The translations under genes and the position numbers were made by a program. A stretch of 64,000 nt of DNA from Minisyncoccia bacterium (lineage in GTDB: Bacteria; Patescibacteriota; Minisyncoccia; Phycocordibacterales; Phycocordibacteraceae): NCBI GenBank assembly GCA_049305795.1, contig JBAQPM010000002.1:20316-84315 (forward strand), in the 5' to 3' direction. Within the stretch, counting starts at the first letter, position 1, and each line of letters begins with the position of its first letter. Shown here piece by piece: positions 1-64,000 of this stretch. The notes beneath the pieces were generated by a model. It searched no databases, had not been told where the DNA came from, and was given only the letters and a program-made list of their open reading frames with translations.

Positions 1-17
1 TATCTAATTTTATACAC

Positions 18-482
18 ATGCGTCGTCCACTTAAAAAACAGCGTACCTGGCGTCCAGACCTCAAATACGGGTCTGAAACCCTCACTCGTTTCATCAATGC
101 CGTCATGTGGGACGGAAAGAAAGACACTGCTCGTGCCGTTGTCTACGATGCGATGGAGAAAATAAAGGAGTCAGGAGCCGACCCTCTTGAGACTTTTGAT
201 ACGGCAATCCGCAACGTTTCTCCTCTTATGGAAGTGCGTTCGCGCCGCGTTGGTGGTGCAAACTACCAGGTTCCTCGTGAAGTTCCCCAGCAGCGCCGTC
301 TCGCTCTTGCGTTTCGTTGGCTCATCAATGGTGCTCGCAACAAAAAAGGAAAGCCTATGGCTGAAAAGCTTGCTGACGAACTCCTCCTCGCGGTTAAAAA
401 CGAGGGTGATGCAATCAAAAAGAAGGACGACATGCACCGCATGGCCGAATCCAACAAGGCATTTGCCCATTTCGCTTGGTAA
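18..482 (+). CDS. rpsG: 30S ribosomal protein S7
   Basis: 154 aa; MRRPLKKQRTWRPDLKYGSETLTRFINAVMWDGKK aligns along full length with bacterial S7; ATG start, TAA stop. Confidence 0.9.
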   Translation: MRRPLKKQRTWRPDLKYGSETLTRFINAVMWDGKKDTARAVVYDAMEKIKESGADPLETFDTAIRNVSPLMEVRSRRVGGANYQVPREVPQQRRLALAFRWLINGARNKKGKPMAEKLADELLLAVKNEGDAIKKKDDMHRMAESNKAFAHFAW

Positions 483-580
483 TCTTTGAGCGAAGCGAAA
501 TAAAATTACCTAGCATATGGAGCATGCCCGCATGGGTGCGCCCACTTTCGCTTGGTAATTTCCTGAAGTAAGAAATACTA

Positions 581-606
581 AGACGGCGCCTTGCGAGCGC
601 CGTCTT
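581..606. terminator. Stem-loop AGACGGCGC/GCGCCGTCT, candidate bidirectional terminator between rpsG and the antisense ORF
   Basis: 9-bp perfect stem with 7-nt loop read directly; T-rich flank on minus strand. Confidence 0.45.
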
Positions 607-612
607 GATTGG

Positions 613-861
613 TCAGGCCACCACCAGCTTATAGGTCCCGGGAGTGACGTCCCGAAAACCAAGCTCGGTCAGTATACTAGGGTCAACCTCCTCTCTAGCT
701 GCCCACCGCTGACCTGTTTCGTCGACGATGATAGTGAGCAACTGAGAATCGTTTCCTTTGATGAAACTCATTTCGGCAACCGGATTCCTCAAGTGATCTC
801 CCGTTTTGAGAAAACCGAGGTTGCGGAGCGTTTCCGCGTGTTTACTTTCCTGCATCAACAT
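613..861 (-). CDS. Hypothetical small protein (82 aa) antisense between rpsG and fusA
   Basis: ORF only; no recognisable motif; occupies a spacer that is normally absent in str operons. Confidence 0.3.
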   Translation of the reverse strand: MLMQESKHAETLRNLGFLKTGDHLRNPVAEMSFIKGNDSQLLTIIVDETGQRWAAREEVDPSILTELGFRDVTPGTYKLVVA

Positions 862-978
862 GAAATTCCTCGCTGTGGGGTTACATCTGGCGGCACTGTA
901 GCACTTTAGTTGCTTTTTGCACCTGTTTTCCGTATTGTTACGGTAACGCCCCAGCGGCTTTTATTTTTATATAACCTT

Positions 979-3126
979 ATGAACCGCGACTATCCGCTTG
1001 AACGAGTGCGCAACTTCGGCATCATCGCCCACATCGACGCTGGTAAAACCACAACGTCTGAACGCGTGCTTTTCTACACGGGCTCGCAGCACAAGATCGG
1101 AGAGGTTCACGAAGGAGAAACAACCACTGACTGGATGAAGCAGGAACGCGAGCGCGGCATCACCATTACCGCTGCCGCCATCACCTGTTTCTGGACACAA
1201 TCAACCGAGCCAGATAAAAAGGATGTTTCTAAAAAGACCCGCTTTAACGTTATCGACACCCCAGGACACATCGACTTTACGGTGGAGGTGAAGCGTTCAA
1301 TGCGTGTGCTTGACGGCGCGGTGGTGGTATTTGACGGCGTTGCCGGTGTTGAACCGCAGTCGGAAACAAACTGGCGTTATGCAGACGAGGCAAACGTTCC
1401 ACGCCTTTGTTTCATCAACAAGCTCGATCGAACGGGCGCATCTTTTGAGCGTTCTTACGCCTCAATTCTCGACCGTCTTTCAAAGAAAGCAGTTCGCGTG
1501 CAAATTCCTGTAGGAGAAGAAGCGGCACATGAAGGCGTCGTCGACCTCCTTAAAATGAAGGCATATCGTTTTGAAGGAAATATGGGTGAGGAAGTGATTG
1601 AGGGAGAAATTCCTGCCGAGCTTGTAGAAGACGCAAAGAAATACCGTGCAGAACTCGTTGAGCGCATTGTTGAACACGACGATGCGGCCATGAGTGCATA
1701 CCTTGAGGGAGTCGAGCCTTCTGTTGAAGATTTGAAGAAGATTTTGCGCAAAGCAGTCATTGGAAACAAGATTTTCCCCGTGTTTACTGGTTCTGCTCTT
1801 AAGAACAAAGGCGTGCAGCTCGTTCTTGACGCTGTGGTGGACTATCTCCCATCTCCGCTTGATCTTCCTCCAGTAACGGGCATTAACCCAAAAACAGGCG
1901 AGGCTGTTGAACGACACGCATCCGACGAGGATCCGTTCACTGCTCTTGCTTTCAAGCTCCAAGCCGACCCATTCGTGGGCCAACTCACCTTCTTCCGTGT
2001 TTATTCAGGCACGCTTGAAGCTGGTTCATATCTATACAATTCTTCGACAGGAACCAAAGAGCGTGTGGGCCGCATCGTACGTCTCCAGGCTGACAAGCGC
2101 GAAGAGGTTAAAAAGGTTTTTGCAGGAGAAATTGCTGCTGCCGTAGGTCTTAAAGACACCAAGACTTCACACACTCTTTGCGACGAGAACAATCCAATCA
2201 TTCTCGAAACCATTAAATTCCCTGAGCCAGTGGTTTCGCTTCGTATTGAACCGAAAACCAAGGCCGACCAGGAGAAAATGGGTATGGCGCTCAAAAAACT
2301 TTCAGATGAAGACCCAACCTTCCGCGTCACGAGCGATGAAGAAACAGGGGAGACTATTATTTCCGGCATGGGCGAGCTTCACCTTGAAATCCTCGTCGAC
2401 CGAATGAAGGAAGAATTCAACGTAACGGCGGACGTGGGCAAGCCACAGGTTGCATACCGCGAGACGGTTCTTGGAAATGCAGATGCTGAAGGCAAATACA
2501 TTAAGCAGACGGGAGGTAAGGGTCAGTACGGTCATGTGAAAATTCGCATGAAGCACCTTGAGCCTCTTGAAGAGGGTGCAAAAATTCCGAAGAACGTTAC
2601 CCGTGAAGACCACTTTGAATTCATCAACAACATTAAGGGAGGTGTTATTCCTCAGGAATTCATCGGTCCTGTTGAAAAAGGTCTTCGCGAGGCAATGGAT
2701 CGCGGAACACTCGCTGGATTCCCTATGGTAGATGTTTCCGTCGATCTATATGACGGTTCGTATCACGATGTGGACTCCTCTGAAATCGCCTTTAAAATTG
2801 CAGCTTCTATGGCTTTCCAAGAAGCGGCAAACCGCGCAAAGCCGGTTATCCTTGAGCCAATCATGCGCGTTGAGGTTGTCGTTCCTGAACAGTTCATGGG
2901 TGACATCACGGGCTCGCTTTCCGGCAAGCGCGGCGCTATCGAGGGCATGGAAGAGCGTGGAATGAACAAAGCAATTCATGCCAAGGTGCCACTTTCTGAA
3001 ATGTTTGGGTACACTACGACCCTTCGCTCTATGACTGAAGGTCGTGGCTCTATGACTATGGAATTCGACCGCTACGAAGTCGTGCCTTCAAACGTTGCGC
3101 AGGAAATCATTGCGACGCGGAAATAA
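979..3126 (+). CDS. fusA: Elongation factor G
   Basis: ATG at 979 (the ORF-track start at 910 is TTG). [27 protein letters not shown]-binding motif, DTPGHIDF, full-length EF-G domains. Confidence 0.95.
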
Positions 3127-3152
3127 ATAAAGCCTATTATGGGGAATAAATA

Positions 3153-3190
3153 GCACGCCGCCCGGGGGCGGCGTGCTATGTTTATTTGAG
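3153..3190 (+). terminator. Rho-independent terminator after fusA
   Basis: GCACGCCGCCC-GGG-GGCGGCGTGC hairpin followed by ATGTTTATTTG. Confidence 0.6.
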
Positions 3191-3214
3191 TCCAGATCTA
3201 CCGGAGAGAAAGAG

Positions 3215-3394
3215 ATGCCACAGGTTGAACAACAAAAATCTCCCTTTATTGTTGGGTATTTCACCCAACAATACGGAAAGGGTAACCGCCCTGAAACTTC
3301 CGAACCGCAGTCCTCGCTTCCGAGCATCCAACCGGATGTTTCAATGGAGGTTCAGACCGGATTTGTAGTCGCCCTCAAAAACCGTTCGGAATAA
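3215..3394 (+). CDS. Hypothetical small protein (59 aa) in the fusA-tuf spacer
   Basis: ATG preceded by GGAGAGAAAGAG Shine-Dalgarno-like sequence; flanked by two strong hairpins; no homology recognised. Confidence 0.3.
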   Translation: MPQVEQQKSPFIVGYFTQQYGKGNRPETSEPQSSLPSIQPDVSMEVQTGFVVALKNRSE

Positions 3395-3401
3395 CGAGAA
3401 G

Positions 3402-3436
3402 ACCGCCGGCTACTTAGTGGCCGGCGGTGTATCTTT
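3402..3436 (+). terminator. Hairpin ACCGCCGGC/GCCGGCGGT, candidate terminator or attenuator upstream of tuf
   Basis: 9-bp perfect stem with 9-nt loop read directly. Confidence 0.4.
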
Positions 3437-3604
3437 ACCACCCCTAACATCTTGCGTATTCACCAGGGGTCCTATATATTGACCCTAACGCAGTACCGCG
3501 CGTGTTCTTTGTCGTCGCCGCGGTTGCGGGCACGTGCATTTATTAAGATCGGCCCTCTGCCAAAGGTGGGGGAACCAGCCGGTAACCTTACTAATTCTTT
3601 TACT

Positions 3605-4804
3605 ATGGCAGAATTTGATCGCAGCAAGCCGCACATGAACGTAGGCACCATCGGCCACGTTGACCACGGCAAGACGACCCTCACCGCAGGTATCCTCAAT
3701 GTTCTTAACCTCAACTCTGACAAGGGCTACAAAGCTCGTGTCGAAAAGGTTGAAAACATCGACAACGCACCTGAAGAAAAGGCTCGTGGAATTACTATCG
3801 CGCTCCACCACTCAGAGTACGAGACTCCAAATCGTCACTACGCGCACATTGACGCTCCAGGACACGCTGACTACATCAAGAACATGATCACCGGTGCCGC
3901 CCAAATGGACGGTGCAGTTCTCGTAGTTGCTGCAACTGACGGCGTGATGCCTCAGACTCGTGAGCACATCCTTCTTGCAAAGCAGGTAGGTCTTAAAAAG
4001 CTCATCGTTTTCCTAAACAAGGTAGACATGGTCGCAGAAGCTGACCTTATCGACCTCGTGGAAGAGGAAATTCGCGAACTTCTCACCAAGCAGGGATACG
4101 ACGGCGCAAATACGCCAATTATCCGCGGTTCAGGTCTCAAGGCTCTTGAAGCAACTGCTGCAGATAATGAGTTTGCCCTTAAGGTGAAAGAGCTTGTCGA
4201 CACTATGGATACGTACTTTGACGCTCCAGAGCGTGAGACCAGCAAGCCATTCCTTATGCCTATCGAAGACATCTTCTCAATTGAAGGTCGCGGCACCGTG
4301 GTTACGGGTCGTATCGAGCGCGGCATCGTAAAGGTTGGCGAGGAAGTCGAAATCGTGGGTATGCACCCAACGGCAAAGACAACCGTTACTGGTATCGAGA
4401 TGTTTAACAAGCAGCTCACAGAGGGTATGGCGGGCGACAACGCCGGCATCCTCCTTCGCGGCACCAAGAAAGAAGACGTACATCGCGGTCAGGTGCTCGC
4501 AAAGACTGGATCCGTTACTCCGCACACGGATTTCGAAGCCGAGGTATACATCCTTGGTAAGGACGAAGGTGGACGCCACACACCATTCTTCTCTGGCTAC
4601 AAGCCTCAGTTCTACATCGGTACTACCGACGTAACTGGCGAAGTAACCCTCGCGGAAGGAAAGGAAATGGTTATGCCAGGCGACACGGTTACTTTCAAAG
4701 TAAAACTTGTTTCCCCAATCGCCCTTGAAGATCAGCGTCGCTTCGCTATTCGCGAAGGTGGCAAGACTGTAGGTGCCGGTGTGGTAACAAAGATCGTCGC
4801 ATAA
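3605..4804 (+). CDS. tuf: Elongation factor Tu
   Basis: ATG at 3605 gives [28 protein letters not shown]; about 400 aa, canonical EF-Tu; upstream part of the listed ORF is non-coding extension. Confidence 0.95.
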
Positions 4805-4822
4805 CACTGATCCTAAACTCGT

Positions 4823-5188
4823 ATGGCAACTGCAAAAGCAATAAAGACTCCAAAGAAAGCCGCGGCAACTGCGATTCCCGCAGAACCAAAGCTTCGTATC
4901 CGAGTCCGTGCCTACGAGCACAAGATTCTTGATCTTTCGGTTAAGCAAATCATGGACACTGCCGCTCGCTTTGATGCGAAAACGGTGGGTCCTGTGCCGC
5001 TTCCAACCGAAATCAAGCGTTGGACCGTAAACCGCTCGACATTCGTCCACAAAGACGCACGCGAGCAGTTTGAGATGCGTATTCACAAGCGTCTCATCGA
5101 TATCCTCTCGCCTTCAGGCAAGGTTGTTGAGGCTTTAACGAATTTAAACCTACCTTCAGGCGTCACTATCGACGTAAAGATGGTGTAA
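4823..5188 (+). CDS. rpsJ: 30S ribosomal protein S10 with N-terminal extension
   Basis: IRVRAYEHKILDLSVKQIMDTA...KDAREQFEMRIHKRLIDI matches S10. Confidence 0.9.
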   Translation: MATAKAIKTPKKAAATAIPAEPKLRIRVRAYEHKILDLSVKQIMDTAARFDAKTVGPVPLPTEIKRWTVNRSTFVHKDAREQFEMRIHKRLIDILSPSGKVVEALTNLNLPSGVTIDVKMV

Positions 5189-5226
5189 AGCGCTTCCAAA
5201 AAAACCTCTCGAACACTGGAGATTTG

Positions 5227-5253
5227 AAAAACTGCCCGAAAGGGCAGTTTTTC
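5227..5253 (+). terminator. Hairpin CTGCCC-GAAA-GGGCAG plus T5 between rpsJ and rplC (terminator or attenuator)
   Basis: Read directly; unusual position inside the S10 operon. Confidence 0.45.
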
Positions 5254-5392
5254 GTTATGTATTTGCATCTTTTGGAGTGCCCGTGTATAGTGCCCGAGTC
5301 GCTACGTACGTCCTTATGGGACGGACCAATGGCCGGAAGGTTTCCTTTTTAGGGAATCCAACGCGCCGTTTACGGCGCGATTTCTTTTTTTC

Positions 5393-6013
5393 ATGAAATT
5401 CATTCTCGCAAGAAAGCAGCGCATGACTCAAATCTTCACCGATGAGGGTCGTGCTATTGCCGGCACCGTCCTTTCGGCCGGTCCTTTGACTGTTACCCAG
5501 GTAAAGACAAAGGATTCAAAGGATGCCTATCAGGCAATCCAGGTTGGATACGGTGATCGCAAGCTTTCTCGCATCTCCAAAGCGGTTTTGGGACATACAA
5601 AGGGCAAGGGTTTTAAGGCAATCAAAGAATTTCGAGTTGATGACCTTGGTGATTTTGCTGTAGGTTCCGAAATCAAGGTCGATATTTTCTCTGCAGGGGA
5701 CGAAGTTCAGGTTTCTGGGCTCACCAAAGGTCATGGCTTTACAGGTGTTGTGAAGCGCCATGGTTTCCATGGAGGCCCTCGTTCTCACGGTCAGAAGCAC
5801 ACGGAGCGCTCACCAGGTTCTATTGGTGGAAGCGGAGGTCGTGCCGGAGGCCGCGTGGCAAAGGGTATTCGCATGGCCGGTCGTTCGGGTATGGAACGCG
5901 TCACTATCAAGGGTCTCAAGATTCTTGCGGTTGATCCAGCAACAAACGAAATCATCGTTTCAGGCGCCGTTCCTGGAGCTCCGGGCACACTTCTTGAAGT
6001 CGTCTCCAAATAA
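5393..6013 (+). CDS. rplC: 50S ribosomal protein L3
   Basis: MKFILARKQRMTQIFTDEGRAIAGTVL... typical L3. Confidence 0.9.
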   Translation: MKFILARKQRMTQIFTDEGRAIAGTVLSAGPLTVTQVKTKDSKDAYQAIQVGYGDRKLSRISKAVLGHTKGKGFKAIKEFRVDDLGDFAVGSEIKVDIFSAGDEVQVSGLTKGHGFTGVVKRHGFHGGPRSHGQKHTERSPGSIGGSGGRAGGRVAKGIRMAGRSGMERVTIKGLKILAVDPATNEIIVSGAVPGAPGTLLEVVSK

Positions 6014-6021
6014 ATTTTCGT

Positions 6022-6768
6022 ATGGCAACAAAAACAACTACAAAAACAAAGAAGGAGGCTCCCGCAAAGCGCGTTCGCGCTGCCAAGGCTGCATCTGTAG
6101 AAAAGACACTCCCTATTTTCTCCATGGATGGCGCACAAAAGGGAACCATCGCTCTTCCTGCAAATCTTTTTGATGTGCAATGGAATGCCGACCTCGTGCA
6201 TCAGGTTGTCGTTGGTATGCAGGCAAATGCTCGCCCTATTACAGCGCACACCAAAAACCGTGGGGAAGTTCGCGGTGGAGGCAAGAAGCCTTGGAAACAG
6301 AAAGGCACTGGTCGCGCCCGTCATGGTTCAAGCCGCTCTCCAATCTGGAAGGGTGGAGGTGTCACGCATGGTCCACGCGCCGAGCGCATTTTTGCAGTGA
6401 AAATAAACAAGAAAATGCGTCTTGCTGCACTCCTTTCAGTGCTCACGCGCAAGGCAAAAGATGGGGAAATAATCTTTATTGAAAAGATGGTCTTTTCTGC
6501 GCCAAAAACAAAGGATGCGAAAAATGCTCTTGTTGCCATTGCAAAGGCAGCTGATGCAAAGGCATTGGTCGCAAAGAAAAAGAACGCAGCACTCTTTGCT
6601 TTTTCTGAATCAAGCGAGGCAACAAAGAAAAGCTTCCGCAATATCGGAAACGTTGATCTTGAAGAAGTTCGAAACCTCAACCCGGTCGACCTTATGACGC
6701 ATCGTTACCTCGTTATAGAAGACCCGGCGAAAGCTTTCGAAACGCTTTCTGCCCGTATCGGTAAATAA
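6022..6768 (+). CDS. rplD: 50S ribosomal protein L4 with N-terminal extension
   Basis: GGGKKPWKQKGTGRARHGSSRSPIWKGGGVTHGP motif of L4. Confidence 0.9.
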   Translation: MATKTTTKTKKEAPAKRVRAAKAASVEKTLPIFSMDGAQKGTIALPANLFDVQWNADLVHQVVVGMQANARPITAHTKNRGEVRGGGKKPWKQKGTGRARHGSSRSPIWKGGGVTHGPRAERIFAVKINKKMRLAALLSVLTRKAKDGEIIFIEKMVFSAPKTKDAKNALVAIAKAADAKALVAKKKNAALFAFSESSEATKKSFRNIGNVDLEEVRNLNPVDLMTHRYLVIEDPAKAFETLSARIGK

Positions 6769-6775
6769 ATTTTTT

Positions 6776-7135
6776 ATGGCACTTTTCGGCGACAAAAAAA
6801 CAAAGAAGAAGGAACCAGCTAAGCGCGAAGTGCGTGTGGTAAAAGATGTGCGTGGAAAACTCGCACAGGCTCTCGTTGCACCGTGGCTTTCTGAAAAGGC
6901 TCTTATTGCAACTGAAAAGGGTATATACACTTTCCAGGTGTCTCCCGAGGCGACCAAGGAAGACATTTCTCTTGCCGTCCAGAAACTCTACAAGGTTGCA
7001 CCACGCCAAATTCGCATCGTGAACCTTCCCGCAAAGAAAGTTAACCTTCGTACTCGTCGCGGATTTGGAACCAAGAGCATACGTCGCAAGGCCTATGTCT
7101 ATCTTGCGAAAGGCGAGACCATTCAATTCGCATAG
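6776..7135 (+). CDS. rplW: 50S ribosomal protein L23
   Basis: KALIATEKGIYTFQVSPEATKEDISLAVQKLYKV typical L23. Confidence 0.9.
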   Translation: MALFGDKKTKKKEPAKREVRVVKDVRGKLAQALVAPWLSEKALIATEKGIYTFQVSPEATKEDISLAVQKLYKVAPRQIRIVNLPAKKVNLRTRRGFGTKSIRRKAYVYLAKGETIQFA

Positions 7136-7145
7136 CTAATTTATT

Positions 7146-7994
7146 ATGAAAACGTACCGCCCAACTTCAAAGAGTCGCCGCCACATGACCACGCTTCCGT
7201 ACCGGGAGCTCCTTTCTGGTGATCGCCCAATGAAGCAGCTCATGAAGGGTAAGAAGAATCAGGGTGGCCGCAACGGTTTCGGTCGCATCACCACTCGTCA
7301 CCAGGGTGGAGGCCACAAGCAAAAGCTCCGTGATGTTGATTTTGCGTACAATAAAAAAGGCATTCCTGCCAAAGTTGAAACGATTGAATACGATCCGTTC
7401 CGTTCTGCATTCATTGCGCGCGCACTCTATGCCGATGGTGCTCGTCGCTATGTTGTTGCGCCGAAGGACATGAAGGTCGGCGACACTTTCCTTGTTGCCG
7501 AAGATGCGCCTATTAAAAGCGGTAACCGTGTGCCACTTGGGAAAATCCCTGTCGGTACCTTTATCTACGGCATTGAACTTAAACCAGGCGCAGGTGCTAT
7601 TCTCGCGCGTTCCGCAGGAAACTATGCTGAAGTAGTCGCCCACGATGCCGGATATGCCCAGGTAAAACTTCCTTCCACTGAAATCAGAAAGGTTTCAGAC
7701 CTTTGTTGGGCAAGCATCGGAGCAGTAGGAAACGAAGAATACAACCTCGTAAACATCGGTAAAGCTGGCCGTTCTCGTTGGCTCGGTATTCGCCCAACGG
7801 TTCGTGGTACGGTTATGAACCCTGTTGATCACCCACACGGAGGTGGTGAAGGTAAACAAGGTCGCGGACTTCGCCGCGCCAAGACCAAATGGGGCAAGCC
7901 TTCAGGCAAGGGTCAAAAGACACGCACGCCAAAGAAATACTCAAACGTTTTCATTGTCTCGCGCCGTCGCGTTGGCAAGAAAAAGAAAGGTTAA
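7146..7994 (+). CDS. rplB: 50S ribosomal protein L2
   Basis: GRNGFGRITTRHQGGGHKQKLR...HPHGGGEGK motifs of L2. Confidence 0.95.
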   Translation: MKTYRPTSKSRRHMTTLPYRELLSGDRPMKQLMKGKKNQGGRNGFGRITTRHQGGGHKQKLRDVDFAYNKKGIPAKVETIEYDPFRSAFIARALYADGARRYVVAPKDMKVGDTFLVAEDAPIKSGNRVPLGKIPVGTFIYGIELKPGAGAILARSAGNYAEVVAHDAGYAQVKLPSTEIRKVSDLCWASIGAVGNEEYNLVNIGKAGRSRWLGIRPTVRGTVMNPVDHPHGGGEGKQGRGLRRAKTKWGKPSGKGQKTRTPKKYSNVFIVSRRRVGKKKKG

Positions 7995-8000
7995 TTTTCG

Positions 8001-8037
8001 AAAAAAACAGCGCCGCATATGCGGCGCTGTTTTTATT
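8001..8037 (+). terminator. Rho-independent terminator after rplB
   Basis: CAGCGCCGCATATGCGGCGCTG hairpin plus TTTTTATT. Confidence 0.6.
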
Positions 8038-8097
8038 CCACTTCATTAAAAGAATGGGCCGTCCGATATCTACCGGACGGCCCATGCACTCTTTGTG

Positions 8098-9063
8098 TTA
8101 CAAACGGATCTCCATCACTTCTTCCTGAAAGGCTTTAAGCGTGTAGCCGGTCAGACGCTCGAAGATAATGTGATACCGTGCTGCTGTTTCCCTGATGAGT
8201 TCAACTGGCACGATTTGTGCGCGCACCCAAGCATGGTCTTCGGCATTGCGCGGGTCGCGTTTGTTAATTCCAAGGCGTATTCCCCAATCACGAACGACTT
8301 GTTTGTCAAATGATGTGGGCGAACGTTTCTCGTGGTGCGCAGCCTCCCAGTCATCCTTGTCCCAAAACCGACTTGAATCTGGTGTGAGACGTTCGTCAGC
8401 CAAGAACAATGATCCATCTCGACTGCCAAGTTCGAATTTCGTATCGGCGATAATGATGCCGCGTTCGTTAGCATAACGCGTTGATCGATCGAAGATCTGA
8501 AGAACGAAGGTCTCGACATAACTTCCATACCTTTCGCGCACGGAATTAATATCGATATGCTCGTCGTGTCCCTCTGTTGCCTTAGTCGTCGGAGTGAAGA
8601 TGGGGCGTGGCAGTTGGGATGCCTCTCCCAGTCCTTTCGGAAGTCTGTGTCCGCACACAACGCCAGTTTCCCGGTAGGCTTTGAGACCGGTGCCCGTCAG
8701 ATAGCCACGAACAATGGCTTCAATCGGATACATATCCAGATTCGTGACAATGGTTGCCTGTTTTTGAAGAATGGGATTTCCCCGCAAACTTTCTGGCACA
8801 TATTCGTCGATGTGCGCACCAAAACCAATGATGTCTTGGCGGTAGTCATCGAACATTCTTGCCCAAAACACATTCATGGCAGTAAGGATTTCTCCTTTAC
8901 CAGGAACATGCGCATCCAACACAAAGTCGAAAATGCTGATGCGGTCGGTTGCAACAACAAGCCGCATAGCATTTTGGCCCGGCACTTCGTAGGTATTACG
9001 CACCTTGCCCTGGTGACAGAGCTTGAGTGCCGAAACCTGATTCGGAATCGCATCCATAGTCAT
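8098..9063 (-). CDS. purC: Phosphoribosylaminoimidazole-succinocarboxamide synthase (SAICAR synthase, long form)
   Basis: GKVRNTYEV...LVVATDRISIFDFVLD...IIADTKFELG motifs; 321 aa. Confidence 0.85.
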   Translation of the reverse strand: MTMDAIPNQVSALKLCHQGKVRNTYEVPGQNAMRLVVATDRISIFDFVLDAHVPGKGEILTAMNVFWARMFDDYRQDIIGFGAHIDEYVPESLRGNPILQKQATIVTNLDMYPIEAIVRGYLTGTGLKAYRETGVVCGHRLPKGLGEASQLPRPIFTPTTKATEGHDEHIDINSVRERYGSYVETFVLQIFDRSTRYANERGIIIADTKFELGSRDGSLFLADERLTPDSSRFWDKDDWEAAHHEKRSPTSFDKQVVRDWGIRLGINKRDPRNAEDHAWVRAQIVPVELIRETAARYHIIFERLTGYTLKAFQEEVMEIRL

Positions 9064-9155
9064 TCTCCCCCGAGCCTCTGCTCGTTTGATGGTTGCATTT
9101 ACAACAGTACAGTCTGGTGGGCACTCTACGTCCTAAGCCAGGAAAAGGAAAGAAT

Positions 9156-9959
9156 CTAGCGGTAGGTCGTCTCTAAAATATTTTTGAGTTCTGCAAGTGG
9201 AACAGGAAGCGTCACGATGCCGAGAACATAGGGGCCGACTTGATAGGGAGGGAAGAGAATAACCAGGTTCGATCCTTCAAAATAGAAATTTTGAAAATTA
9301 TCCTCGTTTGGTGTTGTTCCGTCGCCTATATATTCAGTATCAACGTCAGATACAGGGATATTTTGCGCTGTCGAAATGATCTTTGGGAGCTTTGCTCGCG
9401 CTACGGTGCTTAGTGTTTCAAGATAATTTGCTCCTGGAGTAAACAAGTCAGCCAAAATGAGGGATTCTCCAGTCTTGGTGTCGAAGGTGAAGGTTCTAAA
9501 AAAGGTATTGGGATGAGCACCAAGTGTGTCTTGAAATATTTTAAATACATATGAAATAGTGCGCGTCGACGCGTGTGTATCGTAGACAATTTGGAGATCT
9601 GCCTTGAGTCCAGCGTTTCTCATTCTTTCTTTTTCAGCATCGCCAAATTGTTCCACGCTTTCTTTGAAGGCGGTGGAAGTATTCTCCTCAAATATTTTCA
9701 TACTTTCTATAGCCTTACTGTCAGATTGAGCTCCGACAGATGCCTTAAGGGGTGTTTCCCCTGGGTATTCACGTGTGACTTCATACAATTCCGTGCTCTC
9801 ACTCACTTTTCGAGGTCCTACTACCTGAGGGAGCGTTTCTGAGGGTTTTTCTCCCGTTTCCGCTTCGGGTGCCGGACGGGTTGTTATATACCAGACCAGA
9901 CCACCTGCAATGAGCGCAAAAAGGACAAGAAGAGCGAGGTATTTTCGGGGAAAGGGCAT
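9156..9959 (-). CDS. Membrane-anchored secreted protein, DUF3298/DUF4163-like (RsiV/PdaC-type domain)
   Basis: N-terminal TM helix LALLVLFALIAGGLVWYI; C-terminal YQVGPYVLGIVTLPVPLAEL resembles the DUF3298 fold; weak. Confidence 0.45.
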   Translation of the reverse strand: MPFPRKYLALLVLFALIAGGLVWYITTRPAPEAETGEKPSETLPQVVGPRKVSESTELYEVTREYPGETPLKASVGAQSDSKAIESMKIFEENTSTAFKESVEQFGDAEKERMRNAGLKADLQIVYDTHASTRTISYVFKIFQDTLGAHPNTFFRTFTFDTKTGESLILADLFTPGANYLETLSTVARAKLPKIISTAQNIPVSDVDTEYIGDGTTPNEDNFQNFYFEGSNLVILFPPYQVGPYVLGIVTLPVPLAELKNILETTYR

Positions 9960-10008
9960 AGGGGCAACTATAGCATCGGTATATTAAAAAGTGCTGAAGG
10001 TTAATAAT

Positions 10009-10037
10009 TTGACGGTTCCCCTGGCTTCCTGTATCTT
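10009..10037 (+). promoter_or_regulatory. Candidate sigma70-like promoter for the rpsS-rplO block (TTGACG-17-TATCTT), followed by CCCGCG-CTT-CGCGGG leader hairpin
   Basis: Hexamers and spacing read directly; needed because the rplB terminator and antisense insertion cut the operon. Confidence 0.35.
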
Positions 10038-10072
10038 GCTTCTATCCCGCGCTTCGCGGGCTTTACCTACTC

Positions 10073-10411
10073 ATGTCTCGATCGCTTAAGAAAGGTCCCT
10101 ATGTGGACGTAAAGTTGATGAAGAAAGTCCGCGGCAAAAAGCCGTCGGAGGCTTCTGCTATTAAGACATGGGCTCGTGCAAGCCAAATTTCTCCAGAAAT
10201 GGTCGGGTTCACTTTTTCTGTCCACAACGGCAAGGCATTTATTGACGTTCTCGTATCGGAGGAAATGGTAGGGCACCGCCTTGGTGAGTTTTCTCCTACC
10301 AAGAAATTCATCCGTCACGGAGGCAAGATGCAGAAAGAGCTTGAAACAAAGCGACAGGAAACTGAGGTTGCTGCTGCAAAGGCCGCTAAAGAGCCCGCAA
10401 AGAAGAAATAA
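10073..10411 (+). CDS. rpsS: 30S ribosomal protein S19 with basic C-terminal extension
   Basis: [12 protein letters not shown]...[35 protein letters not shown]. Confidence 0.9.
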
Positions 10412-10414
10412 GCC

Positions 10415-10735
10415 ATGAAAGCTGAACTTCGTAACTACAATCAATCTCCACGCAAGGTTCGCCTTGTGACTGAGCTCGTGAAAGGGAAGAAAATTTCCGA
10501 GGCGCTTGCCGCGCTCGCCTTTCTTCCAAAGCGTGCTTCGCTTCCGATAAAGAAGCTTCTTGAAAGCGCTATCGCAAATGCGAAAAATAAAGGTGAAGAC
10601 ACTGAAAAGCTTCGTGTTGCGAATATCACCGTTGATCTTGACGGCATGACCGTTCGCCACATGCCTCGCGCCATGGGACGGGCAGCGCCTATCAGACGCA
10701 AGAAGAGTCGTGTGCTCGTAACACTCGCTTCCTAA
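10415..10735 (+). CDS. rplV: 50S ribosomal protein L22
   Basis: SPRKVRLVTELVKGKKISEALAALAF...RAMGRAAPIRRKKSRVLVTL. Confidence 0.9.
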   Translation: MKAELRNYNQSPRKVRLVTELVKGKKISEALAALAFLPKRASLPIKKLLESAIANAKNKGEDTEKLRVANITVDLDGMTVRHMPRAMGRAAPIRRKKSRVLVTLAS

Positions 10736-10742
10736 CTCATTT

Positions 10743-11459
10743 ATGACACACACGGTACATCCTTACGCACACCGACTTGGTATCATTCGCGACTGGCGAA
10801 GCCGTTGGTTCGCGCTCGATAAGAAACAATTCCGCGACAATCTTGCCGTCGATGAAGCTGTTCGCGCTTTCCTTTCAAAGCGTCTTCGCGGCATGTACGT
10901 GAGTCAGATTGAAATTGAACGCTCCGCAAATGAGCTTCGAGTTATCGTACACACCGCGCGTCCGGGCCTTGTTATTGGTCGTTCAGGGGAAAATGCCACC
11001 AAACTTCGCAAAGAACTCACCGATGCTATTCGAAAGATTTCTCCGAAACACGGCCGCACAGTCAAACTCGATATCATGGAAATCCGTCAGCCGGAGACCG
11101 ACGCAACAGTAGTTGCATTCATGGTTGCTGAAGGTCTTGAAAAACGTCTTCCATTCCGTCGTGTTTTGAAACAAACCATTGAGAAGGTGATGGCGGTGCG
11201 CGAAGTGCTCGGTGCCCGCATTGTTATTTCAGGTCGTCTTGGAGGTGCAGACATGTCACGTACGGAACAGATCAAAAAGGGCCGCATTCCGCTTCAAACT
11301 TTCCGTGCAAACATTGATTTTGCAAACGAACGCGCACAGCTTCCCTATGGCACGATCGGCATCAAGGTATGGATCTACCAGGGTAACCAGCATGCTGAAC
11401 GTCGTGCTACTGCCGTTGTAGAGGCGCCGCGCCCTGTTCGCCAGACACCTGCCGCATAA
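10743..11459 (+). CDS. rpsC: 30S ribosomal protein S3
   Basis: HPYAHRLGIIRDWRSRWF, KH domain, GRIPLQTFRANIDF. Confidence 0.95.
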   Translation: MTHTVHPYAHRLGIIRDWRSRWFALDKKQFRDNLAVDEAVRAFLSKRLRGMYVSQIEIERSANELRVIVHTARPGLVIGRSGENATKLRKELTDAIRKISPKHGRTVKLDIMEIRQPETDATVVAFMVAEGLEKRLPFRRVLKQTIEKVMAVREVLGARIVISGRLGGADMSRTEQIKKGRIPLQTFRANIDFANERAQLPYGTIGIKVWIYQGNQHAERRATAVVEAPRPVRQTPAA

Positions 11460-11466
11460 ACCTGCT

Positions 11467-11889
11467 ATGTTGTTCCCAAAAAAAGTAAAACATCGAAAAT
11501 GGCAGACTGGCCGCAAGAGTCCGGAGCGTCTTGCGCGTCCTGATACTCGCGGAACGAAAGTTTCGTTTGGTTCTTTTGCGCTTAAAGCAGTCACAGCATC
11601 TCGCCTCACCTCAAATCAGATCGAGTCTGCACGTAAAGTCATTGCTCGTTCAACGGGTAAGGGAGGCAAAATGTGGATTCGCGTTTTCCCTGATCGTCCC
11701 GTTACCGCAAAGCCAGCAGAAGTAGGCATGGGTTCGGGGAAGGGTGACCCAAAGGGTTTTGTATTTGAAGTACGTCCGGGCCGTGTGTTGTTTGAGCTTG
11801 ATGGTGTTGCCGAAACGACAGCCCGCGCAGCTCTTCGTCAGGCAGGCATGAAACTTCCTATGAGAACAACGGTCGTCGCGCGCGCATAA
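11467..11889 (+). CDS. rplP: 50S ribosomal protein L16
   Basis: MLFPKKVKHRKWQTGR...KMWIRVFPDRPVTAKPAEVGMGSGKG. Confidence 0.95.
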   Translation: MLFPKKVKHRKWQTGRKSPERLARPDTRGTKVSFGSFALKAVTASRLTSNQIESARKVIARSTGKGGKMWIRVFPDRPVTAKPAEVGMGSGKGDPKGFVFEVRPGRVLFELDGVAETTARAALRQAGMKLPMRTTVVARA

Positions 11890-11896
11890 TCCGAGT

Positions 11897-12115
11897 ATGA
11901 ACAAACACATGAAAGACATTAGCAAGAAAGATGCGGCCGAGCTCGTGAAGATGCTCGCAGAAAAGCGTGAGGAATTGCGCGCACTTCGATTTTCTGCCGC
12001 TGGTGCCCGCGCTCAAAACCCGAACGCAGCTCGAAATACTCGTAAAGATATTGCACGCACGTTAACCGCGCTTGGCGCACAAGGAGCGGTAAAAGCTTCG
12101 GCAAAAGACGCATAA
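11897..12115 (+). CDS. rpmC: 50S ribosomal protein L29
   Basis: Operon position; KKDAAELVKMLAEKREELRALRF helical L29-like. Confidence 0.85.
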   Translation: MNKHMKDISKKDAAELVKMLAEKREELRALRFSAAGARAQNPNAARNTRKDIARTLTALGAQGAVKASAKDA

Positions 12116-12122
12116 TTTTCGT

Positions 12123-12368
12123 ATGGAAACTACTACTCTAAAACCACAGACATTCACGGGCGTCGTCGTAAAGACGGCTATGAAAGACACGGCAACCGTG
12201 GCAGTGAATCGCTACGTGAAGCACCCAAAATACAAAAAGTATCAGACGCGCACTAAGAAGTTTTTGGTGCACGATGCTGGTAATACGGCAAAGGTGGGGG
12301 ACAAGGTCACCATTGTTGCGTGTCGTCCTATTTCAAAGACCAAGCGTTTCAAGCTTCTTGCCGCATAA
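12123..12368 (+). CDS. rpsQ: 30S ribosomal protein S17
   Basis: GVVVKTAMKDTATVAVNRYVKHPKYKKY...KVGDKVTIVACRPISKTKRF. Confidence 0.9.
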   Translation: METTTLKPQTFTGVVVKTAMKDTATVAVNRYVKHPKYKKYQTRTKKFLVHDAGNTAKVGDKVTIVACRPISKTKRFKLLAA

Positions 12369-12374
12369 ACTCCT

Positions 12375-12752
12375 ATGTTACAAACCCAAACCATCGTTAC
12401 GGTCGCAGATAACTCAGGCGCAAAAGTAGGCCGCATCTTCAAGGTGCTTGGTGGCAGTAAGCGCCGCTATGCAGGGATTGGAGACGTCGTTGTTCTCTCT
12501 GTGCAGACTGCAGAGCCTCGAAAACTCGTAAAGAAAAAGGATATTTATAAGGCCGTCGTTGTTCGCTTGGTGAAACCATTTCGTCGCAAGGACGGATCCT
12601 ATGTTTCTTTCGACGACAACGCTGTCGTTCTCATTGAAAAGCAGGGCAAGGAAATGGGTCCAAAAGGTAACCGTGTGTTTGGGCCAGTGCCTCGCGAGCT
12701 CACCGAAAAAGGATGGGCGAATATCGCCGGTATCGCGCCCGAGATCGTCTAA
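12375..12752 (+). CDS. rplN: 50S ribosomal protein L14
   Basis: MLQTQTIVTVADNSGAK...GDVVVLSV canonical L14. Confidence 0.95.
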   Translation: MLQTQTIVTVADNSGAKVGRIFKVLGGSKRRYAGIGDVVVLSVQTAEPRKLVKKKDIYKAVVVRLVKPFRRKDGSYVSFDDNAVVLIEKQGKEMGPKGNRVFGPVPRELTEKGWANIAGIAPEIV

Positions 12753-12761
12753 TTTTTCTAT

Positions 12762-13076
12762 ATGGCAAAGATGAAACTCAAAAAAGGTGATCAGGTGGTA
12801 GTCGTGTCTGGAAAAGACAAGGGAAAGACTGGCGCCATCGTTCGCGTTTTCCCACAAGAAAACAAACTCATTGTTGAGGGTGTTGCTCTTGCCAAACGCC
12901 ACCTTCGCAAGCAGCGTGGACAGTCAGGCCGCATTATCGAGAAATCTCTTCCAGTGAATGCATCGAATGTGATGCTTCTTGATCCGAAAGAAAAGAAGCC
13001 GACCCGTGTCATACGCAAAGTTGAAGAAGGCAAACGTGTCCGTGTTGCCCGCAAAAGCGGCAGTGTGCTCGCATAA
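12762..13076 (+). CDS. rplX: 50S ribosomal protein L24
   Basis: KLKKGDQVVVVSGKDKGKTGAIVRVFPQENKLIVEGV KOW motif. Confidence 0.9.
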   Translation: MAKMKLKKGDQVVVVSGKDKGKTGAIVRVFPQENKLIVEGVALAKRHLRKQRGQSGRIIEKSLPVNASNVMLLDPKEKKPTRVIRKVEEGKRVRVARKSGSVLA

Positions 13077-13087
13077 CCTATATTCCT

Positions 13088-13624
13088 ATGATGCTTACTA
13101 AAGAGCGACAAAAAGCAGCCTTTGAAACCCTTTCGGAAGAAATGGGCTACAAAAACCGCATGTCCGCACCTCGTATTTTGAAGGTGATCGTTTCTTCTGG
13201 TGTTGGTAAAAAGCGCGACAAAAAAACGCTTGAACTTATTGAGAACCGTCTTGCAAAAATTACCGGACAAAAGCCATCGGCGCGGCCTGCAAAAAACTCT
13301 GTTGCCTCTTTCAAGGTTCGCGAAGGAGATGTGGTTGGATACCAGGTAACTCTCCACGGTCCTCGGATGTACGATTTTATGGATAAGCTTATTCACGTTG
13401 CCCTCCCTCGTACGCGTGACTTCCGCGGTATTTCACCAACAGCCGTTGATGAAATGGGCAACCTCACGGTTGGTATTCGTGAACACACTATTTTCCCTGA
13501 AACCTCCGACGAAGACGTAAAAGACGTGTTCGGACTTGCCGTTACTATCGTAACGACTGCAAAGTCCAAAGAGGAGGCTACGGCCTTCTTTAAGTATCTA
13601 AGCGTCCCTCTTAAGGCCAAATAG
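13088..13624 (+). CDS. rplE: 50S ribosomal protein L5
   Basis: ILKVIVSSGVGK...RPAKNSVASFKVREGDVVGYQVTLHGPRMYDFMDKLI. Confidence 0.95.
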   Translation: MMLTKERQKAAFETLSEEMGYKNRMSAPRILKVIVSSGVGKKRDKKTLELIENRLAKITGQKPSARPAKNSVASFKVREGDVVGYQVTLHGPRMYDFMDKLIHVALPRTRDFRGISPTAVDEMGNLTVGIREHTIFPETSDEDVKDVFGLAVTIVTTAKSKEEATAFFKYLSVPLKAK

Positions 13625-13644
13625 CCTCTAACAGAGGCTTTTGG

Positions 13645-13680
13645 TAAGCAAATCCCCGCCACGGCGGGGATTTGCTTTTA
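13645..13680 (+). terminator. Rho-independent terminator after rplE
   Basis: GCAAATCCCCGCC-ACG-GCGGGGATTTGC plus TTTTA. Confidence 0.55.
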
Positions 13681-13701
13681 CTCTAAAACAAAGGCCTAGA
13701 A

Positions 13702-13757
13702 CCCATTTCAAAACTTTAAACGGAGTCACACGGCGGCGGAATAGGTTTTGAAATGGG
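13702..13757 (+). promoter_or_regulatory. 13-bp inverted repeat CCCATTTCAAAAC ... GTTTTGAAATGGG (30-nt spacer) in the rpsN leader
   Basis: Perfect arms read directly; candidate autoregulatory or operator structure. Confidence 0.3.
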
Positions 13758-13796
13758 CTTTAGACCCGCAGAGTCTGGAGTCTCTGGACCATATGT

Positions 13797-13825
13797 TTGA
13801 CGTGGTAAAACCTAGGTGATACATT
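13797..13825 (+). promoter_or_regulatory. Candidate promoter TTGACG-17-TACATT upstream of rpsN
   Basis: Hexamers and spacing read directly. Confidence 0.35.
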
Positions 13826-13855
13826 GTGCCCACGCTCCTCGGAGCTATTTTTCGT

Positions 13856-14125
13856 ATGGCTAAATCATCCCAGCTCGCTCGCAACAACAAACGCATCAAG
13901 CTTGTTGCCAAGTACGCTACAAAGCGTGCGGCTCTTAAGGCTGCCGGTGACTCCGAAGGCCTACAAAAGCTCCCTCGCAACTCCTCTCCGGTTCGTGTAA
14001 AGAATCGCTGCGCGGTCTCTGGTCGTTCCCGCGGCTACCTTCGTGCCTTTGGTCTTTCTCGCATTCAATTTCGCGAGCTTGCCCGCGACGGAAAGATTCC
14101 GGGTGTAAAAAAAGCCTCTTGGTAA
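13856..14125 (+). CDS. rpsN: 30S ribosomal protein S14 (long, non-zinc type)
   Basis: ATG at 13856: [28 protein letters not shown] ... [21 protein letters not shown]. Confidence 0.9.
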
Positions 14126-14132
14126 ATATCCT

Positions 14133-14525
14133 ATGATTACTGACCGCGTTGGTGATTTTATTATCCGCCTCAAGAATGCAGGGGCAATTCAAAAGGAGAC
14201 CGTCTCCCTCCCTTTTTCAAAGCATCTTGCCCAAATTGCCATGAAGCTTATGGCGCTCGGCTTTGTTGCGTCCGTTGAGACAAAAGATAAGCCAACTAAA
14301 ACACTTGTCGTGACCCTTGCTTACGATGCACAGGGCAACCCTAAAATTCACGGCGTAAAGCGCACCAGCAAACCAGGTCGACGTCTCTATGTTGCTGCAC
14401 GCGAAGCGCATCAGGTAAAAAACAGTGAAGGTGCTCGCATTATTTCGACACCAAAAGGCATTCTTTCTGATGCTGAAGCGCGAAAAGTTCGTGTTGGCGG
14501 AGAAGATCTCTTCCAAATCTGGTAA
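14133..14525 (+). CDS. rpsH: 30S ribosomal protein S8
   Basis: MITDRVGDFIIRLKNAG...ISTPKGILSD canonical S8. Confidence 0.95.
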   Translation: MITDRVGDFIIRLKNAGAIQKETVSLPFSKHLAQIAMKLMALGFVASVETKDKPTKTLVVTLAYDAQGNPKIHGVKRTSKPGRRLYVAAREAHQVKNSEGARIISTPKGILSDAEARKVRVGGEDLFQIW

Positions 14526-14530
14526 ATGCT

Positions 14531-15064
14531 ATGAGTCGTCTTGCGAAAAAACCAATTGTGATACCTGCAAAGGTCGAGGTTTCAACCTCGGACATGCAAC
14601 TTTCGATAAAGGGCACAAAGGCCACTCTTTCAAAATCCATACACCCTTCAGTTTCTATTGCTGTTACGCCAGAAGGAGTTATGGTGACTCCAAAAAATGC
14701 GAGCCGCCTTGCACGAGCTCTCACGGGAACCTATGCTGCCCACGTGCGCAGCATGATCAAGGGTGTTGAGACTCCCTTCAAAAAAGTGCTGGTGCTCGAA
14801 GGAGTCGGTTACCGCGTTGAACTTAAAGGGAAAGATGTAGTCTTTACCGTCGGTTTCTCGCACACGGTGCCTCTTGAGATTCCTGAAGGATTGACGGTAA
14901 CTTTGGAAAAGAACGTTATTTCAGTTGAGGGCTGCGACAAAGAAAAGGTCGGTCAATTTGCGGCAAACATTCGCGCCGTAAAGCCTCCGGAACCATATCT
15001 TGGTAAAGGCATTCGCTACCAAAACGAGGTCATTCGCCGTAAGCAGGGCAAGAAAGCTGTCTAA
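14531..15064 (+). CDS. rplF: 50S ribosomal protein L6
   Basis: [17 protein letters not shown]... two L6 repeats. Confidence 0.95.
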
Positions 15065-15071
15065 TATTGTT

Positions 15072-15422
15072 ATGAACAAGTCTCTTACTACAAAATCAGA
15101 ACTTCGAACGCGTCGTCATGCGCGCGTTCGTTCTCGTATTTCAGGCACCGAAACATGCCCACGTCTTGCGGTATTCAAATCAAATCGTTTTGTTTCGGCA
15201 CAGGTTATTGACGACACCAAAGGCACGACACTTGCCTCTGCCCACGGTCGTGAATTCAAAGGCACGATGACCGTGCAAGCTGCGGCAGTTGGTCGTGAGA
15301 TTGCAAAACGTGCAAAAGAAAAGGGTATTTCAAAAATCGTTTTTGATCGCGGCGGGTATGCGTATACTTCACAGATAAAGGCACTTGCAGATGCTGCTCG
15401 CGAAGGCGGACTCACTTTTTAA
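15072..15422 (+). CDS. rplR: 50S ribosomal protein L18
   Basis: ATG at 15072 ([26 protein letters not shown]...[19 protein letters not shown]); the longer listed ORF overlaps rplF. Confidence 0.9.
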
Positions 15423-15424
15423 TT

Positions 15425-16033
15425 ATGACCTCTCCTACGACCATGACTGACACGCAAACCACGCTACCCGTAGAGGCTTCTGTAGAGACCGTCCCTGTTG
15501 AAACCTCAAAGCCTGCGGAAGGGCAGGATTCGCTACGCGGACGCGCTCCAGGAGGCCGTGAGAGGCGAGGACGGGGCCGTGAGCGTGCACCACGCGAGCG
15601 AAGCGAGTTTGACTCGGTTACCATCGACGTGCGCCGTGTGGCCCGTGTTATGGCTGGAGGCCGTCGCTTCAGCTTCAGCGTCGCTATCGTCATTGGAGAC
15701 AAAAAGGGCCGCGTCGGGGTGGGGCTTGGTAAAGGTGCAGACACTGCACTTGCCATCGAAAAGGCAACACGTGATGCGCGCAAGCACCTCATTACCGTTC
15801 TTCGCACCGAGTCAAACTCCATTCCCCACGAAGTACAGGCAAAGTATGCTTCATCGGTCGTCGAGATCATGCCATCTCCAGGTCGTGGAGTTGTGGCGGG
15901 TTCTGCGATGCGCACGGTTCTTGAACTTGCGGGTGTTGCCGATGTGGTCACAAAGATTCATTCTCGAACGAAAAATAAACTCACCATTGCCCGCGGCACC
16001 GTTGCCGCGCTCAAAAAGCTTCACGCAAAATAA
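15425..16033 (+). CDS. rpsE: 30S ribosomal protein S5 with about 50-aa low-complexity N-terminal extension
   Basis: VRRVARVMAGGRRFSFSVAIVIGDKKGRVGVGLGKGADTALAIEKA core S5. Confidence 0.95.
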   Translation: MTSPTTMTDTQTTLPVEASVETVPVETSKPAEGQDSLRGRAPGGRERRGRGRERAPRERSEFDSVTIDVRRVARVMAGGRRFSFSVAIVIGDKKGRVGVGLGKGADTALAIEKATRDARKHLITVLRTESNSIPHEVQAKYASSVVEIMPSPGRGVVAGSAMRTVLELAGVADVVTKIHSRTKNKLTIARGTVAALKKLHAK

Positions 16034-16039
16034 ATTTTT

Positions 16040-16486
16040 ATGCAGCTCAACACTCTCAAAGCAAGATCAAAGCGCGTCACGAGCAATCGGGTCGGACGAG
16101 GCGGCAAACGCGGTAAAACTTCCGGTCACGGCGGGAAGGGTCAGACAGCGCGCGCCGGACACAAGATTCGTCCGCAAATGCGCGATATCATCAAGAAGCT
16201 TCCAAAGCGTCGTGGTCACGGAAAGAACCGTAGTCGCACAGTGCGCACTAAGCGTGTTGAATACATGCCGGTAAATCTTTCAACACTTGAGTCGTTCTTT
16301 GCTGCTGGAGATGTGGTTAACCCACAGACCCTTATACGCAAAGGTATCGTTACCAGAGTGACTGCGCGTGCACAAGTGAAAATTCTTGGCACTGGGCAGC
16401 TCACGAAAGGGCTTTCTGTTTCTGACTGTGCCGTTTCTGCTTCTGCAAAGGTAGCCATAGAAAAGGCTGGTGGCACGGTTCTCTAA
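16040..16486 (+). CDS. rplO: 50S ribosomal protein L15
   Basis: RVGRGGKRGKTSGHGGKGQTARAGH motif. Starts 6 nt after rpsE, so no L30 gene lies between S5 and L15. Confidence 0.9.
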   Translation: MQLNTLKARSKRVTSNRVGRGGKRGKTSGHGGKGQTARAGHKIRPQMRDIIKKLPKRRGHGKNRSRTVRTKRVEYMPVNLSTLESFFAAGDVVNPQTLIRKGIVTRVTARAQVKILGTGQLTKGLSVSDCAVSASAKVAIEKAGGTVL

Positions 16487-16491
16487 AGGCC

Positions 16492-17766
16492 ATGCTGAGC
16501 GCTTTCTTTCATAAATTCAAACTTGCTCTCACTGATCCGGTTTTGCGTACCAGGATTCTTTTTGTCATTGGAGCTCTCGCGGTGTTTCGTTTTCTTGCAG
16601 CAATTCCTATTCCGGGAGTTGACCGTCTCGCACTTGAACAATTTTTTCATAACAACCAGTTTCTTGGACTTTTAAACGTATTTTCGGGAGGAGGTTTTTC
16701 GCACCTTTCGCTCGTGATGCTTGGTGTTGCTCCCTATATCACCTCGTCGATCATCATGCAGCTTGGCACAATCATTTTCCCAAAGATAAAGCAGATGTAT
16801 ACCGAGGAAGGAGAGGCGGGACGGGCGAAATTTGTCGAGTGGAGCCGTATTCTTAGTATTCCTATTGCGGTTATTCAAGCAGTGGCGTTTCTTTCCCTCC
16901 TACAGAGCCAAGGAATTCTCGGAAATCTTTCAAGCGTCGCCTTTGCGTCAAACATTCTGCTTGTTGCGGCGGGTTCGATGTTGCTCATGTGGATTGGAGA
17001 ACTCATTACTGAATTTGGTATCGGAAATGGCGTTTCGATCATCATCTTTGCAGGTATTGCTGCAGGGCTTCCTTCCGGCATAGCCCAAGCTCTCTTCAGT
17101 GCTTCTGCGGCAAATATCCCGGCCTACATCGGCTTTGCATTGCTTGCCGTGTTTGTCATTTACGCCGTGGTCATTGTTTCAGAAGCAGAACGTTCAATTC
17201 CAATCGCGTATGCACGGCAAGTGCGTGGTGCCGCCAATACTTCGGGCGCAGCAACCTATCTACCTATCCGTCTCCTTCAGACAGGTGTTATTCCAATCAT
17301 CTTTGCGCTTTCATTGCTTCTTTTCCCCCAGATGATTCTGGCAGCGCTTTCAGCAGCGCAAGTGCCAGCAGCCGCAGCTATTTCCGCATGGTATGCAAGT
17401 TTTGCGGCGAATCCTTTTGCCTATGGAGCGGCCTATTTCTTCCTCGTCGTTATGTTCACGTATTTCTATACTTCCATTACCTTTGAACCAAAGCGTGTTG
17501 CAGACAATCTTCAAAAATCAGGTGCCTTTGTGCCTGGCGTACGTCCTGGTCCTGAAACGGAACGCTACATTGGAAACGTTGTTTCTCGCATAACACTCCC
17601 TGGCGCACTCTTCTTAGGTTTTGTAGCTATTGTGCCTTTCATCATTCAGGGTCTTACGGGCATTACGGCTATTCTTGTGGGTGGTACGGCACTCCTTATC
17701 GCCGTCCAGGTTATTCTCGATCTCGTGCGTAAAATTGATGCACAGGTTTCTCTGCGAGAATATTGA
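16492..17766 (+). CDS. secY: Preprotein translocase subunit SecY
   Basis: 10-TM profile; IFVIGALAVFRFLAAIPIPGVD and GIGNGVSIIIFAGI motifs. Confidence 0.95.
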   Translation: MLSAFFHKFKLALTDPVLRTRILFVIGALAVFRFLAAIPIPGVDRLALEQFFHNNQFLGLLNVFSGGGFSHLSLVMLGVAPYITSSIIMQLGTIIFPKIKQMYTEEGEAGRAKFVEWSRILSIPIAVIQAVAFLSLLQSQGILGNLSSVAFASNILLVAAGSMLLMWIGELITEFGIGNGVSIIIFAGIAAGLPSGIAQALFSASAANIPAYIGFALLAVFVIYAVVIVSEAERSIPIAYARQVRGAANTSGAATYLPIRLLQTGVIPIIFALSLLLFPQMILAALSAAQVPAAAAISAWYASFAANPFAYGAAYFFLVVMFTYFYTSITFEPKRVADNLQKSGAFVPGVRPGPETERYIGNVVSRITLPGALFLGFVAIVPFIIQGLTGITAILVGGTALLIAVQVILDLVRKIDAQVSLREY

Positions 17767-17778
17767 TAGAATGGCTCT

Positions 17779-18345
17779 ATGGAAGTCCGTACAATACTTT
17801 TCATAGGCAAACCGGGCAGTGGGAAAGGAACACAAGCAAAGTTACTTTCAGAGGTCACGGGGTCGCCTATCATGTCTTCGGGAGATGCTTTTCGTGCTAT
17901 CGCTAAAGAAGACAGCATGGTCGGAAGAAGGGTACACGAGGAATTAAGTCAGGGTCTTCTCATGCCTGAGTGGTTTGCTATGTATCTCTTCCAGAAATCC
18001 GTCTTCTCTCTCTCCGAAACGTCAAGCGTGTTGTTTGATGGATTTGGTCGCAAACTCCCAGAAGCAAAAATGGTCGTCGATGTCCTTTCGTGGCTTGGCC
18101 GGAAGCTCGAAGTGGTTCACATTCGTGTTTCAGATGAGCATATTTTAAACCGGATTGAAAAGCGCAAAGGCATTGAAGGACGTGCTGATGACCAAAATAT
18201 CGTAAAGCGCCTCGAAGAATATCGTGCATACACTGAACCTTCCATTGAATTTTTCAGATCGGCAACTTCCTTTGTCGAAGTTGATGGTGAGCCCGACATT
18301 GAAACGATACACAAAGACATCGTCTCCAAGCTACATGTAGCATGA
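17779..18345 (+). CDS. adk: Adenylate kinase
   Basis: ILFIGKPGSGKGTQAKLL P-loop; spc operon position. Confidence 0.9.
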   Translation: MEVRTILFIGKPGSGKGTQAKLLSEVTGSPIMSSGDAFRAIAKEDSMVGRRVHEELSQGLLMPEWFAMYLFQKSVFSLSETSSVLFDGFGRKLPEAKMVVDVLSWLGRKLEVVHIRVSDEHILNRIEKRKGIEGRADDQNIVKRLEEYRAYTEPSIEFFRSATSFVEVDGEPDIETIHKDIVSKLHVA

Positions 18346-19118
18346 TTATAAAAACCCAAGAAGAACAAGCGTTTTTGATTGAAGCAGGGAAGCGGTTGGC
18401 AGCGGTGCTTGAAGAGGTTGCAAAGGTTGTCGTGCCAGGCGTGTCGACCACAGAGCTTGAAACACTTGCCGAGCGTTTAATACGTGAGGGTGGAGACCTT
18501 CCAGCCTTTAAAGGCTACACCCCTGAGGGAGCATCTCGACCCTATCCTGCAACGCTCTGTGTTTCCATAAACGATGAAGTGGTGCATGGCATACCAAATG
18601 AAAATCCGAAAACCCTAAAAGAGGGCGACATCGTGAGTCTTGATCTTGGACTTACGCATAACGGCATTATTGTTGATTCGGCTGTTACGGTGCCCGTGGG
18701 AACCGTAGATAAGAAAATCTATATACTGCTCGATGCTACACGAAATGCTCTTGAAGAAGGCATTAAAGCAGCGCGCCCAGGAAATCGCATCGGTGACATT
18801 TCTGCCGCTATTGAGGCTTCAATGGAAGGTACGAGCTTTTCGCTTGTTGCGGCGCTTGGAGGACACGGCGTTGGCCGTCACGTGCATGAAGAGCCTTTCG
18901 TACCAAACGTAGGCCATGCAGGAACAGGCGAGGAAATCGTTCCCGGCATGGTTCTTGCTCTTGAGCCCATCGCAAACGAAGGCAAGGCAAGCGTGATTCT
19001 TGCGCCTGACGGCTACACCTATCGCACCAAGGATGGCTCAAAAAGTGCTCATTTTGAGCACACCATTTTGATTGAGGAGAATGAGACGATTGTTGTGACG
19101 CGCCGCTTGGGTGAGTAG
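18342..19118 (+). CDS. map: Methionine aminopeptidase type I
   Basis: Overlaps adk by 4 nt; pita-bread motifs DIVSLDLG, HGIP, EPI. Confidence 0.9.
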   Translation: MIIKTQEEQAFLIEAGKRLAAVLEEVAKVVVPGVSTTELETLAERLIREGGDLPAFKGYTPEGASRPYPATLCVSINDEVVHGIPNENPKTLKEGDIVSLDLGLTHNGIIVDSAVTVPVGTVDKKIYILLDATRNALEEGIKAARPGNRIGDISAAIEASMEGTSFSLVAALGGHGVGRHVHEEPFVPNVGHAGTGEEIVPGMVLALEPIANEGKASVILAPDGYTYRTKDGSKSAHFEHTILIEENETIVVTRRLGE

Positions 19119-19187
19119 CCTGTTTCGTCTCATTTCGGTATACTGCATTTATTAGACGCCTCTGGCGATTTTTTATATATCACTTTC

Positions 19188-19790
19188 ATGCCGCACCCAA
19201 AAAAGGAACGAACATTCGTTATTATGAAACCGGACGCAGTCCAGCGTTCGCTCGTTGGCGAAATTCTCCGTCGTTTTGAACAAACAGGTCTTAAAATTTC
19301 CACACTCAAACTTCTTGTTCCGGACGAGAAAAGACTCTGGGATCATTACTCCAAAGACGATGTGTGGTTTCTTAAAAAGGGAACAAAGATCGTAGAGAAC
19401 CGTACCGCAGCTGGACTTCCGATTGAAAAAGAGGCGCTTGAATACGGTAAAGATATCATTCGTGCACTTCTGAAATATATGACCTCGGGTCCGGTAGTTA
19501 TGCTCGTCCTTGAAGGAAATCAGGCCGTTGCAGTCGTAAAAAAGCTCGTAGGAGAAACAGAACCAGCAACATCAGACGTGGGAACGATTCGTGGCGATTT
19601 CACGATAGATTCCTATGCTATTTCAGCCGTTGATGATCGCGCCGTGCGCAACCTCATCCACTGTTCTGATGCTCCTGAAGAAGCAGAACGTGAAATAGCG
19701 CTCTGGCTTTCTCCCGAGGAGGTTCTCTCCTACCGTCTCGTGCAAGAAGCAATTCTCTACGACGTAAATATCGACGGTATTCTTGAGTAA
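19188..19790 (+). CDS. ndk: Nucleoside diphosphate kinase, unusually long (200 aa) with internal insertion
   Basis: ERTFVIMKPDAVQRSLVGEILRRFE, YMTSGPVVMLVLEG, GTIRGDF, NLIHCSD (catalytic His present; the usual G of NxxHGSD is replaced by C). Confidence 0.8.
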   Translation: MPHPKKERTFVIMKPDAVQRSLVGEILRRFEQTGLKISTLKLLVPDEKRLWDHYSKDDVWFLKKGTKIVENRTAAGLPIEKEALEYGKDIIRALLKYMTSGPVVMLVLEGNQAVAVVKKLVGETEPATSDVGTIRGDFTIDSYAISAVDDRAVRNLIHCSDAPEEAEREIALWLSPEEVLSYRLVQEAILYDVNIDGILE

Positions 19791-19795
19791 AAAGA

Positions 19796-19828
19796 AACAA
19801 AAGCCCGACAACGTCGGGCTTTTGTTTT
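19796..19828 (+). terminator. Rho-independent terminator after ndk
   Basis: AAAGCCCGAC-AA-CGTCGGGCTTT plus TGTTTTCC. Confidence 0.6.
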
Positions 19829-20076
19829 CCACAGTTTCTTCACAAAACTGGGTGTATACTTTCCCTCGGAGGCATTTCTTTTAAAGTCAACTGCCTACAT
19901 CCCGGGAATCAGATTTTCACGTTCTTCTGGTGAGCCTGTTTACAGAGTTCCGACGAGTCGTGATGAGATACCCACTTGGCATACTAAGTTGCTCACAAGG
20001 GAATGACTCCACAAAACCGCACCTTTCTTCGGAAAGATGTGGTTTTGTGTTTTATCAGCGTGGTAAAGTAGGGTCC

Positions 20077-20451
20077 ATGTATTTACGCTGGCTTCTTGCC
20101 GCACTTTTTGCCTCGAGTCTTCTCGCAGGATTGCATATGTGGGCTCTCACGGATTTTATATATTGGCGATACCGATGGTTCGACACGGTCATGCACTTGC
20201 TCGGAGGAATTACGATCGGAATTTTTGCAGTGGCACTTTTGCGCTCCTATCGACCCTTTGCTTTTGTGTTGGTGGTGGCAACCATTGCAATTGCCTGGGA
20301 AATTTTTGAAGCATCGATCGGTATTGCGGTGTTCCCTGGAGTCAATTACACCTGGGACACGGCTCACGATATTTTGAATGATACCCTCGGAGCTGTTTTG
20401 GTCTACATTGTTGCGCGTTACACGTTATGGCGTCCCGTTTCTGAAATATGA
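20077..20451 (+). CDS. Integral membrane protein of unknown function (4 predicted TM helices)
   Basis: ATG at 20077 (MYLRWLLAALFASSLLAGL...); the upstream part of the listed ORF has no coding features. Confidence 0.4.
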   Translation: MYLRWLLAALFASSLLAGLHMWALTDFIYWRYRWFDTVMHLLGGITIGIFAVALLRSYRPFAFVLVVATIAIAWEIFEASIGIAVFPGVNYTWDTAHDILNDTLGAVLVYIVARYTLWRPVSEI

Positions 20452-21827
20452 AGATAACCTTTTGCGGGGGCGCAGGCACGGTTACTGGTTCAAATTTTTT
20501 GGTCGAAGGAGAAAAAGGACGCATCCTCATTGATTGTGGGATTGAGCAGGGAAGAGATTTTTGCGAAGAATGTGTGTATGGACCTTTCCCATATGACCCA
20601 AAAACCATTGATGCGCTTGTCGTAACGCATGCCCACCTTGACCATGTGGGTCGTATTCCAAAACTCGTTCGCGATGGGTTTAAGGGTAAGGCATACATGA
20701 CGCCGCCAACGCGGGATCTTGCCGAGCTCATTCTTCGCGACAGTGTTGGCATTTTGGGAGCTGAAGCAAAAAAGCATGGACTCCCTCCTTTGTACGAGGG
20801 AAAAGATGTCGATGCTTTTTTCTCACTCGTAGAAACCATTTCGTATCACGAAGAAAAAGAAGTTGCGCCAGGTCTTTCAGTGTATCTTCGCAACACCGGA
20901 CATATTTTGGGTTCGGCCAGTGTCCGCATTACCGAATCAAATGGCACCACGGCAGTGTTTACGGGCGATATTGGCAACTCTCCTTCGCCACTTCTTCCTG
21001 ATTGGGAAGCGGTGCCTGACGCCGACGCCCTCATTATGGAAAGCGTCTATGGTGACCGAGCACACCCGCCGGGAGATCACAGGGTTGAACTTTTGAAACA
21101 AACGCTCTTAGAGGGAATTAAAAGAGGAGGAACCATTCTCATTCCCGCCTTTTCGATGGAACGCACGCAGCTCATGTTGTATGAACTTTCCAATTTCTTT
21201 TCCGAGGGTACGCTTCCGAAAGTTCCGGTCTTTCTTGATTCGCCGCTTGCGATACAGGTGACAAAAGTATACGAAAAATGGGGAAAGGAATATTTTAAAA
21301 CTGAAACTGAAAGAGAGATGATTCACGAGAGAAGTGTTTTTGAATTTCCTTTTCTCACTAAAACGGAGTCTCGCGAAGATGCCGAGGTTATCAAAAAAAC
21401 GCCTGGTCCAAAAATAATTATTGCCGGAGCGGGGATGAGTCACGGCGGCCGCATTGGTGGACACGAAATTCAACATCTTCCTGATCCTAAATCGACTCTC
21501 ATTTTGGTTGGGTACCAAGCTCCGGGAAGCCCGGGGCGCATGATGCAAGACGGCGCACCTAAGGTGCGCATTAATGGACAGGAGGTCCTTCTTCGCGCGA
21601 AGGTTGTAAACCTTGAGGGTTGGTCAGCACATGCCGATAGAGATGAGCTCCTGCAGTTCGCAGAAGCGGCGCTTCCGCGACCTAAAGCCATCTTCACCGC
21701 CCTTGGTGAACCTTCCTCTGCGAGGTTTCTTGCTCAGCGCATCCATGACTATATTGGAGGGAACGCCATTGTTCCGCATCAGGGAGAAGTATGGGAGGTT
21801 ACAAAGGAATCGGTAAAACGCGTGTAA
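20448..21827 (+). CDS. Beta-CASP family metallo-beta-lactamase ribonuclease (CPSF/RNase J-like)
   Basis: HAHLDHVG motif (HxHxDH), later H and D motifs, about 459 aa typical of beta-CASP RNA-processing MBLs. Confidence 0.75.
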   Translation: MKITFCGGAGTVTGSNFLVEGEKGRILIDCGIEQGRDFCEECVYGPFPYDPKTIDALVVTHAHLDHVGRIPKLVRDGFKGKAYMTPPTRDLAELILRDSVGILGAEAKKHGLPPLYEGKDVDAFFSLVETISYHEEKEVAPGLSVYLRNTGHILGSASVRITESNGTTAVFTGDIGNSPSPLLPDWEAVPDADALIMESVYGDRAHPPGDHRVELLKQTLLEGIKRGGTILIPAFSMERTQLMLYELSNFFSEGTLPKVPVFLDSPLAIQVTKVYEKWGKEYFKTETEREMIHERSVFEFPFLTKTESREDAEVIKKTPGPKIIIAGAGMSHGGRIGGHEIQHLPDPKSTLILVGYQAPGSPGRMMQDGAPKVRINGQEVLLRAKVVNLEGWSAHADRDELLQFAEAALPRPKAIFTALGEPSSARFLAQRIHDYIGGNAIVPHQGEVWEVTKESVKRV

Positions 21828-21828
21828 A

Positions 21829-21856
21829 AGAAAAACCCGCGTGAAGCGGGTTTTTC
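21829..21856. terminator. Bidirectional terminator between the convergent MBL RNase and rplT genes
   Basis: AAAAACCCGC-GTGAA-GCGGGTTTTT palindromic hairpin with A/T runs on both sides. Confidence 0.6.
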
Positions 21857-21857
21857 T

Positions 21858-22205
21858 TTATCCGAGCTTTTGTGAAATTCGGGCGAACACTTCAGGATTG
21901 TCTTTTGCAAGTGTTGCAAGAACCTTGCGGTCAAGAGCGATGTCTGCCTTTTTTAGCTTTGAAATAAAAGTGCTGTAAGACTTATGGCCAGCTTCACGTA
22001 CAGCAGCGTTGAGGCGAACGATCCAAAGCTGACGAAAATCAGTCTTCTTATCGCGGCGGTGGTTGAAAGCATATTTACCTGCGTGCACCAACGCTTCTTT
22101 GGCAAAACGCACCTTAGTCGAGCGGGCATGACGATATCCCTTTGCACGCGCCAATATGTTGCGGCGGCGTTTTGCGGCTGGGACCCCTCCTTTTACTCGT
22201 GACAT
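21858..22205 (-). CDS. rplT: 50S ribosomal protein L20
   Basis: MSRVKGGVPAAKRRRNILARAKGYRHARS canonical L20. Confidence 0.95.
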   Translation of the reverse strand: MSRVKGGVPAAKRRRNILARAKGYRHARSTKVRFAKEALVHAGKYAFNHRRDKKTDFRQLWIVRLNAAVREAGHKSYSTFISKLKKADIALDRKVLATLAKDNPEVFARISQKLG

Positions 22206-22230
22206 ACGTTAGTGATTTATGGAAAAATAA

Positions 22231-22416
22231 TTACATCCCCGGGAAGAAACGACGACGAACATGTGTAGTGACGTTCAGTATCACCGAACGACGCTTGGCA
22301 CCTTTCGTGCTTCCAGATTCCTTTGCATTGAAATGATTTTGTCCTGCTTTGCGTGCAACCAATTTGCCCGTCTTAGTGACGCGGACACGCTTTGTGTAGG
22401 ATTTGTTGGATTTCAT
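22231..22416 (-). CDS. rpmI: 50S ribosomal protein L35
   Basis: MKSNKSYTKRVRVTKTGKLVARKAGQNH canonical L35. Confidence 0.9.
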   Translation of the reverse strand: MKSNKSYTKRVRVTKTGKLVARKAGQNHFNAKESGSTKGAKRRSVILNVTTHVRRRFFPGM

Positions 22417-22976
22417 GGTGTGATTGGTTTGGTCTCTTGTTTTTCACGCTTTGCCTGCGCCTCACGATCGCGTTCGATAACTCCTGCAAATCCTTTCGGA
22501 CTTCTGGTAACCGGCTCCGCCATCTTGTATGCGTAGGGGATAAGGAGGAGGAATTTCTCAAGACGAGCCTTCAAAAACGCCTCTTCCATGCCCTTGTATC
22601 TTCCCTTAAGGAAGAGCTCCACACGAACGCGGTGGCCTTCAGCAAGCCACTCGGCGGCCTTTTTGGCCTTGAGCATCATGTCATGCTCCCCGGTGCCTAC
22701 CTTGATCTGAACCTCCTTCGTTTCCGAAACTTTGGCCTTGGCCTTTACAGCCTTCTCCTTCTTGCTTCGTTCGTACTCAAATTTACCATAATCCATGACC
22801 TTGGCAACCGGCGGGACGGCCGAAGGAGAAATCTCAATAAGGTCGAGTCCGGCAGTCTCGGCAGCTTGGAGAGCTTCAGAAAGCGAAATGACACCCAGGT
22901 TTTCTCCTTGGGCGCCGATGACGCGAAGCTCCTTCGCGCGAATTTCACGATTAATGCGGACAGGTTCGTTTATCAA
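22413..22976 (-). CDS. infC: Translation initiation factor IF-3
   Basis: INREIRAKELRVIGAQGENLGVISLSEAL...; first in-frame start is TTG followed by ATA (non-ATG start, as known for infC). Confidence 0.9.
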   Translation of the reverse strand: MINEPVRINREIRAKELRVIGAQGENLGVISLSEALQAAETAGLDLIEISPSAVPPVAKVMDYGKFEYERSKKEKAVKAKAKVSETKEVQIKVGTGEHDMMLKAKKAAEWLAEGHRVRVELFLKGRYKGMEEAFLKARLEKFLLLIPYAYKMAEPVTRSPKGFAGVIERDREAQAKREKQETKPITP

Positions 22977-23026
22977 GGCTTAAATACGTTTCCCGCAGTG
23001 TACCACGCAAAATGAAGTGTTGCAAT

Positions 23027-23737
23027 TTACGCCTTACGTTTCAGGAGCTTACTCAAATAGGGAATGAAGAGGTCGTCATGAACTGCTATGAAAAGTTCGC
23101 TCTGTTTTGTGGTGTTGGAAAACACCACAGGCGCTCCTTCAATGACAGCAAGCGGCTGTTGTTCGCCCCCTTCGCCCATAGCAAGCACTGCGCTTGAAGC
23201 AAGGCCGTCCGCAATGTTTGCTTGCGACACATGGAAAAAACGTCCAAAAATGTCAGGAGTTTTACGGTAGTCTTTGATGCCTTTGAATCCGGCATACCCA
23301 AGAGCCGTGCCGACGGCTCCTTTGCGAAGGGGAAGGGTGCGACTGTCGGTGATAAGAACACCGAGGTTTTTAACACGGTATACTTTTTGAAGAATCGTTC
23401 GTAGTTTTGCTGCCGAGCGAAAAGAGTCTTTCGGAAGCAAAATAAACTTTCCATTTCCGTTTGATTCATCAATGCCCGCAACGGACATCAGGACTCCTGC
23501 GCGAATGGTGAGCCAGGAATACTTTGTTTTAAGGGCAATGTCGCTTTCCTGGTGGATGAGCTTCTTTTTTGTTTGCTCGTCTTTTTTGATTGCGGTGCGT
23601 CCTTCGGCAAGGGCGACGATTTTAGAGGTTATGACCAAAACCGTGTCTTCTTTGAGTTTAGGCACGTGTTTTCGTATGAATCCGACAAGGTCATCGCCTT
23701 CTTTAAATACGGAAGTTTTTATCGGTCGAATCAACAT
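23027..23737 (-). CDS. CofE-like gamma-glutamyl ligase family protein (F420-0:gamma-glutamyl ligase fold)
   Basis: TVLVITSKIVALAEGR motif characteristic of CofE/FolE-associated ligases; 236 aa. Confidence 0.55.
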   Translation of the reverse strand: MLIRPIKTSVFKEGDDLVGFIRKHVPKLKEDTVLVITSKIVALAEGRTAIKKDEQTKKKLIHQESDIALKTKYSWLTIRAGVLMSVAGIDESNGNGKFILLPKDSFRSAAKLRTILQKVYRVKNLGVLITDSRTLPLRKGAVGTALGYAGFKGIKDYRKTPDIFGRFFHVSQANIADGLASSAVLAMGEGGEQQPLAVIEGAPVVFSNTTKQSELFIAVHDDLFIPYLSKLLKRKA

Positions 23738-23774
23738 GTCGCATCAGCTTAGAACGCCGATGCCCTCTGTGCAA

Positions 23775-24086
23775 TTAGCGTGTCGTCGTCGCGCTTCCCG
23801 AGACTGTTGAGCTTGCACTCATGCGGGCTTGGTAAATTTCGAGGTTAAGAGTTGCAAGTGTTTTCGATAACTGCATTAAATCCTCCGTACACTTTTGTTC
23901 ATTTTTCACTGGACCATTACAGTCAGCTGCAATTTGCTCGGTTGCTGCTTGAATCTGATCTTTTCCTCTTTCAAGGACCTGCGGAATACTTTGTCGGTTG
24001 GAAAGCCATAAAAATCCTACGACGATAAGGAGTATGAACAGCACCCCTGAAATCCACCATGCAAGATTACTTTCGCGAGTGTCCAT
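23775..24086 (-). CDS. Small membrane-anchored hypothetical protein (103 aa)
   Basis: Single TM helix WWISGVLFILLIVVGFLWL; no homology recognised. Confidence 0.3.
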   Translation of the reverse strand: MDTRESNLAWWISGVLFILLIVVGFLWLSNRQSIPQVLERGKDQIQAATEQIAADCNGPVKNEQKCTEDLMQLSKTLATLNLEIYQARMSASSTVSGSATTTR

Positions 24087-24195
24087 ATAGGTAAGAGTGT
24101 TTAATAGAAATAACTACAGTAACAGTATACGCCCAAAGTCGACCGTATCAGGATGCGTAATGGATGATGGAGAATGGATGAAGTTCTAAAACAGA

Positions 24196-24227
24196 AAAGG
24201 GCCCACGTCCGCGTGGGCCCTTTTGGT
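24196..24227. terminator. Bidirectional terminator between the convergent DUF4406 gene and the small-membrane-protein/CofE genes
   Basis: AAAAGGGCCCACG-TCC-GCGTGGGCCCTTTTGG. Confidence 0.55.
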
Positions 24228-24229
24228 TG

Positions 24230-24721
24230 TCATGCCGCCGCGAGAATTTTCTCAACCCAGTTTTCGTCTAGGTCGATAATTTCTGCGCCGAGTGAAGTGA
24301 GTTGCTCACGCTCCCATGTTGCGCCGAAAGAAGATTCCCACCCCGGGATGAACCATGCCTTTTTGATAAGGCCGGTGTGAAAAAGCGGGTGATAAAACTC
24401 TTCGAGAATGGGCATGTAGTATTGCCCTGCTCGGGAAGGGTCGGCATCTTGCCACCGTCTCCGGAATGCAAAAATCTTCTCCTCATATGGAATTTGACTG
24501 AAGATATCGAAGTTTTGGAGTTTCAGGGCTTCGATACTTCCGGAGAAAATCTTGAGATTCTGTTCGACTCCTCGCCCTCCGGTGCTGATTGGTCCGCAGA
24601 CTACTCCGGCACCATTTGGAAATTTGCGCAACTGAACAAGCGCAAGCGAAACGAGCTCAGCGAAAGAATCTGTTTTAGCACACTCTGCAGCAAGCCATTT
24701 GAAATCGGTTTCGTGGTGCAT
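24230..24721 (-). CDS. DUF4406 / nucleoside 2-deoxyribosyltransferase-like protein
   Basis: ATG at 24721; VVCGPISTGG and IPGWESSFGATWERE match the GPI[ST]G and PGWE.S.GA..E signatures of DUF4406. Confidence 0.45.
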   Translation of the reverse strand: MHHETDFKWLAAECAKTDSFAELVSLALVQLRKFPNGAGVVCGPISTGGRGVEQNLKIFSGSIEALKLQNFDIFSQIPYEEKIFAFRRRWQDADPSRAGQYYMPILEEFYHPLFHTGLIKKAWFIPGWESSFGATWEREQLTSLGAEIIDLDENWVEKILAAA

Positions 24722-24947
24722 GGTTCTATCCTTGTTTGTTACTTCTGAAGGGGAGAGTACCAAAAATAAAAGTAAAAGCCCACCGGAGTGAGCTTTGCTG
24801 CAGGGGCGTGTACCAATCGTTCGACTGTGGCCACCAGTCAAATTTTCGGCACGGATAACCGCTTGTCCGGCATGCTGATCCAAACTTCGCACGCCCCCGC
24901 GCTTGTAATATATAGGAGGATGGGTCGGGTATCAAATTCAAAACAAA

Positions 24948-24980
24948 ACCGCCTCAGGGCGGTTTTGTTTTATGTTTTGT
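24948..24980. terminator. Hairpin AAACAAAACCGCC-TCAGG-GCGGTTTTGTTT insulating the DUF4406 gene from the island
   Basis: 12-bp stem flanked by A/T runs, read directly. Confidence 0.4.
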
Positions 24981-25311
24981 GGCGCCACAATAAGAATTGC
25001 AGCATCCTACAAAAATATAGTCGCCGAGTACGGCTCGTTATTTTTGTGGAAGTGGCTTCATGAGGTTAGAACCTCATTACTGGAAAGCAGAGCCTCACAT
25101 TTCCTACAAGTAGTGGACGAGTGGTAGGGGAGACGAAAGCAGGAAAGCCAATCGGTGTAATCAAAAAGAGGACAGATGTTCGGAGGGATTAGAACCTCCC
25201 ATCACCGAACCCTTTATCAAAAAGCGGCTACTTCATCTCAGGAGTCCTGGTACAAGAGCTCGGATTCTCGCTACCCAAACGTGAAAATGTCATCAGTGAT
25301 AAAATTAGTGA

Positions 25312-27174
25312 ATGGCGGACGAATCGAGCAAAACTCCTATTGAGGAACTGTTTATATCCCCGAAAGACGGGTCCTTTTATAACTATGTACTGGTCTTGGT
25401 CCGTCCCAAGGGGATCTCCCGATTTGCAGACCCGCTTTGGATAGCACATAACCAGTTTCTCAAGTCAGAAAAACTTGAACTCACAGAAGATTTGCTCACA
25501 GAAGCACTTTCCCTCGTCTTCAATCTTAGTGAGCATCGAGCCAATAGGGAATACCATCCATTTCCATTCGGTAAACCATTGAGTGAAGGGAAACGAGCCA
25601 CAGTCGCCCTTCTAACAACGAATAATCAAACGACTTTAGCAAAGCTTGTCGAAGACGTTTTCCCTGATGAGATTGTTGAGGGTCTAGAGGCATCAACTCC
25701 ACTTGTAGATTTCCTTAAAGAGCTTACGGGTCGGTATTTTCAAGCACGACTGGATTTCAATAAGACACCCGGAAGACTTTTGTACAAAATGCCTCGGTTT
25801 GAGGTCTTCGAAGTACTGAAAGATGACACCTACGGATTGTGCGGATTCAATATGTATTTTTCTAACGGTACGCACGCTAACTACGAACGGACAGGTGAAC
25901 ATACGACAGGAATCAACGTACTTACCGACTACCCAATAAACTACAATGTCGGCCTCATAGATGCCCTGAAACGTGAATGGATGGTAGGCACTCAACGTGC
26001 CTATGAAGTAGGTATAGCAGGGAGATATAACGACTGGGGAGAATGGATGCCTCTGATGTATTCAGGAGACAACCATCAGATGTTTCTTGCTGAAAGCGAA
26101 CGAATGGCAGGAGATGACCGTCAGGTTGCGGGGATACTTTTCTATATCATGTGTACTGGACATCGGATCATAGAATTCGCTGTTAAAACTCCTATTGAGC
26201 TTCCTAACAAGCACTTCTCACTTGGAAGCAGAATGCATATGTATAAGTGCGAGCCACTCGACCAGACAAGCCATAGTGCTAGAGACTTTCACATTTATGA
26301 CGGCCACTACGAACTTGATGACTTAGACCCAAAGACCATCAGAAACGCAATCGCTTCAATCAATGTTGGCTTAAATCGAATGGCCTTTTCCTACGACTCC
26401 AGTGTTGATTGGTGTATTAAGTATTCAATCTATAAAGAAAGTGGCCATTCCAAACCAACTCCCACCAAGGAGCAATTGGATGTGCTTAATTCGATGCTCG
26501 TAGATTTTCCAGATACAGAGGATGCAATTGTGCTGGATATTTGTATCGATTGGTTTCATCGAGGAGAATTAGCTAGAAGGAAGAACGTCTTTCTTGCCTT
26601 TCTTTCTTATTACATCGCCCTAGAGAGTGTTGCTACCGCCATCGCTGACGGAGACGCTGACCTTGGCTTGGGATACGTCAAAGAAACAAAAGTTGAACGC
26701 AAAACCCGTGTTGTTTCTGAGATACAAAAACTCCATGACGAGCTTTACCAGTCTGACCCAGAGGAATTCATTAGGCGAGCCTACTTTGAGCAAGTTGTTG
26801 GCTTAAAAGTGAAGACTCGAAAAGTTATGGAGTTGGTATTTGGTACTGACCATGAGTATATAAAAGCTCTCTTTGAGAAAGTAGACGGCAGAGAATCTAT
26901 ATATGACTTACGAGGAGAACTTGCTCATGGAGGGATTACGTTGCTAGACCCAAGCCATCAAAAAATGATTAGGGAACGACTCCCTGAACTTGCAGAGATA
27001 GTAAGGGAGTTTGTTAGGAGAATCATCGTAAAGCCTGGCCAGGAACTTCCAAGATGGACAGGAGGAAGTACGATTTCTATGTTTCCGAGCGACCCTCGAG
27101 ACATGATGATTGCTTCAGACGATAGGATGTTCAGACATCTCGACTGGAAGATAAAGCCTGAATGGTTTGACTAA
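25312..27174 (+). CDS. Large hypothetical protein (620 aa) with C-terminal HEPN-like R-x4-H motif
   Basis: No recognisable N-terminal domain; C-terminal DLRGELAHGG fits R-x4-H within a predicted helical region; island cargo. Confidence 0.45.
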   Translation: MADESSKTPIEELFISPKDGSFYNYVLVLVRPKGISRFADPLWIAHNQFLKSEKLELTEDLLTEALSLVFNLSEHRANREYHPFPFGKPLSEGKRATVALLTTNNQTTLAKLVEDVFPDEIVEGLEASTPLVDFLKELTGRYFQARLDFNKTPGRLLYKMPRFEVFEVLKDDTYGLCGFNMYFSNGTHANYERTGEHTTGINVLTDYPINYNVGLIDALKREWMVGTQRAYEVGIAGRYNDWGEWMPLMYSGDNHQMFLAESERMAGDDRQVAGILFYIMCTGHRIIEFAVKTPIELPNKHFSLGSRMHMYKCEPLDQTSHSARDFHIYDGHYELDDLDPKTIRNAIASINVGLNRMAFSYDSSVDWCIKYSIYKESGHSKPTPTKEQLDVLNSMLVDFPDTEDAIVLDICIDWFHRGELARRKNVFLAFLSYYIALESVATAIADGDADLGLGYVKETKVERKTRVVSEIQKLHDELYQSDPEEFIRRAYFEQVVGLKVKTRKVMELVFGTDHEYIKALFEKVDGRESIYDLRGELAHGGITLLDPSHQKMIRERLPELAEIVREFVRRIIVKPGQELPRWTGGSTISMFPSDPRDMMIASDDRMFRHLDWKIKPEWFD

Positions 27175-27205
27175 AAGATTTAAGAAGTGATTTCTTCTTC
27201 AAACA

Positions 27206-27757
27206 CTACTCTGATGATGTAGATTGTCCGGGATTCTTAAAAGCTTCTTTAATGTCTCCAATAAATAGAACTTGGCCAATGCCGCCTTTTAAGGAGTGTC
27301 CCTTATAAATAAGCTGAGAATACCTCCCATGTGCTACGTGATTCCTGTAACCCTGAATCACTCTCATAATCTTCAATACAGGATCCTTTTTCCGTTGATA
27401 AAGTTCTTCAATGGATGTGATTTTAGTCCCAAAAGTTAAATTACCAACAAGAACTTTTGCATAAACTTTCTGGCAGCCGTGCATAACCATTAGGTCAATA
27501 ATTAACTCGTCAGCCAGCTTTTCAGTAAAGAAAGCTACCCAAAATACGAAATCCATTGCTGACGTATCATCCTTACTAATTCCATACTCTCCCTCAACCA
27601 TTTCCCTAACAGGAAACTTAAGTCCTTCAAACGTAATTCCCTTTTTCAAAGCCGCTGCAACAAGGTCATCTGCGCTCCCTTCAATTAATCTCTCGGCCTC
27701 TTGAAGAGAGAATCCATCTTCGCTTTCTGGCGACTCTTCCTTAATTGGGTCATTCAT
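27206..27757 (-). CDS. HEPN-like protein (R-x4-H motif, DUF4145-like)
   Basis: ATG at 27757; YRNHVAHGRY motif near the C-terminus; last gene of a four-gene minus-strand operon. Confidence 0.45.
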   Translation of the reverse strand: MNDPIKEESPESEDGFSLQEAERLIEGSADDLVAAALKKGITFEGLKFPVREMVEGEYGISKDDTSAMDFVFWVAFFTEKLADELIIDLMVMHGCQKVYAKVLVGNLTFGTKITSIEELYQRKKDPVLKIMRVIQGYRNHVAHGRYSQLIYKGHSLKGGIGQVLFIGDIKEAFKNPGQSTSSE

Positions 27758-27776
27758 GTTTAAAAATCCCACCAAA

Positions 27777-28217
27777 CTAATCCTTTAGCTCACTGACTAT
27801 CCGGTCAAATGCGTCCTGGACATCTATATTGCTCTGCGTGGTGTCTGGGTCATTTGGCCTATCTGTGAATCGGAAGATCGTACCCGAATAGATAGCCTCG
27901 TTAGTCGTAGCATCGAATATCACAAGTTCCTTGTGGGTACCGTTATTTGCTGGGTTCTCGTAAAGCTTTTCCCAGACAGCTACACAACTGTTCCTTTCTT
28001 GGCTGTAGAAAATCTCACTAGGAGTGGTGTCTTCTGTGTTTGGCTCGGCATAGTAAGACTCGATACGATTTGTGGCTTGACCAATAAACTTCGAACACTC
28101 AACCTTCCTTGAAAAGGAGTCGGCTCCGTTTCCAAAAAGTAGAAAACCAATTACAACTAATGCTAAAAGCAACAAAACTCCCAACACCAGATTCAATTTC
28201 TTTGGAGCAATAGTCAT
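27777..28217 (-). CDS. Membrane-anchored secreted hypothetical protein
   Basis: ATG at 28217 (MTIAPKKLNLVLGVLLLLALVVIGFLLF signal anchor), 1 nt after the upstream stop; ORF-track start further upstream is TTG. Confidence 0.4.
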   Translation of the reverse strand: MTIAPKKLNLVLGVLLLLALVVIGFLLFGNGADSFSRKVECSKFIGQATNRIESYYAEPNTEDTTPSEIFYSQERNSCVAVWEKLYENPANNGTHKELVIFDATTNEAIYSGTIFRFTDRPNDPDTTQSNIDVQDAFDRIVSELKD

Positions 28218-28218
28218 A

Positions 28219-28455
28219 CTACGAGCCTGAAAGGGCATACCAGATATGGGCAAAAGAACTGGTACGAGTCTCTGTCGTCGTCAGGCACGATTCCCGTTTC
28301 GTGGCTTCCTCAAATGAGGTTGTTTCAAGACCGCACATACCAACCTGTACGGCGTAATGGTAGTTTTCTAGTCGAACAATTGTTGCCCCAAACCAAATAA
28401 CTATGAGAACCAGAACAACTACCAGAGCTGAAAGTGTTTTCTCGCGTCTTGTCAT
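28219..28455 (-). CDS. Small membrane protein (78 aa)
   Basis: TM helix LSALVVVLVLIVIWFGATIV; translationally coupled between the XRE gene and downstream genes. Confidence 0.35.
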   Translation of the reverse strand: MTRREKTLSALVVVLVLIVIWFGATIVRLENYHYAVQVGMCGLETTSFEEATKRESCLTTTETRTSSFAHIWYALSGS

Positions 28456-28456
28456 G

Positions 28457-28678
28457 TTATTTCAAGAAATAGTTAATCTCCTTTTTATATATCTTCGCAA
28501 AACGCTGGAGTTCAATGACATCGACTCTCTGCTGACCTGATTCAACATTTGAGATATGGGACTGAGGACGACCTATCTTCTTAGCTGCTTGAACCTGAGT
28601 TAAACCAGCCTCTAAACGAGCCGCCTTAAGTCTTTCCACAAAGATGGCATATTCTTTCGTCTGGTTCGACTTCTTCAT
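28457..28678 (-). CDS. XRE-family (Cro/CI-type) helix-turn-helix transcriptional regulator
   Basis: LKAARLEAGLTQVQAAKKIGRPQSHISNVESGQQRV canonical HTH_XRE. Confidence 0.75.
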   Translation of the reverse strand: MKKSNQTKEYAIFVERLKAARLEAGLTQVQAAKKIGRPQSHISNVESGQQRVDVIELQRFAKIYKKEINYFLK

Positions 28679-28705
28679 ACACTAAAGGGTGTATCCAAGA
28701 AGTCA

Positions 28706-28724
28706 ATATCCAAACTTTGGATAT
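28706..28724. promoter_or_regulatory. Perfect 19-bp palindromic operator ATATCCAAA-C-TTTGGATAT in the divergent promoter region, with an extra TATCCAAGA half-site at 28692
   Basis: Read directly; located 28 nt upstream of the XRE start on the minus strand and 19 nt before the plus-strand gene. Confidence 0.45.
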
Positions 28725-28742
28725 TATTATATATTCTTCCAT

Positions 28743-29240
28743 ATGAGTACAACACCCGTTCCAGACAAGAAGACCTTTACGAAAGGGGAGGGCATTACCG
28801 CAATTATTGTTGTCTTAATTTTCTGCTTAGTCTTTTGGCAAGCAATTACATCAGTACCGAAGTCTGATACTTCAGTCCCCGTAGTAGCTCAGCCCGTTTC
28901 TACCCAGAACATTGTCGTCACGAGCCAGATAGTCAAAGCTGTTGGAGGGAAGTACCGATACTTCTTCGATATTAGGAACGAGGACAATAAGCCGTTTTCT
29001 GGCGAGGTAGGTATCGAGCTTGATAAGTCGAATGGTGAACACGTTTACGACGATTCCTTTTCGACGAATCAACCTATCCAGCCCGGAGTCGGTACTAGCC
29101 AGTTTGTTGAGACATACACCGGACCTGTCTCGGTTCATGGTTCGGACGGAGTACAGACATTCAAGTACACGGTAAAGAGTGGAGGTTCCGTGATTAAGAC
29201 AGGACAAGGGACGATATCTACCAAGCTCGAAAGCTATTAA
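28743..29240 (+). CDS. Membrane-anchored secreted hypothetical protein (165 aa)
   Basis: ATG at 28743; MSTTPVPDKK...ITAIIVVLIFCLVFWQAI signal anchor; divergent from the XRE gene. Confidence 0.45.
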   Translation: MSTTPVPDKKTFTKGEGITAIIVVLIFCLVFWQAITSVPKSDTSVPVVAQPVSTQNIVVTSQIVKAVGGKYRYFFDIRNEDNKPFSGEVGIELDKSNGEHVYDDSFSTNQPIQPGVGTSQFVETYTGPVSVHGSDGVQTFKYTVKSGGSVIKTGQGTISTKLESY

Positions 29241-29664
29241 GGCCTCGCGTGGGTCCCCACGTTCCTACGAGAGAAGCTTTGATGAGTAAGAGGTAATAAT
29301 CCTTATCGGTTAAGAGGAAACAGGTCGTCCAGGCCTGTTTTTCATTTTGAGGGTGTGGATAACCACTCTGAGTACCTTACCTACTTCATTGAGTGTTTAA
29401 GCCATTTTCTAAAATTGAATCTTCCATGTTTCGCCATGTGCGTCTATATATTTCCATACATTTCTACGTGTACGTCAAGAGAATACGATGCTAGTTTCAG
29501 AATTAGAGATTTCGAATACGAAGTCTCTGCTTATTAACGGCTTGACGGCTTAAAAGATAAAAACGTATGGAAACAGATGATATTCAGATTGAAGTAAACA
29601 ACGAAGAGGAAGTGACAGGGGATGTGTTCAACTTCGAACCTTTCTAGCCTTGCTTCACTAGATT

Positions 29665-29868
29665 ATGAAAACTACTCGTGATCCTCCAGTTCTTCGCTGG
29701 AGAGAAGATAGCCTCAAGGATTTCCAAAGCATCTATCAAGAAGTGTATGGGGAATTACTAGAAGAGGAGGGGCTGGAGCAAGCGGCTCGGTATCTTATCA
29801 ATCTCTACACCAGCACCTACGGTAAACCACCATTAATAGAAAAACACTATCCCTATGACCACATCTGA
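29665..29868 (+). CDS. Hypothetical protein (67 aa)
   Basis: ORF only; first of three overlapping small genes resembling a phage early region. Confidence 0.3.
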   Translation: MKTTRDPPVLRWREDSLKDFQSIYQEVYGELLEEEGLEQAARYLINLYTSTYGKPPLIEKHYPYDHI

Positions 29869-30127
29869 CGCGAAAGACCTTCTAACCAGCCAACTAGAGT
29901 TCATAAACGAACTTGTTATGGATGATGGTCGAAACGAAGCCATGTACGTCTACTCACTGGATGCAATAGAGCAGATGAGGTACGACAACTTCGAAACCAT
30001 CAGAGTACATCTCAATGCTCTACAGAGAATGCTTTCAGAGAAGCAACGCGAAATCGTTATTGCTCGTCGCCTAGTCGCTTTCATTAGCACGGGCAAAGAG
30101 ACTCCTGTCTATGAATACGCCGCTTAG
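29855..30127 (+). CDS. Hypothetical protein (90 aa)
   Basis: Overlaps neighbours by 14 and 17 nt. Confidence 0.3.
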   Translation: MTTSDAKDLLTSQLEFINELVMDDGRNEAMYVYSLDAIEQMRYDNFETIRVHLNALQRMLSEKQREIVIARRLVAFISTGKETPVYEYAA

Positions 30128-30524
30128 ATTCCCAGGATTCGACACGAGATACAACGGAAACTACGAGAGAAACTTCTTCATGTATCCAAACATCTTGTCA
30201 GAATACTGGTGTCAGTTGTCTGGCTCTGAGCAAAAGGTTCTCGATTTTATTCTCCGACAAACAATTGGGTGGAGGAAATCCTACGACAGGATTGCCCTTA
30301 GTCAGTTTGTAAATGGAGTGGGGGAGAGCAATCGAGGAACGGGTCTCTCAACCTCACAGGTCCATAGAGCAATTAAATCTCTGGAAGAGAAAGGATTCAT
30401 TGAAGTAAAAAGAAACAAGAATCGTCCAAGCACCTTTAGCCTTGTTCTGGTTCCGGAAGAGGAAGAAGTGAAAGCTGAAGACTTCAAGGCTTTCGATGCA
30501 TTCAAAGATGTCCGTTGGATATAA
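30111..30524 (+). CDS. Winged-helix replication-initiator or replisome-organizer-like protein (phage/plasmid type)
   Basis: SGSEQKVLDFILRQTIGW...GLSTSQVHRAIKSLEEKGFIEVKR resembles DnaD/phage replication protein N-terminal wHTH; acidic tail. Confidence 0.4.
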   Translation: MNTPLRFPGFDTRYNGNYERNFFMYPNILSEYWCQLSGSEQKVLDFILRQTIGWRKSYDRIALSQFVNGVGESNRGTGLSTSQVHRAIKSLEEKGFIEVKRNKNRPSTFSLVLVPEEEEVKAEDFKAFDAFKDVRWI

Positions 30525-30772
30525 AAACTATGTTCATTCTGGAATAAACCATATCCATCAAGAACATGTCCTCCAATCAAGACGACTATGAATCATTATC
30601 AAAACTAGCAACACAATATAGATACATAACAAAAGACAAGACAACATTCTGACTTTCTGACGAAAGTCATTCCACTGGAAATTAAATTAAGTCTGGTACC
30701 AGAAGTTCTATACATATTGAACGTGAACTATATGTACTTTTGGAACGTGCCTAATACGATTTTATTACCAGC

Positions 30773-30982
30773 ATGAACAGCATAGAAGACCTCAGGGACT
30801 ACGTTATCGCAGATGTCATCCGCCAGGTTGAGTCCATGTCGCGGGAGGAGTTAGTGCAGACACTCGTATTGATTTGCACCACGCCTCTCGAAAAGATGGA
30901 CGCAAACGAATTGCTGGAATTCAGACAGACCTACTCAAAACTTTGGCCATTAAAATCACATGCACAGGGAAGATCAGGATAA
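30773..30982 (+). CDS. Hypothetical protein (69 aa)
   Basis: ORF only; overlaps the recombinase start by 23 nt. Confidence 0.25.
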   Translation: MNSIEDLRDYVIADVIRQVESMSREELVQTLVLICTTPLEKMDANELLEFRQTYSKLWPLKSHAQGRSG

Positions 30983-32726
30983 AGGGCTTAAATATGTTCT
31001 CTATGCCAGACGTTCGATAAAAGCGAACAGGACTGAGGAGGATAGAGGGGTCCCCTCGATTATGTCTCAGCTAACTGAGGTGAGGGAGATTGCAGACCAG
31101 AGAGGGTTAAAAATCGTTAAGGAATTCACGGAGACAGAATCAGCTAGTGAACCCTTTCAACGGCCAGAGTTTACGGAGATGATTGAATTCATCAAGGCAG
31201 GAAAAGCTAATGCCATCCTCTGCTTTAAAATGGACCGACTGGCACGCAACTCGGTAGACGAGGGCATAATCAAGCATCTGCTCCAGAAGGGAGTCATCCA
31301 GAACATTCGGTCTTCTGACCGAAGCTGGTACTCGGACGACCATACGCTTATTTGGTCTGTGGAGTTTGGTACATCAACGCAGTATTCCCGCGACCTCAAG
31401 AAGCATATTAAGAGAGGACAGATGGAGGCACTACGTCGTGGCTTCAGGCCGTGCCTCGCACCAATTGGCTACAAGAACACAAAGTACCGAGAGAAGGGGA
31501 AACCAGAGGTGTGTGAGATAGATGAGCACAATGCTGTGCTCATAAAGAAGATATTCAAACTCGTACTTTCACGGCAGTACACACCCTTTCAGGTATATAT
31601 GCTTTCGGTAAAGGAATGGGGAATGAGAGCGCGTAAGACGAGCAGAAACCCGAATGGAAGGCCGTTGTCTTTGCATGGCTTCTATAACATTCTCAACAAC
31701 TCCTTTTATTACGGTGAGTTCACCTGGTCCGTTAGGAATGGAGAGAAGGATGCCGAAATCATCACCTATCAAGGTACTCACGAACCGCTAATCAGTCGTG
31801 CTGAATTCGATGAGGTACAGAGGCTGCTTGGAAAGAAAGGGAAGCCTCGTAATATCACTCATGTTCATACCTACACAGGACTCATGCGTTGTGGTGCATG
31901 TGGGGCGCGTATCACTTGCGAGAAGAAGATAAAGACGCAGATGAATGGGAATGTTCACGAATACTCCTACTACCGATGCACAGGACAGATAAACAAGGAC
32001 TGCAAACAGAAGTCTGTGACGGAAAAGCAACTGGAAGTCGTATTCACTGACTTCCTATCCTCAATCCGAATAGACGCTCGGTTCCACGAGTGGGCTATGA
32101 CTGAACTCAAAAGCGAATATGAAAAGGAATCCAATGATAAGGACTCTATCCTCTACAAGCAGGAACGAGCACTCAAGGCCACACAGCAGCAGCTAACGAC
32201 CCTCTTTGAGATGAGGCTGGCAAGTGAGATTGAGGGTGATGAGTATAAGGAACGTAGAGCAACCCTTGAAGCAGAGGAGCGAAGACTGAAAGTTGAAATC
32301 GAGTCAGTGGACCAGCGATTCAAGACCTGGATAGATGATGCAGAACGCCTTATGACTTTTGCTGAACGAGCGACAGAACAGTTCCAAAAGGGAGGACAAC
32401 AGGAGAAGCGAGCAATTATTGCAGCTCTTGGAGATGAGCATGTTCTCGACCAGGGAATACTTACTATGAATACGGAAAAACCAGTACAGGTTCTACTGGA
32501 AGCAAGCTCACTCGGTATTCCATTAGAACCTCCAAATAAGGAGGAAGAATATACACAAAAAGACCCTTTCGGGTCCTTTCATGAAACTAGGTGGAGGTGG
32601 GGAGAATTGAACCCCCGTCCGAATCTTTCACAAGAAAATGTTTCTACGACGCATAGCCGGTATTGGTGTTTCGGCAGGAATATAAGAACACCGGCAAAAG
32701 CATTCCTACCTGATCCCGGGGTTTAA
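30960..32726 (+). CDS. Large serine recombinase (integrase); C-terminal ~45 codons read antisense through the 3' end of tmRNA
   Basis: N-terminal resolvase domain with catalytic Ser in YVLYARRS, recombinase domain, CGACGARITC zinc ribbon, coiled-coil region QERALKATQQQLTTLFEM. Confidence 0.85.
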   Translation: MHREDQDKGLKYVLYARRSIKANRTEEDRGVPSIMSQLTEVREIADQRGLKIVKEFTETESASEPFQRPEFTEMIEFIKAGKANAILCFKMDRLARNSVDEGIIKHLLQKGVIQNIRSSDRSWYSDDHTLIWSVEFGTSTQYSRDLKKHIKRGQMEALRRGFRPCLAPIGYKNTKYREKGKPEVCEIDEHNAVLIKKIFKLVLSRQYTPFQVYMLSVKEWGMRARKTSRNPNGRPLSLHGFYNILNNSFYYGEFTWSVRNGEKDAEIITYQGTHEPLISRAEFDEVQRLLGKKGKPRNITHVHTYTGLMRCGACGARITCEKKIKTQMNGNVHEYSYYRCTGQINKDCKQKSVTEKQLEVVFTDFLSSIRIDARFHEWAMTELKSEYEKESNDKDSILYKQERALKATQQQLTTLFEMRLASEIEGDEYKERRATLEAEERRLKVEIESVDQRFKTWIDDAERLMTFAERATEQFQKGGQQEKRAIIAALGDEHVLDQGILTMNTEKPVQVLLEASSLGIPLEPPNKEEEYTQKDPFGSFHETRWRWGELNPRPNLSQENVSTTHSRYWCFGRNIRTPAKAFLPDPGV

Positions 32727-32998
32727 ACGCGGTGCGTGGGAAGTGCACTGCATCGATCTCATAGAAGATTCCGCCCGCTCCTTCCGCTATGAGAGCCGGG
32801 AAGGGCGAACGTCGCTTAGGTGAAAGGTTCTTACGCCTTGACGTAAGCGAACGCGAAATCATTCATACCGAAGTATGGTGACTTCACGCTTGCAAGAGTG
32901 TTCTTGGCAAGTTTAGTGCCTCACGGATTTAGGTGTCGTTGAGGCAAGCACCGCGTCGCGCATTTTCAAGGAACAGACCGTCGAAACCGGTCACCCCC
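32590..32998 (-). ncRNA. ssrA: tmRNA (transfer-messenger RNA)
   Basis: Minus-strand 5' end GGGGGTGACCGGTTTCGACGG and 3' end GGACGGGGGTTCAATTCTCCCCACCTCCACC match the tmRNA tRNA-like domain (compare E. coli GGGGCUGAUUCUGGAUUCGACGG ... GGACGCGGGUUCAACUCCCGCCAGCUCCACCA); adjacent smpB. Confidence 0.8.
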
Positions 32999-33040
32999 GA
33001 ACTCCACTGTTTCAGGAGAAACAGTGGAGTTCGGGAGGGA

Positions 33041-33490
33041 TCAGACTTTTCTCTTTAGCACGCGTGCCGCCTCTCTCTTTGCGTCCTGACGTTTGAGATC
33101 TTCTCTCCTGTCAGCTTTTCCTTTTCCGCGCACAATGGCCACGCGCACCTTGAGTAGTCTCCCTTTATTATACACCTCAATTGGCACTGTTGTCAAGCCC
33201 TTCTTGGATTCGGCATCTGCAAGCTCCGCTATTTCGCTTTTGTTTAGGAGAAGCCGGCGGTTTCTTGCCGGATCATAGTCTTTTGGCGTATTACTTGCCT
33301 GAAATGGAGGAATGGTGGCGCCCACGAGGTAGGCTTCGCCACCTCGCACGACGATGCGCGAGCCATCAAGTGAGCCTTGTTTATCGCGAAGCGACTTCAC
33401 TTCATAGCCAAAAAGCTCAAGCCCCGCTTCAAATTCCTTGAGGCGTTCAAACTTAAGTCCTGCTTTTTTGTATTCTATGAATGTCCCCAT
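33041..33490 (-). CDS. smpB: SsrA-binding protein SmpB
   Basis: FEAGLELFGYEVKSLRDKQGSLDGS...NRRLLLNKSEI matches SmpB; likely ATG at 33490 (MGTFIEYKK). Confidence 0.85.
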   Translation of the reverse strand: MGTFIEYKKAGLKFERLKEFEAGLELFGYEVKSLRDKQGSLDGSRIVVRGGEAYLVGATIPPFQASNTPKDYDPARNRRLLLNKSEIAELADAESKKGLTTVPIEVYNKGRLLKVRVAIVRGKGKADRREDLKRQDAKREAARVLKRKV

Positions 33491-35454
33491 ATTTTGGAAG
33501 TCTACGCACTCCATTGTATAGTGCAAATCTAATGGCACCCACACCAAACGGAAAGTCTTCGGATAAGAAAGGGAAGAAGGGCGCGCCCCGTGGCGCGCGT
33601 GATCCTCGTCGCTTTCTCCCTGCAGGGGGTACCGGCTTCACGGGTAACCTTCTTTCGACCATCCTCATCTTCCTCATCTTGATGAGCCTCTATACCTTCA
33701 TTGCCACCAACCACCAGAAAAAGGAGGAAGTTTCACTTTCCCAAGTTGCTTCCGATGTGAAAGCCGGACAGGTAGAGACGATTAAAGTATCTGGCAACTC
33801 GCTTCTTCTCACCTATACCGGCAGCGTCCAGAAGACTGCCATGAAAGACCCTTCTGCGGGACTTCCTGAAACACTTGCCACCTATGGAGTTACTTCCGAC
33901 CAACTTTCCAAAGTCGCGCTTACCATCGCAAGCGAATCGGGTTGGCGGTTTTGGCTTGAAGCACTCGCCCCATTCCTCCTTCCTTTGATATTCCTTGGAG
34001 TATTGTTTTGGTTTCTTACACGCCAAGTGCGTGGCGCTGGCATGCAGGCGTTTACTTTTGGACAATCCAAAGCACGCATGATTGATCCGGCCGACACTTC
34101 GCAGCGCGTCACCTTTGCGGATGTCGCAGGTGCGAAAGAAGCAAAAGAAGAATTGGTTGAAATCGTCGACTTCCTCAAGAATCCTAAAAAATTCCTCGAC
34201 ATCGGTGCGCGCATTCCAAAAGGCATTCTGCTCATGGGTGCGCCGGGCACCGGAAAGACACTTCTTGCTCGCGCCGTTGCGGGCGAAGCGGGTGTGCCAT
34301 TCTATTCAATTTCTGGTTCTGAATTCGTTGAGATGTTCGTCGGCGTCGGCGCTTCGCGCGTGCGCGACCTTTTCCAAATGGCGAAACGCTCCGCTCCTTC
34401 CATTATTTTTGTGGACGAAATAGACGCCGTGGGCCGTGTTCGTGGCGGCGGGGTGGGTGGCGGAAACGATGAGCGTGAACAAACTTTAAACCAAATCCTT
34501 GTTGAAATGGACGGTTTTGAGCCGACAGAAAAAGTCATTGTCATGGCGGCATCAAACCGCCCGGATGTTCTTGACCCCGCACTTCTTCGCCCAGGTCGCT
34601 TTGACCGCCGCGTGGTGATAGATCTTCCAGACCGCAAAGACCGCGAAGAGATTTTGAAAATACACGCACGCAAGAAGCCTTTTGGTCCTGACGTGACCCT
34701 TGAAGTGGTTGCAGAGCGCACTCCAGGTTTTTCGGGTGCGGAGCTTTACTCGCTTATGAACGAGGCAGCGATTCTCGCAGCGCGTGAAAGCCGCAAAGAA
34801 ATCACCCAGTATGATCTCATTCGCTCTATTGAAAAAGTGATGCTTGGTCCAGAGCGAAAGAGTCATCTTCTTTCGAAAAAAGAAAAAGAACTCACGGCAT
34901 ACCACGAAGCAGGCCATGCCCTCGTGTCTTCGGTCCTTCCTCATGCGGACCCGGTCCATAAAATTTCAATCATCTCGCGCGGCCGCGCAGCGGGGTACAC
35001 GCTCAAACTCCCTTTTGAAGATAAAAAAATGCAATCGAGAAAACAATTTCTGGACGACATTGCGGCCACTCTTGGCGGGTATGTAGCAGAAGAAATGGTT
35101 TTTGGAGACCTTACCACTGGTCCTTCAAACGACCTTGCCGTTATCACCGCACTTGCGCGCGACATGGTCTCTCGCTACGGCATGTCTGACACCCTTGGTC
35201 CTGTTGCTTTTGCGGCCGACCGCGAGCTTGGTGGGGGAGCATACTCGCAAGACATTGCAGCGAAGATCGATTCGGAAGTTTCGCGCATTCTCGAAGAGGG
35301 CAAAAAACGCGCGCACCAGGTGTTGCTTGATCACCGCAAAGCACTTGATTCAATCGCCATAAAACTCGTAGAGGTGGAAACCATCGAGCGCGAAGAATTT
35401 GAAAAGCTTCTTGTGCTGAACGGCATTACGCCGAAAGTGAGAGAGACAGAATAA
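33481..35454 (+). CDS. ftsH: ATP-dependent zinc metalloprotease FtsH (true start possibly ATG at 33532)
   Basis: Two N-terminal TM helices, Walker [17 protein letters not shown] zinc motif. Confidence 0.9.
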
Positions 35455-35470
35455 TAAGCGTACAAAATTT

Positions 35471-35502
35471 AAAACCGCGTCGGAGGATCCGACGCGGTTT
35501 TG
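35471..35502. terminator. Bidirectional terminator between ftsH and a small convergent gene
   Basis: AAAACCGCGTCGGA-GGATCC-GACGCGGTTTT. Confidence 0.6.
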
Positions 35503-35504
35503 TT

Positions 35505-35672
35505 TCATAGGCGCTGACCGTAGCGGTCGAGCACCGAGCTGCCATCGGGATCGACGTACGTTTTGCGCTTCGGATCGTAACGAAGTCCCAGTTTCTTTGC
35601 CGCCTCCTTGTTGTTCGGATATTGCGGAGAAAAGTCTGGGTCGATTTGAACTTTTTTGGGCTCATCAGGCAT
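35505..35672 (-). CDS. Small basic hypothetical protein (55 aa)
   Basis: ATG at 35672 preceded by GGAGAGGTG Shine-Dalgarno sequence; MPDEPKKVQIDPDFSPQYPNNKEAAKKLGLRYD. Confidence 0.35.
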   Translation of the reverse strand: MPDEPKKVQIDPDFSPQYPNNKEAAKKLGLRYDPKRKTYVDPDGSSVLDRYGQRL

Positions 35673-35807
35673 TGCACCTCTCCTTCGTAATACACCGCAA
35701 TCCTGCGAATGCTTCTGCCGAAAAACTATCACGTTAGATCTGAAATGCACAGCGTCTACAAAAGGTGTAAAGTAGGCACGTGCATAAAATGTTTTTTGAG
35801 TGAGAAA

Positions 35808-35880
35808 ACCGCCCCTAGCTCAATGGTTAGAGCACCGAGCTTATACCTCGGCGGTTCTTGGTTCGAGTCCAAGGGGGCGG
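35808..35880 (+). tRNA. tRNA with anticodon UAU (predicted tRNA-Ile reading AUA)
   Basis: Cloverleaf folded by hand: acceptor CCGCCCC/GGGGCGG, D-stem GCTC/GAGC, anticodon stem CCGAG/CTCGG with loop CTTATAC, T-arm CTTGG-TTCGAGT-CCAAG, discriminator A; CCA not encoded. Confidence 0.7.
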
Positions 35881-35977
35881 ACTGATATATAGGTTCACTT
35901 TGTAATTTCCTTATCTGTGTGACATAGTGCCGCGAGATTCATTGTAGTGTTCATACTAGACAAGGGAGGGAAAGGTA

Positions 35978-36457
35978 ATGGTAGACACAAACATCGTGCA
36001 AGCCGAGTTTTTTGGCGCAGAGTCGCATCCAGGCGACTCTCGCATAAAAACTGTCGTAAGATTTTTTGACGATGACAATTCGGTAACGAAACTCATCGTC
36101 AAACTTGGACACAGGCAACAGAAAGGTTGGACATTATTCTATGCCTTGTTCGAATCCAAAGGCATACGGCATCTTGTGTTTAGGATTCGGTACCGCCTAT
36201 TCTCTTTTTTCTTTCCAGATCTAAGTCAAAAGCAGTTGGCTGCTTTCATTGCGAAACGCTTTAAGAAAGCGGCCGAGCGGTCAACGGTCGCGATACAGTG
36301 CCGAGACTACTCCTTTCGCGGTGTGCAGAAAGAAGAACTGCAAAAACTCACCAAGTCGGTATGTGGAGCGAAAGGAGTCTGGATTCTTGTTCATCGTCCA
36401 AATGACTTGATGTCCGATTCTAACCGCACGCTCTACTACCTCATGTATGGATTGTGA
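35978..36457 (+). CDS. Hypothetical protein (159 aa)
   Basis: Strong RBS GGAGGGAAAGG before ATG; no homology recognised. Confidence 0.4.
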   Translation: MVDTNIVQAEFFGAESHPGDSRIKTVVRFFDDDNSVTKLIVKLGHRQQKGWTLFYALFESKGIRHLVFRIRYRLFSFFFPDLSQKQLAAFIAKRFKKAAERSTVAIQCRDYSFRGVQKEELQKLTKSVCGAKGVWILVHRPNDLMSDSNRTLYYLMYGL

Positions 36458-36467
36458 GGTTGCACAA

Positions 36468-36505
36468 ATAACTCGTCGAGCAAACTGCTCGACGAGTTTT
36501 CGTTT
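36468..36505. terminator. Bidirectional terminator between convergent hypothetical genes
   Basis: ACTCGTCGAGCA-AACTG-CTCGACGAGT plus TTTCG. Confidence 0.55.
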
Positions 36506-36521
36506 GGATTAGGGTATCTAA

Positions 36522-37346
36522 TTAGCGAGGGAAAAGGTCGATGAGAAGATCGGAGTCGTAAAAGGTTCCGGCGAGGTCGCCGAAACTGTAAACGGTTCCG
36601 TTAATGTCGAGTTCTGCGCCGCCAACATTCGGAGCAGCGTTTGGATTTGAATGTGCAAAGCCAATGTTAAAGAGTGTCGAAAGTACGGCTTCGTTTTCAC
36701 TGATAGGGAAACCTGCATTTGCCCACTGCGTTTCTATTTCTTTGAGAAAAAGTCCGGCGTAAACGTAGCTCCAGTAGTGATTGTGTTGGTCGGTCATGCG
36801 CGTAAAACGGTCGAGCGTTACATTTGTCGTTGTCGCGGGGGAATCGAGTAAATGTTCATACGCTGCTCCTGGGTAATAAGGTGAAGAAGGATCTTTCAGA
36901 TATTGCTCGACTTTTATCGCAGTGTCTTCTTTCATGCCCATGATGCCCCAAGAAAATTGGGTTTGTGAACCGAGAATTTTCAAAGGATAGAAAAATTGTT
37001 TGTAGTTTTCGCGGTCGGTGAAGAAAAGGCGTAGTTGTTCGGTAATGAGATTTGCCACAATAAGGCGGGCCGGAATGTCGGAGTCTTGTGCTGCGCGCGT
37101 AATGGCGGGGACATCTTTGCGGATAGCAGCTTCAAGTACCTTCCATTCTTCGGTCTCGGTCCATGCGGGGAGTGGCTGGGAGCCGCTTAAACCAACAGCG
37201 CCTCCTTGGAGGAATGCTTCGCGCTGGGTGTCGATGATGCCCGTGGTGTCGGTGATGCCAAGGCGCACGGCAGCATAGCCCGCAATGAGAACGAAGCCGG
37301 CAGCGGCAAAGAGATAGACGACAACCTGAAATATGTTTCTAAACAT
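36522..37346 (-). CDS. Membrane-anchored secreted hypothetical protein (274 aa)
   Basis: ATG at 37346: MFRNIFQVVVYLFAAAGFVLIAGYAAV signal anchor; no motif recognised. Confidence 0.45.
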   Translation of the reverse strand: MFRNIFQVVVYLFAAAGFVLIAGYAAVRLGITDTTGIIDTQREAFLQGGAVGLSGSQPLPAWTETEEWKVLEAAIRKDVPAITRAAQDSDIPARLIVANLITEQLRLFFTDRENYKQFFYPLKILGSQTQFSWGIMGMKEDTAIKVEQYLKDPSSPYYPGAAYEHLLDSPATTTNVTLDRFTRMTDQHNHYWSYVYAGLFLKEIETQWANAGFPISENEAVLSTLFNIGFAHSNPNAAPNVGGAELDINGTVYSFGDLAGTFYDSDLLIDLFPR

Positions 37347-37514
37347 GCTTCCGGAGCATACCTGCTCACACAATTTGGTACAAGTTTCTGATTTTACGTG
37401 TTTGAATTTCTTTCAAATCTTAAATTTTGTTGACAATTCAAGTCTTTTAATACACTCTCACCCACAGAATATCCTGTTCCTTTCGGGGTATCTGGCTCTA
37501 ACGGGGAGACTGTC

Positions 37515-38156
37515 ATGTCATACGAAACGGGTTTCGAAGTCTGCCAACCTCTTGAGGATTTGGCACTTCTGGTCACGAAAGAAGAAATCTATGATGCGCT
37601 GGGACGTATAAAAACGAATCCGATGGTTACGGCAAAAGAGATTTCTCGTTTCTTTGCCCGAGAAGACGTGTCATGGAATTATGAGATTGAGGAAGGAGAT
37701 GTCTATTTCGAAGAAATCCTCGTTCGTCTCATGATCGAAAAACCTCCCGCCAATAATAATCGAAAGGATCATGCGCTACTCGTTTTTACGACGCTCATGA
37801 ATCCTGAGTCAATCTTTGCTGACATTATTTTGGAGCTTGATCCGTGGGACCATATGCTCGAGCTCATGGGTCTTTTGGAAACTTTCTCCCCGGGGGAGAA
37901 AGTTCATTTTTCATCGAGTTTGTTGCATCACGCAGAGACCATGTCTTCGACCGATGCGGGCAGGATTGATTTCTTTGGATCGAAAGCGCTTTCTGTAATC
38001 AAGAAAGTGCTCAACTTTCCAGAACTTACGGAACATCGGGACATTAAACACTTCTGGCGGGTGCTTCGCGAAATCAATCAGTCCGGAGGGGTGCTGTCTT
38101 TTCTCGACATCGCTGCGGTCGCAAAGCATGTCATGGTGCTCTATCGTCAGTCTTAA
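37515..38156 (+). CDS. Hypothetical cytoplasmic protein (213 aa)
   Basis: Clean ORF bounded by promoter-like TTGACA upstream and a terminator downstream; no homology recognised. Confidence 0.45.
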   Translation: MSYETGFEVCQPLEDLALLVTKEEIYDALGRIKTNPMVTAKEISRFFAREDVSWNYEIEEGDVYFEEILVRLMIEKPPANNNRKDHALLVFTTLMNPESIFADIILELDPWDHMLELMGLLETFSPGEKVHFSSSLLHHAETMSSTDAGRIDFFGSKALSVIKKVLNFPELTEHRDIKHFWRVLREINQSGGVLSFLDIAAVAKHVMVLYRQS

Positions 38157-38163
38157 TCCGGTA

Positions 38164-38201
38164 CGCGCCGCACCAGTGAGCATTGGTGCGGCGTTCCTTT
38201 T
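38164..38201. terminator. Bidirectional terminator between the hypothetical gene and recG
   Basis: CGCCGCACCA-GTGAGCA-TTGGTGCGGCG plus TTCCTTTT. Confidence 0.55.
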
Positions 38202-40395
38202 ACTCAGGATGCATTTCTGATTCGGCACGAAGGGAAAGGATGCGCAGGAGCGGGTATTTTGTAAGGTTCGGGTCTTTTGCAATCATATTTTGTGCTTCGG
38301 TCCGTGCAGCCTCGACCATCTTGATATTTTTGAGTGCTTCCATGGCAATGTCAGAAACGCCCCATTGTCGTGCGCCATAGAGTTCACCTGCACCGCGAAG
38401 CGCGAGGTCGTATTCGGCAAGCTCAAAGCCGTCTTTCGCGTTTACGAGTGCCTTAAGCCTGTCGCGCGTTGCAGTCCCGTATGATTCAGGGAGTGCAAAA
38501 CAATATGCCTGGTGGGTAGAGCGAATAACACGCCCGCGAAGCTGGTGAAGTTGGGCAAGGCCGAAACGCTCCGCACCTTCTATTAAAATCACGGTCGCGT
38601 TTGGCACGTTCACTCCGACTTCGACTACGGAAGTCGCAACCAGAATGTCTATCTCGCCCTTTGCAAACTGATTCATCGTTTCTTCTTTTTCTGCAGGCTT
38701 CATCTTGCTGTGCAGAATGCCGATGGTGGCATCTTGAAAGACTTCTTTTTTCAAACGCTCCGCTTCTGCTTTCACTGACCGCGCCTGAAGGGCTAGTTCT
38801 TTTGCAGGATCTGGTTCGTCGATGCGCGGGCAAATTACATACACTTGTCGCCCGGCCTTCATTTCCATTTTCGCTCGTTCATACGCATTATTTCGTTTCT
38901 CGGGCCCGAGAATTTCGGTGATGACGCGTTTGCGTCCGAGAGGCATTTCGTCCAAAAGTGAAATATCAAGGTCTCCGTAAATGGTGAGGGCGAGCGTGCG
39001 GGGAATGGGTGTGGCCGTCATTGAAAGGAGGTGTGGGGAAATGGCGTCTTTACGAACGAGTGCCTGCCGATGCACTTTTCCAAAACGGTGTTGCTCGTCG
39101 ATGATGGCATACGCAAGATTTTCAAATTGCAAAGACTTTTGTATGAGGGCATGGGTGCCTATGACGATGGGGATTTCTCCGTTTGCTACCCATTTTCTAA
39201 ATTGTGCGCGTGAAATGTGGGTTGATTCTTCACGTCTGATTTTTGAAGGAAACTTTCGGCACTCGCTGCCAGTCATAAGGCCGATCTGAATAGGATGGTC
39301 TTTGAAATACGAAACGAAGGTTGAAAAATGCTGCTTGGCGAGGATTTCCGTGGGGCACATATAGGCAATTTGGAGCGTGCCCGCTTGGCGGCCGGGTGGA
39401 CGGGAGGTGGCAACGAGATACGCGGTCGCAGCAGCGACCGCAGTTTTTCCGCTCCCCACATCTCCTTCAAGAAGTCGTGTCATGGGATACGATTTTTCAA
39501 AATCAGAAACGATGGATTCGATGCTTCGCTTCTGTGCATTCGTGGGAGGAAAGGGAAATGAGGCAACAAAGTCGCTAAGGGCCCTGCGGTCCACAGAAAC
39601 CGGAAGCGCTTGCGCCGCCTTCGTTTCACTTCGGCGGCGCGCCATCCCCAGCTGAATACCAAACACTTCTTCAAAAGCAAACCGTTTGCGCGCCGCCTCG
39701 GCGTCAGCGCGCTTTCGCGGCAAGTGAATCCACACGAGGGCTGTGGAAAGGGAGGGAAGTTTGTACCGCTCGAGAATGTCGGGCGGAATGGGGTCCGTCA
39801 TTTGCTCTTGAATATGCGATTCAAAAACACGTTTCATTGCGTGTAAAAACCAGAGGGATGAAATGCCTTTGCTTTCGGAATAAATCGAATATAACGCTTC
39901 GCCTTCGGGAAGATTGCCGGTTGCAAAAAGATTGTCATGCACGTCTTCAGGAGAAATGGGCGTGCGATCCACTTCTGGATTTGCAAGATATATTTTCGTT
40001 CCTTCGCCACCAATGCGTCCCGTCACTTTCACCACCATGCCGTCGTGAAGACTCTTGGCGATGTATGGCTGAGAAAACCACATCATTTTTATCTTTCCGG
40101 ATGCGTCTTCGAGGAATGCCTCGGCGATGGGCCGCCTAGACTTCCAGGTTTTGCGTGTTTCCGGTTTTCGAACTGTTCCGTAAAGGGTTACTTCCGCTCC
40201 GGCTGTTGCTCCTGCGATGGTGCCAGTTGGTCCTGCCGCTTCGTAGCGCGCAGGGAAATGATAAAGCAAGTCGAAAATGGTTCGTATCCCAAGCTTGTGG
40301 AGTGCTTTTTTCTGGTCGGGCTTGAGCCTCGTAAAATGCTTTTCGATCGGGTCTTGCTCCTGCATATACTGCTCCAGTATACTCACATCCGCCAA
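38200..40395 (-). CDS. recG: ATP-dependent DNA helicase RecG
   Basis: Wedge domain followed by helicase motifs LLEGDVGSGKT (Walker A), DEQHRFG, TATPIPRTL; 731 aa. Confidence 0.9.
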   Translation of the reverse strand: MADVSILEQYMQEQDPIEKHFTRLKPDQKKALHKLGIRTIFDLLYHFPARYEAAGPTGTIAGATAGAEVTLYGTVRKPETRKTWKSRRPIAEAFLEDASGKIKMMWFSQPYIAKSLHDGMVVKVTGRIGGEGTKIYLANPEVDRTPISPEDVHDNLFATGNLPEGEALYSIYSESKGISSLWFLHAMKRVFESHIQEQMTDPIPPDILERYKLPSLSTALVWIHLPRKRADAEAARKRFAFEEVFGIQLGMARRRSETKAAQALPVSVDRRALSDFVASFPFPPTNAQKRSIESIVSDFEKSYPMTRLLEGDVGSGKTAVAAATAYLVATSRPPGRQAGTLQIAYMCPTEILAKQHFSTFVSYFKDHPIQIGLMTGSECRKFPSKIRREESTHISRAQFRKWVANGEIPIVIGTHALIQKSLQFENLAYAIIDEQHRFGKVHRQALVRKDAISPHLLSMTATPIPRTLALTIYGDLDISLLDEMPLGRKRVITEILGPEKRNNAYERAKMEMKAGRQVYVICPRIDEPDPAKELALQARSVKAEAERLKKEVFQDATIGILHSKMKPAEKEETMNQFAKGEIDILVATSVVEVGVNVPNATVILIEGAERFGLAQLHQLRGRVIRSTHQAYCFALPESYGTATRDRLKALVNAKDGFELAEYDLALRGAGELYGARQWGVSDIAMEALKNIKMVEAARTEAQNMIAKDPNLTKYPLLRILSLRAESEMHPE

Positions 40396-40446
40396 AAAGA
40401 TATTTTGCTACAATACGTCTACCTTATCAGCCTCACCCTTTTACCC

Positions 40447-41583
40447 ATGGACCAAAACCCAAAGAAAATCCTCGCCGCATATAAGAAACTCGGTGCGCGC
40501 ATTGAAACGAAAGCGCGCACAAAACTCAAAGGAAAACCTGACTTTTCGCTGTGGTACACGCCGGGCGTGGGCACCGCCGCAACACATCTCGCAAAAAATC
40601 CGAAAGATGCACGTCTCATGAGTATCAAGAGAAACTCCATCGCCATTGTTTCTGACGGCACTGCCGTGCTTGGACTTGGGGATATTGGTCCCTATGGCGC
40701 GCTTCCAGTGATGGAAGGGAAAGCACTCATTTTTAAAGAGATGGCAGGCATTGATGCATGGCCGCTTGTGCTTGATACGAAAGACCCTGATGAAATTGTG
40801 CGCATTGTGAAAGCGATTGCGCCGGGGTTTGGGGGAGTGAACCTTGAAGATATTTCCGCGCCTCGCTGTTTTGATATTGAAAAGCAATTGGTCGAAGCGC
40901 TCGATATTCCAATCATGCACGATGACCAGCATGGCACAGCGGTGGTCGTGCTTGCGGGGCTCATGAACGCAGCAAAAGTGGTGAAGAAAAAATTTGCGGA
41001 TTTGAGAGTGGTGATTTCGGGTGCCGGCGCAGCCGGCGCCGCGATTGCGAAACTCCTCCACGCCGCAGGCGTGAAAGACATCGTCGTGCTTGATCGCTCG
41101 GGCACCATTTACGCTTCGCGTCCTGAACTCACCGTCCACAAAAAAGAACTTGCTGTGTTCACCAACCCACGAAAAATAAAGGGCGATCTTGCAACTGCTA
41201 TGAAAGATTCCGATGTTTTTGTAGGCGTTTCGGGAAGGGGACTTCTCACACCCGAGCATGTGAAAAGCATGGCTCCAAAATCAATCGTCTTTGCGCTTGC
41301 AAACCCCGTCCCCGAAATCATGCCCGAGGAAGCGCGAAAAGCCGGGGCGGCAGTGATTGCAACCGGACGTTCGGATTTTCCTAATCAGCTCAACAACGCC
41401 TTGGTATATCCAGGCATTTTCCGAGGGGCGCTTGATAAAGGTATCAGCAAGATAACGAATGAAACAAAGCTTCGCGCTGCAAAGACTCTTGCAGCGCTCG
41501 TGCCGAAACCAACTGCACAAAATATCATTCCTGGCCTTCTTGACCCTCGCGTCGTAAAAGCAATTGCAAAATCTGTACGTTAG
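40447..41583 (+). CDS. maeB: NAD(P)-dependent malic enzyme, small form (378 aa)
   Basis: ATG at 40447 (MDQNPKKILAAYKK); LWYTPGVG, GLGDIGP, VISGAGAAGAAIAKLL NAD-binding motif; the 548-aa listed ORF is a TTG-initiated extension overlapping recG. Confidence 0.85.
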   Translation: MDQNPKKILAAYKKLGARIETKARTKLKGKPDFSLWYTPGVGTAATHLAKNPKDARLMSIKRNSIAIVSDGTAVLGLGDIGPYGALPVMEGKALIFKEMAGIDAWPLVLDTKDPDEIVRIVKAIAPGFGGVNLEDISAPRCFDIEKQLVEALDIPIMHDDQHGTAVVVLAGLMNAAKVVKKKFADLRVVISGAGAAGAAIAKLLHAAGVKDIVVLDRSGTIYASRPELTVHKKELAVFTNPRKIKGDLATAMKDSDVFVGVSGRGLLTPEHVKSMAPKSIVFALANPVPEIMPEEARKAGAAVIATGRSDFPNQLNNALVYPGIFRGALDKGISKITNETKLRAAKTLAALVPKPTAQNIIPGLLDPRVVKAIAKSVR

Positions 41584-41605
41584 GAATTTCAACGGGTAAA
41601 AGCAT

Positions 41606-41686
41606 AAAACCTGGCATAACGAAAAAAGAGTGCGCTCCAGGCCGCTGGGCCAAGTCTTAAGCTCTTTTTTCGTTATGCCAGGTTTT
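41606..41686. repeat. Perfect 25-bp inverted repeat AAAACCTGGCATAACGAAAAAAGAG ... CTCTTTTTTCGTTATGCCAGGTTTT with 31-nt spacer
   Basis: Arms verified base by base; lies between the malic enzyme gene and the next gene. Confidence 0.6.
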
Positions 41687-41735
41687 AGCTAGCCGAAATG
41701 TGTCTTGAAGTTGTGGTGCGGGGTATACTTTACCC

Positions 41736-42158
41736 ATGAAGAAACGAACGTTCGGTATCTATCCATTTCTCCTTTCTATTCCCGACCGGATGTATCCTTT
41801 TGCCGCAATGATAGAGGGCAAAAAGGTGCGCGGAAGAAAAGCATACGAAGAAACGCTCGCCTTCTATCGAAACCGTCTTGGACCGGGCCACCTTGGATAC
41901 AAGCTCTTTTTGTATCGTCAACTATTTCACTTCATAGGTTCTCTTTTAGTTATTGTGGCAGCTGCGCTCATATCCAAAACACTCTTTGGAAGCGAGGTCG
42001 CTCTCTATGTGCTTCTGGTCTTAGCGGTTGCTGCAGTTTCATTTCAGGAATTTTATTTACACCCGCGCATGTACAAACAGCTTTGGCGCAAAGGCGCGGT
42101 AGATTGGTTTGCCTGGGTTGGGCCTATCAGTATTTATATTTTTACGCACCTGCGTTAG
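41736..42158 (+). CDS. Integral membrane hypothetical protein (140 aa)
   Basis: Three predicted TM helices; no motif recognised. Confidence 0.4.
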   Translation: MKKRTFGIYPFLLSIPDRMYPFAAMIEGKKVRGRKAYEETLAFYRNRLGPGHLGYKLFLYRQLFHFIGSLLVIVAAALISKTLFGSEVALYVLLVLAVAAVSFQEFYLHPRMYKQLWRKGAVDWFAWVGPISIYIFTHLR

Positions 42159-42598
42159 TCACGCTGAATCGCTTCACGCACACGCTCAAACACGGACGCA
42201 AACCACACACGATCTTTTACATTTGAAAGAACGTGGGCAGCTTCGCGAAAGGGAACCCACGCTGCTTCTGCTATTTCCATACTCGCCGCAAGCTTCGCAT
42301 GCGGCTCTGCCGCAAAAAGAAACATATGTATTTCTTTGAGTTCGGAGGTGTCTTCACTTTTTCCATCCAGACTGATGCGCCCCCGCTCGTAGGTTCCAAG
42401 ATCGTCAAGGAGTTCGCAATTGGAAAGTCCCGCTTCTTCTCTCATTTCCCTTTGCGCCGCCATTTCGTCCGTTTCCCCTTCGTCCACGTGGCCCTTCGGA
42501 AAGGTCCACGCATTTCCGTGGGTGTGTCGAACAAGGGCAATAGTGCCACTATCTCCAAGCACAATACCTCCTGCGGACCGCGTCTTCTTTGAATCCAT
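42155..42598 (-). CDS. NUDIX hydrolase
   Basis: Nudix box GHVDEGETDEMAAQREMREEAGL. Confidence 0.85.
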   Translation of the reverse strand: MDSKKTRSAGGIVLGDSGTIALVRHTHGNAWTFPKGHVDEGETDEMAAQREMREEAGLSNCELLDDLGTYERGRISLDGKSEDTSELKEIHMFLFAAEPHAKLAASMEIAEAAWVPFREAAHVLSNVKDRVWFASVFERVREAIQRD

Positions 42599-42617
42599 AT
42601 GCTTATATAATTACATA

Positions 42618-42791
42618 ATGAGCAGAAAATCACTCATATGGGGCGGCATGATTGTCGGTTCTTTCATTGGCGGATTCGTACCCTCTCTCTGGGACGCTGG
42701 CATGCTTTCCATGTCTTCAGTAATCTTCACGGCTGCCGGCGGATTATTAGGTATTTGGGCCGGACTCAAAATAGCAAATGTCGGGTACTGA
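42618..42791 (+). CDS. Small membrane protein (57 aa)
   Basis: ATG at 42618: MSRKSLIWGGMIVGSFIGGFVPSLW...; two hydrophobic segments; the longer listed ORF overlaps the NUDIX gene. Confidence 0.3.
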   Translation: MSRKSLIWGGMIVGSFIGGFVPSLWDAGMLSMSSVIFTAAGGLLGIWAGLKIANVGY

Positions 42792-42996
42792 ATCCAAATA
42801 GCCAAGACAATTCTAGAACTTTGAACCAACTTCCCGATCTAGAATAAAAATTTTCTTCATCAAGATATTACGATACATATATATCGACTAACGATAAACA
42901 ATAGAGTAAGATGGGAGTATAGGAATCGGCACTTAGCGGGCATTGCGCCGGCATACAAATTAGCAGATTCGAAACCTCGCAATTTCGCCAAACCAC

Positions 42997-43482
42997 ATGA
43001 AAAGAAGCTCAACAATATTTCTTCAGACAGTCATTGTATTCATCGGCACCGGAGTTCTTGCTCTTATGCTGTGGGAACCCCACCTTGAGGGCAGAAATGT
43101 ACACGCCACGCTCTTTGAGATCTACTTCAAAGATCCTTTCCTAGCATATGCATATACCGGGTCCATTTCGTTTTTTGTGGCACTGTTTCAAGCGTTCAGA
43201 CTGCTCGGGTACATCGGACAAAATAAGGTATTCTCGCAAGCGGCTGTAAAAACGTTACGAATTATAAAATACTGCTCGATAATCCTTGTCGCTTTTATTG
43301 TGGGAGCAGAAGGCTACATCTTTATCGTCTCACGCAAAGTGGAAGGGGATATTGCAGGCGGAGTGATGATGGGCGCCACCCTGATTTTTGTCTCGACCGT
43401 CGTTGCTACTGTCGCAGCGGTGTTTGAGAGGGTTTTGCAAAACGCCGTGGACATAAAGTCCGAGAACGACTTGGTAGTCTAA
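42997..43482 (+). CDS. DUF2975-like integral membrane protein
   Basis: Four TM helices and the conserved pairing with a downstream YozG-type HTH regulator. Confidence 0.5.
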   Translation: MKRSSTIFLQTVIVFIGTGVLALMLWEPHLEGRNVHATLFEIYFKDPFLAYAYTGSISFFVALFQAFRLLGYIGQNKVFSQAAVKTLRIIKYCSIILVAFIVGAEGYIFIVSRKVEGDIAGGVMMGATLIFVSTVVATVAAVFERVLQNAVDIKSENDLVV

Positions 43483-43492
43483 CAAAACCAAC

Positions 43493-43696
<204 letters not shown>

Positions 43697-43820
43697 GTGT
43701 CCTCCAGCAGGTCTCTGGAATGCGCTAATGAGTTTTACTGGCTGCGCGGTGATGCTTCCATCTGCATTTGCTGTGCCCGTCACCATAACATCCCCCCGAC
43801 AACTAAGTCAGTATTCATTC

Positions 43821-45002
43821 CTACTCTGTCCTTAAAGCATCTACCGGCTGCAGTCTTGAGGCATTGCGGGCCGGGTAGAGGCCGAACACCACTCCTACCG
43901 CAATAGAGATGAATACCGCTAACATGATCACTTGCGTGTTTATTACGACGGAGATAATTTCGCTGTCGGCAAATATTTGGTTGGCAATTGCTCCGCCCAC
44001 CAAGCTAAGCAAGATACCGATAATTCCTCCAAGAGTGGTCAGAGCGATTGATTCGATCAGGATCTGAATCATGATATCTGTATCGCGGGCACCCACGGCT
44101 TTCCTCAGCCCAATCTCTTTAGTTCGTTCCGTAACGGTCGTGAGCATCATATTCATAGTGCCGATACCGCCCACAAAGAGCGCAATGCTGCCCACTATCC
44201 CCAGGAACAAGCTCAGCATCTGAGTTGTTTCCTGAGCAGTCTCAATCATGGATTGTGAGTTCTCTACACTGAAGACGTCCTCGCTGTCCGATGCCAGCTG
44301 TCTTGAGGCATTAAGAGATTGCAGAATATGCTGGCCCGCGATCTCAAAATAGGTAGAGTCTTTGAGCAAGACAGCAACTGAAGAAAAGTTCTTCGTATTT
44401 GTAAGTGTCCCGACGGTGCGCTCATAGGGGATTAGTACCGTTCCGTCTCCCCTTGTAAACCCACCTGTGCTTGCTTCAATGACGCCGATTACCATAAACT
44501 TCTGCCCGCCGATGTTTATGGGCTGGTCAATCACCGATTGGCCTGTTTCTTCCTCGACGGCGTCTGCAAATCCGTCGGACACAACTGCGACAAACTCCGC
44601 ATACCCGACATCAGTCCAATCGTATACTTCTCCTTCCACCAACTCATAGCTCTGAACGCCTTCATAGTCACCAACGACGGCTTGTATTGTTGGCGCAAAG
44701 TCAGAACCGAACGCTATCACTTCAGCATTATTCACCGACAAAGACGCAAGAGAGGTGGATACGTACGTCTGCTCGGTGATCCACGTATAGTCAGCGTACG
44801 TTACCTCGCCAGAAACTGTCACATCGCCCGTAGAAAAAGAACTGATTCTATCGAGTATATTTGCTGATAAACCTTCTCCAAGCGCCAACATGGCAGTAAC
44901 AGAGAAAATACCCACGACGATACCGATAATCGTAAGGAACGATCGCAACAGGTTGCTTCGCAATGACTGAAGCGCTTCTGAGATGAGGAATTTCGGGTTC
45001 AT
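43821..45002 (-). CDS. ABC transporter permease, MacB/FtsX family
   Basis: N-terminal TM helix, large periplasmic domain, C-terminal FtsX 3-TM bundle; overlaps the ATPase gene by 4 nt. Confidence 0.85.
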   Translation of the reverse strand: MNPKFLISEALQSLRSNLLRSFLTIIGIVVGIFSVTAMLALGEGLSANILDRISSFSTGDVTVSGEVTYADYTWITEQTYVSTSLASLSVNNAEVIAFGSDFAPTIQAVVGDYEGVQSYELVEGEVYDWTDVGYAEFVAVVSDGFADAVEEETGQSVIDQPINIGGQKFMVIGVIEASTGGFTRGDGTVLIPYERTVGTLTNTKNFSSVAVLLKDSTYFEIAGQHILQSLNASRQLASDSEDVFSVENSQSMIETAQETTQMLSLFLGIVGSIALFVGGIGTMNMMLTTVTERTKEIGLRKAVGARDTDIMIQILIESIALTTLGGIIGILLSLVGGAIANQIFADSEIISVVINTQVIMLAVFISIAVGVVFGLYPARNASRLQPVDALRTE

Positions 45003-45712
45003 AATTTTTTATCGCCTTCTGTTTCATTGATGAGGCCGTCCTTGATATTGATGACCCGATGCACTACTTCGGTCAATGATTCGTCGTGGGTCACAATCAC
45101 GATGGTTGTGCCGTATTTTTCGTTGAGATATGTGAGTGCGTCAATAATATTCTCACCCGTTTTTGAATCGAGATTACCTGTCGGCTCATCTGCAAGCAAA
45201 AGCTTCGGGCGAGCTACAAGCGCACGAGCAATGGCTACACGTTGACGTTGACCGCCTGAAAGCTGATTAGGATATTTGTGCCACTGAGCTTCTTCGAGAG
45301 AGGCTCGCTTTAGTGCGTGGGTGACATATTCATCATAATCGCCCGTGAACGAGCGTTGATAAATGAGAGGTAGCATCACATTTTGATATACCGTTTTCCC
45401 CGGCAGAAGGTGGAATGATTGAAAAATAAAGCTGATGTCAGTCGATCGCAATTCTGCCAATTCATTGGACGTCATACTATTTACGAGTTTGCCGTCAAAG
45501 TAATATGTCCCGCTGGTAGCGATATCAAGGCCGCCGACAATGTTCATCAACGTTGACTTGCCAGAACCTGAGTGACCTAAGATGGCGATCATGTCACCCT
45601 CGTACACGGACAAGCTGATGTGATGCAATACGGGAACTGCAATACCGCCCTCAAGATAGAAACTCTTTGAGATATCTTGGAGGTCGACAATCTTTTTTTT
45701 CTCTTCTTCCAT
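44999..45712 (-). CDS. ABC transporter ATP-binding protein (MacB/LolD type)
   Basis: Walker A GHSGSGKST, signature LSGGQRQRVAIARAL, Walker B LLLADEPTGNLD. Confidence 0.9.
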   Translation of the reverse strand: MEEEKKKIVDLQDISKSFYLEGGIAVPVLHHISLSVYEGDMIAILGHSGSGKSTLMNIVGGLDIATSGTYYFDGKLVNSMTSNELAELRSTDISFIFQSFHLLPGKTVYQNVMLPLIYQRSFTGDYDEYVTHALKRASLEEAQWHKYPNQLSGGQRQRVAIARALVARPKLLLADEPTGNLDSKTGENIIDALTYLNEKYGTTIVIVTHDESLTEVVHRVINIKDGLINETEGDKKL

Positions 45713-45714
45713 GT

Positions 45715-47460
45715 CTAACTTGCTGGTGCAGCTCCGCCACTGTCCTGTCTCATCCTCATTGCGCCCGCTCCTTGTCCGCCTCCAGGCGGCACACCTCCCT
45801 CAGGTGGAGCAAATCCACCCTGAGCTTCTTCGGTAGCGCTTCCGCTATCAGTCAAGGAGGAAGTTACGATGATATCGCCCTCGGACAATCCGCTCACAAT
45901 CTCGACATAGTACTGGCCGACAATGCCCAACTGAACCTCTACGTCGTAGGTTGTTACAGTAGTGCCCTCAGTCCGCACTATGCCCATTTGCGACGCCTGT
46001 TCCTGCTGTTCTTCGGTAAGCTGGTCGACTACCGTTACCTTTGGAATGCCTTGGACGTATTTGACCGCAGATGTCGGCACGCGAAGCGCATCGGGTTTTT
46101 CCTCCTCAACAACTTCTATGTCGGCCAGCATCCCTTCCCGCAGTACGAGTTTGGCTGTCGTGCGATCGTAATCAAGCAATGCCTGTACTTCATACTGAGC
46201 CACGCCTTCCGAATTGGGCAATGAACTTATTTGAGTTATCGTTGCCTCAAAGACGGGCTGCTCCGAGAAAGACGTGACGGTGACTTTGACTTTTTGTCCT
46301 ACCACTACCTTGCTCACGTCAACTGCTCCGAGCGAGAACGTAGTGAGGAATTCGTCAGAGATAAGGGTTCCGAGATTAATGCTATCCTCAGTGCCGCCAG
46401 TAGGAGTTGCACCGGCCACTACGTTTTCCATGCCCTCGACTGTTCCTGCAAAAGGAGCAACAATATCCCTTTCTTGAACAATGTCATAGTTTTCTGATAA
46501 GCGCTGCTTCGCTTCGGCAAGACTTGCTTCCGCTTTCTCTACGTTAAAATCACGGTATGCGTTGCTGTCAGTCTGCTGCAGATCCTCAAGGTCTTGCTCG
46601 GCATTTTCCAAGTTTACTTTTGCGTCACGAACAGTCTTTTCATAATTGCTTTTAGATTCCTCATACGTCGCTATGCTGGTATTTGGCACAGATACAACCC
46701 AGCTGTCCCCACTGTGCATGGTATCGTCCATGCTACTTGGAAAGGTAATCTTAAGACCACGAGTTCCTATGTTGGTCGCTGCTCCAAAAACTACGGAACT
46801 GGTATCTTTTTCCAATCCGGAGATCCTATATGAATATCCTGAGTCCGCTTCTGAAAGGTATATGGTGATGACATACTCACCCTCTACATTGCTCACGTAT
46901 CGGCCGGATATTGAGGGCTGGTTAGATAAACGCTGATCCTGATTGGAGCTTGCTTTTGCTTCCAGATTTTCATTCAAAAAATCAGTATAGGCATCATCAA
47001 TCGCTTTTTTGTAGCCAGCGACTTGATTTTCCGCAGTTCGGATTTTCGTACTCGGATCATCGGCATTCTCCCGTTCGTTTTCCAAGGCCAGTTCCGCCTC
47101 CAGCACCGATACGCGCGAGGACTGAATATCCACGTTGACGTCGCTCTTATCAAAGGAAATGAGAACATCGTCTGCTTCTACGTGGCTGCCGTTCACTACA
47201 TTCACCGTGTCTATTCGGCTCAACTGTTTGTAGACATCGATATCGAGCCTTTGCTCCGCGATGATGTCGCCGGTAGTTTGAATTCCAGATGTCACCTCAC
47301 CGCGCTCGACAGCATCAACCACATAGAATGATGTTGTCGCGGCGGTGTCGGACTGCAGACCAAAGTAAAGCGACACTCCTCCAACCAGGAGCACGGTCGC
47401 AAGGATATACCATTTGAACTTGGCCAGCTTGGCTATTTTTTGTTGTAGGAAGGTTTTCAT
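45715..47460 (-). CDS. Periplasmic adaptor (membrane-fusion, HlyD/MacA-like), extended 581-aa form with Gly-rich tail
   Basis: N-terminal TM anchor, long coiled-coil (ELALENERENA..., EQDLEDLQQTD), beta-barrel region; operon with MacB-like ABC genes. Confidence 0.6.
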   Translation of the reverse strand: MKTFLQQKIAKLAKFKWYILATVLLVGGVSLYFGLQSDTAATTSFYVVDAVERGEVTSGIQTTGDIIAEQRLDIDVYKQLSRIDTVNVVNGSHVEADDVLISFDKSDVNVDIQSSRVSVLEAELALENERENADDPSTKIRTAENQVAGYKKAIDDAYTDFLNENLEAKASSNQDQRLSNQPSISGRYVSNVEGEYVITIYLSEADSGYSYRISGLEKDTSSVVFGAATNIGTRGLKITFPSSMDDTMHSGDSWVVSVPNTSIATYEESKSNYEKTVRDAKVNLENAEQDLEDLQQTDSNAYRDFNVEKAEASLAEAKQRLSENYDIVQERDIVAPFAGTVEGMENVVAGATPTGGTEDSINLGTLISDEFLTTFSLGAVDVSKVVVGQKVKVTVTSFSEQPVFEATITQISSLPNSEGVAQYEVQALLDYDRTTAKLVLREGMLADIEVVEEEKPDALRVPTSAVKYVQGIPKVTVVDQLTEEQQEQASQMGIVRTEGTTVTTYDVEVQLGIVGQYYVEIVSGLSEGDIIVTSSLTDSGSATEEAQGGFAPPEGGVPPGGGQGAGAMRMRQDSGGAAPAS

Positions 47461-48170
47461 AAATTATTGATTGTCCGATGCGCCATCAGTTGGTAAATAC
47501 CCGAACCGGCACCATCAAAACTACGATTGCGATGAACATGAGCGTGACGGGTAGATAACCCGGGTTAGATATCGTATTGAAAAGAATATGCTTGCAACAG
47601 AAGCAGGGGCTGTGACAAAAGAAACAACCGGGCAATTCCTTGCTCGGCGCACCTCCTCCTTCGCTATACGCATGAGGATGCTTTTCTCAGGTCTTTTGAT
47701 AGCTCGAATCTGTCCATATGGTATATACGGAAAAAGTCTGTTTTTTGGTGCATTCCGACCAGGAACCGCAAAATAAGCTAAGCTGGATTTGCTTAGGTCA
47801 CTCCTTGCAAGGCCAGCCATGGCTCTTCGATACTGATTCGTTTGCGGGTCGCACTGATTGTGGGTTTTGCACAACATCTCGCAATTCTTCGCTGAAGTAG
47901 CACCACCCCTCCCGCTATCGAGTATATTTCATATGTAGTGTACCCAGGTTAAACACCCCAAATGAGGAACCATAAGGGTATTCTAGCGCGGTCAAGGTAA
48001 TGTTGTGTATGGGTTAAAATAGGGATGTTATTCTTGAATTGCAATATTGAAGTCGGAACTGATATTGACGAACTCAAAAATTTACTCCAGCCGTCGCTTT
48101 CAATGTGGGTTATGCGGGAGGAGATTTGTTAGAAAATATTTATAAATTGTTTTGAATAAATTGTCATTGT

Positions 48171-50249
48171 ATGAAGTATCTGCTAAATAAAACATCCTGC
48201 CTTGTCGTATTTTTAGCTCTCGGCTTTTTGTTTCCCTTGGCATTTGTACGCGCCGAAGCTGCTGATGTTGCTCCTCACAACATGACTTCGAACACCTTGC
48301 CAGTTCCTTATGTAGCTTCAGCCAACTGTGAATACCGTGCGACTTATACTGCATGGAAGGCATTTGACGGGGTTGTTTCATCAGATACTGGTAGGTGGTT
48401 GTGTGGAATTATCCCAGGATGGCTTAAAATTGATTTGGGTTCGGGAAACAGAACAATCGTAAACTATTATGTTGTAAAAGGACCAGATGGGGGACACCTT
48501 ACTTATGCGCCAAAAAGTTGGACACTGGATGGTTCAAACGACAATAGCACATGGAATACGGTCGACACTGTTACCAACCAAAAACGCTGGTCTGCATATG
48601 AAAGTCGGACGTTTACTTCTGATGTTGCTACTACTGCTTACAGATATTACCGATTGAGCATTTCTCAATCAAATAATGCTACGTATGAATCTATAACCGA
48701 GCTTTATTTGTATCGTCAGGAACCAACTACTACTACCGCTTATACGCTTACCGGTCCTGTTGGAGGTACAAATAGAATTGCTAGCAGAAATTTTACAATA
48801 ACTCCCAATGGGGTTTTTACAGGAACCATAACTCCAAGCGACAGTGGCGCTGGGGGCACATTTACCCCAGATAGTTTGACATGGAGCGCCAGTAAAGCGT
48901 CTAAAACATTTACATATACTCCAGCAAGTACTGCTGCTAAAACTATTTCGACGACCAATGATGGTGGTCTCACTAATCCTTCTAGCCTAACCTATTACTC
49001 AACCACGCCATATACAATCTTGCCCACAGATTTATGGGACAACGCTTATTCAACCAATGAAACAAATTATTACCTGTCCAGTGCGATGGCAAGATTGATA
49101 GTCCAAACAAATGCAGTTGGATTAAAGTTTACAGTTTGGAGTACAGGAGTAGGGATTAGCAATCCGAAAGTGATTGTGCTGGTCGACGGTGTGCCGACGG
49201 TATACACTCCCGTTGCCAACGGGGAAAGTGTTTTTTATGTTGATGGCCTTCCAGCCGGGACAAAGACTGTACAAATTATATCCGGTCTACAAGACTTTTT
49301 ACGGCGCGGCACTTTTCTTAAAACAGTCGAATGGTTCGGTCCCAGCACGACCATTACGCCACCTGCCACAACTAATCGCATAACATTTTACGGCGATTCA
49401 ACTACCGTTGGCTGGAGCACGACAAATCCGCCAACAGAAGCCCCTGCGAGTGTTGTCCGAGCTCATTTTAATCAAACCCGATCTACGCTTTTGGAAGCAT
49501 GGGGAGGGCGCGCCTTGTATCATGATTCTACGGGAACAACTGTAAAGCAGTCACTTATTGATAATCTTGTATTAGGTAATCCATCTCATATTTGGTTAGG
49601 AATCGGCGTCAATGATTATAAGGCCGGTGGAGACTGGAGCGCTGAGGATTTTGGCACGGTGTATGGAGATTTATTGGACAGATTGCATGCCGCTCTTCCG
49701 AACACAAAAATTATTGCTCAAACGCCGATTCCTTATACCTTAGAATCGTATGTAAATGATTACGGAGATTCTCGCTCAGATTATGCCAATCAAATTATGA
49801 CCTTGGCAGCATCGCGATCTTGGGTGACGGGAGTAGATGGAACAACTGTTATGGCAAGTTATTCTGAAAATGGCGCACATCCTAATACTGCCGAAAGCGC
49901 CCAATGGGCGACGACGATGGAGCCTTATTTAGAATTGAGCACCGACGCCACCCTCTCTAATCTTGCTATCAGCTCGGGTATCTTAACACCAACTTTTGAT
50001 TCAGAAACTACAAGCTATACAGTCAATGTCGCCAATACTGTCGATTCAATCATAGTGACCCCGACAGCTAATGACGTCAGTACCATCGTCACAGTCAATG
50101 GAACGACTACAGGTTCGGACTCTGCCTCAGATCCGATTTCTCTAGACGTAGGAGAAAACGCGATTACCATCGAAGCTACCGCCCAGGACGGAGAAACGGT
50201 AGAAGACTACACAGTCACAGTAACGAGGCTATTGGCATGCACGTTATAG
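48171..50249 (+). CDS. Secreted multidomain protein: signal peptide, F5/8 type C (discoidin) lectin-like domain, SGNH/GDSL hydrolase domain, C-terminal cadherin-like beta-sandwich
   Basis: Signal LVVFLALGFLFPLAFVRA; discoidin-like W..G.WL...WLKIDLG...WTLDGSNDNSTW; GDS motif in ITFYGDSTTVGW and GVNDY block; C-terminal LSNLAISSGILTPTFDSETTSYTVNV. Confidence 0.55.
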   Translation: MKYLLNKTSCLVVFLALGFLFPLAFVRAEAADVAPHNMTSNTLPVPYVASANCEYRATYTAWKAFDGVVSSDTGRWLCGIIPGWLKIDLGSGNRTIVNYYVVKGPDGGHLTYAPKSWTLDGSNDNSTWNTVDTVTNQKRWSAYESRTFTSDVATTAYRYYRLSISQSNNATYESITELYLYRQEPTTTTAYTLTGPVGGTNRIASRNFTITPNGVFTGTITPSDSGAGGTFTPDSLTWSASKASKTFTYTPASTAAKTISTTNDGGLTNPSSLTYYSTTPYTILPTDLWDNAYSTNETNYYLSSAMARLIVQTNAVGLKFTVWSTGVGISNPKVIVLVDGVPTVYTPVANGESVFYVDGLPAGTKTVQIISGLQDFLRRGTFLKTVEWFGPSTTITPPATTNRITFYGDSTTVGWSTTNPPTEAPASVVRAHFNQTRSTLLEAWGGRALYHDSTGTTVKQSLIDNLVLGNPSHIWLGIGVNDYKAGGDWSAEDFGTVYGDLLDRLHAALPNTKIIAQTPIPYTLESYVNDYGDSRSDYANQIMTLAASRSWVTGVDGTTVMASYSENGAHPNTAESAQWATTMEPYLELSTDATLSNLAISSGILTPTFDSETTSYTVNVANTVDSIIVTPTANDVSTIVTVNGTTTGSDSASDPISLDVGENAITIEATAQDGETVEDYTVTVTRLLACTL

Positions 50250-50422
50250 GGCCTCAGTAGCGGTCGAGAACTTGCTAGCGCCAAGAGTAAAAGTTCTACT
50301 TTCAAGCGGGTAAACAGCCAACAAAAAGATTCAAATCGTCGAAAACGGCAGGCTAAAATGAGGCACTTGGGTCGCCCTGTGGCCTCAGGAATTTAAGACA
50401 CACCGATAAAAGATATCAAGGG

Positions 50423-50509
50423 CGGAGACGGAGGGATTCGAACCCTCGAGGGCGGTAAAGCCCTGCCTCGTTAGCAGTGAGGTACTTTCGACCACTCAGC
50501 CACGTCTCC
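50423..50509 (-). tRNA. tRNA-Ser (anticodon GCU), class II with long variable arm
   Basis: Minus-strand GGAGACGTGGCTGAGTGGTCGAA...anticodon loop CTGCTAA...GAGGGTTCGAATCCCTC-CGTCTCC-G; identical anticodon loop to E. coli tRNA-Ser(GCU). Confidence 0.8.
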
Positions 50510-50561
50510 TTTGTGAGGATACGAGGACATTCCTCGTATCCAATTTCCCTAAATTAGCACA

Positions 50562-50592
50562 ACGAGCGAGCGGCTGAAAGCCGCTCGCTCGT
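50562..50592 (-). terminator. Terminator hairpin after the DoxX-like gene
   Basis: ACGAGCGAGCGGC-TGAAA-GCCGCTCGCTCGT perfect 13-bp stem. Confidence 0.5.
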
Positions 50593-50607
50593 TTGGTATG
50601 CGCCCGC

Positions 50608-50973
50608 TTACATAACTATTTTCTTTTGGCAGTGCGTCGCTGCAAGGGCAAAGGCAAGTGCGGCAATGGAAAGGTCGCGGAAGAGCACTTCAAATTGCGA
50701 TGGATTCGTCGCCACAATAAAAACCAATATAAGCCCGCAAATTATTGAGGGAACAGCAATCTTTCGACCTGAAAGAATCCAAAGTGCAAGAATGATTTCA
50801 AGCGCACCAAAGAGATGAAGCAGGGAGACGTCAGTAAACGGCCACAAGTCGAGTGTCCATGATGGTATGTAGCCAAGCCAGGTGAAGGGGTCAGACCACG
50901 CAGCAACGGGAGGATAGAGAAACGAAAGGGCAAGTCCAGCTCGCAATAGGAAGTCGCCAGCTTTTTCTTTCAT
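50608..50973 (-). CDS. DoxX-like small integral membrane protein
   Basis: Four hydrophobic segments, about 120 aa; weak family assignment. Confidence 0.35.
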   Translation of the reverse strand: MKEKAGDFLLRAGLALSFLYPPVAAWSDPFTWLGYIPSWTLDLWPFTDVSLLHLFGALEIILALWILSGRKIAVPSIICGLILVFIVATNPSQFEVLFRDLSIAALAFALAATHCQKKIVM

Positions 50974-50976
50974 ACG

Positions 50977-51492
50977 CTACTGTACGATAACCATTCCCGC
51001 GTCTTCGGCACCGGTATGGTTGTGGTAACCCCACGACCCTGTTTGTTGAAACGTGAAGGTGTATGAATCGCCTACGCCGCATTGGTCGAAGGCTGTGCCG
51101 GTCGTGTCAGGACAATGTGCTTTGCGTTCGGTGCCAGCGTATTTCGTGTGTGCAGGGTGATCGTCAGAACCAATCCACATGGAGTGTCCGCTTTTATTCA
51201 CAAAGATAACACTCTGTCCTTTTTTGATGGTAACGGTTTTTGGTGAAAAGCCGGTGCTGGTGTAGGTGACGATTGTGGGTGTTCCAACCGAAACACCAAC
51301 GCCAACCGAAGCTCCGGTCCCTGTTGTAGAAGAATCAGAAGAGGGGATGCTTGAAACTGTGGTGTTGGTGGTGGTCGCCGCCATTCCCGAAGTTTCTGTG
51401 TCAGGTGCTTGCGCCGGGCGCGAGAAAAAAGCATATGCGCCAAATCCAACGATAAGAACGGTAACGATTCCAACAATATAGTTTGTGTTCAT
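50977..51492 (-). CDS. Membrane-anchored cupredoxin-like (plastocyanin/EfeO-type) domain protein
   Basis: TM anchor, Ser/Thr-rich linker, then KTVTIKKGQSVIFVNKSGHSMW...C...H...M pattern compatible with type-1 copper site; tentative. Confidence 0.4.
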   Translation of the reverse strand: MNTNYIVGIVTVLIVGFGAYAFFSRPAQAPDTETSGMAATTTNTTVSSIPSSDSSTTGTGASVGVGVSVGTPTIVTYTSTGFSPKTVTIKKGQSVIFVNKSGHSMWIGSDDHPAHTKYAGTERKAHCPDTTGTAFDQCGVGDSYTFTFQQTGSWGYHNHTGAEDAGMVIVQ

Positions 51493-51553
51493 ACTCTATA
51501 TATATGATAAAGCGAGCTGCCAATAACGAACGTATGGTACCACTTGGTGGATT

Positions 51554-52180
51554 CTAATGGGCTAGACTGAGTGGCAGGATGTGCTTTGCGCCTGCTTTTG
51601 TAAGCGTATCTATCGCCGACTGCATGGTGGCGCCTGTTGTGATTACGTCGTCAAAAAGAATATACGTGGCCAGTGGATCAAGCGTTCCCTGGACAGCAAA
51701 AGCGTCTTCCAGGTTATGTTTTCGCAGCGTTTGTGAAAGCCGGGTCTGGTGTTCCGTATCTTTTATGCGTCTCAACACATTTGCGGCAAGTGTGATGGTT
51801 CCTTTCGGAAAGGTCGCAAGCGCGCGGGTTGCCACCACCTCGCACTGATTAAAACCGCGTTCTCGTTTCCTTGCAGATGAAAGCGGCATTGGTATCAGCA
51901 CGGCATGTTCATACAAATCGGTAGCAATTTCTGTGAGATATTCTGAAAGCACTGCCGCAAGAAGCATGTGCGCCCGCGCGTTTTCGTGATATTTGGCTTC
52001 GTGAATAAGGGCACGGATCGTTTTGTCCCGAAAGGGAAGAGGTGCAATGGTCGGAGGATTCGTTACTTCGACAAGCATCGGCGATAAAAGTGCGACAACA
52101 TCTTTTTCATCAGCTTCGCGTTCTATGCGTTTGTCGCCGCGGGGCGGAAATAGTGCGTCAATGATGTAGGAAAAGAACAT
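51554..52180 (-). CDS. comF: ComF family protein (phosphoribosyltransferase-like, competence)
   Basis: C-terminal PRTase signature YILFDDVITTGATMQSAIDTL. Confidence 0.75.
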   Translation of the reverse strand: MFFSYIIDALFPPRGDKRIEREADEKDVVALLSPMLVEVTNPPTIAPLPFRDKTIRALIHEAKYHENARAHMLLAAVLSEYLTEIATDLYEHAVLIPMPLSSARKRERGFNQCEVVATRALATFPKGTITLAANVLRRIKDTEHQTRLSQTLRKHNLEDAFAVQGTLDPLATYILFDDVITTGATMQSAIDTLTKAGAKHILPLSLAH

Positions 52181-52191
52181 GATGTGCGTCA

Positions 52192-53301
52192 GTGTATCGT
52201 ATAATCATCCCTATGGGTTTCCTTGATACTTTGCTCGGCCAGAGAAAGAAAAACACCAGTGTGCTTGGTGTTGATATCGGATCATCTTCGCTTAAAGTAG
52301 TGCAGCTGCGCAAAGAGGGCGGTCGAGCCATTCTCGAACAATATGGCGAACTTGCCCTTGGTCCCTACGGGGGAGCCGAAGTGGGGCAGGCAACAAATCT
52401 TTCTGCGGATCTCATTGCCGAAACGCTTGTTGATTTGATGCGAGAAGCAAATATAACGACAAACGACAGCGGCGTTTCCATACCTTTTTCTCGAACCCTC
52501 ATCACTCTTGTTGAACTTCCTCGTCGGGATGATCCGGAGGAACAAAAAACCGTGATCGAACTTGAAGCTCGAAAATATATTCCAGTTCCAGTGAGTGAAG
52601 TCCAGCTCGATTGGTTTATTGTCCCCGAACCCACTCCAGAGGGCGCGCAGTTGCCTTCGAAAATCAAGGTCCTGTTAGTCGCCGTGCATAATGACGAACT
52701 TTCCCTTCTCGGGGGAGTGATACGGAATGCGAACTTGGCAGCAACCTTCTATGAAATAGAAATCTTCAGCACCATTCGCTCGGTGGTTGATGAACCAATA
52801 AAGCCGGTGTTGGTGCTTGATATCGGCGCATCGGCGACAAAGGCATATGTGGTTGAGCATGGCGTGGTCGCGCTTTCCCACAACATTACCCAAGGCGGGC
52901 AAGATGTAACGCGCACTATCGCAAGCGCACACGGACTTTCTATAGAGAAAGCCGAATCTCTAAAGAAAGAACATGGGTTTGATGTGTCTCAAAATAACGG
53001 CTACGATCGTAAAACCATCGAGCTTATCTTTTCGCGCATTTTCGATGAGGCGCGTCGCGTGCTTACGCAATATGAAACAGCGAACCAAAAGGCCATTTCA
53101 AAGATTGTTCTTACGGGAGGTGGGGGAGTGACAAAAGAACTCGCGGAATTTGCAAGCTCATTTTTTGCCGTTGAGGTGCATCTTGCTGATCCATTCGGAA
53201 AAACGGAAGCACCTGAATTTATTCGTCCCGTACTTGAACAAATTGGTCCAGAGTTTGCCGTTGCCGTCGGACTTGCACTGCGCAAGCTTGAAGAAGAGTA
53301 G
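52192..53301 (+). CDS. pilM: Type IV pilus assembly protein PilM
   Basis: Actin-like ATPase fold motifs VLGVDIGSSSLKVV and VLVLDIGASATKAYV. Confidence 0.85.
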   Translation: MYRIIIPMGFLDTLLGQRKKNTSVLGVDIGSSSLKVVQLRKEGGRAILEQYGELALGPYGGAEVGQATNLSADLIAETLVDLMREANITTNDSGVSIPFSRTLITLVELPRRDDPEEQKTVIELEARKYIPVPVSEVQLDWFIVPEPTPEGAQLPSKIKVLLVAVHNDELSLLGGVIRNANLAATFYEIEIFSTIRSVVDEPIKPVLVLDIGASATKAYVVEHGVVALSHNITQGGQDVTRTIASAHGLSIEKAESLKKEHGFDVSQNNGYDRKTIELIFSRIFDEARRVLTQYETANQKAISKIVLTGGGGVTKELAEFASSFFAVEVHLADPFGKTEAPEFIRPVLEQIGPEFAVAVGLALRKLEEE

Positions 53302-53375
53302 CTCTCACACTCCAAAAGATTCTAGGGTGTGTATAAACACCCATTGTTTTAAAATTTATCCGTATACTAAACAAC

Positions 53376-54026
53376 GTGGCTGTACCTCCAAGCATTCCAA
53401 CTTCTTTTGTCCCGAAACAACCGGTCGAGATGCATCCGCGTCACACCGAAAGTAGCGGAAACATGTTTCTAGTCGTTTCGCTTATTGCGGCAGGCGTAGC
53501 CCTGCTTGCTTCTGCTGGCGTTTTTGCGTATGACCGCTACCTCTCGCAGGTGCGTGACCAGCGGGCAGCAGATCTTAAAACTGCCGAGCAGAGCGTAACC
53601 GAAGACACTGTCAATGGTTTCATTCGTCTGCGAGACCGTCTTGCTTCGTCTCAGATACTTCTCAATGACCATGTTCTCCTTTCGCAATTCTTTGACGTGC
53701 TGGAGTCTCTCACGCTCACGGGTGTCCGTTTTACTTCTCTTGACCTTACCACCAACTCTGACCATACCGCTGAGGTGAAGATGGTTGGTTTCGCAAAGAC
53801 ATTCAACGCCCTTGCCGCGCAATCAGCGAGCTTGGCTACGGACAAGCGCATCAAACAAGCTATCTTTTCTGACATAAGCGCCGATAAAAATGGTGTGGTT
53901 GGCTTTACGCTCACCGCCATACTTGATTCTCGCCTCGTAGAAATTTCGACTGCATTGCCTGCCACGTGGTCTCTTGAGACTGTTCCTGAGGATGCGGGAG
54001 AAGTTTCTTCACCAACAACACCATGA
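53376..54026 (+). CDS. pilN: PilN-like type IV pilus inner-membrane component
   Basis: Single TM helix then coiled-coil periplasmic domain; position after pilM. Confidence 0.55.
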   Translation: MAVPPSIPTSFVPKQPVEMHPRHTESSGNMFLVVSLIAAGVALLASAGVFAYDRYLSQVRDQRAADLKTAEQSVTEDTVNGFIRLRDRLASSQILLNDHVLLSQFFDVLESLTLTGVRFTSLDLTTNSDHTAEVKMVGFAKTFNALAAQSASLATDKRIKQAIFSDISADKNGVVGFTLTAILDSRLVEISTALPATWSLETVPEDAGEVSSPTTP

Positions 54027-54583
54027 GCCGCTTCATTATTCCATTCGCAGCGTTACTCATTGCCGTCGGCCTTTTCTTTGGCTATGTTCGTCCGACGTGG
54101 ACCCTGGATATCGCTGCTAAAAAAGTTGAAATTGCGAGCTATGACAGCGCGCTTGATGCTGCCGCCCGTTTTGCCGAAAAGCAGGCAGAACTTGAACAAA
54201 AGCGAAACGCAATTCCCCAAGAATCTCTCCAAAGACTTGATGCGTTTCTTCCAGACAGCGTAGACAATATTCAACTCATTCTTGACTTGAATGCGCTTGC
54301 TGCTCGCTCAGGCATCGAACTTTCAGATTTCGACACGGGAGCTATAAACAATGCGGAAGACCAGCAAAACACTGAAGAAGATCCAGACGCAAGGAACCAG
54401 CCGCTCGTGGATTCGCTCCAGCTTTCATTGAAAGCAGAGGGAACCTACGCAGCATTCCGATCGTTCATTGCCGGCATTGAGCAGAGTCTTCGCCCACTCG
54501 ATCTTGTTGCAGTCTCAGTATCCGATTCTGATACAGGGGTTTACGGCTACGATATCAAATTGAATTTTTACTGGCTTCACTAA
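54023..54583 (+). CDS. pilO: PilO-like type IV pilus component
   Basis: TM helix plus coiled coil; overlaps pilN by 4 nt. Confidence 0.55.
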   Translation: MSRFIIPFAALLIAVGLFFGYVRPTWTLDIAAKKVEIASYDSALDAAARFAEKQAELEQKRNAIPQESLQRLDAFLPDSVDNIQLILDLNALAARSGIELSDFDTGAINNAEDQQNTEEDPDARNQPLVDSLQLSLKAEGTYAAFRSFIAGIEQSLRPLDLVAVSVSDSDTGVYGYDIKLNFYWLH

Positions 54584-54589
54584 CAATGT

Positions 54590-54898
54590 ATGGACTTTAT
54601 TTCCAAAAATAGAAGTGTCGTCATAGGACTTGGGGCAATTGTTATTATTGCCGTAGGATATCTTCTTTTTTCTGGGAGCGCTGCTCCTGCCGCTGACTTG
54701 ACCATGAGCAACGAGGCCGCGTCTCCTGCAGAACTCTTTTTCGTAAACAAAGCTTCCGAGCTTGGTACTATTGAGTTTGATACTACTGTGCTCTCCGACC
54801 CACGATTCCTTGCACTCATCGACATGAAGACCGTAATTCTTCCAGAAACGGCTGGTCGTCCTGATCCATTTGCTCCTATCCCTGGCGTAAAGAAATAA
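54590..54898 (+). CDS. Small membrane-anchored pilus-associated hypothetical (PilP analogue?)
   Basis: TM helix then about 70-aa periplasmic segment; position only. Confidence 0.3.
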   Translation: MDFISKNRSVVIGLGAIVIIAVGYLLFSGSAAPAADLTMSNEAASPAELFFVNKASELGTIEFDTTVLSDPRFLALIDMKTVILPETAGRPDPFAPIPGVKK

Positions 54899-55000
54899 TC
54901 CCCCGTGCATGCGCACGTTTCGTGCGCCCTCGTGCGGTATGATGTACACATGAGCTTTGTTCCTTTGTGTATACAAGTGCCGTGCACTATTTCGTAGTAC

Positions 55001-56755
55001 ATGAAGTTGTTACCTCTTCTTGTTGAAAAGGGCATCGTTTCTGCGGATGATGCATCCGCAATAGAATCGGAGGTGCGTACTAATGCGCTCTCGCTTGAAG
55101 ACGCGCTCGAGAAGCGCGGCGTAAAAAGCGAAGAGGTGTTGCGAGTGTTAAGTGATCGCTACGGCATTCCAACAAGAGATCTTCCCAAAGAAAATCCCGT
55201 ATCCAACACGGTGCTGGGGTATATTCCAGAAGATTCCGCGCGACATTATGGCTTTGTGCCTCTGGGAGATGAAGGGGGCGTGCTTGAAGTGGGCATGGTT
55301 GACCCTGACAACATTGAAGCGTTAGATGCCCTTCAATTTATTTCGATTCGGGTCGGGATGCCCTACAAACTTTTCATCATCACCAAGGGTGATTTCGATA
55401 ATGTATTAAAACAATACGAAAACCTTACCGGCGAGGTCGGTGAAGCACTTACCGAATTTGAAGGCACGGCCGCTCTTGAAGAAGCCGAAATGAAAAAAGC
55501 TTCGGGGAAAAGTGGAGTATCGCCGTCGACCGATATAAAGGCGGATGCGCCGGTCACTAAAATAGTTGCAACGATTCTGCGGTATGCCGTTGAAGGGGGT
55601 GCCTCTGATATTCATATTGAACCAACGCCTGAAAAAACACGCGTTCGTTTTCGCATGGACGGGGAATTGCACACATCCCTCGAGCTTCCTGCAAAAGTAC
55701 ATCCAGCAGTTATTGCGCGCATAAAAATTCTTTCTCAGATGCGTCTTGATGAAAAGCGGAAACCCCAAGACGGGCGTTTCTCGGCAACGGTGGAAAACAG
55801 ACGCATCGATTTTCGTGTATCCACATTTCCAACTGAGTCTGGTGAAAAGGTGGTGATGCGTATTCTTGATCGTGCAAAATCAGCGGTCACGCTCGACACC
55901 ATTGGATTTTCTAAAGACGATCTTGCAACCGTACGCGAATTATTGCAGACGCCTTACGGCATCATTCTTATTTCCGGTCCGACTGGTTCGGGAAAGTCAA
56001 CAACGCTTTTTACGATGCTTTCGGAGCTTGATCGTGAAAAATACAATATCGTTTCCATTGAAGATCCGGTTGAATATGAAATTGCCGGCGTTGCACAGTC
56101 GCAGGTGCATCCAGAGATAGGTTACACCTTTGCTTCAGGACTTCGCTCCGTGCTCCGCCAGGACCCAGACATCATTATGGTGGGAGAAATTCGAGACAAA
56201 GAGACGGCGCAGCTTGCGGTGCAAGCTGCGCTCACGGGCCACTTGGTATTTTCAACCATTCACACCAACACCGCCGCGGGGGCTATTCCGCGCCTTGTTG
56301 ATATGGGTGTTGACCCGTATCTCATCGCGCCGACGCTGATTGCCTGTATCGGCCAGCGGCTGGTGCGTAAACTCTGTCCTGGTGCCGAAAAAGAAATCAC
56401 GGTCACTGAAAGTATTAAAGGACTTTTGGATAAGGAATTCTCTGATTTGCCTGCTGAAGCAAAGAAAAAAATACCACCCTTTACGCACCTCTATCGTCCG
56501 GCACCAACTCCCGATTGTCCAAACGGCACTCGCGGCCGTATTGGTGTTTTTGAGATCATGCGTATGAATCGAGACCTTGAACACGTCGTACTCACCTCAC
56601 CTGTTGAAGAGAAAGTGTATGACATGGCGCGCAGTCAGGGCATGTTTACCATGCGTGAAGATGCCATTTTGAAGGCTCTTGAAGGCAAAATTCCGTTTGA
56701 GGAAGTTAACACACTCGGGGGACAACTGTTTGCGGAAGAAGAGGAAGCACCTTAG
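55001..56755 (+). CDS. pilB: Type IV pilus assembly ATPase PilB (GspE family)
   Basis: N-terminal GSPII_E_N domain, Walker A GPTGSGKSTT, Asp and His boxes, tetracysteine-like CPGAE...C region. Confidence 0.9.
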   Translation: MKLLPLLVEKGIVSADDASAIESEVRTNALSLEDALEKRGVKSEEVLRVLSDRYGIPTRDLPKENPVSNTVLGYIPEDSARHYGFVPLGDEGGVLEVGMVDPDNIEALDALQFISIRVGMPYKLFIITKGDFDNVLKQYENLTGEVGEALTEFEGTAALEEAEMKKASGKSGVSPSTDIKADAPVTKIVATILRYAVEGGASDIHIEPTPEKTRVRFRMDGELHTSLELPAKVHPAVIARIKILSQMRLDEKRKPQDGRFSATVENRRIDFRVSTFPTESGEKVVMRILDRAKSAVTLDTIGFSKDDLATVRELLQTPYGIILISGPTGSGKSTTLFTMLSELDREKYNIVSIEDPVEYEIAGVAQSQVHPEIGYTFASGLRSVLRQDPDIIMVGEIRDKETAQLAVQAALTGHLVFSTIHTNTAAGAIPRLVDMGVDPYLIAPTLIACIGQRLVRKLCPGAEKEITVTESIKGLLDKEFSDLPAEAKKKIPPFTHLYRPAPTPDCPNGTRGRIGVFEIMRMNRDLEHVVLTSPVEEKVYDMARSQGMFTMREDAILKALEGKIPFEEVNTLGGQLFAEEEEAP

Positions 56756-56758
56756 CAT

Positions 56759-57151
56759 ATGAGTGTGGCTACCTATCGCATCTATCTAGTCGACGACGAT
56801 CACTTTTTACTCGACATGTATGCCGTGAAGTTTAAAGCGGCCGGACATGAGGTCATTGCCTGCAACGGCGGTGAAGAAGCTTTGAAAACACTGCGAGAGC
56901 AGGGAGCTCCAGACGCGCTCCTTCTTGATATTGTTATGCCGGGTCTCGATGGGTTTCAGGTGCTCGAGGCGATACGCAAAGAAAAGTTGGTTCCAGAAAC
57001 AACGAAAATTATTGTCCTTTCAAATCAGGGACAAGATGCAGATATTGAAAAGGCAAAAACGCTTGGTGCAGCTGGGTACATTATAAAAGCATCGGCTATT
57101 CCCTCGGAAGTTCTTGCGGAGACGATGACGCTTATTGAAAAGAAATCATGA
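56759..57151 (+). CDS. Response regulator receiver domain protein (CheY/PilH-like)
   Basis: DD acidic pocket (YLVDDDHF), phospho-acceptor D in LLLDIVMPGLDG, conserved K in GYIIKA. Confidence 0.8.
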   Translation: MSVATYRIYLVDDDHFLLDMYAVKFKAAGHEVIACNGGEEALKTLREQGAPDALLLDIVMPGLDGFQVLEAIRKEKLVPETTKIIVLSNQGQDADIEKAKTLGAAGYIIKASAIPSEVLAETMTLIEKKS

Positions 57152-58206
57152 CGCAAAACCGCATTGGACCACTCCTCGACATCGTCATTGCCGAAGGCGG
57201 CTCTGACCTCCACATCTCAACCGGCAGACACCCTATCATTCGAGTGTCGGGTTCTTTGGTGCCCCTCTTGCAACAGCCGGTCTTTACGGCAGCTGAAACC
57301 GAGGCATTGCTAAAATCAATCGTGCCACCTTCGCGGTGGGACACCTTTGTTACAAATCAGGCGATAGATTTTTCGCTCGCACACACTGATGGATCGCGTT
57401 TCCGCGTAAACGGATACACCGTGCAGGGCGCAACAGCAGTGGCCATGCGTCTTATTCCGAAAGTCGTGCGCACCTTTAAAGACTTGAATTTGCCGCCAAT
57501 TCTTGAGGTGTTCTCGCAGCGGCAGCAGGGATTCTTTATGGTAGTAGGTCCCGTGGGACAGGGAAAGTCCACCACACTTGCTGCCATTATTGACCGCATC
57601 AATGAGACCCGCGCCGAACACATCGTTACCATTGAGGACCCCATCGAGTATCTTTTTGACGAGAAAAAATCGATGATTCACCAGCGCGAGGTGCATATTG
57701 ATACGCCTGATTTTCATGCTGCACTGCAATCGGCTTTTCGTGAAGACGTAAACGTCATCATGGTGGGCGAGATGCGCGATCAAGAGACTATTTCTTCAGC
57801 GGTAACTGCCGCGGAAACCGGCCACCTCGTTCTTTCAACACTCCACACCAACAATGCGGCACAAACCATCGACCGTATTATCGACATGTTCCCGCCAAAC
57901 CAGCAAGGACAGGTGCGTGTCCAGCTTGCAGGATCATTGGTTGGTATTTTCTCTCAGCGCCTTGTGCCGCGTATTGCCGGCGGACTCATCCCTGCCTATG
58001 AGCTTCTTATTAACAACAGCGCTATCGCAAACCTTATTCGTGAGGGCCGCACGCACGAAATTTCAACCGTGGTTCAAACTTCTTCCCAGGAGGGTATGAT
58101 AGATATGGACCGCTCGCTTGCGGAACTAGTTCGTCGCGGGGAAATCACCGTCGAACATGCCTATGAGCGCGCGATAGATCCAAAAACGTTCGAACGCTAC
58201 CTATAA
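57148..58206 (+). CDS. pilT: Twitching motility ATPase PilT
   Basis: GSDLHISTG, Walker A VGPVGQGKSTT, AIRE-like FREDVNVIMVGEMRD, GHLVLSTLHTN. Confidence 0.9.
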   Translation: MTQNRIGPLLDIVIAEGGSDLHISTGRHPIIRVSGSLVPLLQQPVFTAAETEALLKSIVPPSRWDTFVTNQAIDFSLAHTDGSRFRVNGYTVQGATAVAMRLIPKVVRTFKDLNLPPILEVFSQRQQGFFMVVGPVGQGKSTTLAAIIDRINETRAEHIVTIEDPIEYLFDEKKSMIHQREVHIDTPDFHAALQSAFREDVNVIMVGEMRDQETISSAVTAAETGHLVLSTLHTNNAAQTIDRIIDMFPPNQQGQVRVQLAGSLVGIFSQRLVPRIAGGLIPAYELLINNSAIANLIREGRTHEISTVVQTSSQEGMIDMDRSLAELVRRGEITVEHAYERAIDPKTFERYL

Positions 58207-58209
58207 TTT

Positions 58210-59415
58210 ATGCTTTTCTACTACCGCGCACTTGATCCAGAAGGACACGAACGAGAGGGAACCGTCGAGGCACTTTCCATGGACGTTGCCGTTACAACGC
58301 TGCAACGCCGCAGTCTGATTGTTTCTTCTATCACTCCCGCAGATACGAAAAAACCGCTTGAAATCCACCTGCCATTTATCAAGCCCGTTTCAAACAAAGA
58401 AGTAGTTATTCTCTCGAGACAGATTGCAACTTTGTTTGAAGCTCAGGTTTCAGCGCTCCGCATTTTCAGACTCCTTGCCTCGGAAGTAGACAATAAAAAT
58501 CTTTCAGACGTGTTGACCCAGGTAGCGGACGATCTCCAGGGAGGAAGTCCCATCTCAAAGGCACTCAGCCGCCATCCAAAAGTATTTAGTACCTTTTACG
58601 TAAATATGGTGCGTTCTGGTGAAGAGGCTGGAAAACTTTCTGATACTTTTGGATATCTAGCCGACTACCTCGACCGAACCTATGAAGTAATGAGCAAGGC
58701 GCAAAACGCACTCATCTATCCTGCTTTTGTCATCTTCACGTTTATCGTGGTGATGGCCCTCATGCTCACGCTTGTTATTCCAAGTATCAGCAAGATTATT
58801 CTTGATTCTGGGCAAGAGATTCCGGTATACACACAGATTGTCATCGGACTTTCAAACTTCTTGGTTAACTACGGCATTATCATCCTTCTCGCACTTATTG
58901 TGGGTGGCGTGTTCGCATGGCGTTCGCTGCAAACGGCACATGGCAAGCTCTTTTTCGACAATCTAAAACTTAACGTGCCATACCTCGGTGATCTCTACAA
59001 AAAACTGTACCTCTCGCGCATCTCCGACAACTTCGCAACGATGCTGGTGTCTGGCGTGCCAGTTGTAGAAGCAGTTGATATCACTGCTTCGGTGGTGGGA
59101 AGTGCCACGTACGAACAGATTTTGAAAGACACTAGTAATGATGTGCGTGGAGGGCTTTCCATCTCGGAGGCGCTTGGCAAACACCAGGAGGTGCCGGGCA
59201 TCATGATAGCTATGATTCGTGTGGGTGAGGAAACCGGAGAATTGGGAAACATTCTTGCCACGCTTGCAAAATTCTATCGCCGGGAGGTTTCCACAGCCGT
59301 CGACACCCTTGTTGATCTTATCGAGCCGCTTATGATCGTGATGCTTGGTCTTGGTGTGGGAACGCTCCTTGCCTCCGTTCTCATTCCGATCTACAACCTC
59401 GCCAGTTCCATTTAG
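58210..59415 (+). CDS. pilC: Type IV pilus inner-membrane platform protein PilC (GspF family)
   Basis: Two T2SSF repeats with three TM segments; 401 aa. Confidence 0.9.
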   Translation: MLFYYRALDPEGHEREGTVEALSMDVAVTTLQRRSLIVSSITPADTKKPLEIHLPFIKPVSNKEVVILSRQIATLFEAQVSALRIFRLLASEVDNKNLSDVLTQVADDLQGGSPISKALSRHPKVFSTFYVNMVRSGEEAGKLSDTFGYLADYLDRTYEVMSKAQNALIYPAFVIFTFIVVMALMLTLVIPSISKIILDSGQEIPVYTQIVIGLSNFLVNYGIIILLALIVGGVFAWRSLQTAHGKLFFDNLKLNVPYLGDLYKKLYLSRISDNFATMLVSGVPVVEAVDITASVVGSATYEQILKDTSNDVRGGLSISEALGKHQEVPGIMIAMIRVGEETGELGNILATLAKFYRREVSTAVDTLVDLIEPLMIVMLGLGVGTLLASVLIPIYNLASSI

Positions 59416-59509
59416 GTTCGTTTATCCACAGACAGGTCTTTTGCAAGAGGGAAGTCGCGTACACTGAAGCTTGTAAACGATTGTAATTTTCTATCTATAC
59501 TCGAAATCT

Positions 59510-60052
59510 ATGAATTCCGCTTATGTAAAAAAAGTTCGACGTGGTTTCACCCTCATCGAACTCCTCGTGGTTATCGCAATTATCGGTCTTCTTTCTGCCG
59601 TGGTGCTTGCTTCGCTCTCTAGTGCACGCTTAAAAGGTAAAGATGCTTCTATACGGTCAAATCTTCTTACCGTACAGAATCAAGCTGCACTGTATTGGGA
59701 AAATAACAGTAATTACGGTACAGCTTATGCGAACGCGGCAGGTTCTCCGGGAACGTGTCCCACTACCGCAGCTGCTGGTTATGTGTTTAGGTCAGATGCG
59801 AATACGCTCTCCGCAATCATGTCATCGTACGGACTTTCTCCACAAGCGACTCATCCAGAATATGAGAACTGTGTTGGTAAAGTGCCTACCGACAAAAACT
59901 CCTACGCAATTGCAGTAAGACTTAACAACCCAAGTGACACTTGGTATTGTGTTGATAGTCAAGGAGCAAGGAAAGTTTTGACGGGGTATGCAGATTACTT
60001 AAACCTCAGAACAGCCTTTGGGTCTGGAAGTAGTCCCGCCAAGTGTCCGTAA
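59510..60052 (+). CDS. Type IV pilin (major pilin candidate 1)
   Basis: Prepilin signal ...RRG|FTLIELLVVIAIIGLLSAVVLASL; C-terminal Cys pair. Confidence 0.8.
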   Translation: MNSAYVKKVRRGFTLIELLVVIAIIGLLSAVVLASLSSARLKGKDASIRSNLLTVQNQAALYWENNSNYGTAYANAAGSPGTCPTTAAAGYVFRSDANTLSAIMSSYGLSPQATHPEYENCVGKVPTDKNSYAIAVRLNNPSDTWYCVDSQGARKVLTGYADYLNLRTAFGSGSSPAKCP

Positions 60053-60152
60053 GGTCTTTATCCACACGCATTCCTTTATCGTTGCAGTAGTCGCGTACAA
60101 TAGAAGGAACGGAGTTTATCCGTGAATAAAGCTTTATTTACAACATCACATT

Positions 60153-60623
60153 ATGACTCGCGAATCTTCACACATCACTAAGGGTCACGTCCGTACGGGT
60201 CACCGCAAAGGTTTCACCCTCATCGAACTCCTCGTCGTGATTGCAATTATCGGTATTCTCTCATCGGTCGTTCTTGCTTCTCTTTCAACAGCACGTTCAA
60301 AGGGTGCTGATGCAAAGGTGCAGGAGCAGCTTTCAAGCGCTCGCGCTGCGGCGGAAATCTACTACAGCTCGAACAACAGCTATGGCACTGCTGGAACCTC
60401 GTGTACGGCTAACATGTTTGCCGACACAACATCAGGCATGGCTACTCTTTCGGCAGCAGCTAGCTACCCTGGTAGCGTTGCGCCAACCTGTGTGTCCACG
60501 GGTTCTGCATGGGCTATGGACCACATCTTGAGCGACAGCACGCACTTCTGTGTTGACAGTTCGGGTGCCGCAAAGAACGTTGGTGCTTCTGTCACCATTG
60601 CTTCTGGAGACGCTGGTTGTTAA
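60153..60623 (+). CDS. Type IV pilin (paralogue 2) with long 20-aa leader
   Basis: ...HRKG|FTLIELLVVIAIIGILSSVVLASL; followed by terminator CCCCAGCCTTGTGCTGGGG plus T-run. Confidence 0.8.
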   Translation: MTRESSHITKGHVRTGHRKGFTLIELLVVIAIIGILSSVVLASLSTARSKGADAKVQEQLSSARAAAEIYYSSNNSYGTAGTSCTANMFADTTSGMATLSAAASYPGSVAPTCVSTGSAWAMDHILSDSTHFCVDSSGAAKNVGASVTIASGDAGC

Positions 60624-60677
60624 AAATCTTTGTTTTTCAAAAATCCCCAGCCTTGTGCTGGGGATTTTTGTTTTTGG

Positions 60678-60753
60678 GTACACCCAGCACTAACTTCTAA
60701 CGAAGGAGATATCCTTTCATGTTGTTTTGCATAAAACTTAGTGCTGGGTACAC
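60678..60753 (+). promoter_or_regulatory. 16-bp perfect inverted repeat GTACACCCAGCACTAA ... TTAGTGCTGGGTACAC (44-nt spacer) spanning the RBS and start codon of the third pilin
   Basis: Arms verified; right arm covers the ATG at 60741. Confidence 0.35.
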
Positions 60754-61262
60754 TGGAGCATATGAATACTCATCCAATGTTCGGAAGCGGTCCGCGCCAT
60801 TCTTATGGCGCGGGTTTCACCCTCATCGAACTCCTCGTCGTGATTGCAATTATTGGTGTACTCGCTACCACCGTGCTCGCTTCTATGAGTGGAGCAAAAC
60901 GAACAGGGAACGACGCGGCGGTGAAAGCCAATCTTGCAACAGCGCAAACGCAAGGGTCGCTGTATTACAGCATCGCAAACACGTATGGTGCGTCAAATCC
61001 AATGGGCTCTGGAAGTTGCACAAAAGACGGGACGCTTTTTACCGATTCGACCACGGTTGTTGACGATGTCGTGCAGCATGCCATCACGGACGCAACGAAA
61101 AATGCTATCGATAACGATGTTAAATGTAAATCAAGTGCGACGGCGTTTCTCATTGCCGGAAAGCTTACTGACGGGGCCTATTGGTGTGTTGACTCTCATG
61201 GTGCTGCAGTGTCGGTTGCAGGCGGAACGAACCTCTCGAGTCTGACGTATTGTCCCCAATAG
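60741..61262 (+). CDS. Type IV pilin (paralogue 3)
   Basis: ...YGAG|FTLIELLVVIAIIGVLATTVLAS; alternative ATG at 60762. Confidence 0.75.
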   Translation: MLGTLEHMNTHPMFGSGPRHSYGAGFTLIELLVVIAIIGVLATTVLASMSGAKRTGNDAAVKANLATAQTQGSLYYSIANTYGASNPMGSGSCTKDGTLFTDSTTVVDDVVQHAITDATKNAIDNDVKCKSSATAFLIAGKLTDGAYWCVDSHGAAVSVAGGTNLSSLTYCPQ

Positions 61263-61263
61263 T

Positions 61264-62022
61264 GTGAATCTTATTTTCAGCATATTCTTTGGCGCACTCG
61301 GAGCTATTCTCGGCAGTTTTTCCGGCGTGATCGCCGAGCGGATGCACACGGGCGAAAAATGGGCGAATGATCGTTCCCGCTGCAATTCATGCAGCCGCAC
61401 GCTTCGTGCAGCTGACCTTGTTCCCGTTCTTTCATGGCTTTTCTCGAAAGGTAGATGCCGCGAATGTAAGTCAAAAATCCCAGCACGCTATCTTGCCTTT
61501 GAAATTTTTCTTGCAATTGCTTTTGTTTTTTCCTACCAGATGTTCGGGCTCTCCCTGTCACTTTTCGTGTTTCTAAGTGCTCTGGTAACACTTGCCGTCA
61601 TCGTGTGGTATGACCTGCTCCACATGATTGTTCCGAGCCTCTTTTCTCTACTGTTTGTTGGTTTTTCTCTACTCTTTGCTTCGTTGCGCTTTTCCGACAC
61701 GGCAACGCTTGGCATGGTGTTTATGCAAGCCGCAGGAATTGCCTTCGTTATATTTCTCTTCTATGCGCTTTCAGGTGGTCGCGCTATGGGGCTTGGAGAC
61801 ACGCCTGTTGCTCTTGGTCTCGCTCTTCTTGCAGGAGGGAATGCGATTTCGGGCCTGGTGTTTTCTTTCTGGATAGGCGCAGTTATCGGCATCTTCATAT
61901 TGTTCGCACACCGAAAGGGAACTAGAATGGGGATAGAGGTTCCGTTTGTGCCTTTTTTGGCAAGCGGTTTCCTCCTTGCAATTTTCACCGGATGGAACGT
62001 ATCTTCTCTTATCGCTTTTTAA
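61264..62022 (+). CDS. pilD: Prepilin peptidase (A24 family) PilD
   Basis: N-terminal CNSC...CREC zinc motif, eight TM segments, catalytic GLGD region. Confidence 0.9.
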   Translation: MNLIFSIFFGALGAILGSFSGVIAERMHTGEKWANDRSRCNSCSRTLRAADLVPVLSWLFSKGRCRECKSKIPARYLAFEIFLAIAFVFSYQMFGLSLSLFVFLSALVTLAVIVWYDLLHMIVPSLFSLLFVGFSLLFASLRFSDTATLGMVFMQAAGIAFVIFLFYALSGGRAMGLGDTPVALGLALLAGGNAISGLVFSFWIGAVIGIFILFAHRKGTRMGIEVPFVPFLASGFLLAIFTGWNVSSLIAF

Positions 62023-62687
62023 AGGCCGCACACCCAGTTGCGGGTTCGTCTCGTGGCTATACATTGATCGAAATGCTGATCGTGCTTGCAATCATCATTA
62101 TCATTGCGGCCATAGCTATCGGAGGACAGTCAAATTTTAACCGTACGCTCTCGCTCAATAATGCAGCGTTTGATATTGCTCTTTCAATACGCCAGGCACA
62201 ATCATTCGGACTTTCAAGCCGTTCGGCAAGCGGCGTTTCAAATGCGGGATACGGTCTTCATTTTAATAGGACAGAAGAATCCTCTTATATCTTTTTTGCT
62301 GACACGAAACCTTCTGCTTCAAGCGACGCTACTCCGGATACAAAACCTGGCAATGGCATCTACTACACAGGAGGCACGGCGACTAGTATGGATACTCTTG
62401 TTGCAACGTACACGCTCAACAATGGTTTCACCATAAGTGGTTTTTGTGCGTACGACGCCTCGGCAAATGTGTGGGATTGCACTTCTGACACTGACCCCCT
62501 TCGATTTCTTGATATCGTCTTTACTCGTCCAAACTCGGATGTTCGTGTACACGGTAGAACAAATTCAGGTACCGGATACCTTTCCTATGTAAAGGCATGT
62601 ATCACCGTGGCTGGTCCTACTGGTGAAACCCGGTCAGTGAGTGTGTCGGATACGGGACAAGTCTCAACCGTTTCGACCTGCCCATGA
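61992..62687 (+). CDS. Minor pilin / pseudopilin
   Basis: ...SSRG|YTLIEMLIVLAIIIIIAAIAIG class III signal; overlaps pilD by 31 nt. Confidence 0.6.
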   Translation: MERIFSYRFLKAAHPVAGSSRGYTLIEMLIVLAIIIIIAAIAIGGQSNFNRTLSLNNAAFDIALSIRQAQSFGLSSRSASGVSNAGYGLHFNRTEESSYIFFADTKPSASSDATPDTKPGNGIYYTGGTATSMDTLVATYTLNNGFTISGFCAYDASANVWDCTSDTDPLRFLDIVFTRPNSDVRVHGRTNSGTGYLSYVKACITVAGPTGETRSVSVSDTGQVSTVSTCP

Positions 62688-63328
62688 TTTATACTGATTC
62701 ACAGGGTATGCGACTTTCAAATTTTAAAACCGCTTCGTCCGCAAAAAGAGGATATACGCTCATTGAACTCATCGTTTCAGTCGCATTGTTCAGCGTTGTG
62801 ATGCTTACGGCGACTGCTGCCTATCTCTCATTCATTGCCTACAACAGACGTGCGAATGCCGACTCATCAATTATGACAGCGCTCTCTTTTGCTGCGGACA
62901 GCATGGCAAGAGACGTGCGAACTGCCGTCGCGGGAACAGGAGGGATACTATATTGCGATAATGCCGGCGGTTCGAGTTGCAACTCAAATATAAATGGATC
63001 AACTGGTCTCTATTTTACGGGCGTAGAAAATAATTGTGAAACCGCGTATCTCTATACTTCGGGGAAGCTCTCGAAAGCTGGAGGGACTGACGGGGGAACC
63101 GGCTGCTTCGGTATGGCTGATATTCGGGAATTTATTGGTCCAAATGTAACGCCGGGCATTACTCTTTCTCGTGTTCGTTTTTACATAACCGGCCAAGGCT
63201 CCGCCTCGGATAATAGGCAGCCGTTCGTCAATATTGTTATCAAAGGAACGACTTCTGTGCCTGACAGCAGCGAGGTTATTCCATTTTCCATGCAGACCTC
63301 TGCGGCGGCCCGCATCCCTGATTTATGA
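62684..63328 (+). CDS. Minor pilin / pseudopilin
   Basis: ...AKRG|YTLIELIVSVALFSVVMLTATAAYL. Confidence 0.65.
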   Translation: MIYTDSQGMRLSNFKTASSAKRGYTLIELIVSVALFSVVMLTATAAYLSFIAYNRRANADSSIMTALSFAADSMARDVRTAVAGTGGILYCDNAGGSSCNSNINGSTGLYFTGVENNCETAYLYTSGKLSKAGGTDGGTGCFGMADIREFIGPNVTPGITLSRVRFYITGQGSASDNRQPFVNIVIKGTTSVPDSSEVIPFSMQTSAAARIPDL

Positions 63329-63870
63329 TAATTGCATCTTCTAAAAATAAAAAAGGATTTACCCTCATTGAGACACTCGTGGCTATCACGATAGTGACTC
63401 TTGCCGTCATTGCGCCATTTGAGGCAATACAACGAATTATTATCGCCTCAAATATTTCGCGGGAGCAATTTATCGCCTCTTTTCTTGCGCAAGAGGGGGC
63501 TGAGTATGTTCGTTTTGTTCGCTACAATAACTACCTCGCGCATCGAAATGAAAGTAACTACGCAGATCATATCCTCGACGGTCTTGAAAACTGCATTTCT
63601 CCGAATACATGCACCGTTGATGCCTCCTTCAATGCTCCTTTGCCGACCGTGGAATGTAGTGCGAGCTCCTCGTGTGTACCTCTTCAATATAACGCCAACA
63701 CCGGTGTGTATTCACAACAAACTGGTGCGGGGAATGCGTCGAGTATGTACACCCGAAGCGTGCAGATAGAGGATCATGGGGATTATCAGACCGTTACCGT
63801 TACCGTATCGTGGAATGATCACGGAGCACATGATATGCAAATTTCAGAAGATACCTATGACTGGCTATAG
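63325..63870 (+). CDS. Minor pilin / pseudopilin
   Basis: ...NKKG|FTLIETLVAITIVTLAVIAPF. Confidence 0.65.
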   Translation: MIIASSKNKKGFTLIETLVAITIVTLAVIAPFEAIQRIIIASNISREQFIASFLAQEGAEYVRFVRYNNYLAHRNESNYADHILDGLENCISPNTCTVDASFNAPLPTVECSASSSCVPLQYNANTGVYSQQTGAGNASSMYTRSVQIEDHGDYQTVTVTVSWNDHGAHDMQISEDTYDWL

Positions 63871-64000
63871 CTCCAAACGCGGATTCACCCTTTTAATCGC
63901 CCTCGTGCTTTCGACGGTTGCGGTTAGCATAACGCTTGCGCTCACCACGCTTGCGTACAAAGGACTCATTCTTTCCTCCGGTTCGCAACAATCACAGCAG
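63857..64000 (+). CDS. Minor pilin (5' partial, runs off window end)
   Basis: ATG at 63857: MTGYSSKRG|FTLLIALVLSTVAVSITLALTTLAYKG; not in the ORF track because truncated. Confidence 0.5.
   Translation, partial: MTGYSSKRGFTLLIALVLSTVAVSITLALTTLAYKGLILSSGSQQSQQ

Follow-up and report, generated by a model that had tools for sequence, protein, structure and literature searches.

A probable integrative element at the 3′ end of ssrA in a Minisyncoccia bacterium, with a putative attachment site inside its large serine integrase gene

Introduction

Large serine integrases such as those of PhiC31, Bxb1, A118/LI integrase and TP901-1 combine a catalytic domain, a recombinase domain and a zinc ribbon into which a coiled coil is inserted, and the enzymes of phages and ICEs act on a very short core without long direct repeats, at a protein-coding or intergenic site. 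In structural work on LI integrase bound to attP, the position of the distal half-site motif reportedly differs by 5 bp between arms of the attP type and those of the attB type, and this offset is how large serine integrases distinguish attP from attB. Islands at tRNA and tmRNA genes are familiar from tyrosine integrases (Islander/TIGER; 'traffic at the tmRNA gene'), where the RNA gene regains its 3′ end from the element, int adjoins the att site, and tandem arrays and remnants occur. For serine integrases, 14 of 297 S-Int islands were assigned to t(m)RNA genes, a previously unreported use that was considered to need proof (PMC7192596). Attachment sites within genes are known from SSV-type 'suicidal' integrases (SSV1, pTN3 and pT26-2), tyrosine recombinases described as restricted to archaea, whose gene is partitioned upon integration with loss of an essential part of the enzyme (PMC8371274). 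In mycobacteriophages BPs, Brujita and cluster P, an attP within coding sequence gives rise to two C-termini; there, a tyrosine integrase acting at a tRNA gene removes a proteolysis tag from the repressor gene product, which underlies integration-dependent immunity (PMC3694055).

The locus described here lies in a 64,000-nt stretch (the window) of the metagenome-assembled genome of a Paceibacteria/Minisyncoccia bacterium, a member of the tiny-genomed CPR/Patescibacteria. Its integrase has the domain order of PhiC31, Bxb1, A118/LI integrase and TP901-1, and the short core, lack of long direct repeats and 5-bp shift are those of phage and ICE enzymes, but insertion is at a tmRNA or tRNA gene, at its 3′ end. 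Unlike in those four systems, attP appears to be embedded in the enzyme's own ORF, and extra conserved GGTTAGAACC copies occur at −70 and +140, outside the normal ~50-bp attP. The hotspot, the restored RNA 3′ end, the adjacent int and the arrays and remnants are shared with Islander/TIGER-class islands, which differ in using a tyrosine recombinase. As in SSV-type elements, the integrase gene would be partitioned, but this is a bacterial serine recombinase in which the last 25 codons alone would be exchanged, leaving the folded body intact. As in the mycobacteriophages, two C-termini would result, here from the serine integrase gene itself rather than from a repressor gene.

Results

An island at the 3′ end of ssrA

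The original prediction, made from sequence alone, had placed an AT-rich integrative island of roughly 7.5 kb at 25000–32998, beside the tmRNA gene, and our analysis supports that reading. The island is indeed there, but its exact limits are 25050–32594 (7,545 bp) instead. Its GC content of 43.9% (versus 48.9% for the rest) is below that of every one of 166 other 7.5-kb windows, its tetranucleotide distance is 0.31 against a maximum of 0.22 elsewhere in the window, and its content is non-housekeeping, as had been proposed. The gene to its left, which had been called DUF4406, could not be upheld as such, since the likeness is weak (E = 0.22) and under the Pfam cutoff. Rfam recovered the predicted tmRNA gene at full length at 32589–32998, where ARAGORN made no call; its tag reading frame is kept in relatives, and the 5′ end of the same gene base-pairs with its acceptor strand. 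The smpB gene, 42 nt upstream of ssrA, was used as the anchor for finding comparative loci. Feature coordinates are collected in Table 1.

Comparison of the two ends of the island revealed no long repeat and a common core of GTGG (GTGGA) only, as expected of a serine integrase. At the left, conservation across 12 aligned P′-type sites begins exactly at GTGG and the sequence 5′ of it is unrelated, such that host DNA (the B arm, with a weak hairpin and T-run) lies to the left of attL and element DNA (P′) to the right. At the right, the core corresponds to tmRNA acceptor C71–C72, the discriminator A and the first C of the terminal CC. Element-side and host-side similarities are incongruent among the window and its closest sister islands, L206, L205 and L014, whose analysed flanks stop short of the left ends, and the switch falls within GGTGGAGGTG. 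We infer that crossover occurs inside the 4-nt GTGG, at dinucleotide GT, TG or GG.

Five relatives (L007, L009, L011, L015 and L083) have no large serine recombinase (LSR) beside ssrA, but neither the suggested empty site nor a circular junction was found for the host species. In L006, the closest relative, the site is occupied: the same core carries a GST-like unit of 940 bp that lacks int.

The terminator presently serving ssrA is supplied by the element, an arrangement also seen in relatives. A host-side hairpin sits 75 nt outside the left junction, and similar AAACCGCC...GGCGGTTT hairpins occur 10–70 nt downstream of ssrA in relatives; this hairpin is probably the original ssrA terminator, moved 7.5 kb away by the insertion.

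Table 1. Features of the island and its flanks (window positions).
Feature	Coordinates	Strand	Basis or remarks
Host-side bidirectional terminator hairpin	24940..24971	.	Perfect 14-bp stem, z = −7.9
attL core GTGG, left junction	25046..25049	+	Alignment of 12 P′-type sites
P′ arm, putative detached last 25 int codons and stop (KWLHEVRTSLLESRASHFLQVVDEW, stop)	25050..25127	+	tblastn, coding signature, frame check
T-arm-like palindrome ATGAGGT-TAGA-ACCTCAT in P′	25060..25077	.	Contains GTTAGAACC; z = −2.4
Third direct TTAGAACC copy, context GATTAGAACCTCC, non-coding	25189..25196	+	About +140 from core
Cargo gene, 620 aa	25312..27174	+	No family match; HEPN-like Rx4H motif, residue 534
Cargo gene, 183 aa (189 aa from TTG start)	27206..27757	−	Rx4H motif RNHVAH
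Two small overlapping genes	27777..28455	−	153 aa, 27777–28238; 78 aa, 28219–28455
XRE-family HTH repressor, 73 aa	28457..28678	−	Pfam HTH_3 2.5e-12; PHROG repressor families
Perfect palindrome AATATCCAAA-C-TTTGGATATT, 10+10	28706..28726	.	z = −4.0
165-aa protein, one N-terminal hydrophobic stretch	28743..29240	+	Start from L210 gene call
Non-coding region	29241..29664	.	Terminator-like hairpin; inverted repeat 29446–29466 / 29558–29578
Pair of small overlapping ORFs (67 and 90 aa)	29665..30127	+	Lead into RepO-like gene
Replication-initiator-like winged-helix protein, 137 aa	30111..30524	+	N-terminal domain of phage O
Conserved 69-aa ORF overlapping int start	30773..30982	+	Homologues in related islands
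Large serine integrase (588-aa ORF of the integrated form)	30960..32726	+	Profile and structure matches
TTAGAACC motif in Int codons 'LEP'	32523..32530	+	−70 from core
Present intrinsic terminator of ssrA	32554..32583	−	Antisense in int codons ~532–541
attR core GTGG, right junction	32591..32594	+	Similarity-pattern switch
tmRNA gene (ssrA), integration target, intact	32589..32998	−	Rfam RF00023, 105 bits, full length
smpB, host gene	33041..33490	−	Pfam SmpB 1.7e-38

Cargo and backbone genes

The left part of the island is exchangeable cargo that may be defence-related. An 89% homologue of the 620-aa gene occurs elsewhere, surrounded by genes for NERD, HD and methyltransferase proteins, a mobile or variable context lacking this LSR. 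No family match was found for the 183-aa protein, whose gene is also called in L210, or for the 153-aa and 78-aa proteins, each of which has one N-terminal hydrophobic stretch. The predicted XRE repressor was confirmed, and the island of L014 has a copy with 82% identity. The palindrome that accompanied it in the prediction lies in the 64 nt that separate the XRE gene from its divergently oriented neighbour; it is unique in the window, and a match of any kind arose in 2 of 100 shuffles. It is a candidate operator that the repressor may bind.

The 165-aa protein that follows had no family match in Pfam or PHROGs, and the non-coding region beyond it may be a replication origin or early promoter region. 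The small overlapping ORFs that had been anticipated are present; those of 67 and 90 aa are called as genes in independent contigs and have equivalents in L205 and L206. Likewise, the proposed winged-helix initiator proved to be RepO-like (Pfam Phage_rep_O, 5.8e-9; phrog_678, 6e-15) and is kept beside int in L004, L205 and L206. The 69-aa ORF, of which five related islands have homologues (27–81% identical) at the corresponding position, is a candidate recombination directionality factor or regulator. The roles of the XRE, RepO-like and 69-aa products are presumptive.

The integrase matches Resolvase, Recombinase and Zn_ribbon_recom, as well as the phrog_95 integrase family over residues 5–534, in agreement with its earlier assignment as a large serine recombinase. 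The AlphaFold model places a coiled coil at 373–477, the invariant catalytic residues are present, and the best Foldseek matches are att-bound serine integrases, with low identity (13–19%) to solved LSRs. The closest named NCBIfam models, XisF, CcrB and CcrC, score 100, 80 and 66 bits, which reflects general LSR homology; these scores are far under the equivalog cutoffs (375–900 bits), so the protein does not belong to those families. Residues 1 to ~518 form the folded body, 519–545 a disordered linker overprinted with DNA signals, and 546–588 the ssrA-antisense part, with the whole of 519–588 predicted to be disordered. The ORF also crosses the present ssrA terminator and overlaps the ssrA 3′ end antisense by 138 nt, or 46 codons, close to the ~45 originally noted.

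A putative attP within int

When attP is re-formed in silico, a 25-codon tail in P′ is in frame with Int codon W545, and in tblastn this tail matches the native ones of P0040 and P0058. The tail carries a coding signature, with a third-position excess (457 versus 283 and 190) and 41% synonymous codon differences versus 5–7% in other frames. The conserved stretch of P′ runs 75 bp from the core, and the position of the stop, directly after W, is kept. Identity of the tail to P0040 (about 56%) tracks that of the whole protein (50%), and the native tail in P0040 is predicted to be helical (pLDDT 58–70, moderate confidence), whereas the swapped tail is disordered. As judged from these sequence comparisons, attP sits within the int ORF, and the excised element would encode a 570-aa Int. 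The int ORF would run into ssrA because attP lies within it, and integration would therefore exchange the 25-residue tail for 43 ssrA-antisense residues. This swap may have a regulatory effect. The P′ block is also kept in int-less units, so its conservation must in part be that of DNA.

Half-site geometry is consistent with this arrangement. GAAC begins at +20 from the core in intact P′ arms and at +15 in the ssrA arms examined; across the family the distance to the core is 5 bp greater in P′ than in the t(m)RNA arm, and two complete tRNA-Asn islands (L117 and L162) have an equal 5-nt offset with 6–7-nt cores. A GGTTAGAACC motif keeps a fixed distance of 66–68 nt to the end of the target gene: TTAGAACC is so placed at 29 of 41 related loci, its TTA-GAA codons being invariant, and is in another frame at three loci. 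The +140 copy of TTAGAACC is kept in the P′ blocks of relatives along with AAAGCCAAT.

Related loci in Patescibacteria

Integrase ORFs of Patescibacteria relatives run into the tmRNA gene or into tRNA genes, of which at least 11 different ones are used. Among complete loci, 40 of 66 overlap a t(m)RNA and a further nine have tRNA-antisense tails; these integrated-form tails differ freely in length and sequence. Sister islands at ssrA have a common backbone and different cargo, including those in other hosts whose Int is 83% identical. Among relatives, decayed units are common at the hotspot. L012 has two units; L004 has four consecutive single-gene units of ~600 bp, each bounded by a hairpin-GTGG-P′ junction, and its distal P′/tail copies are decayed.

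Discussion

The island is very probably an integrative element inserted at the 3′ end of ssrA by its own large serine integrase. We propose that crossover within GTGG, in the final bases of the acceptor strand of tmRNA, would leave the host a whole functional tmRNA, while the element would provide the ssrA 3′ trailer and a new terminator, both antisense in the final int codons. The circular element would encode a 570-aa Int ending in the conserved 25-residue tail; integration would strand those 25 codons at 25050–25127, after which the int ORF would run 43 codons antisense into ssrA. The tRNA-like T-arm would act as the B′ half-site and P′ as a T-arm mimic with GAAC 5 bp farther from the core. 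The backbone (XRE gene and operator, small ORFs, RepO-like initiator, conserved small ORF and Int) would govern maintenance, replication and excision.

A different view of the tail, which is possible although we think it the less probable one, is that both it and the ssrA read-through are meaningless as protein: Int would end at ~520–545, P′ would be conserved as DNA, and the long ORF would be a stop-less accident. The predicted disorder of residues 519–588, the free variation of integrated-form tails, the P′ blocks that remain beside int-less single-gene units and the DNA-level conservation of GGTTAGAACC, with invariant codons but another frame at three loci, would all fit. However, the tail shows coding-type substitutions, its conservation extends well past a normal LSR half-site, its stop is maintained, the native form is predicted to be helical, and its identity to P0040 tracks that of the whole protein. 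It is also conceivable, if unlikely, that the island is a fixed remnant of an ancient integration with domesticated cargo, given that it occurs in both samples having the host species, that neither an empty site nor a circular form was found there, and that decay is common at this hotspot. Against this, all backbone ORFs and catalytic residues are intact; so are the P′ block and tail ORF, whereas the distal copies in L004 have decayed. The composition also remains strongly foreign, and sisters with 83%-identical Int hold different cargo in other hosts.

The arrays in L004 and L012 and the int-less unit of L006 could be taken to mean that an LSR-driven, integron-like cassette platform operates at t(m)RNA genes, with this locus as one of its units; short units (P′ block, one gene, hairpin and GTGG) would be captured and shuffled by the integrase in trans. 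We consider this improbable: the window holds a single int-bearing unit, serial integration followed by deletion could equally yield arrays, and the distal copies are decaying. A prophage or prophage remnant is very improbable, despite PHROG matches to an integrase, a repressor and an O-like replication protein, as the island is only 7.5 kb, has no match to capsid, tail, terminase or lysis families in Pfam, PHROGs or NCBIfam, and has sisters that likewise lack virion- or lysis-type genes; beyond its regulatory and replication module, it is not phage-like. An assembly or binning chimera joining unrelated DNA at ssrA might be suspected of a metagenome-assembled genome whose Logan contigs break within the island and within ssrA, but is hardly credible, because 121-mers across both junctions occur exactly in independent contigs from two different sequencing runs and the same architecture recurs in many unrelated assemblies.

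The element would be one that recombines and excises through its own integrase. That integrase belongs to a large, apparently undescribed Patescibacteria LSR clade targeting tRNA and tmRNA genes, across the whole of which, on comparison of the sequences, the rule of an attP embedded in int appears to hold. As the island has neither a displaced gene fragment nor a long direct repeat, Islander-type detection would miss such islands.

A large serine integrase reads into the tmRNA gene

The original prediction placed an integrative island at the 3' end of the tmRNA gene (ssrA), with a large serine recombinase (Int) whose ORF runs antisense into the tRNA-like domain. Both the observation and its interpretation were supported: the final 138 nt of the int ORF overlap the tRNA-like 3' domain of ssrA in antisense, and the YARRS serine, zinc ribbon and coiled coil that had been read from the sequence were all recovered. 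Int matched the catalytic domain PF00239 (6.3e-14, residues 13-120), the recombinase domain PF07508 (residues 190-291) and then the zinc ribbon PF13408 (residues 306-365). In a family alignment, S19 (within YARRS), R17, R93 and R96 are invariant and the zinc-ribbon cysteines C311, C314, C340 and C348 are conserved. An AlphaFold2 model was confident up to approximately residue 518 and featured a coiled coil (residues 373-477) of antiparallel helices 373-420 and 426-477 (pLDDT 87-95). The best Foldseek matches of this model were full-length att-bound serine integrases (E 1e-21 to 1e-12), the structures named being 9y66, 9dxd, 9dxh, PhiC31, Bxb1 and 4KIS. Int therefore shows all testable defining features of large serine integrases, while it scores far under the cutoffs of the XisF and Ccr families. 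Its predicted activities are integration by attP x attB recombination and excision by attL x attR recombination with an RDF.

The ssrA gene matched RF00023 at 105 bits (gathering score 47) over model positions 1-374, and features the tRNA-like domain with its G3:U pair, the tag reading frame and the pseudoknots. The acceptor strand, CACCUCC, forms pairs with GGGGGUG at the 5' end of the same gene, G3:U pair included. The tag frame AKNTLASVKSPYFGMNDFAFAYVKA is kept in relatives and a compensatory acceptor pair is present in the tmRNA of the closest relative; judged from its sequence, the window tmRNA looks functional. The tag is unusually long (25 residues, ending in YVKA). An ARAGORN run on the window called no tmRNA at 32589-32998, unlike the tmRNAs of two related loci (L086 and L088), which were called. 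Further along, ARAGORN and Rfam both detected a tRNA-Ile with a TAT (UAU) anticodon at 35809-35882, which is an uncommon means of AUA decoding in bacteria.

Features of the island and its surroundings (window positions)
Feature	Position	Strand	Remarks
Perfect terminator hairpin	24940-24971		75 nt past left junction
attL core	25046-25049		GTGG
XRE repressor gene	28457-28678		
Perfect 10+10 palindrome	28706-28726		In 64-nt divergent region adjoining XRE gene
RepO-like winged-helix protein	30111-30524		137 aa; two small overlapping ORFs run into it
69-aa ORF			Overlaps int start; conserved; homologues 27-81% identical in five related islands
Large serine recombinase (int)	30960-32726	+	588 aa; Resolvase, Recombinase, Zn_ribbon_recom; phrog_95 integrase over residues 5-534
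Present intrinsic terminator of ssrA	32554-32583	-	Antisense to int codons just before ssrA overlap
attR core	32591-32594		GTGG
tmRNA gene (ssrA)	32589-32998	-	Rfam, full length
smpB	33041-33490	-	Pfam; ssrA 42 nt downstream; ftsH adjoining

Junctions and limits of the island

The block initially placed at 25000-32998 holds as a unit, but its exact limits are 25050-32594 (7,545 bp), with int abutting the right junction (attR). The left junction (attL) was located from 12 aligned related sites, in all of which a conserved block starts exactly at GTGG, while the preceding sequence is unrelated among them save for a hairpin and T-run. The right junction was located from four occupied sites. On the element side, the window and L206 share one sequence (hairpin GACCCTTTCGGGTC) and L205 and L014 another (GGCACTTTCGTGCC); on the ssrA side, a single host-type sequence is common to L206, L205 and L014 but not to the window, whose sequence is its own. 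The switch from the element-side to the host-side pattern is thereby located within GGTGGAGGTG. The far junctions of L014, L205 and L206 lie outside the 10-kb flanks compared.

The two junctions have only GTGGA in common (25046-25050 and 32591-32595), and nowhere in the window does the 3' end of ssrA recur as a long direct repeat, which is expected of an integrase of the serine type. A displaced ssrA 3' fragment at the left end was thus rejected, as neither such a fragment nor a long repeat is there. T-arm-like similarity near 25,064 and 25,186 was likewise rejected as a tmRNA remnant, on the outcome of shuffling (21 of 300 shuffles) and the lack of an Rfam partial match; these stretches are instead a mimic within P', the element half-site at the left end of the island, and its repeat. 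An assembly chimera is excluded, because exact 121-mers over both junctions were found again in contigs of two independent sequencing runs. Relatives carry hairpins similar to that beyond the left junction 10-70 nt after ssrA, and this hairpin is probably the original ssrA terminator, displaced by the island; the label is given as probable because L006, which has a similar terminator, proved not to be an empty site. Between this hairpin and the left-flank gene, a promoter-like site (24935-24907, minus strand, 10/12 matches) and a terminator-like hairpin (24796-24775) flank approximately 125 nt of non-coding DNA. This segment (24775-24935) is a possible small RNA, and gave no Rfam match and no blastn conservation in L006, L008 and L012.

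Composition and gene content

The GC content of the island is 43.9% versus 48.9% for the rest of the window, below all 166 other 7.5-kb windows (mean 48.8%, SD 0.9), and its tetranucleotide distance is 0.31 versus a maximum of 0.22 elsewhere, in keeping with the AT-richness remarked on at the outset. Housekeeping genes are absent from the island in Pfam, PHROGs and NCBIfam searches, as had been said of ribosomal and metabolic genes, and the XRE repressor with its palindrome and the replication-initiator-like winged-helix gene (here RepO-like) were both found. The assignment of the left-flank gene to DUF4406 failed (PF14359, E = 0.22, 12.4 bits, cutoff 22).

The XRE palindrome has no further copy in the window at up to three mismatches. 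The conserved 69-aa ORF is a candidate RDF, and the regulatory and replicative roles of the XRE, RepO-like and 69-aa ORF products are likewise putative. A 26-nt inverted repeat (81% complementary) joins the int start region (30935-30964) with 27412-27437, inside a 183-aa cargo gene; its int-proximal arm also resembles half of the XRE palindrome (AAACTTTGG), and the repeat could be chance or a second regulatory site.

The left cargo consists of five unannotated proteins (620, 183, 153, 78 and 165 aa) with no match in Pfam, PHROGs, NCBIfam, PADLOC or PDB sequence searches, and the last three each feature one N-terminal hydrophobic stretch. Rx4H motifs occur in the two largest (RGELAH at residue 534, gene 25312-27174; RNHVAH at residue 144, gene 27206-27757); they recall HEPN nucleases and offer a lead, with profile and PDB sequence searches giving no match. 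An 89% identical copy of the 620-aa gene occurs in another genome amid NERD, HD and methyltransferase genes but without this integrase, and so the gene acts like cargo that can be exchanged. The island lacks genes for virion structure, packaging and lysis (Pfam, PHROGs, NCBIfam), so its identity as a prophage was rejected.

The attachment site is predicted to lie within int

Metagenomes and MAGs of Patescibacteria are the source of all homologues of Int (32-83% identity). Almost all of them end in "...LWRWGE(S/L)NPRP...", which is the antisense translation of the acceptor strand and T-arm, while a minority have another conserved tail, "...W K.L..VRTS(L/I)(L/I)E.....FL..VD.W" followed by the stop. 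A tail of this minority type is encoded at the left end of the window island, in frame from the common TGG (KWLHEVRTSLLESRASHFLQVVDEW and stop, 25050-25127), so attP is predicted to be located within the int ORF. From the circular element, a 570-aa Int would be made; on integration, the last 25 int codons would be stranded at attL and the integrated ORF would continue through 43 ssrA-antisense codons. The predicted attP junction has CATGAAACTAGGTGG on one side and AAGTGGCTTCATGAGGTTAGAACC on the other; that of attB (RNA sense) joins TTCAATTCTCCCCACCTCC to ACAAAAATAACGAGCCGTACTCGG.

The pattern of substitution among 11 copies of the native tail indicates that it is a real coding sequence: differences by codon position number 457 at the third versus 283 and 190 at the other two, 41% of differing codons are synonymous versus 5-7% in the other two frames, and the position of the stop is kept. 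In a model of P0040, a homologous Int with the native tail, residues 538-565 form one helix (pLDDT 58-70), while the swapped tail of the window Int has a pLDDT of 33-46 in its AlphaFold2 model.

Attachment-site logic

Half-site positions were anchored between the GT and GG of the core. In B', the ssrA-side half-site of the host, GAAC starts at +15 in the window, L060, L006, L086 and L088 (all those with a locatable core and intact motif), and also in L014 and L012, which were counted by hand rather than by script. In P', GAAC starts at +20 in ten intact copies; among decayed or divergent copies, the motif reads AAAC in L004_1018, is missing from L004_419 and starts at +26 in L023. Two tRNA-Asn relatives with both junctions, L117 (10.2-kb island) and L162 (7.3 kb), have common cores of 6-7 nt and an in-frame "L(D/E)(D/E)VRT" remnant at each far end. 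As the 5-nt offset recurs in L117 (+13 versus +18) and L162 (+12 versus +17), these sequences confirm the spacing pattern. Structural work on the LI integrase-attP complex established a 5-bp shift in the position of the zinc-ribbon-domain motif, from attB to attP half-sites, as the basis of site discrimination by large serine recombinases.

The P' arm is a T-arm-like palindrome (ATGAGGT-TAGA-ACCTCAT), and Int would read T-arm DNA as B', with the element carrying a shifted T-arm mimic as P'. The P arm of the element contains a terminator hairpin that takes the place of the host's, so that the ssrA-proximal junction would again be attB-like after insertion, which would explain the tandem units of relatives. 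The reconstructed attP has partial dyad symmetry (CATGAAAC with GCTTCATG), which favours GG as the crossover dinucleotide within GTGG. In the window, TTAGAACC has three plus-strand copies, all at the island ends (-70, +17 and +140 from the core). Across integrated loci, GGTTAGAACC lies 66-68 nt from the 3' end of the target gene in 29 of 41, whatever the target, and at 65 and 79 nt in two more; its codons are invariant TTA-GAA ("LEP") in 28 loci, and three loci have it in another frame ("VRT"). This spacing and choice of frames reflect a constraint at the DNA level.

A family of integrases at tRNA and tmRNA genes

The host belongs to the Paceibacteria/Minisyncoccia (Patescibacteria), and the survey of the family covered 66 metagenome loci in which the ORF is complete (33-58% identity). 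The int ORF overlaps the antisense 3' end of an ARAGORN-called gene in 40 of these, the targets being tmRNA or tRNA-Asn, Gln, His, Asp, Ser, Glu, Gly, Tyr, Ala or Leu. The remainder have tRNA-antisense tails (9), VRT-type tails (8) or others (9), and tRNA-Pro is overlapped in one locus from the viral collection (L173). Sister islands in L205 and L206 have an 83% identical Int, the same ssrA-smpB-ftsH context and a common backbone with different cargo: an MmeI-type restriction-modification system, a DEAD helicase and T5orf172 in L205, and a 1,513-aa AAA_11/12 helicase and a TerB-like protein in L206. L004 carries DarT/Macro, ThiF/Multi_ubiq/BubE and AAA_15/21 genes. The window island is thus one example from a large clade of serine integrases that target t(m)RNA genes, have attP inside int and have apparently not been described.

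Exact look-ups of SmpB and of the left-flank protein for a same-species empty site returned island-bearing contigs only, and neither the predicted attB in metagenomes nor the attP 28-mer in viral contigs had a match, the species being absent from both collections. Contigs with VRT-tail integrases showed no terminal overlaps, and no circular contigs were found among relatives. In other species, L007, L009, L011, L015 and L083 have ssrA without a large serine recombinase and without a P' block. L006, the closest relative by SmpB (79%), was rejected as an empty site: a P' block 940 bp downstream marks a 940-bp unit that lacks int and carries a GST-like gene, located at the same core.

Such units recur in tandem. 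In L003 and L004, integrases with native tails are followed by more element DNA; L004 also features four consecutive units of approximately 600 bp, each comprising a P' block, one gene, a hairpin and GTGG, of which the two most distal P' copies are decayed, one with an in-frame stop. L012 has two units, one with an Int 3' remnant. The int-less units, of one or a few genes (L004:419-2320, L006:10891-11833, L012:10905-15556), are bounded by hairpin-GTGG-P' junctions and stacked beside ssrA or an integrase island, giving the look of a cassette array, and their cargo includes acetyltransferase, NUDIX and GST-like genes. They could be what is left of serial integrations after decay, or units that are mobilised in trans in an integron-like manner.

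Other features accompany these arrays. A 145-aa Resolvase-domain ORF (L003:131-568), 46% identical to the N-terminus of the window Int, lies directly upstream of and overlaps a full-length integrase, and is probably the truncated integrase of an earlier element. LOOT RNA (Rfam RF03000) was matched in L004 at 7428-7543, 14200-14330 and 21016-21122 (61-71 bits), spaced inside an array of integrase islands with defence-like cargo, each after a cargo module; the window has no match. Several relatives feature an inverted ssrA-3'-like sequence (TGGAG[GT]GG...hairpin...AATTGA/GTCGAAC) convergent to ssrA just beyond the terminator (L003:2841-3003; L006:11866-11925; past the ssrA terminator in L007, L083 and L065). 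The L003 copy could form an acceptor-like stem (5' GGAGATGG / 3' CCATCTCC), and candidate explanations are a decoy att site, an RNA gene or an inversion relic.

DISCUSSION

To our knowledge, the prevailing view is that serine integrases essentially avoid tRNA and tmRNA genes. Literature searches found no report of serine recombinases at tRNA genes in CPR/Patescibacteria. Mageeney et al. (2020) assigned only 14 of their 297 S-Int islands to t(m)RNA genes, a use that "has not been reported previously" and for which they called for experimental proof (PMC7192596), and tRNA and tmRNA go entirely unmentioned in the extensive survey of large serine recombinases by Durrant et al. (PMC10083194). Int differs from known serine integrases in its target and in the position of attP. 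Like the SSV-type suicidal integrase, it has its att site inside the integrase gene, but that enzyme has a tyrosine fold and an archaeal host, whereas Int has a serine recombinase fold and is bacterial (Patescibacteria); it works in part like the SSV type and is not a member of it. Integrases with att in their own gene have been described as confined to tyrosine enzymes of archaea (PMC8371274). Among bacteria, the closest analogue is mycobacteriophage integration-dependent immunity, where the repressor gene carries attP and integration removes a C-terminal degradation tag (PMC3694055).

We infer any consequence of the tail swap, or of the head-on arrangement with ssrA, from this organisation. 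It is conceivable, if rather doubtful, that this is the first bacterial clade in which a serine integrase has its att site in its own gene, that exchange of a conserved helical tail for target-encoded residues and head-on placement against a strongly transcribed RNA gene together form an integration-dependent switch of activity or stability, controlling directionality without or beyond an RDF, and that the same sites let int-less single-gene units pile up as integron-like arrays.

The 3' ends of tRNA and tmRNA genes are highly conserved natural landing pads, and the CPR islands of relatives bear defence-like cargo such as restriction-modification systems, helicases and DarTG. Tools that seek a displaced tRNA fragment are blind to these islands, and the CPR mobilome is therefore probably under-counted. 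The usual explanation of t(m)RNA integration hotspots is tied to tyrosine-recombinase mechanics; a clade of serine integrases devoted to such targets, with at least 12 different RNA genes among them, therefore raises anew the question of why integration favours these genes.

Follow-up and report, generated by a model that had tools for sequence, protein, structure and literature searches.

ApeA (Gao_Ape) is a single-protein HEPN abortive-infection system (Gao et al. 2020; Juozapaitis et al. 2026, preprint 10.64898/2026.01.26.701840). It is encoded by a single stand-alone gene found in defence islands, and its approximately 500–600 residues form an N-terminal part, a middle part, and, at the C terminus, a HEPN domain interrupted by helical insertions; a conserved non-catalytic region represents a plausible ligand or sensor pocket. 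Domains of the HEPN_RiboL-PSP type (PF18735) occur in the validated anti-phage systems PD-T4-2, PD-T4-5, and PD-T7-3 (Vassallo et al. 2022, as tabulated in PMC10952713). The toxins of HepT–MntA (HEPN–MNT) systems are small, all-helical HEPN proteins with a catalytic R-x4-H motif. Features of the HEPN superfamily are an all-alpha up-down helical bundle, a conserved R-x4-6-H motif (often RN..H) accompanied by a conserved residue, polar or acidic, of a helix further upstream, and, in its RNases, metal-independent cleavage at a composite site of the dimer. In phage lambda, the exclusion genes rexA and rexB are co-transcribed with the prophage repressor gene cI, and Rex exclusion works through an ion channel and not through an RNase.

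The window analysed here is the whole 64,000-nucleotide stretch of DNA from a Minisyncoccia bacterium (GCA_049305795.1, JBAQPM010000002.1:20316–84315), with positions counted from its first letter. It contains a stand-alone gene for a predicted HEPN protein that resembles ApeA in its layout and, convergent with this gene, a minus-strand operon that starts with a repressor gene and ends with a gene for a predicted minimal HEPN protein. The explanation of the locus that we consider probable, with some reserve, is that two independent HEPN genes are neighbouring cargo genes of a low-GC integrative element. The features are as follows:

25312–27174, plus strand: 620-aa predicted HEPN protein, stand-alone gene (open reading frame call)
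26911–26928, plus strand: codons R534-G-E-L-A-H539, candidate HEPN catalytic motif of the 620-aa protein
27206–27757, minus strand: 183-aa predicted minimal HEPN protein, read from ATG, closing the XRE operon; 189 aa if read from the TTG at 27775 (open reading frame call)
27329–27346, minus strand: codons R138-N-H-V-A-H143, candidate HEPN catalytic motif of the 183-aa protein
27777–28217, minus strand: 146-aa protein, read from ATG, with one predicted N-terminal membrane anchor; an alternative TTG start at 28253 gives 158 aa (open reading frame call)
28219–28455, minus strand: 78-aa protein with a single predicted transmembrane helix
28457–28678, minus strand: 73-aa XRE/Cro-CI-type HTH repressor, first gene of the minus-strand operon
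28705–28725, no strand: palindrome, candidate XRE operator (sequence read and reverse-complement check)

The five open reading frames, the XRE domain, the membrane anchors, and both R-x4-H motifs are all present as described in the first-pass annotation. Its description of an operon coupled throughout by 1-nt gaps holds for the junctions between the XRE and 78-aa genes and between the 78-aa and 146-aa genes (1 nt each); the gap between the 146-aa and 183-aa genes is 1 nt with the TTG start only, and 19 nt with the ATG start of the 183-aa protein, which is the one annotated by NCBI. The motifs had been placed at the ends of the two proteins; they are instead located at residues 534–539 of 620 (RGELAH) and 138–143 of 183 (RNHVAH). 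The stop codons of the two convergent HEPN genes are 31 nt apart.

The genes lie in a low-GC island (42–45% versus approximately 49%), which also contains or adjoins the following features:

30111–30524, plus strand: phage replication-protein-O-like winged-helix protein (Pfam Phage_rep_O, E 5.8e-9; PHROG 678, E 6e-15)
30960–32726, plus strand: large serine recombinase (Pfam Resolvase, Recombinase, and Zn_ribbon_recom)
32589–32998, minus strand: tmRNA gene, ssrA (Rfam RF00023, 105 bits, E 5e-40), right edge of the island

The open reading frame of the recombinase overlaps the tmRNA gene on the opposite strand by 138 nt. The low GC content and the large serine recombinase abutting the tmRNA gene bear out the mobile-island setting that had been proposed. 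The element, approximately 7.7 kb long and adjacent to the tmRNA gene of this member of Minisyncoccia (Patescibacteria), has genes for a RepO-like protein, a CI/XRE-type repressor, and a large serine recombinase. From GC content and position only, we infer that both HEPN genes are cargo of the same element. The XRE protein matches Pfam HTH_3 (E 2.5e-12) and PHROG transcriptional repressor families (approximately 1e-10), and its gene is divergent from the replication and recombination genes of the island. The intergenic promoter region between them contains a perfect 21-bp palindrome of 10+1+10 nucleotides (AATATCCAAA-C-TTTGGATATT), a candidate operator to which the XRE repressor may bind. A Kyte–Doolittle scan places a hydrophobic segment at residues 4–25, approximately, of the 78-aa protein and a single, N-terminal one in the 146/158-aa protein. 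The 78-aa protein has no family match in Pfam, PADLOC, PHROG, or NCBIfam; the 146-aa protein has none in Pfam, PADLOC, or PHROG, its NCBIfam match (E 0.028) is at chance level, and it is absent beside every examined homologue of either HEPN protein.

The 620-aa protein belongs to a family of 26 homologues with uniform lengths of 600–660 aa. Its predicted structure (pLDDT 85.4) is composed of a helical N-terminal part (residues 9–151), a beta-rich middle part (156–370), and a C-terminal HEPN domain (approximately 386–572), followed by a conserved tail (W582, DPR 594–596, and DW.IKPEW 611–618). The HEPN domain is modelled as an all-alpha up-down helical bundle, in which the R534..H539 motif lies within helix 530–538 and the invariant E438 in an upstream helix. 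Its best structural matches are minimal HEPN toxins of HEPN–MNT systems, for example SO_3166 (5yep), 7ae2, and 8xdj; no sequence-level matches to solved HEPN chains were found. The approximately 380 residues preceding the HEPN domain are alpha+beta, contain many invariant polar residues, and match no known fold or family. A bare R-x4-6-H motif is not above chance in this protein, because 3.55 matches are expected from its composition and two are seen. It is the conservation that exceeds chance: R534, H539, and E438 are invariant in 23 of 23 aligned sequences, A538 and G540 are likewise invariant, and the corresponding R138 and H143 of the 183-aa protein are invariant in 34 of 34. The second match in the 620-aa protein, R76..H82, is not conserved (R in one and H in three of the 23). 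By its predicted fold and invariant motif, the 620-aa protein is a HEPN-domain protein, in agreement with the HEPN-like character assigned to it earlier.

The family shares with ApeA the stand-alone gene, the approximate length, the order of domains, and the conserved non-catalytic region, and its approximately 20 loci include defence islands and have no conserved operon partner. By contrast, ApeA is predominantly helical as described, whereas the middle domain of the 620-aa protein is beta-rich; and the large insertion separates the E-helix from the R-x4-H helix in the 620-aa protein, and H3 from H4 in ApeA. The PADLOC models of ApeA match neither the window protein nor any of 23 family members at E ≤ 1, and Pfam HEPN_Apea is matched by only two of the 23 (E 0.11) and ApeA_NTD1 by none; HEPN_RiboL-PSP is found in four. 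The best-scoring Pfam model for the family is PF17419, methylamine utilisation protein MauJ, the function of which is unknown. It aligns at the start of the HEPN domain in 11 of the 23 members, two of which, at 28.7 and 29.6 bits, marginally pass the curated 28-bit cut-off. Most of these matches span just the first 30 or so profile positions; in P0023, positions 1–104 of 116 are aligned, including the R..AHG region. The window protein has no MauJ match at E ≤ 1, and to our knowledge MauJ proteins do not have an N-terminal region of approximately 380 aa.

The 183-aa protein is not an orphan but a member of a family of predicted minimal HEPN proteins, approximately 160–180 aa long: a phmmer search against 1.8 billion representatives retrieved 37 relatives of 150–200 aa. 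Their shared motif is LRNxVAHGR, and in the alignment of 34 sequences N139, G144, and E79 are conserved in at least 90%, in addition to the invariant R138 and H143. The 34 members match approximately nine HEPN-clan Pfam models below threshold, including HEPN_RiboL-PSP (15 of 34, best E 3.7e-4), HEPN_Apea (8 of 34, best E 2.7e-5), Abi_2, Swt1, Cthe2314, MAE_28990, and Csm6, and PADLOC returns weak matches of the relatives to CARF-HEPN, Csx1, Csm6, and Cas13. An hhalign comparison of this family with the HEPN domain of the 620-aa family gave a probability of 83% and an E of 8.5e-6 over 109 columns. The single-sequence AF2 model of the 183-aa protein has a pLDDT of 39 and is unusable for assigning the fold. 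Judged by the invariant motif, the many weak HEPN-clan matches, and the alignment to the 620-aa HEPN domain, the 183-aa protein is classed as a HEPN protein, and the earlier assignment stands for it as well.

The 183-aa protein is similar to the HepT toxins in size and motif. However, the gene of the MNT nucleotidyltransferase is absent from the island: NTP_transf_2 was not found among the scanned island proteins (both HEPN proteins and the operon neighbours), and it occurs near a small-HEPN relative in L015/L016 only. Neither HEPN protein keeps the HepT signature Rx4HxY, since the tyrosine is displaced in RNHVAHGRY and absent in RGELAHGG. PF18735 is the model most often matched by the small-HEPN family, and one member matches PADLOC PD-T4-2_B at E 0.008; nevertheless, all PF18735 and PD-T4 matches of the family are below curated thresholds, the window protein has none at E ≤ 1, and the partner genes of PD-T4-2 are absent. 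In PADLOC, the models of validated defence systems leave the window proteins unmatched and give marginal matches to their relatives only. Neither HEPN protein matches a curated Pfam, PADLOC, PHROG, or NCBIfam family at E ≤ 1, and the term "undescribed", used for them previously, is therefore fair.

The first-pass annotation had read the five genes as one toxin or defence system, a reading to be given up if the homologues never occurred together elsewhere. The survey took in approximately 20 distinct loci around 620-aa homologues and 16 around small HEPN genes, with flanks of 4–8 kb. When all open reading frames of 38 loci were searched with both HMMs, no locus contained both families, and inspection of 17 further metagenome loci with a small HEPN gene, made without the A1 profile, revealed no 620-aa-like large open reading frame immediately nearby. 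Because the two families never co-occur in the surveyed loci, the reading as a paired module fails. A five-gene module, in which the small HEPN protein might heterodimerize with the large one or regulate it, would suit the immediate, convergent adjacency of the genes, the detectable relationship between the two HEPN domains, and the action of HEPN domains as dimers (ApeA preprint 10.64898/2026.01.26.701840); we nevertheless regard it as very improbable. DNA similarity to the L001 locus, which encodes an 89%-identical homologue, spans positions 25278–27174 only; a copy in a different genome is 82% identical at the DNA level and takes in the 620-aa gene alone. The 620-aa gene moves alone, because its DNA homology with L001 is limited to the gene, and tblastn found no other island protein near any 620-aa homologue. 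The two HEPN genes are thus neighbours by chance within a cargo hotspot and do not make up a multi-gene system of a new kind. The minus-strand operon could still be a functional unit independent of the 620-aa gene, which we consider possible but doubtful. It would be either a type II-like toxin–antitoxin or abortive-infection cassette, with the HTH protein repressing the HEPN toxin or neutralizing it, or an exclusion cassette like lambda cI-rexAB, in which the membrane proteins sense a signal or relay it to the HEPN RNase. As in lambda, a repressor gene is followed in one operon by genes for membrane protein(s) and an effector, which would be expressed when integrated, an analogy of layout without sequence similarity. 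The order of XRE gene, membrane-anchored protein, and small HEPN recurs in L017/L018 and, with extra genes, in L040; the XRE proteins of L017 and L040 are 68% identical and their HEPN proteins 38%. The closest relative with known context (L053, 45% identity) has a divergent XRE gene, small N-terminally anchored proteins account for 8 of 30 adjacent genes versus 10 of 117 others (Fisher p 0.012, from crude open reading frame calls), and the operator-like palindrome lies upstream of the operon. However, the anchored proteins are mutually non-homologous, except those of L042 and L047, at least 10 of 17 contexts have no XRE gene and no upstream membrane protein, and both kinds of gene are common in such genomes. 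The window XRE protein is just 30–39% identical to those of L017 and L040, and its gene, divergent from the RepO and recombinase genes, is positioned as the general repressor of the island. No antitoxin or immunity partner of the small HEPN protein was identified.

Members of the 620-aa family are encoded by stand-alone genes, often located among defence or mobile genes, and are not tied to a partner. Across approximately 20 loci, the only conserved neighbour is a large serine recombinase gene. It directly adjoins the HEPN gene, and converges on it, in L003, L025, L027, and L033; L032 and the window have it as well. Further neighbours are NERD/HD/Y1_Tnp, PIN, SMODS with SLATT_4 and an integrase, type I R-M, Mrr, NACHT, DUF4062, transposase, RVT, and methylase genes. 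The family occurs in 17 of 185,579 species genomes, scattered over Patescibacteria, Planctomycetota, Clostridia, Armatimonadota, and others, and this patchy spread indicates horizontal transfer. Neither HEPN family was found in IMG/VR viral contigs. The recurrence against serine recombinases at element ends, the small size of the window island with its replication and recombination genes, and the position of the small HEPN gene within the repressor operon would all fit a role of one or both proteins in serving the element, as addiction (post-segregational-killing) toxins or anti-competitor weapons rather than as anti-phage defence. We consider such a role unlikely, as the 620-aa gene stands alone without a visible cognate antitoxin, many members of its family have no mobile-element gene within 6–8 kb, and R-M, NACHT, and SMODS/SLATT neighbours are typical of anti-phage islands. 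There is a very slight chance that the proteins bind or process RNA in a housekeeping or regulatory capacity, or that their HEPN domains are catalytically inert; some homologues adjoin aspS, mraZ, or der, and non-catalytic HEPN domains are known (Anantharaman et al. 2013, PMC3710099). Against this speak the invariant R and H of both families, together with the upstream glutamates (E438 invariant, E79 at least 90%), the extremely sparse and patchy spread, as the large family is found in so few species genomes and billions of proteins yield just a few dozen clusters, and the location in a low-GC island, which argues against a core function.

With two independent HEPN genes as the preferred reading, the 620-aa protein would be a self-contained single-gene HEPN effector. 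Its HEPN domain most likely dimerizes to form a composite RNase site, as in other HEPN proteins, and the N-terminal region most likely restrains the nuclease until a trigger, for example phage infection, is sensed. RNA cleavage by the protein would then arrest the cell, following the logic of ApeA-type abortive infection. The 183-aa protein, from a different small family, would be a minimal HEPN RNase encoded last behind the repressor and two small membrane proteins. Because its gene is the last of the repressor operon, it would be made together with the repressor during the integrated state, and it would act as a toxin or exclusion effector. Both are probable RNase toxins or defence proteins. 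We see a small chance of a more elaborate arrangement, in which the membrane proteins of a previously undescribed cI-rexAB-like exclusion cassette respond to a signal from the envelope or from infection by switching on the HEPN RNase and, separately, the 620-aa family is a new single-protein immune sensor-effector whose N-terminal fold recognizes a new trigger.

In the Patescibacteria (CPR), genomes are tiny and reports of recognised defence systems are few. The locus exposes two HEPN families outside all curated libraries; the families are new, and their kind, HEPN toxin or defence effectors, is already known. The family of 600–660-aa proteins crosses phyla and is found beside R-M, NACHT, and CBASS-like genes and serine recombinases. 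Should the 620-aa protein prove to be a trigger-activated RNase of the ApeA kind, a new sensor would be defined by its N-terminal region. The minimal 183-aa HEPN protein could be a compact toxin or exclusion gene product of small integrative elements. Several 620-aa homologues (L005–L009 and L036) lie among housekeeping genes, without a defence neighbour. The 183-aa family has no fixed partner, and XRE-type and membrane-anchored neighbours recur loosely: an XRE-type gene lies within two to four genes of the small HEPN gene in the window, L017, L040, and L053, takes the form of an HTH_3-M78 fusion in L050, and is absent from the other 12 or so contexts. The neighbourhoods of the small HEPN genes include R-M operons (L019 and L048), NTP_transf_2 (L015/L016), NYN, HTH_3 with Peptidase_M78, and SLFN_AlbA_2.

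The 620-aa and 183-aa proteins of the window belong to two unclassified families, the larger of which joins a HEPN domain to an unrecognized 380-aa region. The two proteins are not a pair. The 620-aa gene converges on a string of four minus-strand ORFs, as the first-pass annotation had described, and the arrangement is borne out by the ORF table:

25312–27174, plus strand: 620-aa ORF (large HEPN), converging on the four minus-strand ORFs
27206–27757 or 27775, minus strand: 183/189-aa ORF (small HEPN), closing the string
27777–28217 or 28253, minus strand: 146/158-aa ORF with a single N-terminal hydrophobic helix
28219–28455, minus strand: 78-aa ORF with a single N-terminal hydrophobic helix
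28457–28678, minus strand: XRE regulator, matching HTH_3 of Pfam with an E-value of 2.5e-12
28689 or 28743–29240, plus strand: membrane-anchored protein of 183 aa (GTG start) or 165 aa (ATG start), heading the operon divergent from XRE

The identification of the XRE regulator and of the 78-aa and 146-aa products as membrane proteins is upheld by the HTH_3 match and by the one hydrophobic helix in each. The coupling of the string by 1-nt gaps holds in part, as the last gap, before the 183/189-aa ORF, measures 1 nt with a TTG start only. The membrane proteins of the window have no matches in Pfam, PADLOC, PHROGs, or NCBIfam, and the protein encoded at 28689–29240 is likewise without a family match.

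A small integrative element that carries a CI-like switch is located at ssrA, and, judged by GC content and position, the genes listed above are probably part of it. Between approximately 25.0 and 31 kb of the window, the GC content is 42–45%, compared with about 49% in its surroundings; a large serine recombinase of 588 aa and a winged-helix protein resembling RepO are encoded at the right end of this low-GC stretch. The edge of the island carries a complete tmRNA gene (32589–32998, minus strand, 105 bits). The recombinase ORF (30960–32726, plus strand) extends into it on the opposite strand, its final 138 nt being antisense to the 3′ end and terminator of the tmRNA. Either the attachment site is spanned by the coding sequence for the C-terminus of the recombinase, or the 3′ end of the tmRNA is provided by the island. 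An identical protein at NCBI assigns the host to a Minisyncoccia (Patescibacteria) MAG. The mobile-island setting proposed from the sequence is confirmed by the low GC content, the RepO-like protein, the recombinase, and the tmRNA edge. XRE and the genes for replication and recombination are transcribed divergently, and a perfect 21-bp palindrome, AATATCCAAA-C-TTTGGATATT (28705–28725), located between XRE and the divergent gene starting at 28689 or 28743, is likely to be an operator of the repressor. Searches of the left end of the island found neither a displaced copy of the tmRNA 3′ end nor direct repeats. The low-GC island is immediately preceded on its left by a bidirectional terminator (24940–24971), a strong GC-cored hairpin of 14 bp between A- and T-runs, which has a 220-aa minus-strand gene on one side and the 620-aa gene on the other. 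Weak Rfam matches within 24880–25330 are to this hairpin only; tRNA-like T-arms judged by eye at 25060–25210 have no counterpart in Rfam.

The first-pass annotation combined the two HEPN-like proteins, the two membrane proteins, and XRE into a single toxin or defence module. A lack of co-occurrence of homologues elsewhere had been named beforehand as the refuting result, and it is what was found in the loci collected from other genomes and metagenomes (L numbers). Hidden Markov models of both families, searched across all 38 loci then collected, never matched the same locus. Seventeen further metagenomic small-HEPN loci, gathered with a tighter subset of the small-family alignment and judged by ORF inspection rather than with the large-family profile, contain no 620-aa-like large ORF within about 2.5 kb of the small HEPN. 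A 678-aa neighbour of the small HEPN in L020, considered as a relative of the 620-aa protein, is unrelated to it. In the loci of large homologues with identities of 89%, 59%, and 55%, none of the remaining genes of the island is present, apart from one serine recombinase (L003, 34% identical). The DNA similarity to the closest locus is restricted to 25278–27174, which comprises the gene and 34 nt upstream and stops at the stop codon. A module of two HEPN proteins and membrane proteins is not supported.

The 620-aa protein was not recognized by Pfam, PADLOC, PHROGs, or NCBIfam scans; it has 26 homologues with 32–89% identity, all approximately 600–660 aa long. The alignment of 23 of the sequences has 48 invariant columns, including E438, R534, A538, H539, and G540. 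The confident AlphaFold model calculated from this alignment (pLDDT 85.4, pTM 0.70) contains helices at residues 9–151, a beta-rich part at 156–370, and an all-helical part at 386–572, which, together with the invariant E438, R534, and H539, substantiates the HEPN-like character of the protein. Pfam MauJ matches the HEPN region in 11 of the 23 members, two of them marginally over the cut-off, and a few members match HEPN_RiboL-PSP and HEPN_Apea. Lower-ranked structural matches of the HEPN domain include sacsin HEPN, AbiV, and LsoA. A Foldseek search of the complete model against PDB and BFVD returned no matches with E < 0.3, and profiles of both the large and small families found no meaningful match among PDB sequences. 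The N-terminal 380 residues or so are unmatched in Foldseek (PDB, BFVD), the PDB-sequence profile search, and Pfam, in agreement with the initial impression that no domain is recognizable there. They are rich in invariant polar residues, with the motifs FSNGS.A, YE.G..GRYN, and CTGHR.IEF, which suggests a second functional site. Three weak PADLOC matches to DzbB (Dazbog, E 0.0024) were discounted, because the literature ties Dazbog to DUF262, unlike the architecture found here. Literature searches on MauJ with HEPN and on HEPN with Patescibacteria found nothing relevant.

The R-x4-H motifs had been placed at the protein ends, whereas they occupy residues 534–539 of 620 and 138–143 of 183. The bare motif is uninformative, because the composition of the 620-aa protein predicts 3.55 R-x4-6-H matches and two are observed. 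The other match, R76..H82, is poorly kept among the homologues, which shows that it is the motif near the C-terminus that carries meaning.

The 183-aa protein has no matches in Pfam, PADLOC, PHROGs, or NCBIfam. It appeared to be an orphan in a word-indexed search, which found only the protein itself; however, exhaustive phmmer identified 37 relatives of 150–200 aa. In the alignment of 34 sequences R138, H143, and Y151 are invariant, N139, G144, and E79 are nearly so, and the consensus of the motif is LRNxVAHGRF. Profile comparison with the HEPN, Abi, DUF4145, and Swt1 families, which the first-pass annotation had suggested, gave sub-threshold matches for the relatives and none for the window proteins themselves. 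The HEPN-clan matches of the small family are to RiboL-PSP (15 of 34) and Apea (8 of 34, best E 2.7e-5); others are to Abi_2, Swt1, Cthe2314, MAE_28990, Csm6, and DUF4145, and the CARF-HEPN, Csx1, Csm6, and Cas13 models of PADLOC are weakly matched. Profile–profile alignment of the small family with the HEPN-only part of the 620-aa family has a probability of 83% (E 8.5e-6) and spans the E-helix, the R..AHG helix, and the next helix; the probability against the full-length profile is 61%. A single-sequence AF2 model of the protein has a pLDDT of 39. The invariant R138 and H143, the clan matches, and the profile alignment agree with the HEPN-like assignment, and provide good but indirect support for the 183-aa protein being a minimal HEPN protein.

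Over 20 non-redundant large-family loci, the single neighbour found by clustering to recur is a large serine recombinase. In four loci from different Patescibacteria, it is directly downstream of and convergent to the large HEPN:

Loci with a 620-aa homologue and a convergent serine recombinase
L003, 8001–11238: 23-nt overlap
L025, 3494–6818: gap of about 3 nt
L027, 5971–9365: gap of about 3 nt
L033, 5983–9552: gap of about 110 nt

The distance is 3.5 kb in L032 and 3.8 kb in the window. The four directly adjacent pairs suggest that the ends of serine-recombinase elements are a preferred cargo site for the family. In L025, from a Saccharibacteria MAG, the homologue is split into two ORFs (3494–4120 and 4405–5433); the probable cause is an assembly error or a frameshift that has made it a pseudogene. 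Other neighbours are NERD, HD, DUF5677, methyltransferase, Bro-N, and Y1 transposase genes (L001, the 89%-identical homologue), PIN (L004), SMODS with SLATT_4 and a tyrosine integrase (L010), Y1 transposase (L011–14), Mrr (L033), a NACHT STAND NTPase (L034), type I restriction–modification (L035), and DUF4062 (L038), as well as Mutator transposases, reverse transcriptases, and N6_N4 methylases; L005–9 and L036 have housekeeping surroundings only. Of 185,579 species genomes, no more than 17 contain the family; they are from Patescibacteria, Planctomycetota, Clostridia, Armatimonadota, Humimicrobiia, and Tectomicrobia. The family is absent from IMG/VR. The pattern is that of a stand-alone, horizontally mobile gene of cargo and defence hotspots.

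Seventeen non-redundant contexts, including the window, represent the small family. L017/18 repeats the order of the window (XRE, anchored protein, HEPN), as does L040 with additional genes; the XREs of L017 and L040 are 68% identical. XRE is divergent in L053, the closest relative with context (45% identity), and an HTH_3–Peptidase_M78 protein is encoded two genes upstream of the small HEPN in L050. Small N-terminally anchored proteins make up 8 of 30 immediate neighbours as against 10 of 117 other genes (Fisher p 0.012, from crude gene calls). Apart from one pair, L042 3696–3986 and L047 4470–4787 (38% identity, E 9e-12), they show no homology to one another; this pair represents the only conserved anchored neighbours, with the gene upstream of the HEPN gene in L042 and downstream in L047, and overlapping it in both. 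The links of the small HEPN to XRE and membrane proteins are loose and unproven. Other contexts include restriction–modification operons (L019, L048), NYN (L042), SLFN_AlbA_2 (L052), and LAGLIDADG (L041). The small HEPN, too, is therefore a gene of conflict islands. In L015 (3417–5519; L016 is the same), the small HEPN overlaps by 4 nt a second HEPN-like protein of 227 aa, which has its own RKNRNKLIHN (R-x4-H) motif and no Pfam match, and an NTP_transf_2 (MNT-like) gene is located 400 nt upstream. It is possible that this is an MNT and double-HEPN arrangement.

As a class, HEPN toxins and defence effectors are well known. We consider it reasonably probable that the 620-aa protein acts as a single-protein effector similar to ApeA, and that the 183-aa protein is a toxin or exclusion effector of the minimal HEPN type. 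The large, novel N-terminal region would act as a sensor that keeps the dimeric HEPN RNase of the 620-aa protein inactive, and infection would free the RNase and lead to growth arrest. The 183-aa protein would be co-transcribed with the island repressor; the placement of its gene after the repressor resembles lambda cI-rexAB in layout only. We infer the RNase activity, dimerization, trigger, and regulation. The likeness to ApeA consists of a shared logic and a similar three-part layout, and the HEPN domain of ApeA (10.64898/2026.01.26.701840) is closest to HepT, as is that of the 620-aa protein. However, the large family fails all ApeA profile tests (PADLOC, Pfam) and its insertions are differently placed, and therefore it is not a member of ApeA. 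The two families are relevant to the mining of CPR defence genes and to HEPN diversity, and will not surprise specialists.

A second low-GC patch of the window (41%, 48171–50249), unrelated to the HEPN proteins, encodes a secreted-looking 692-aa protein with a signal peptide.
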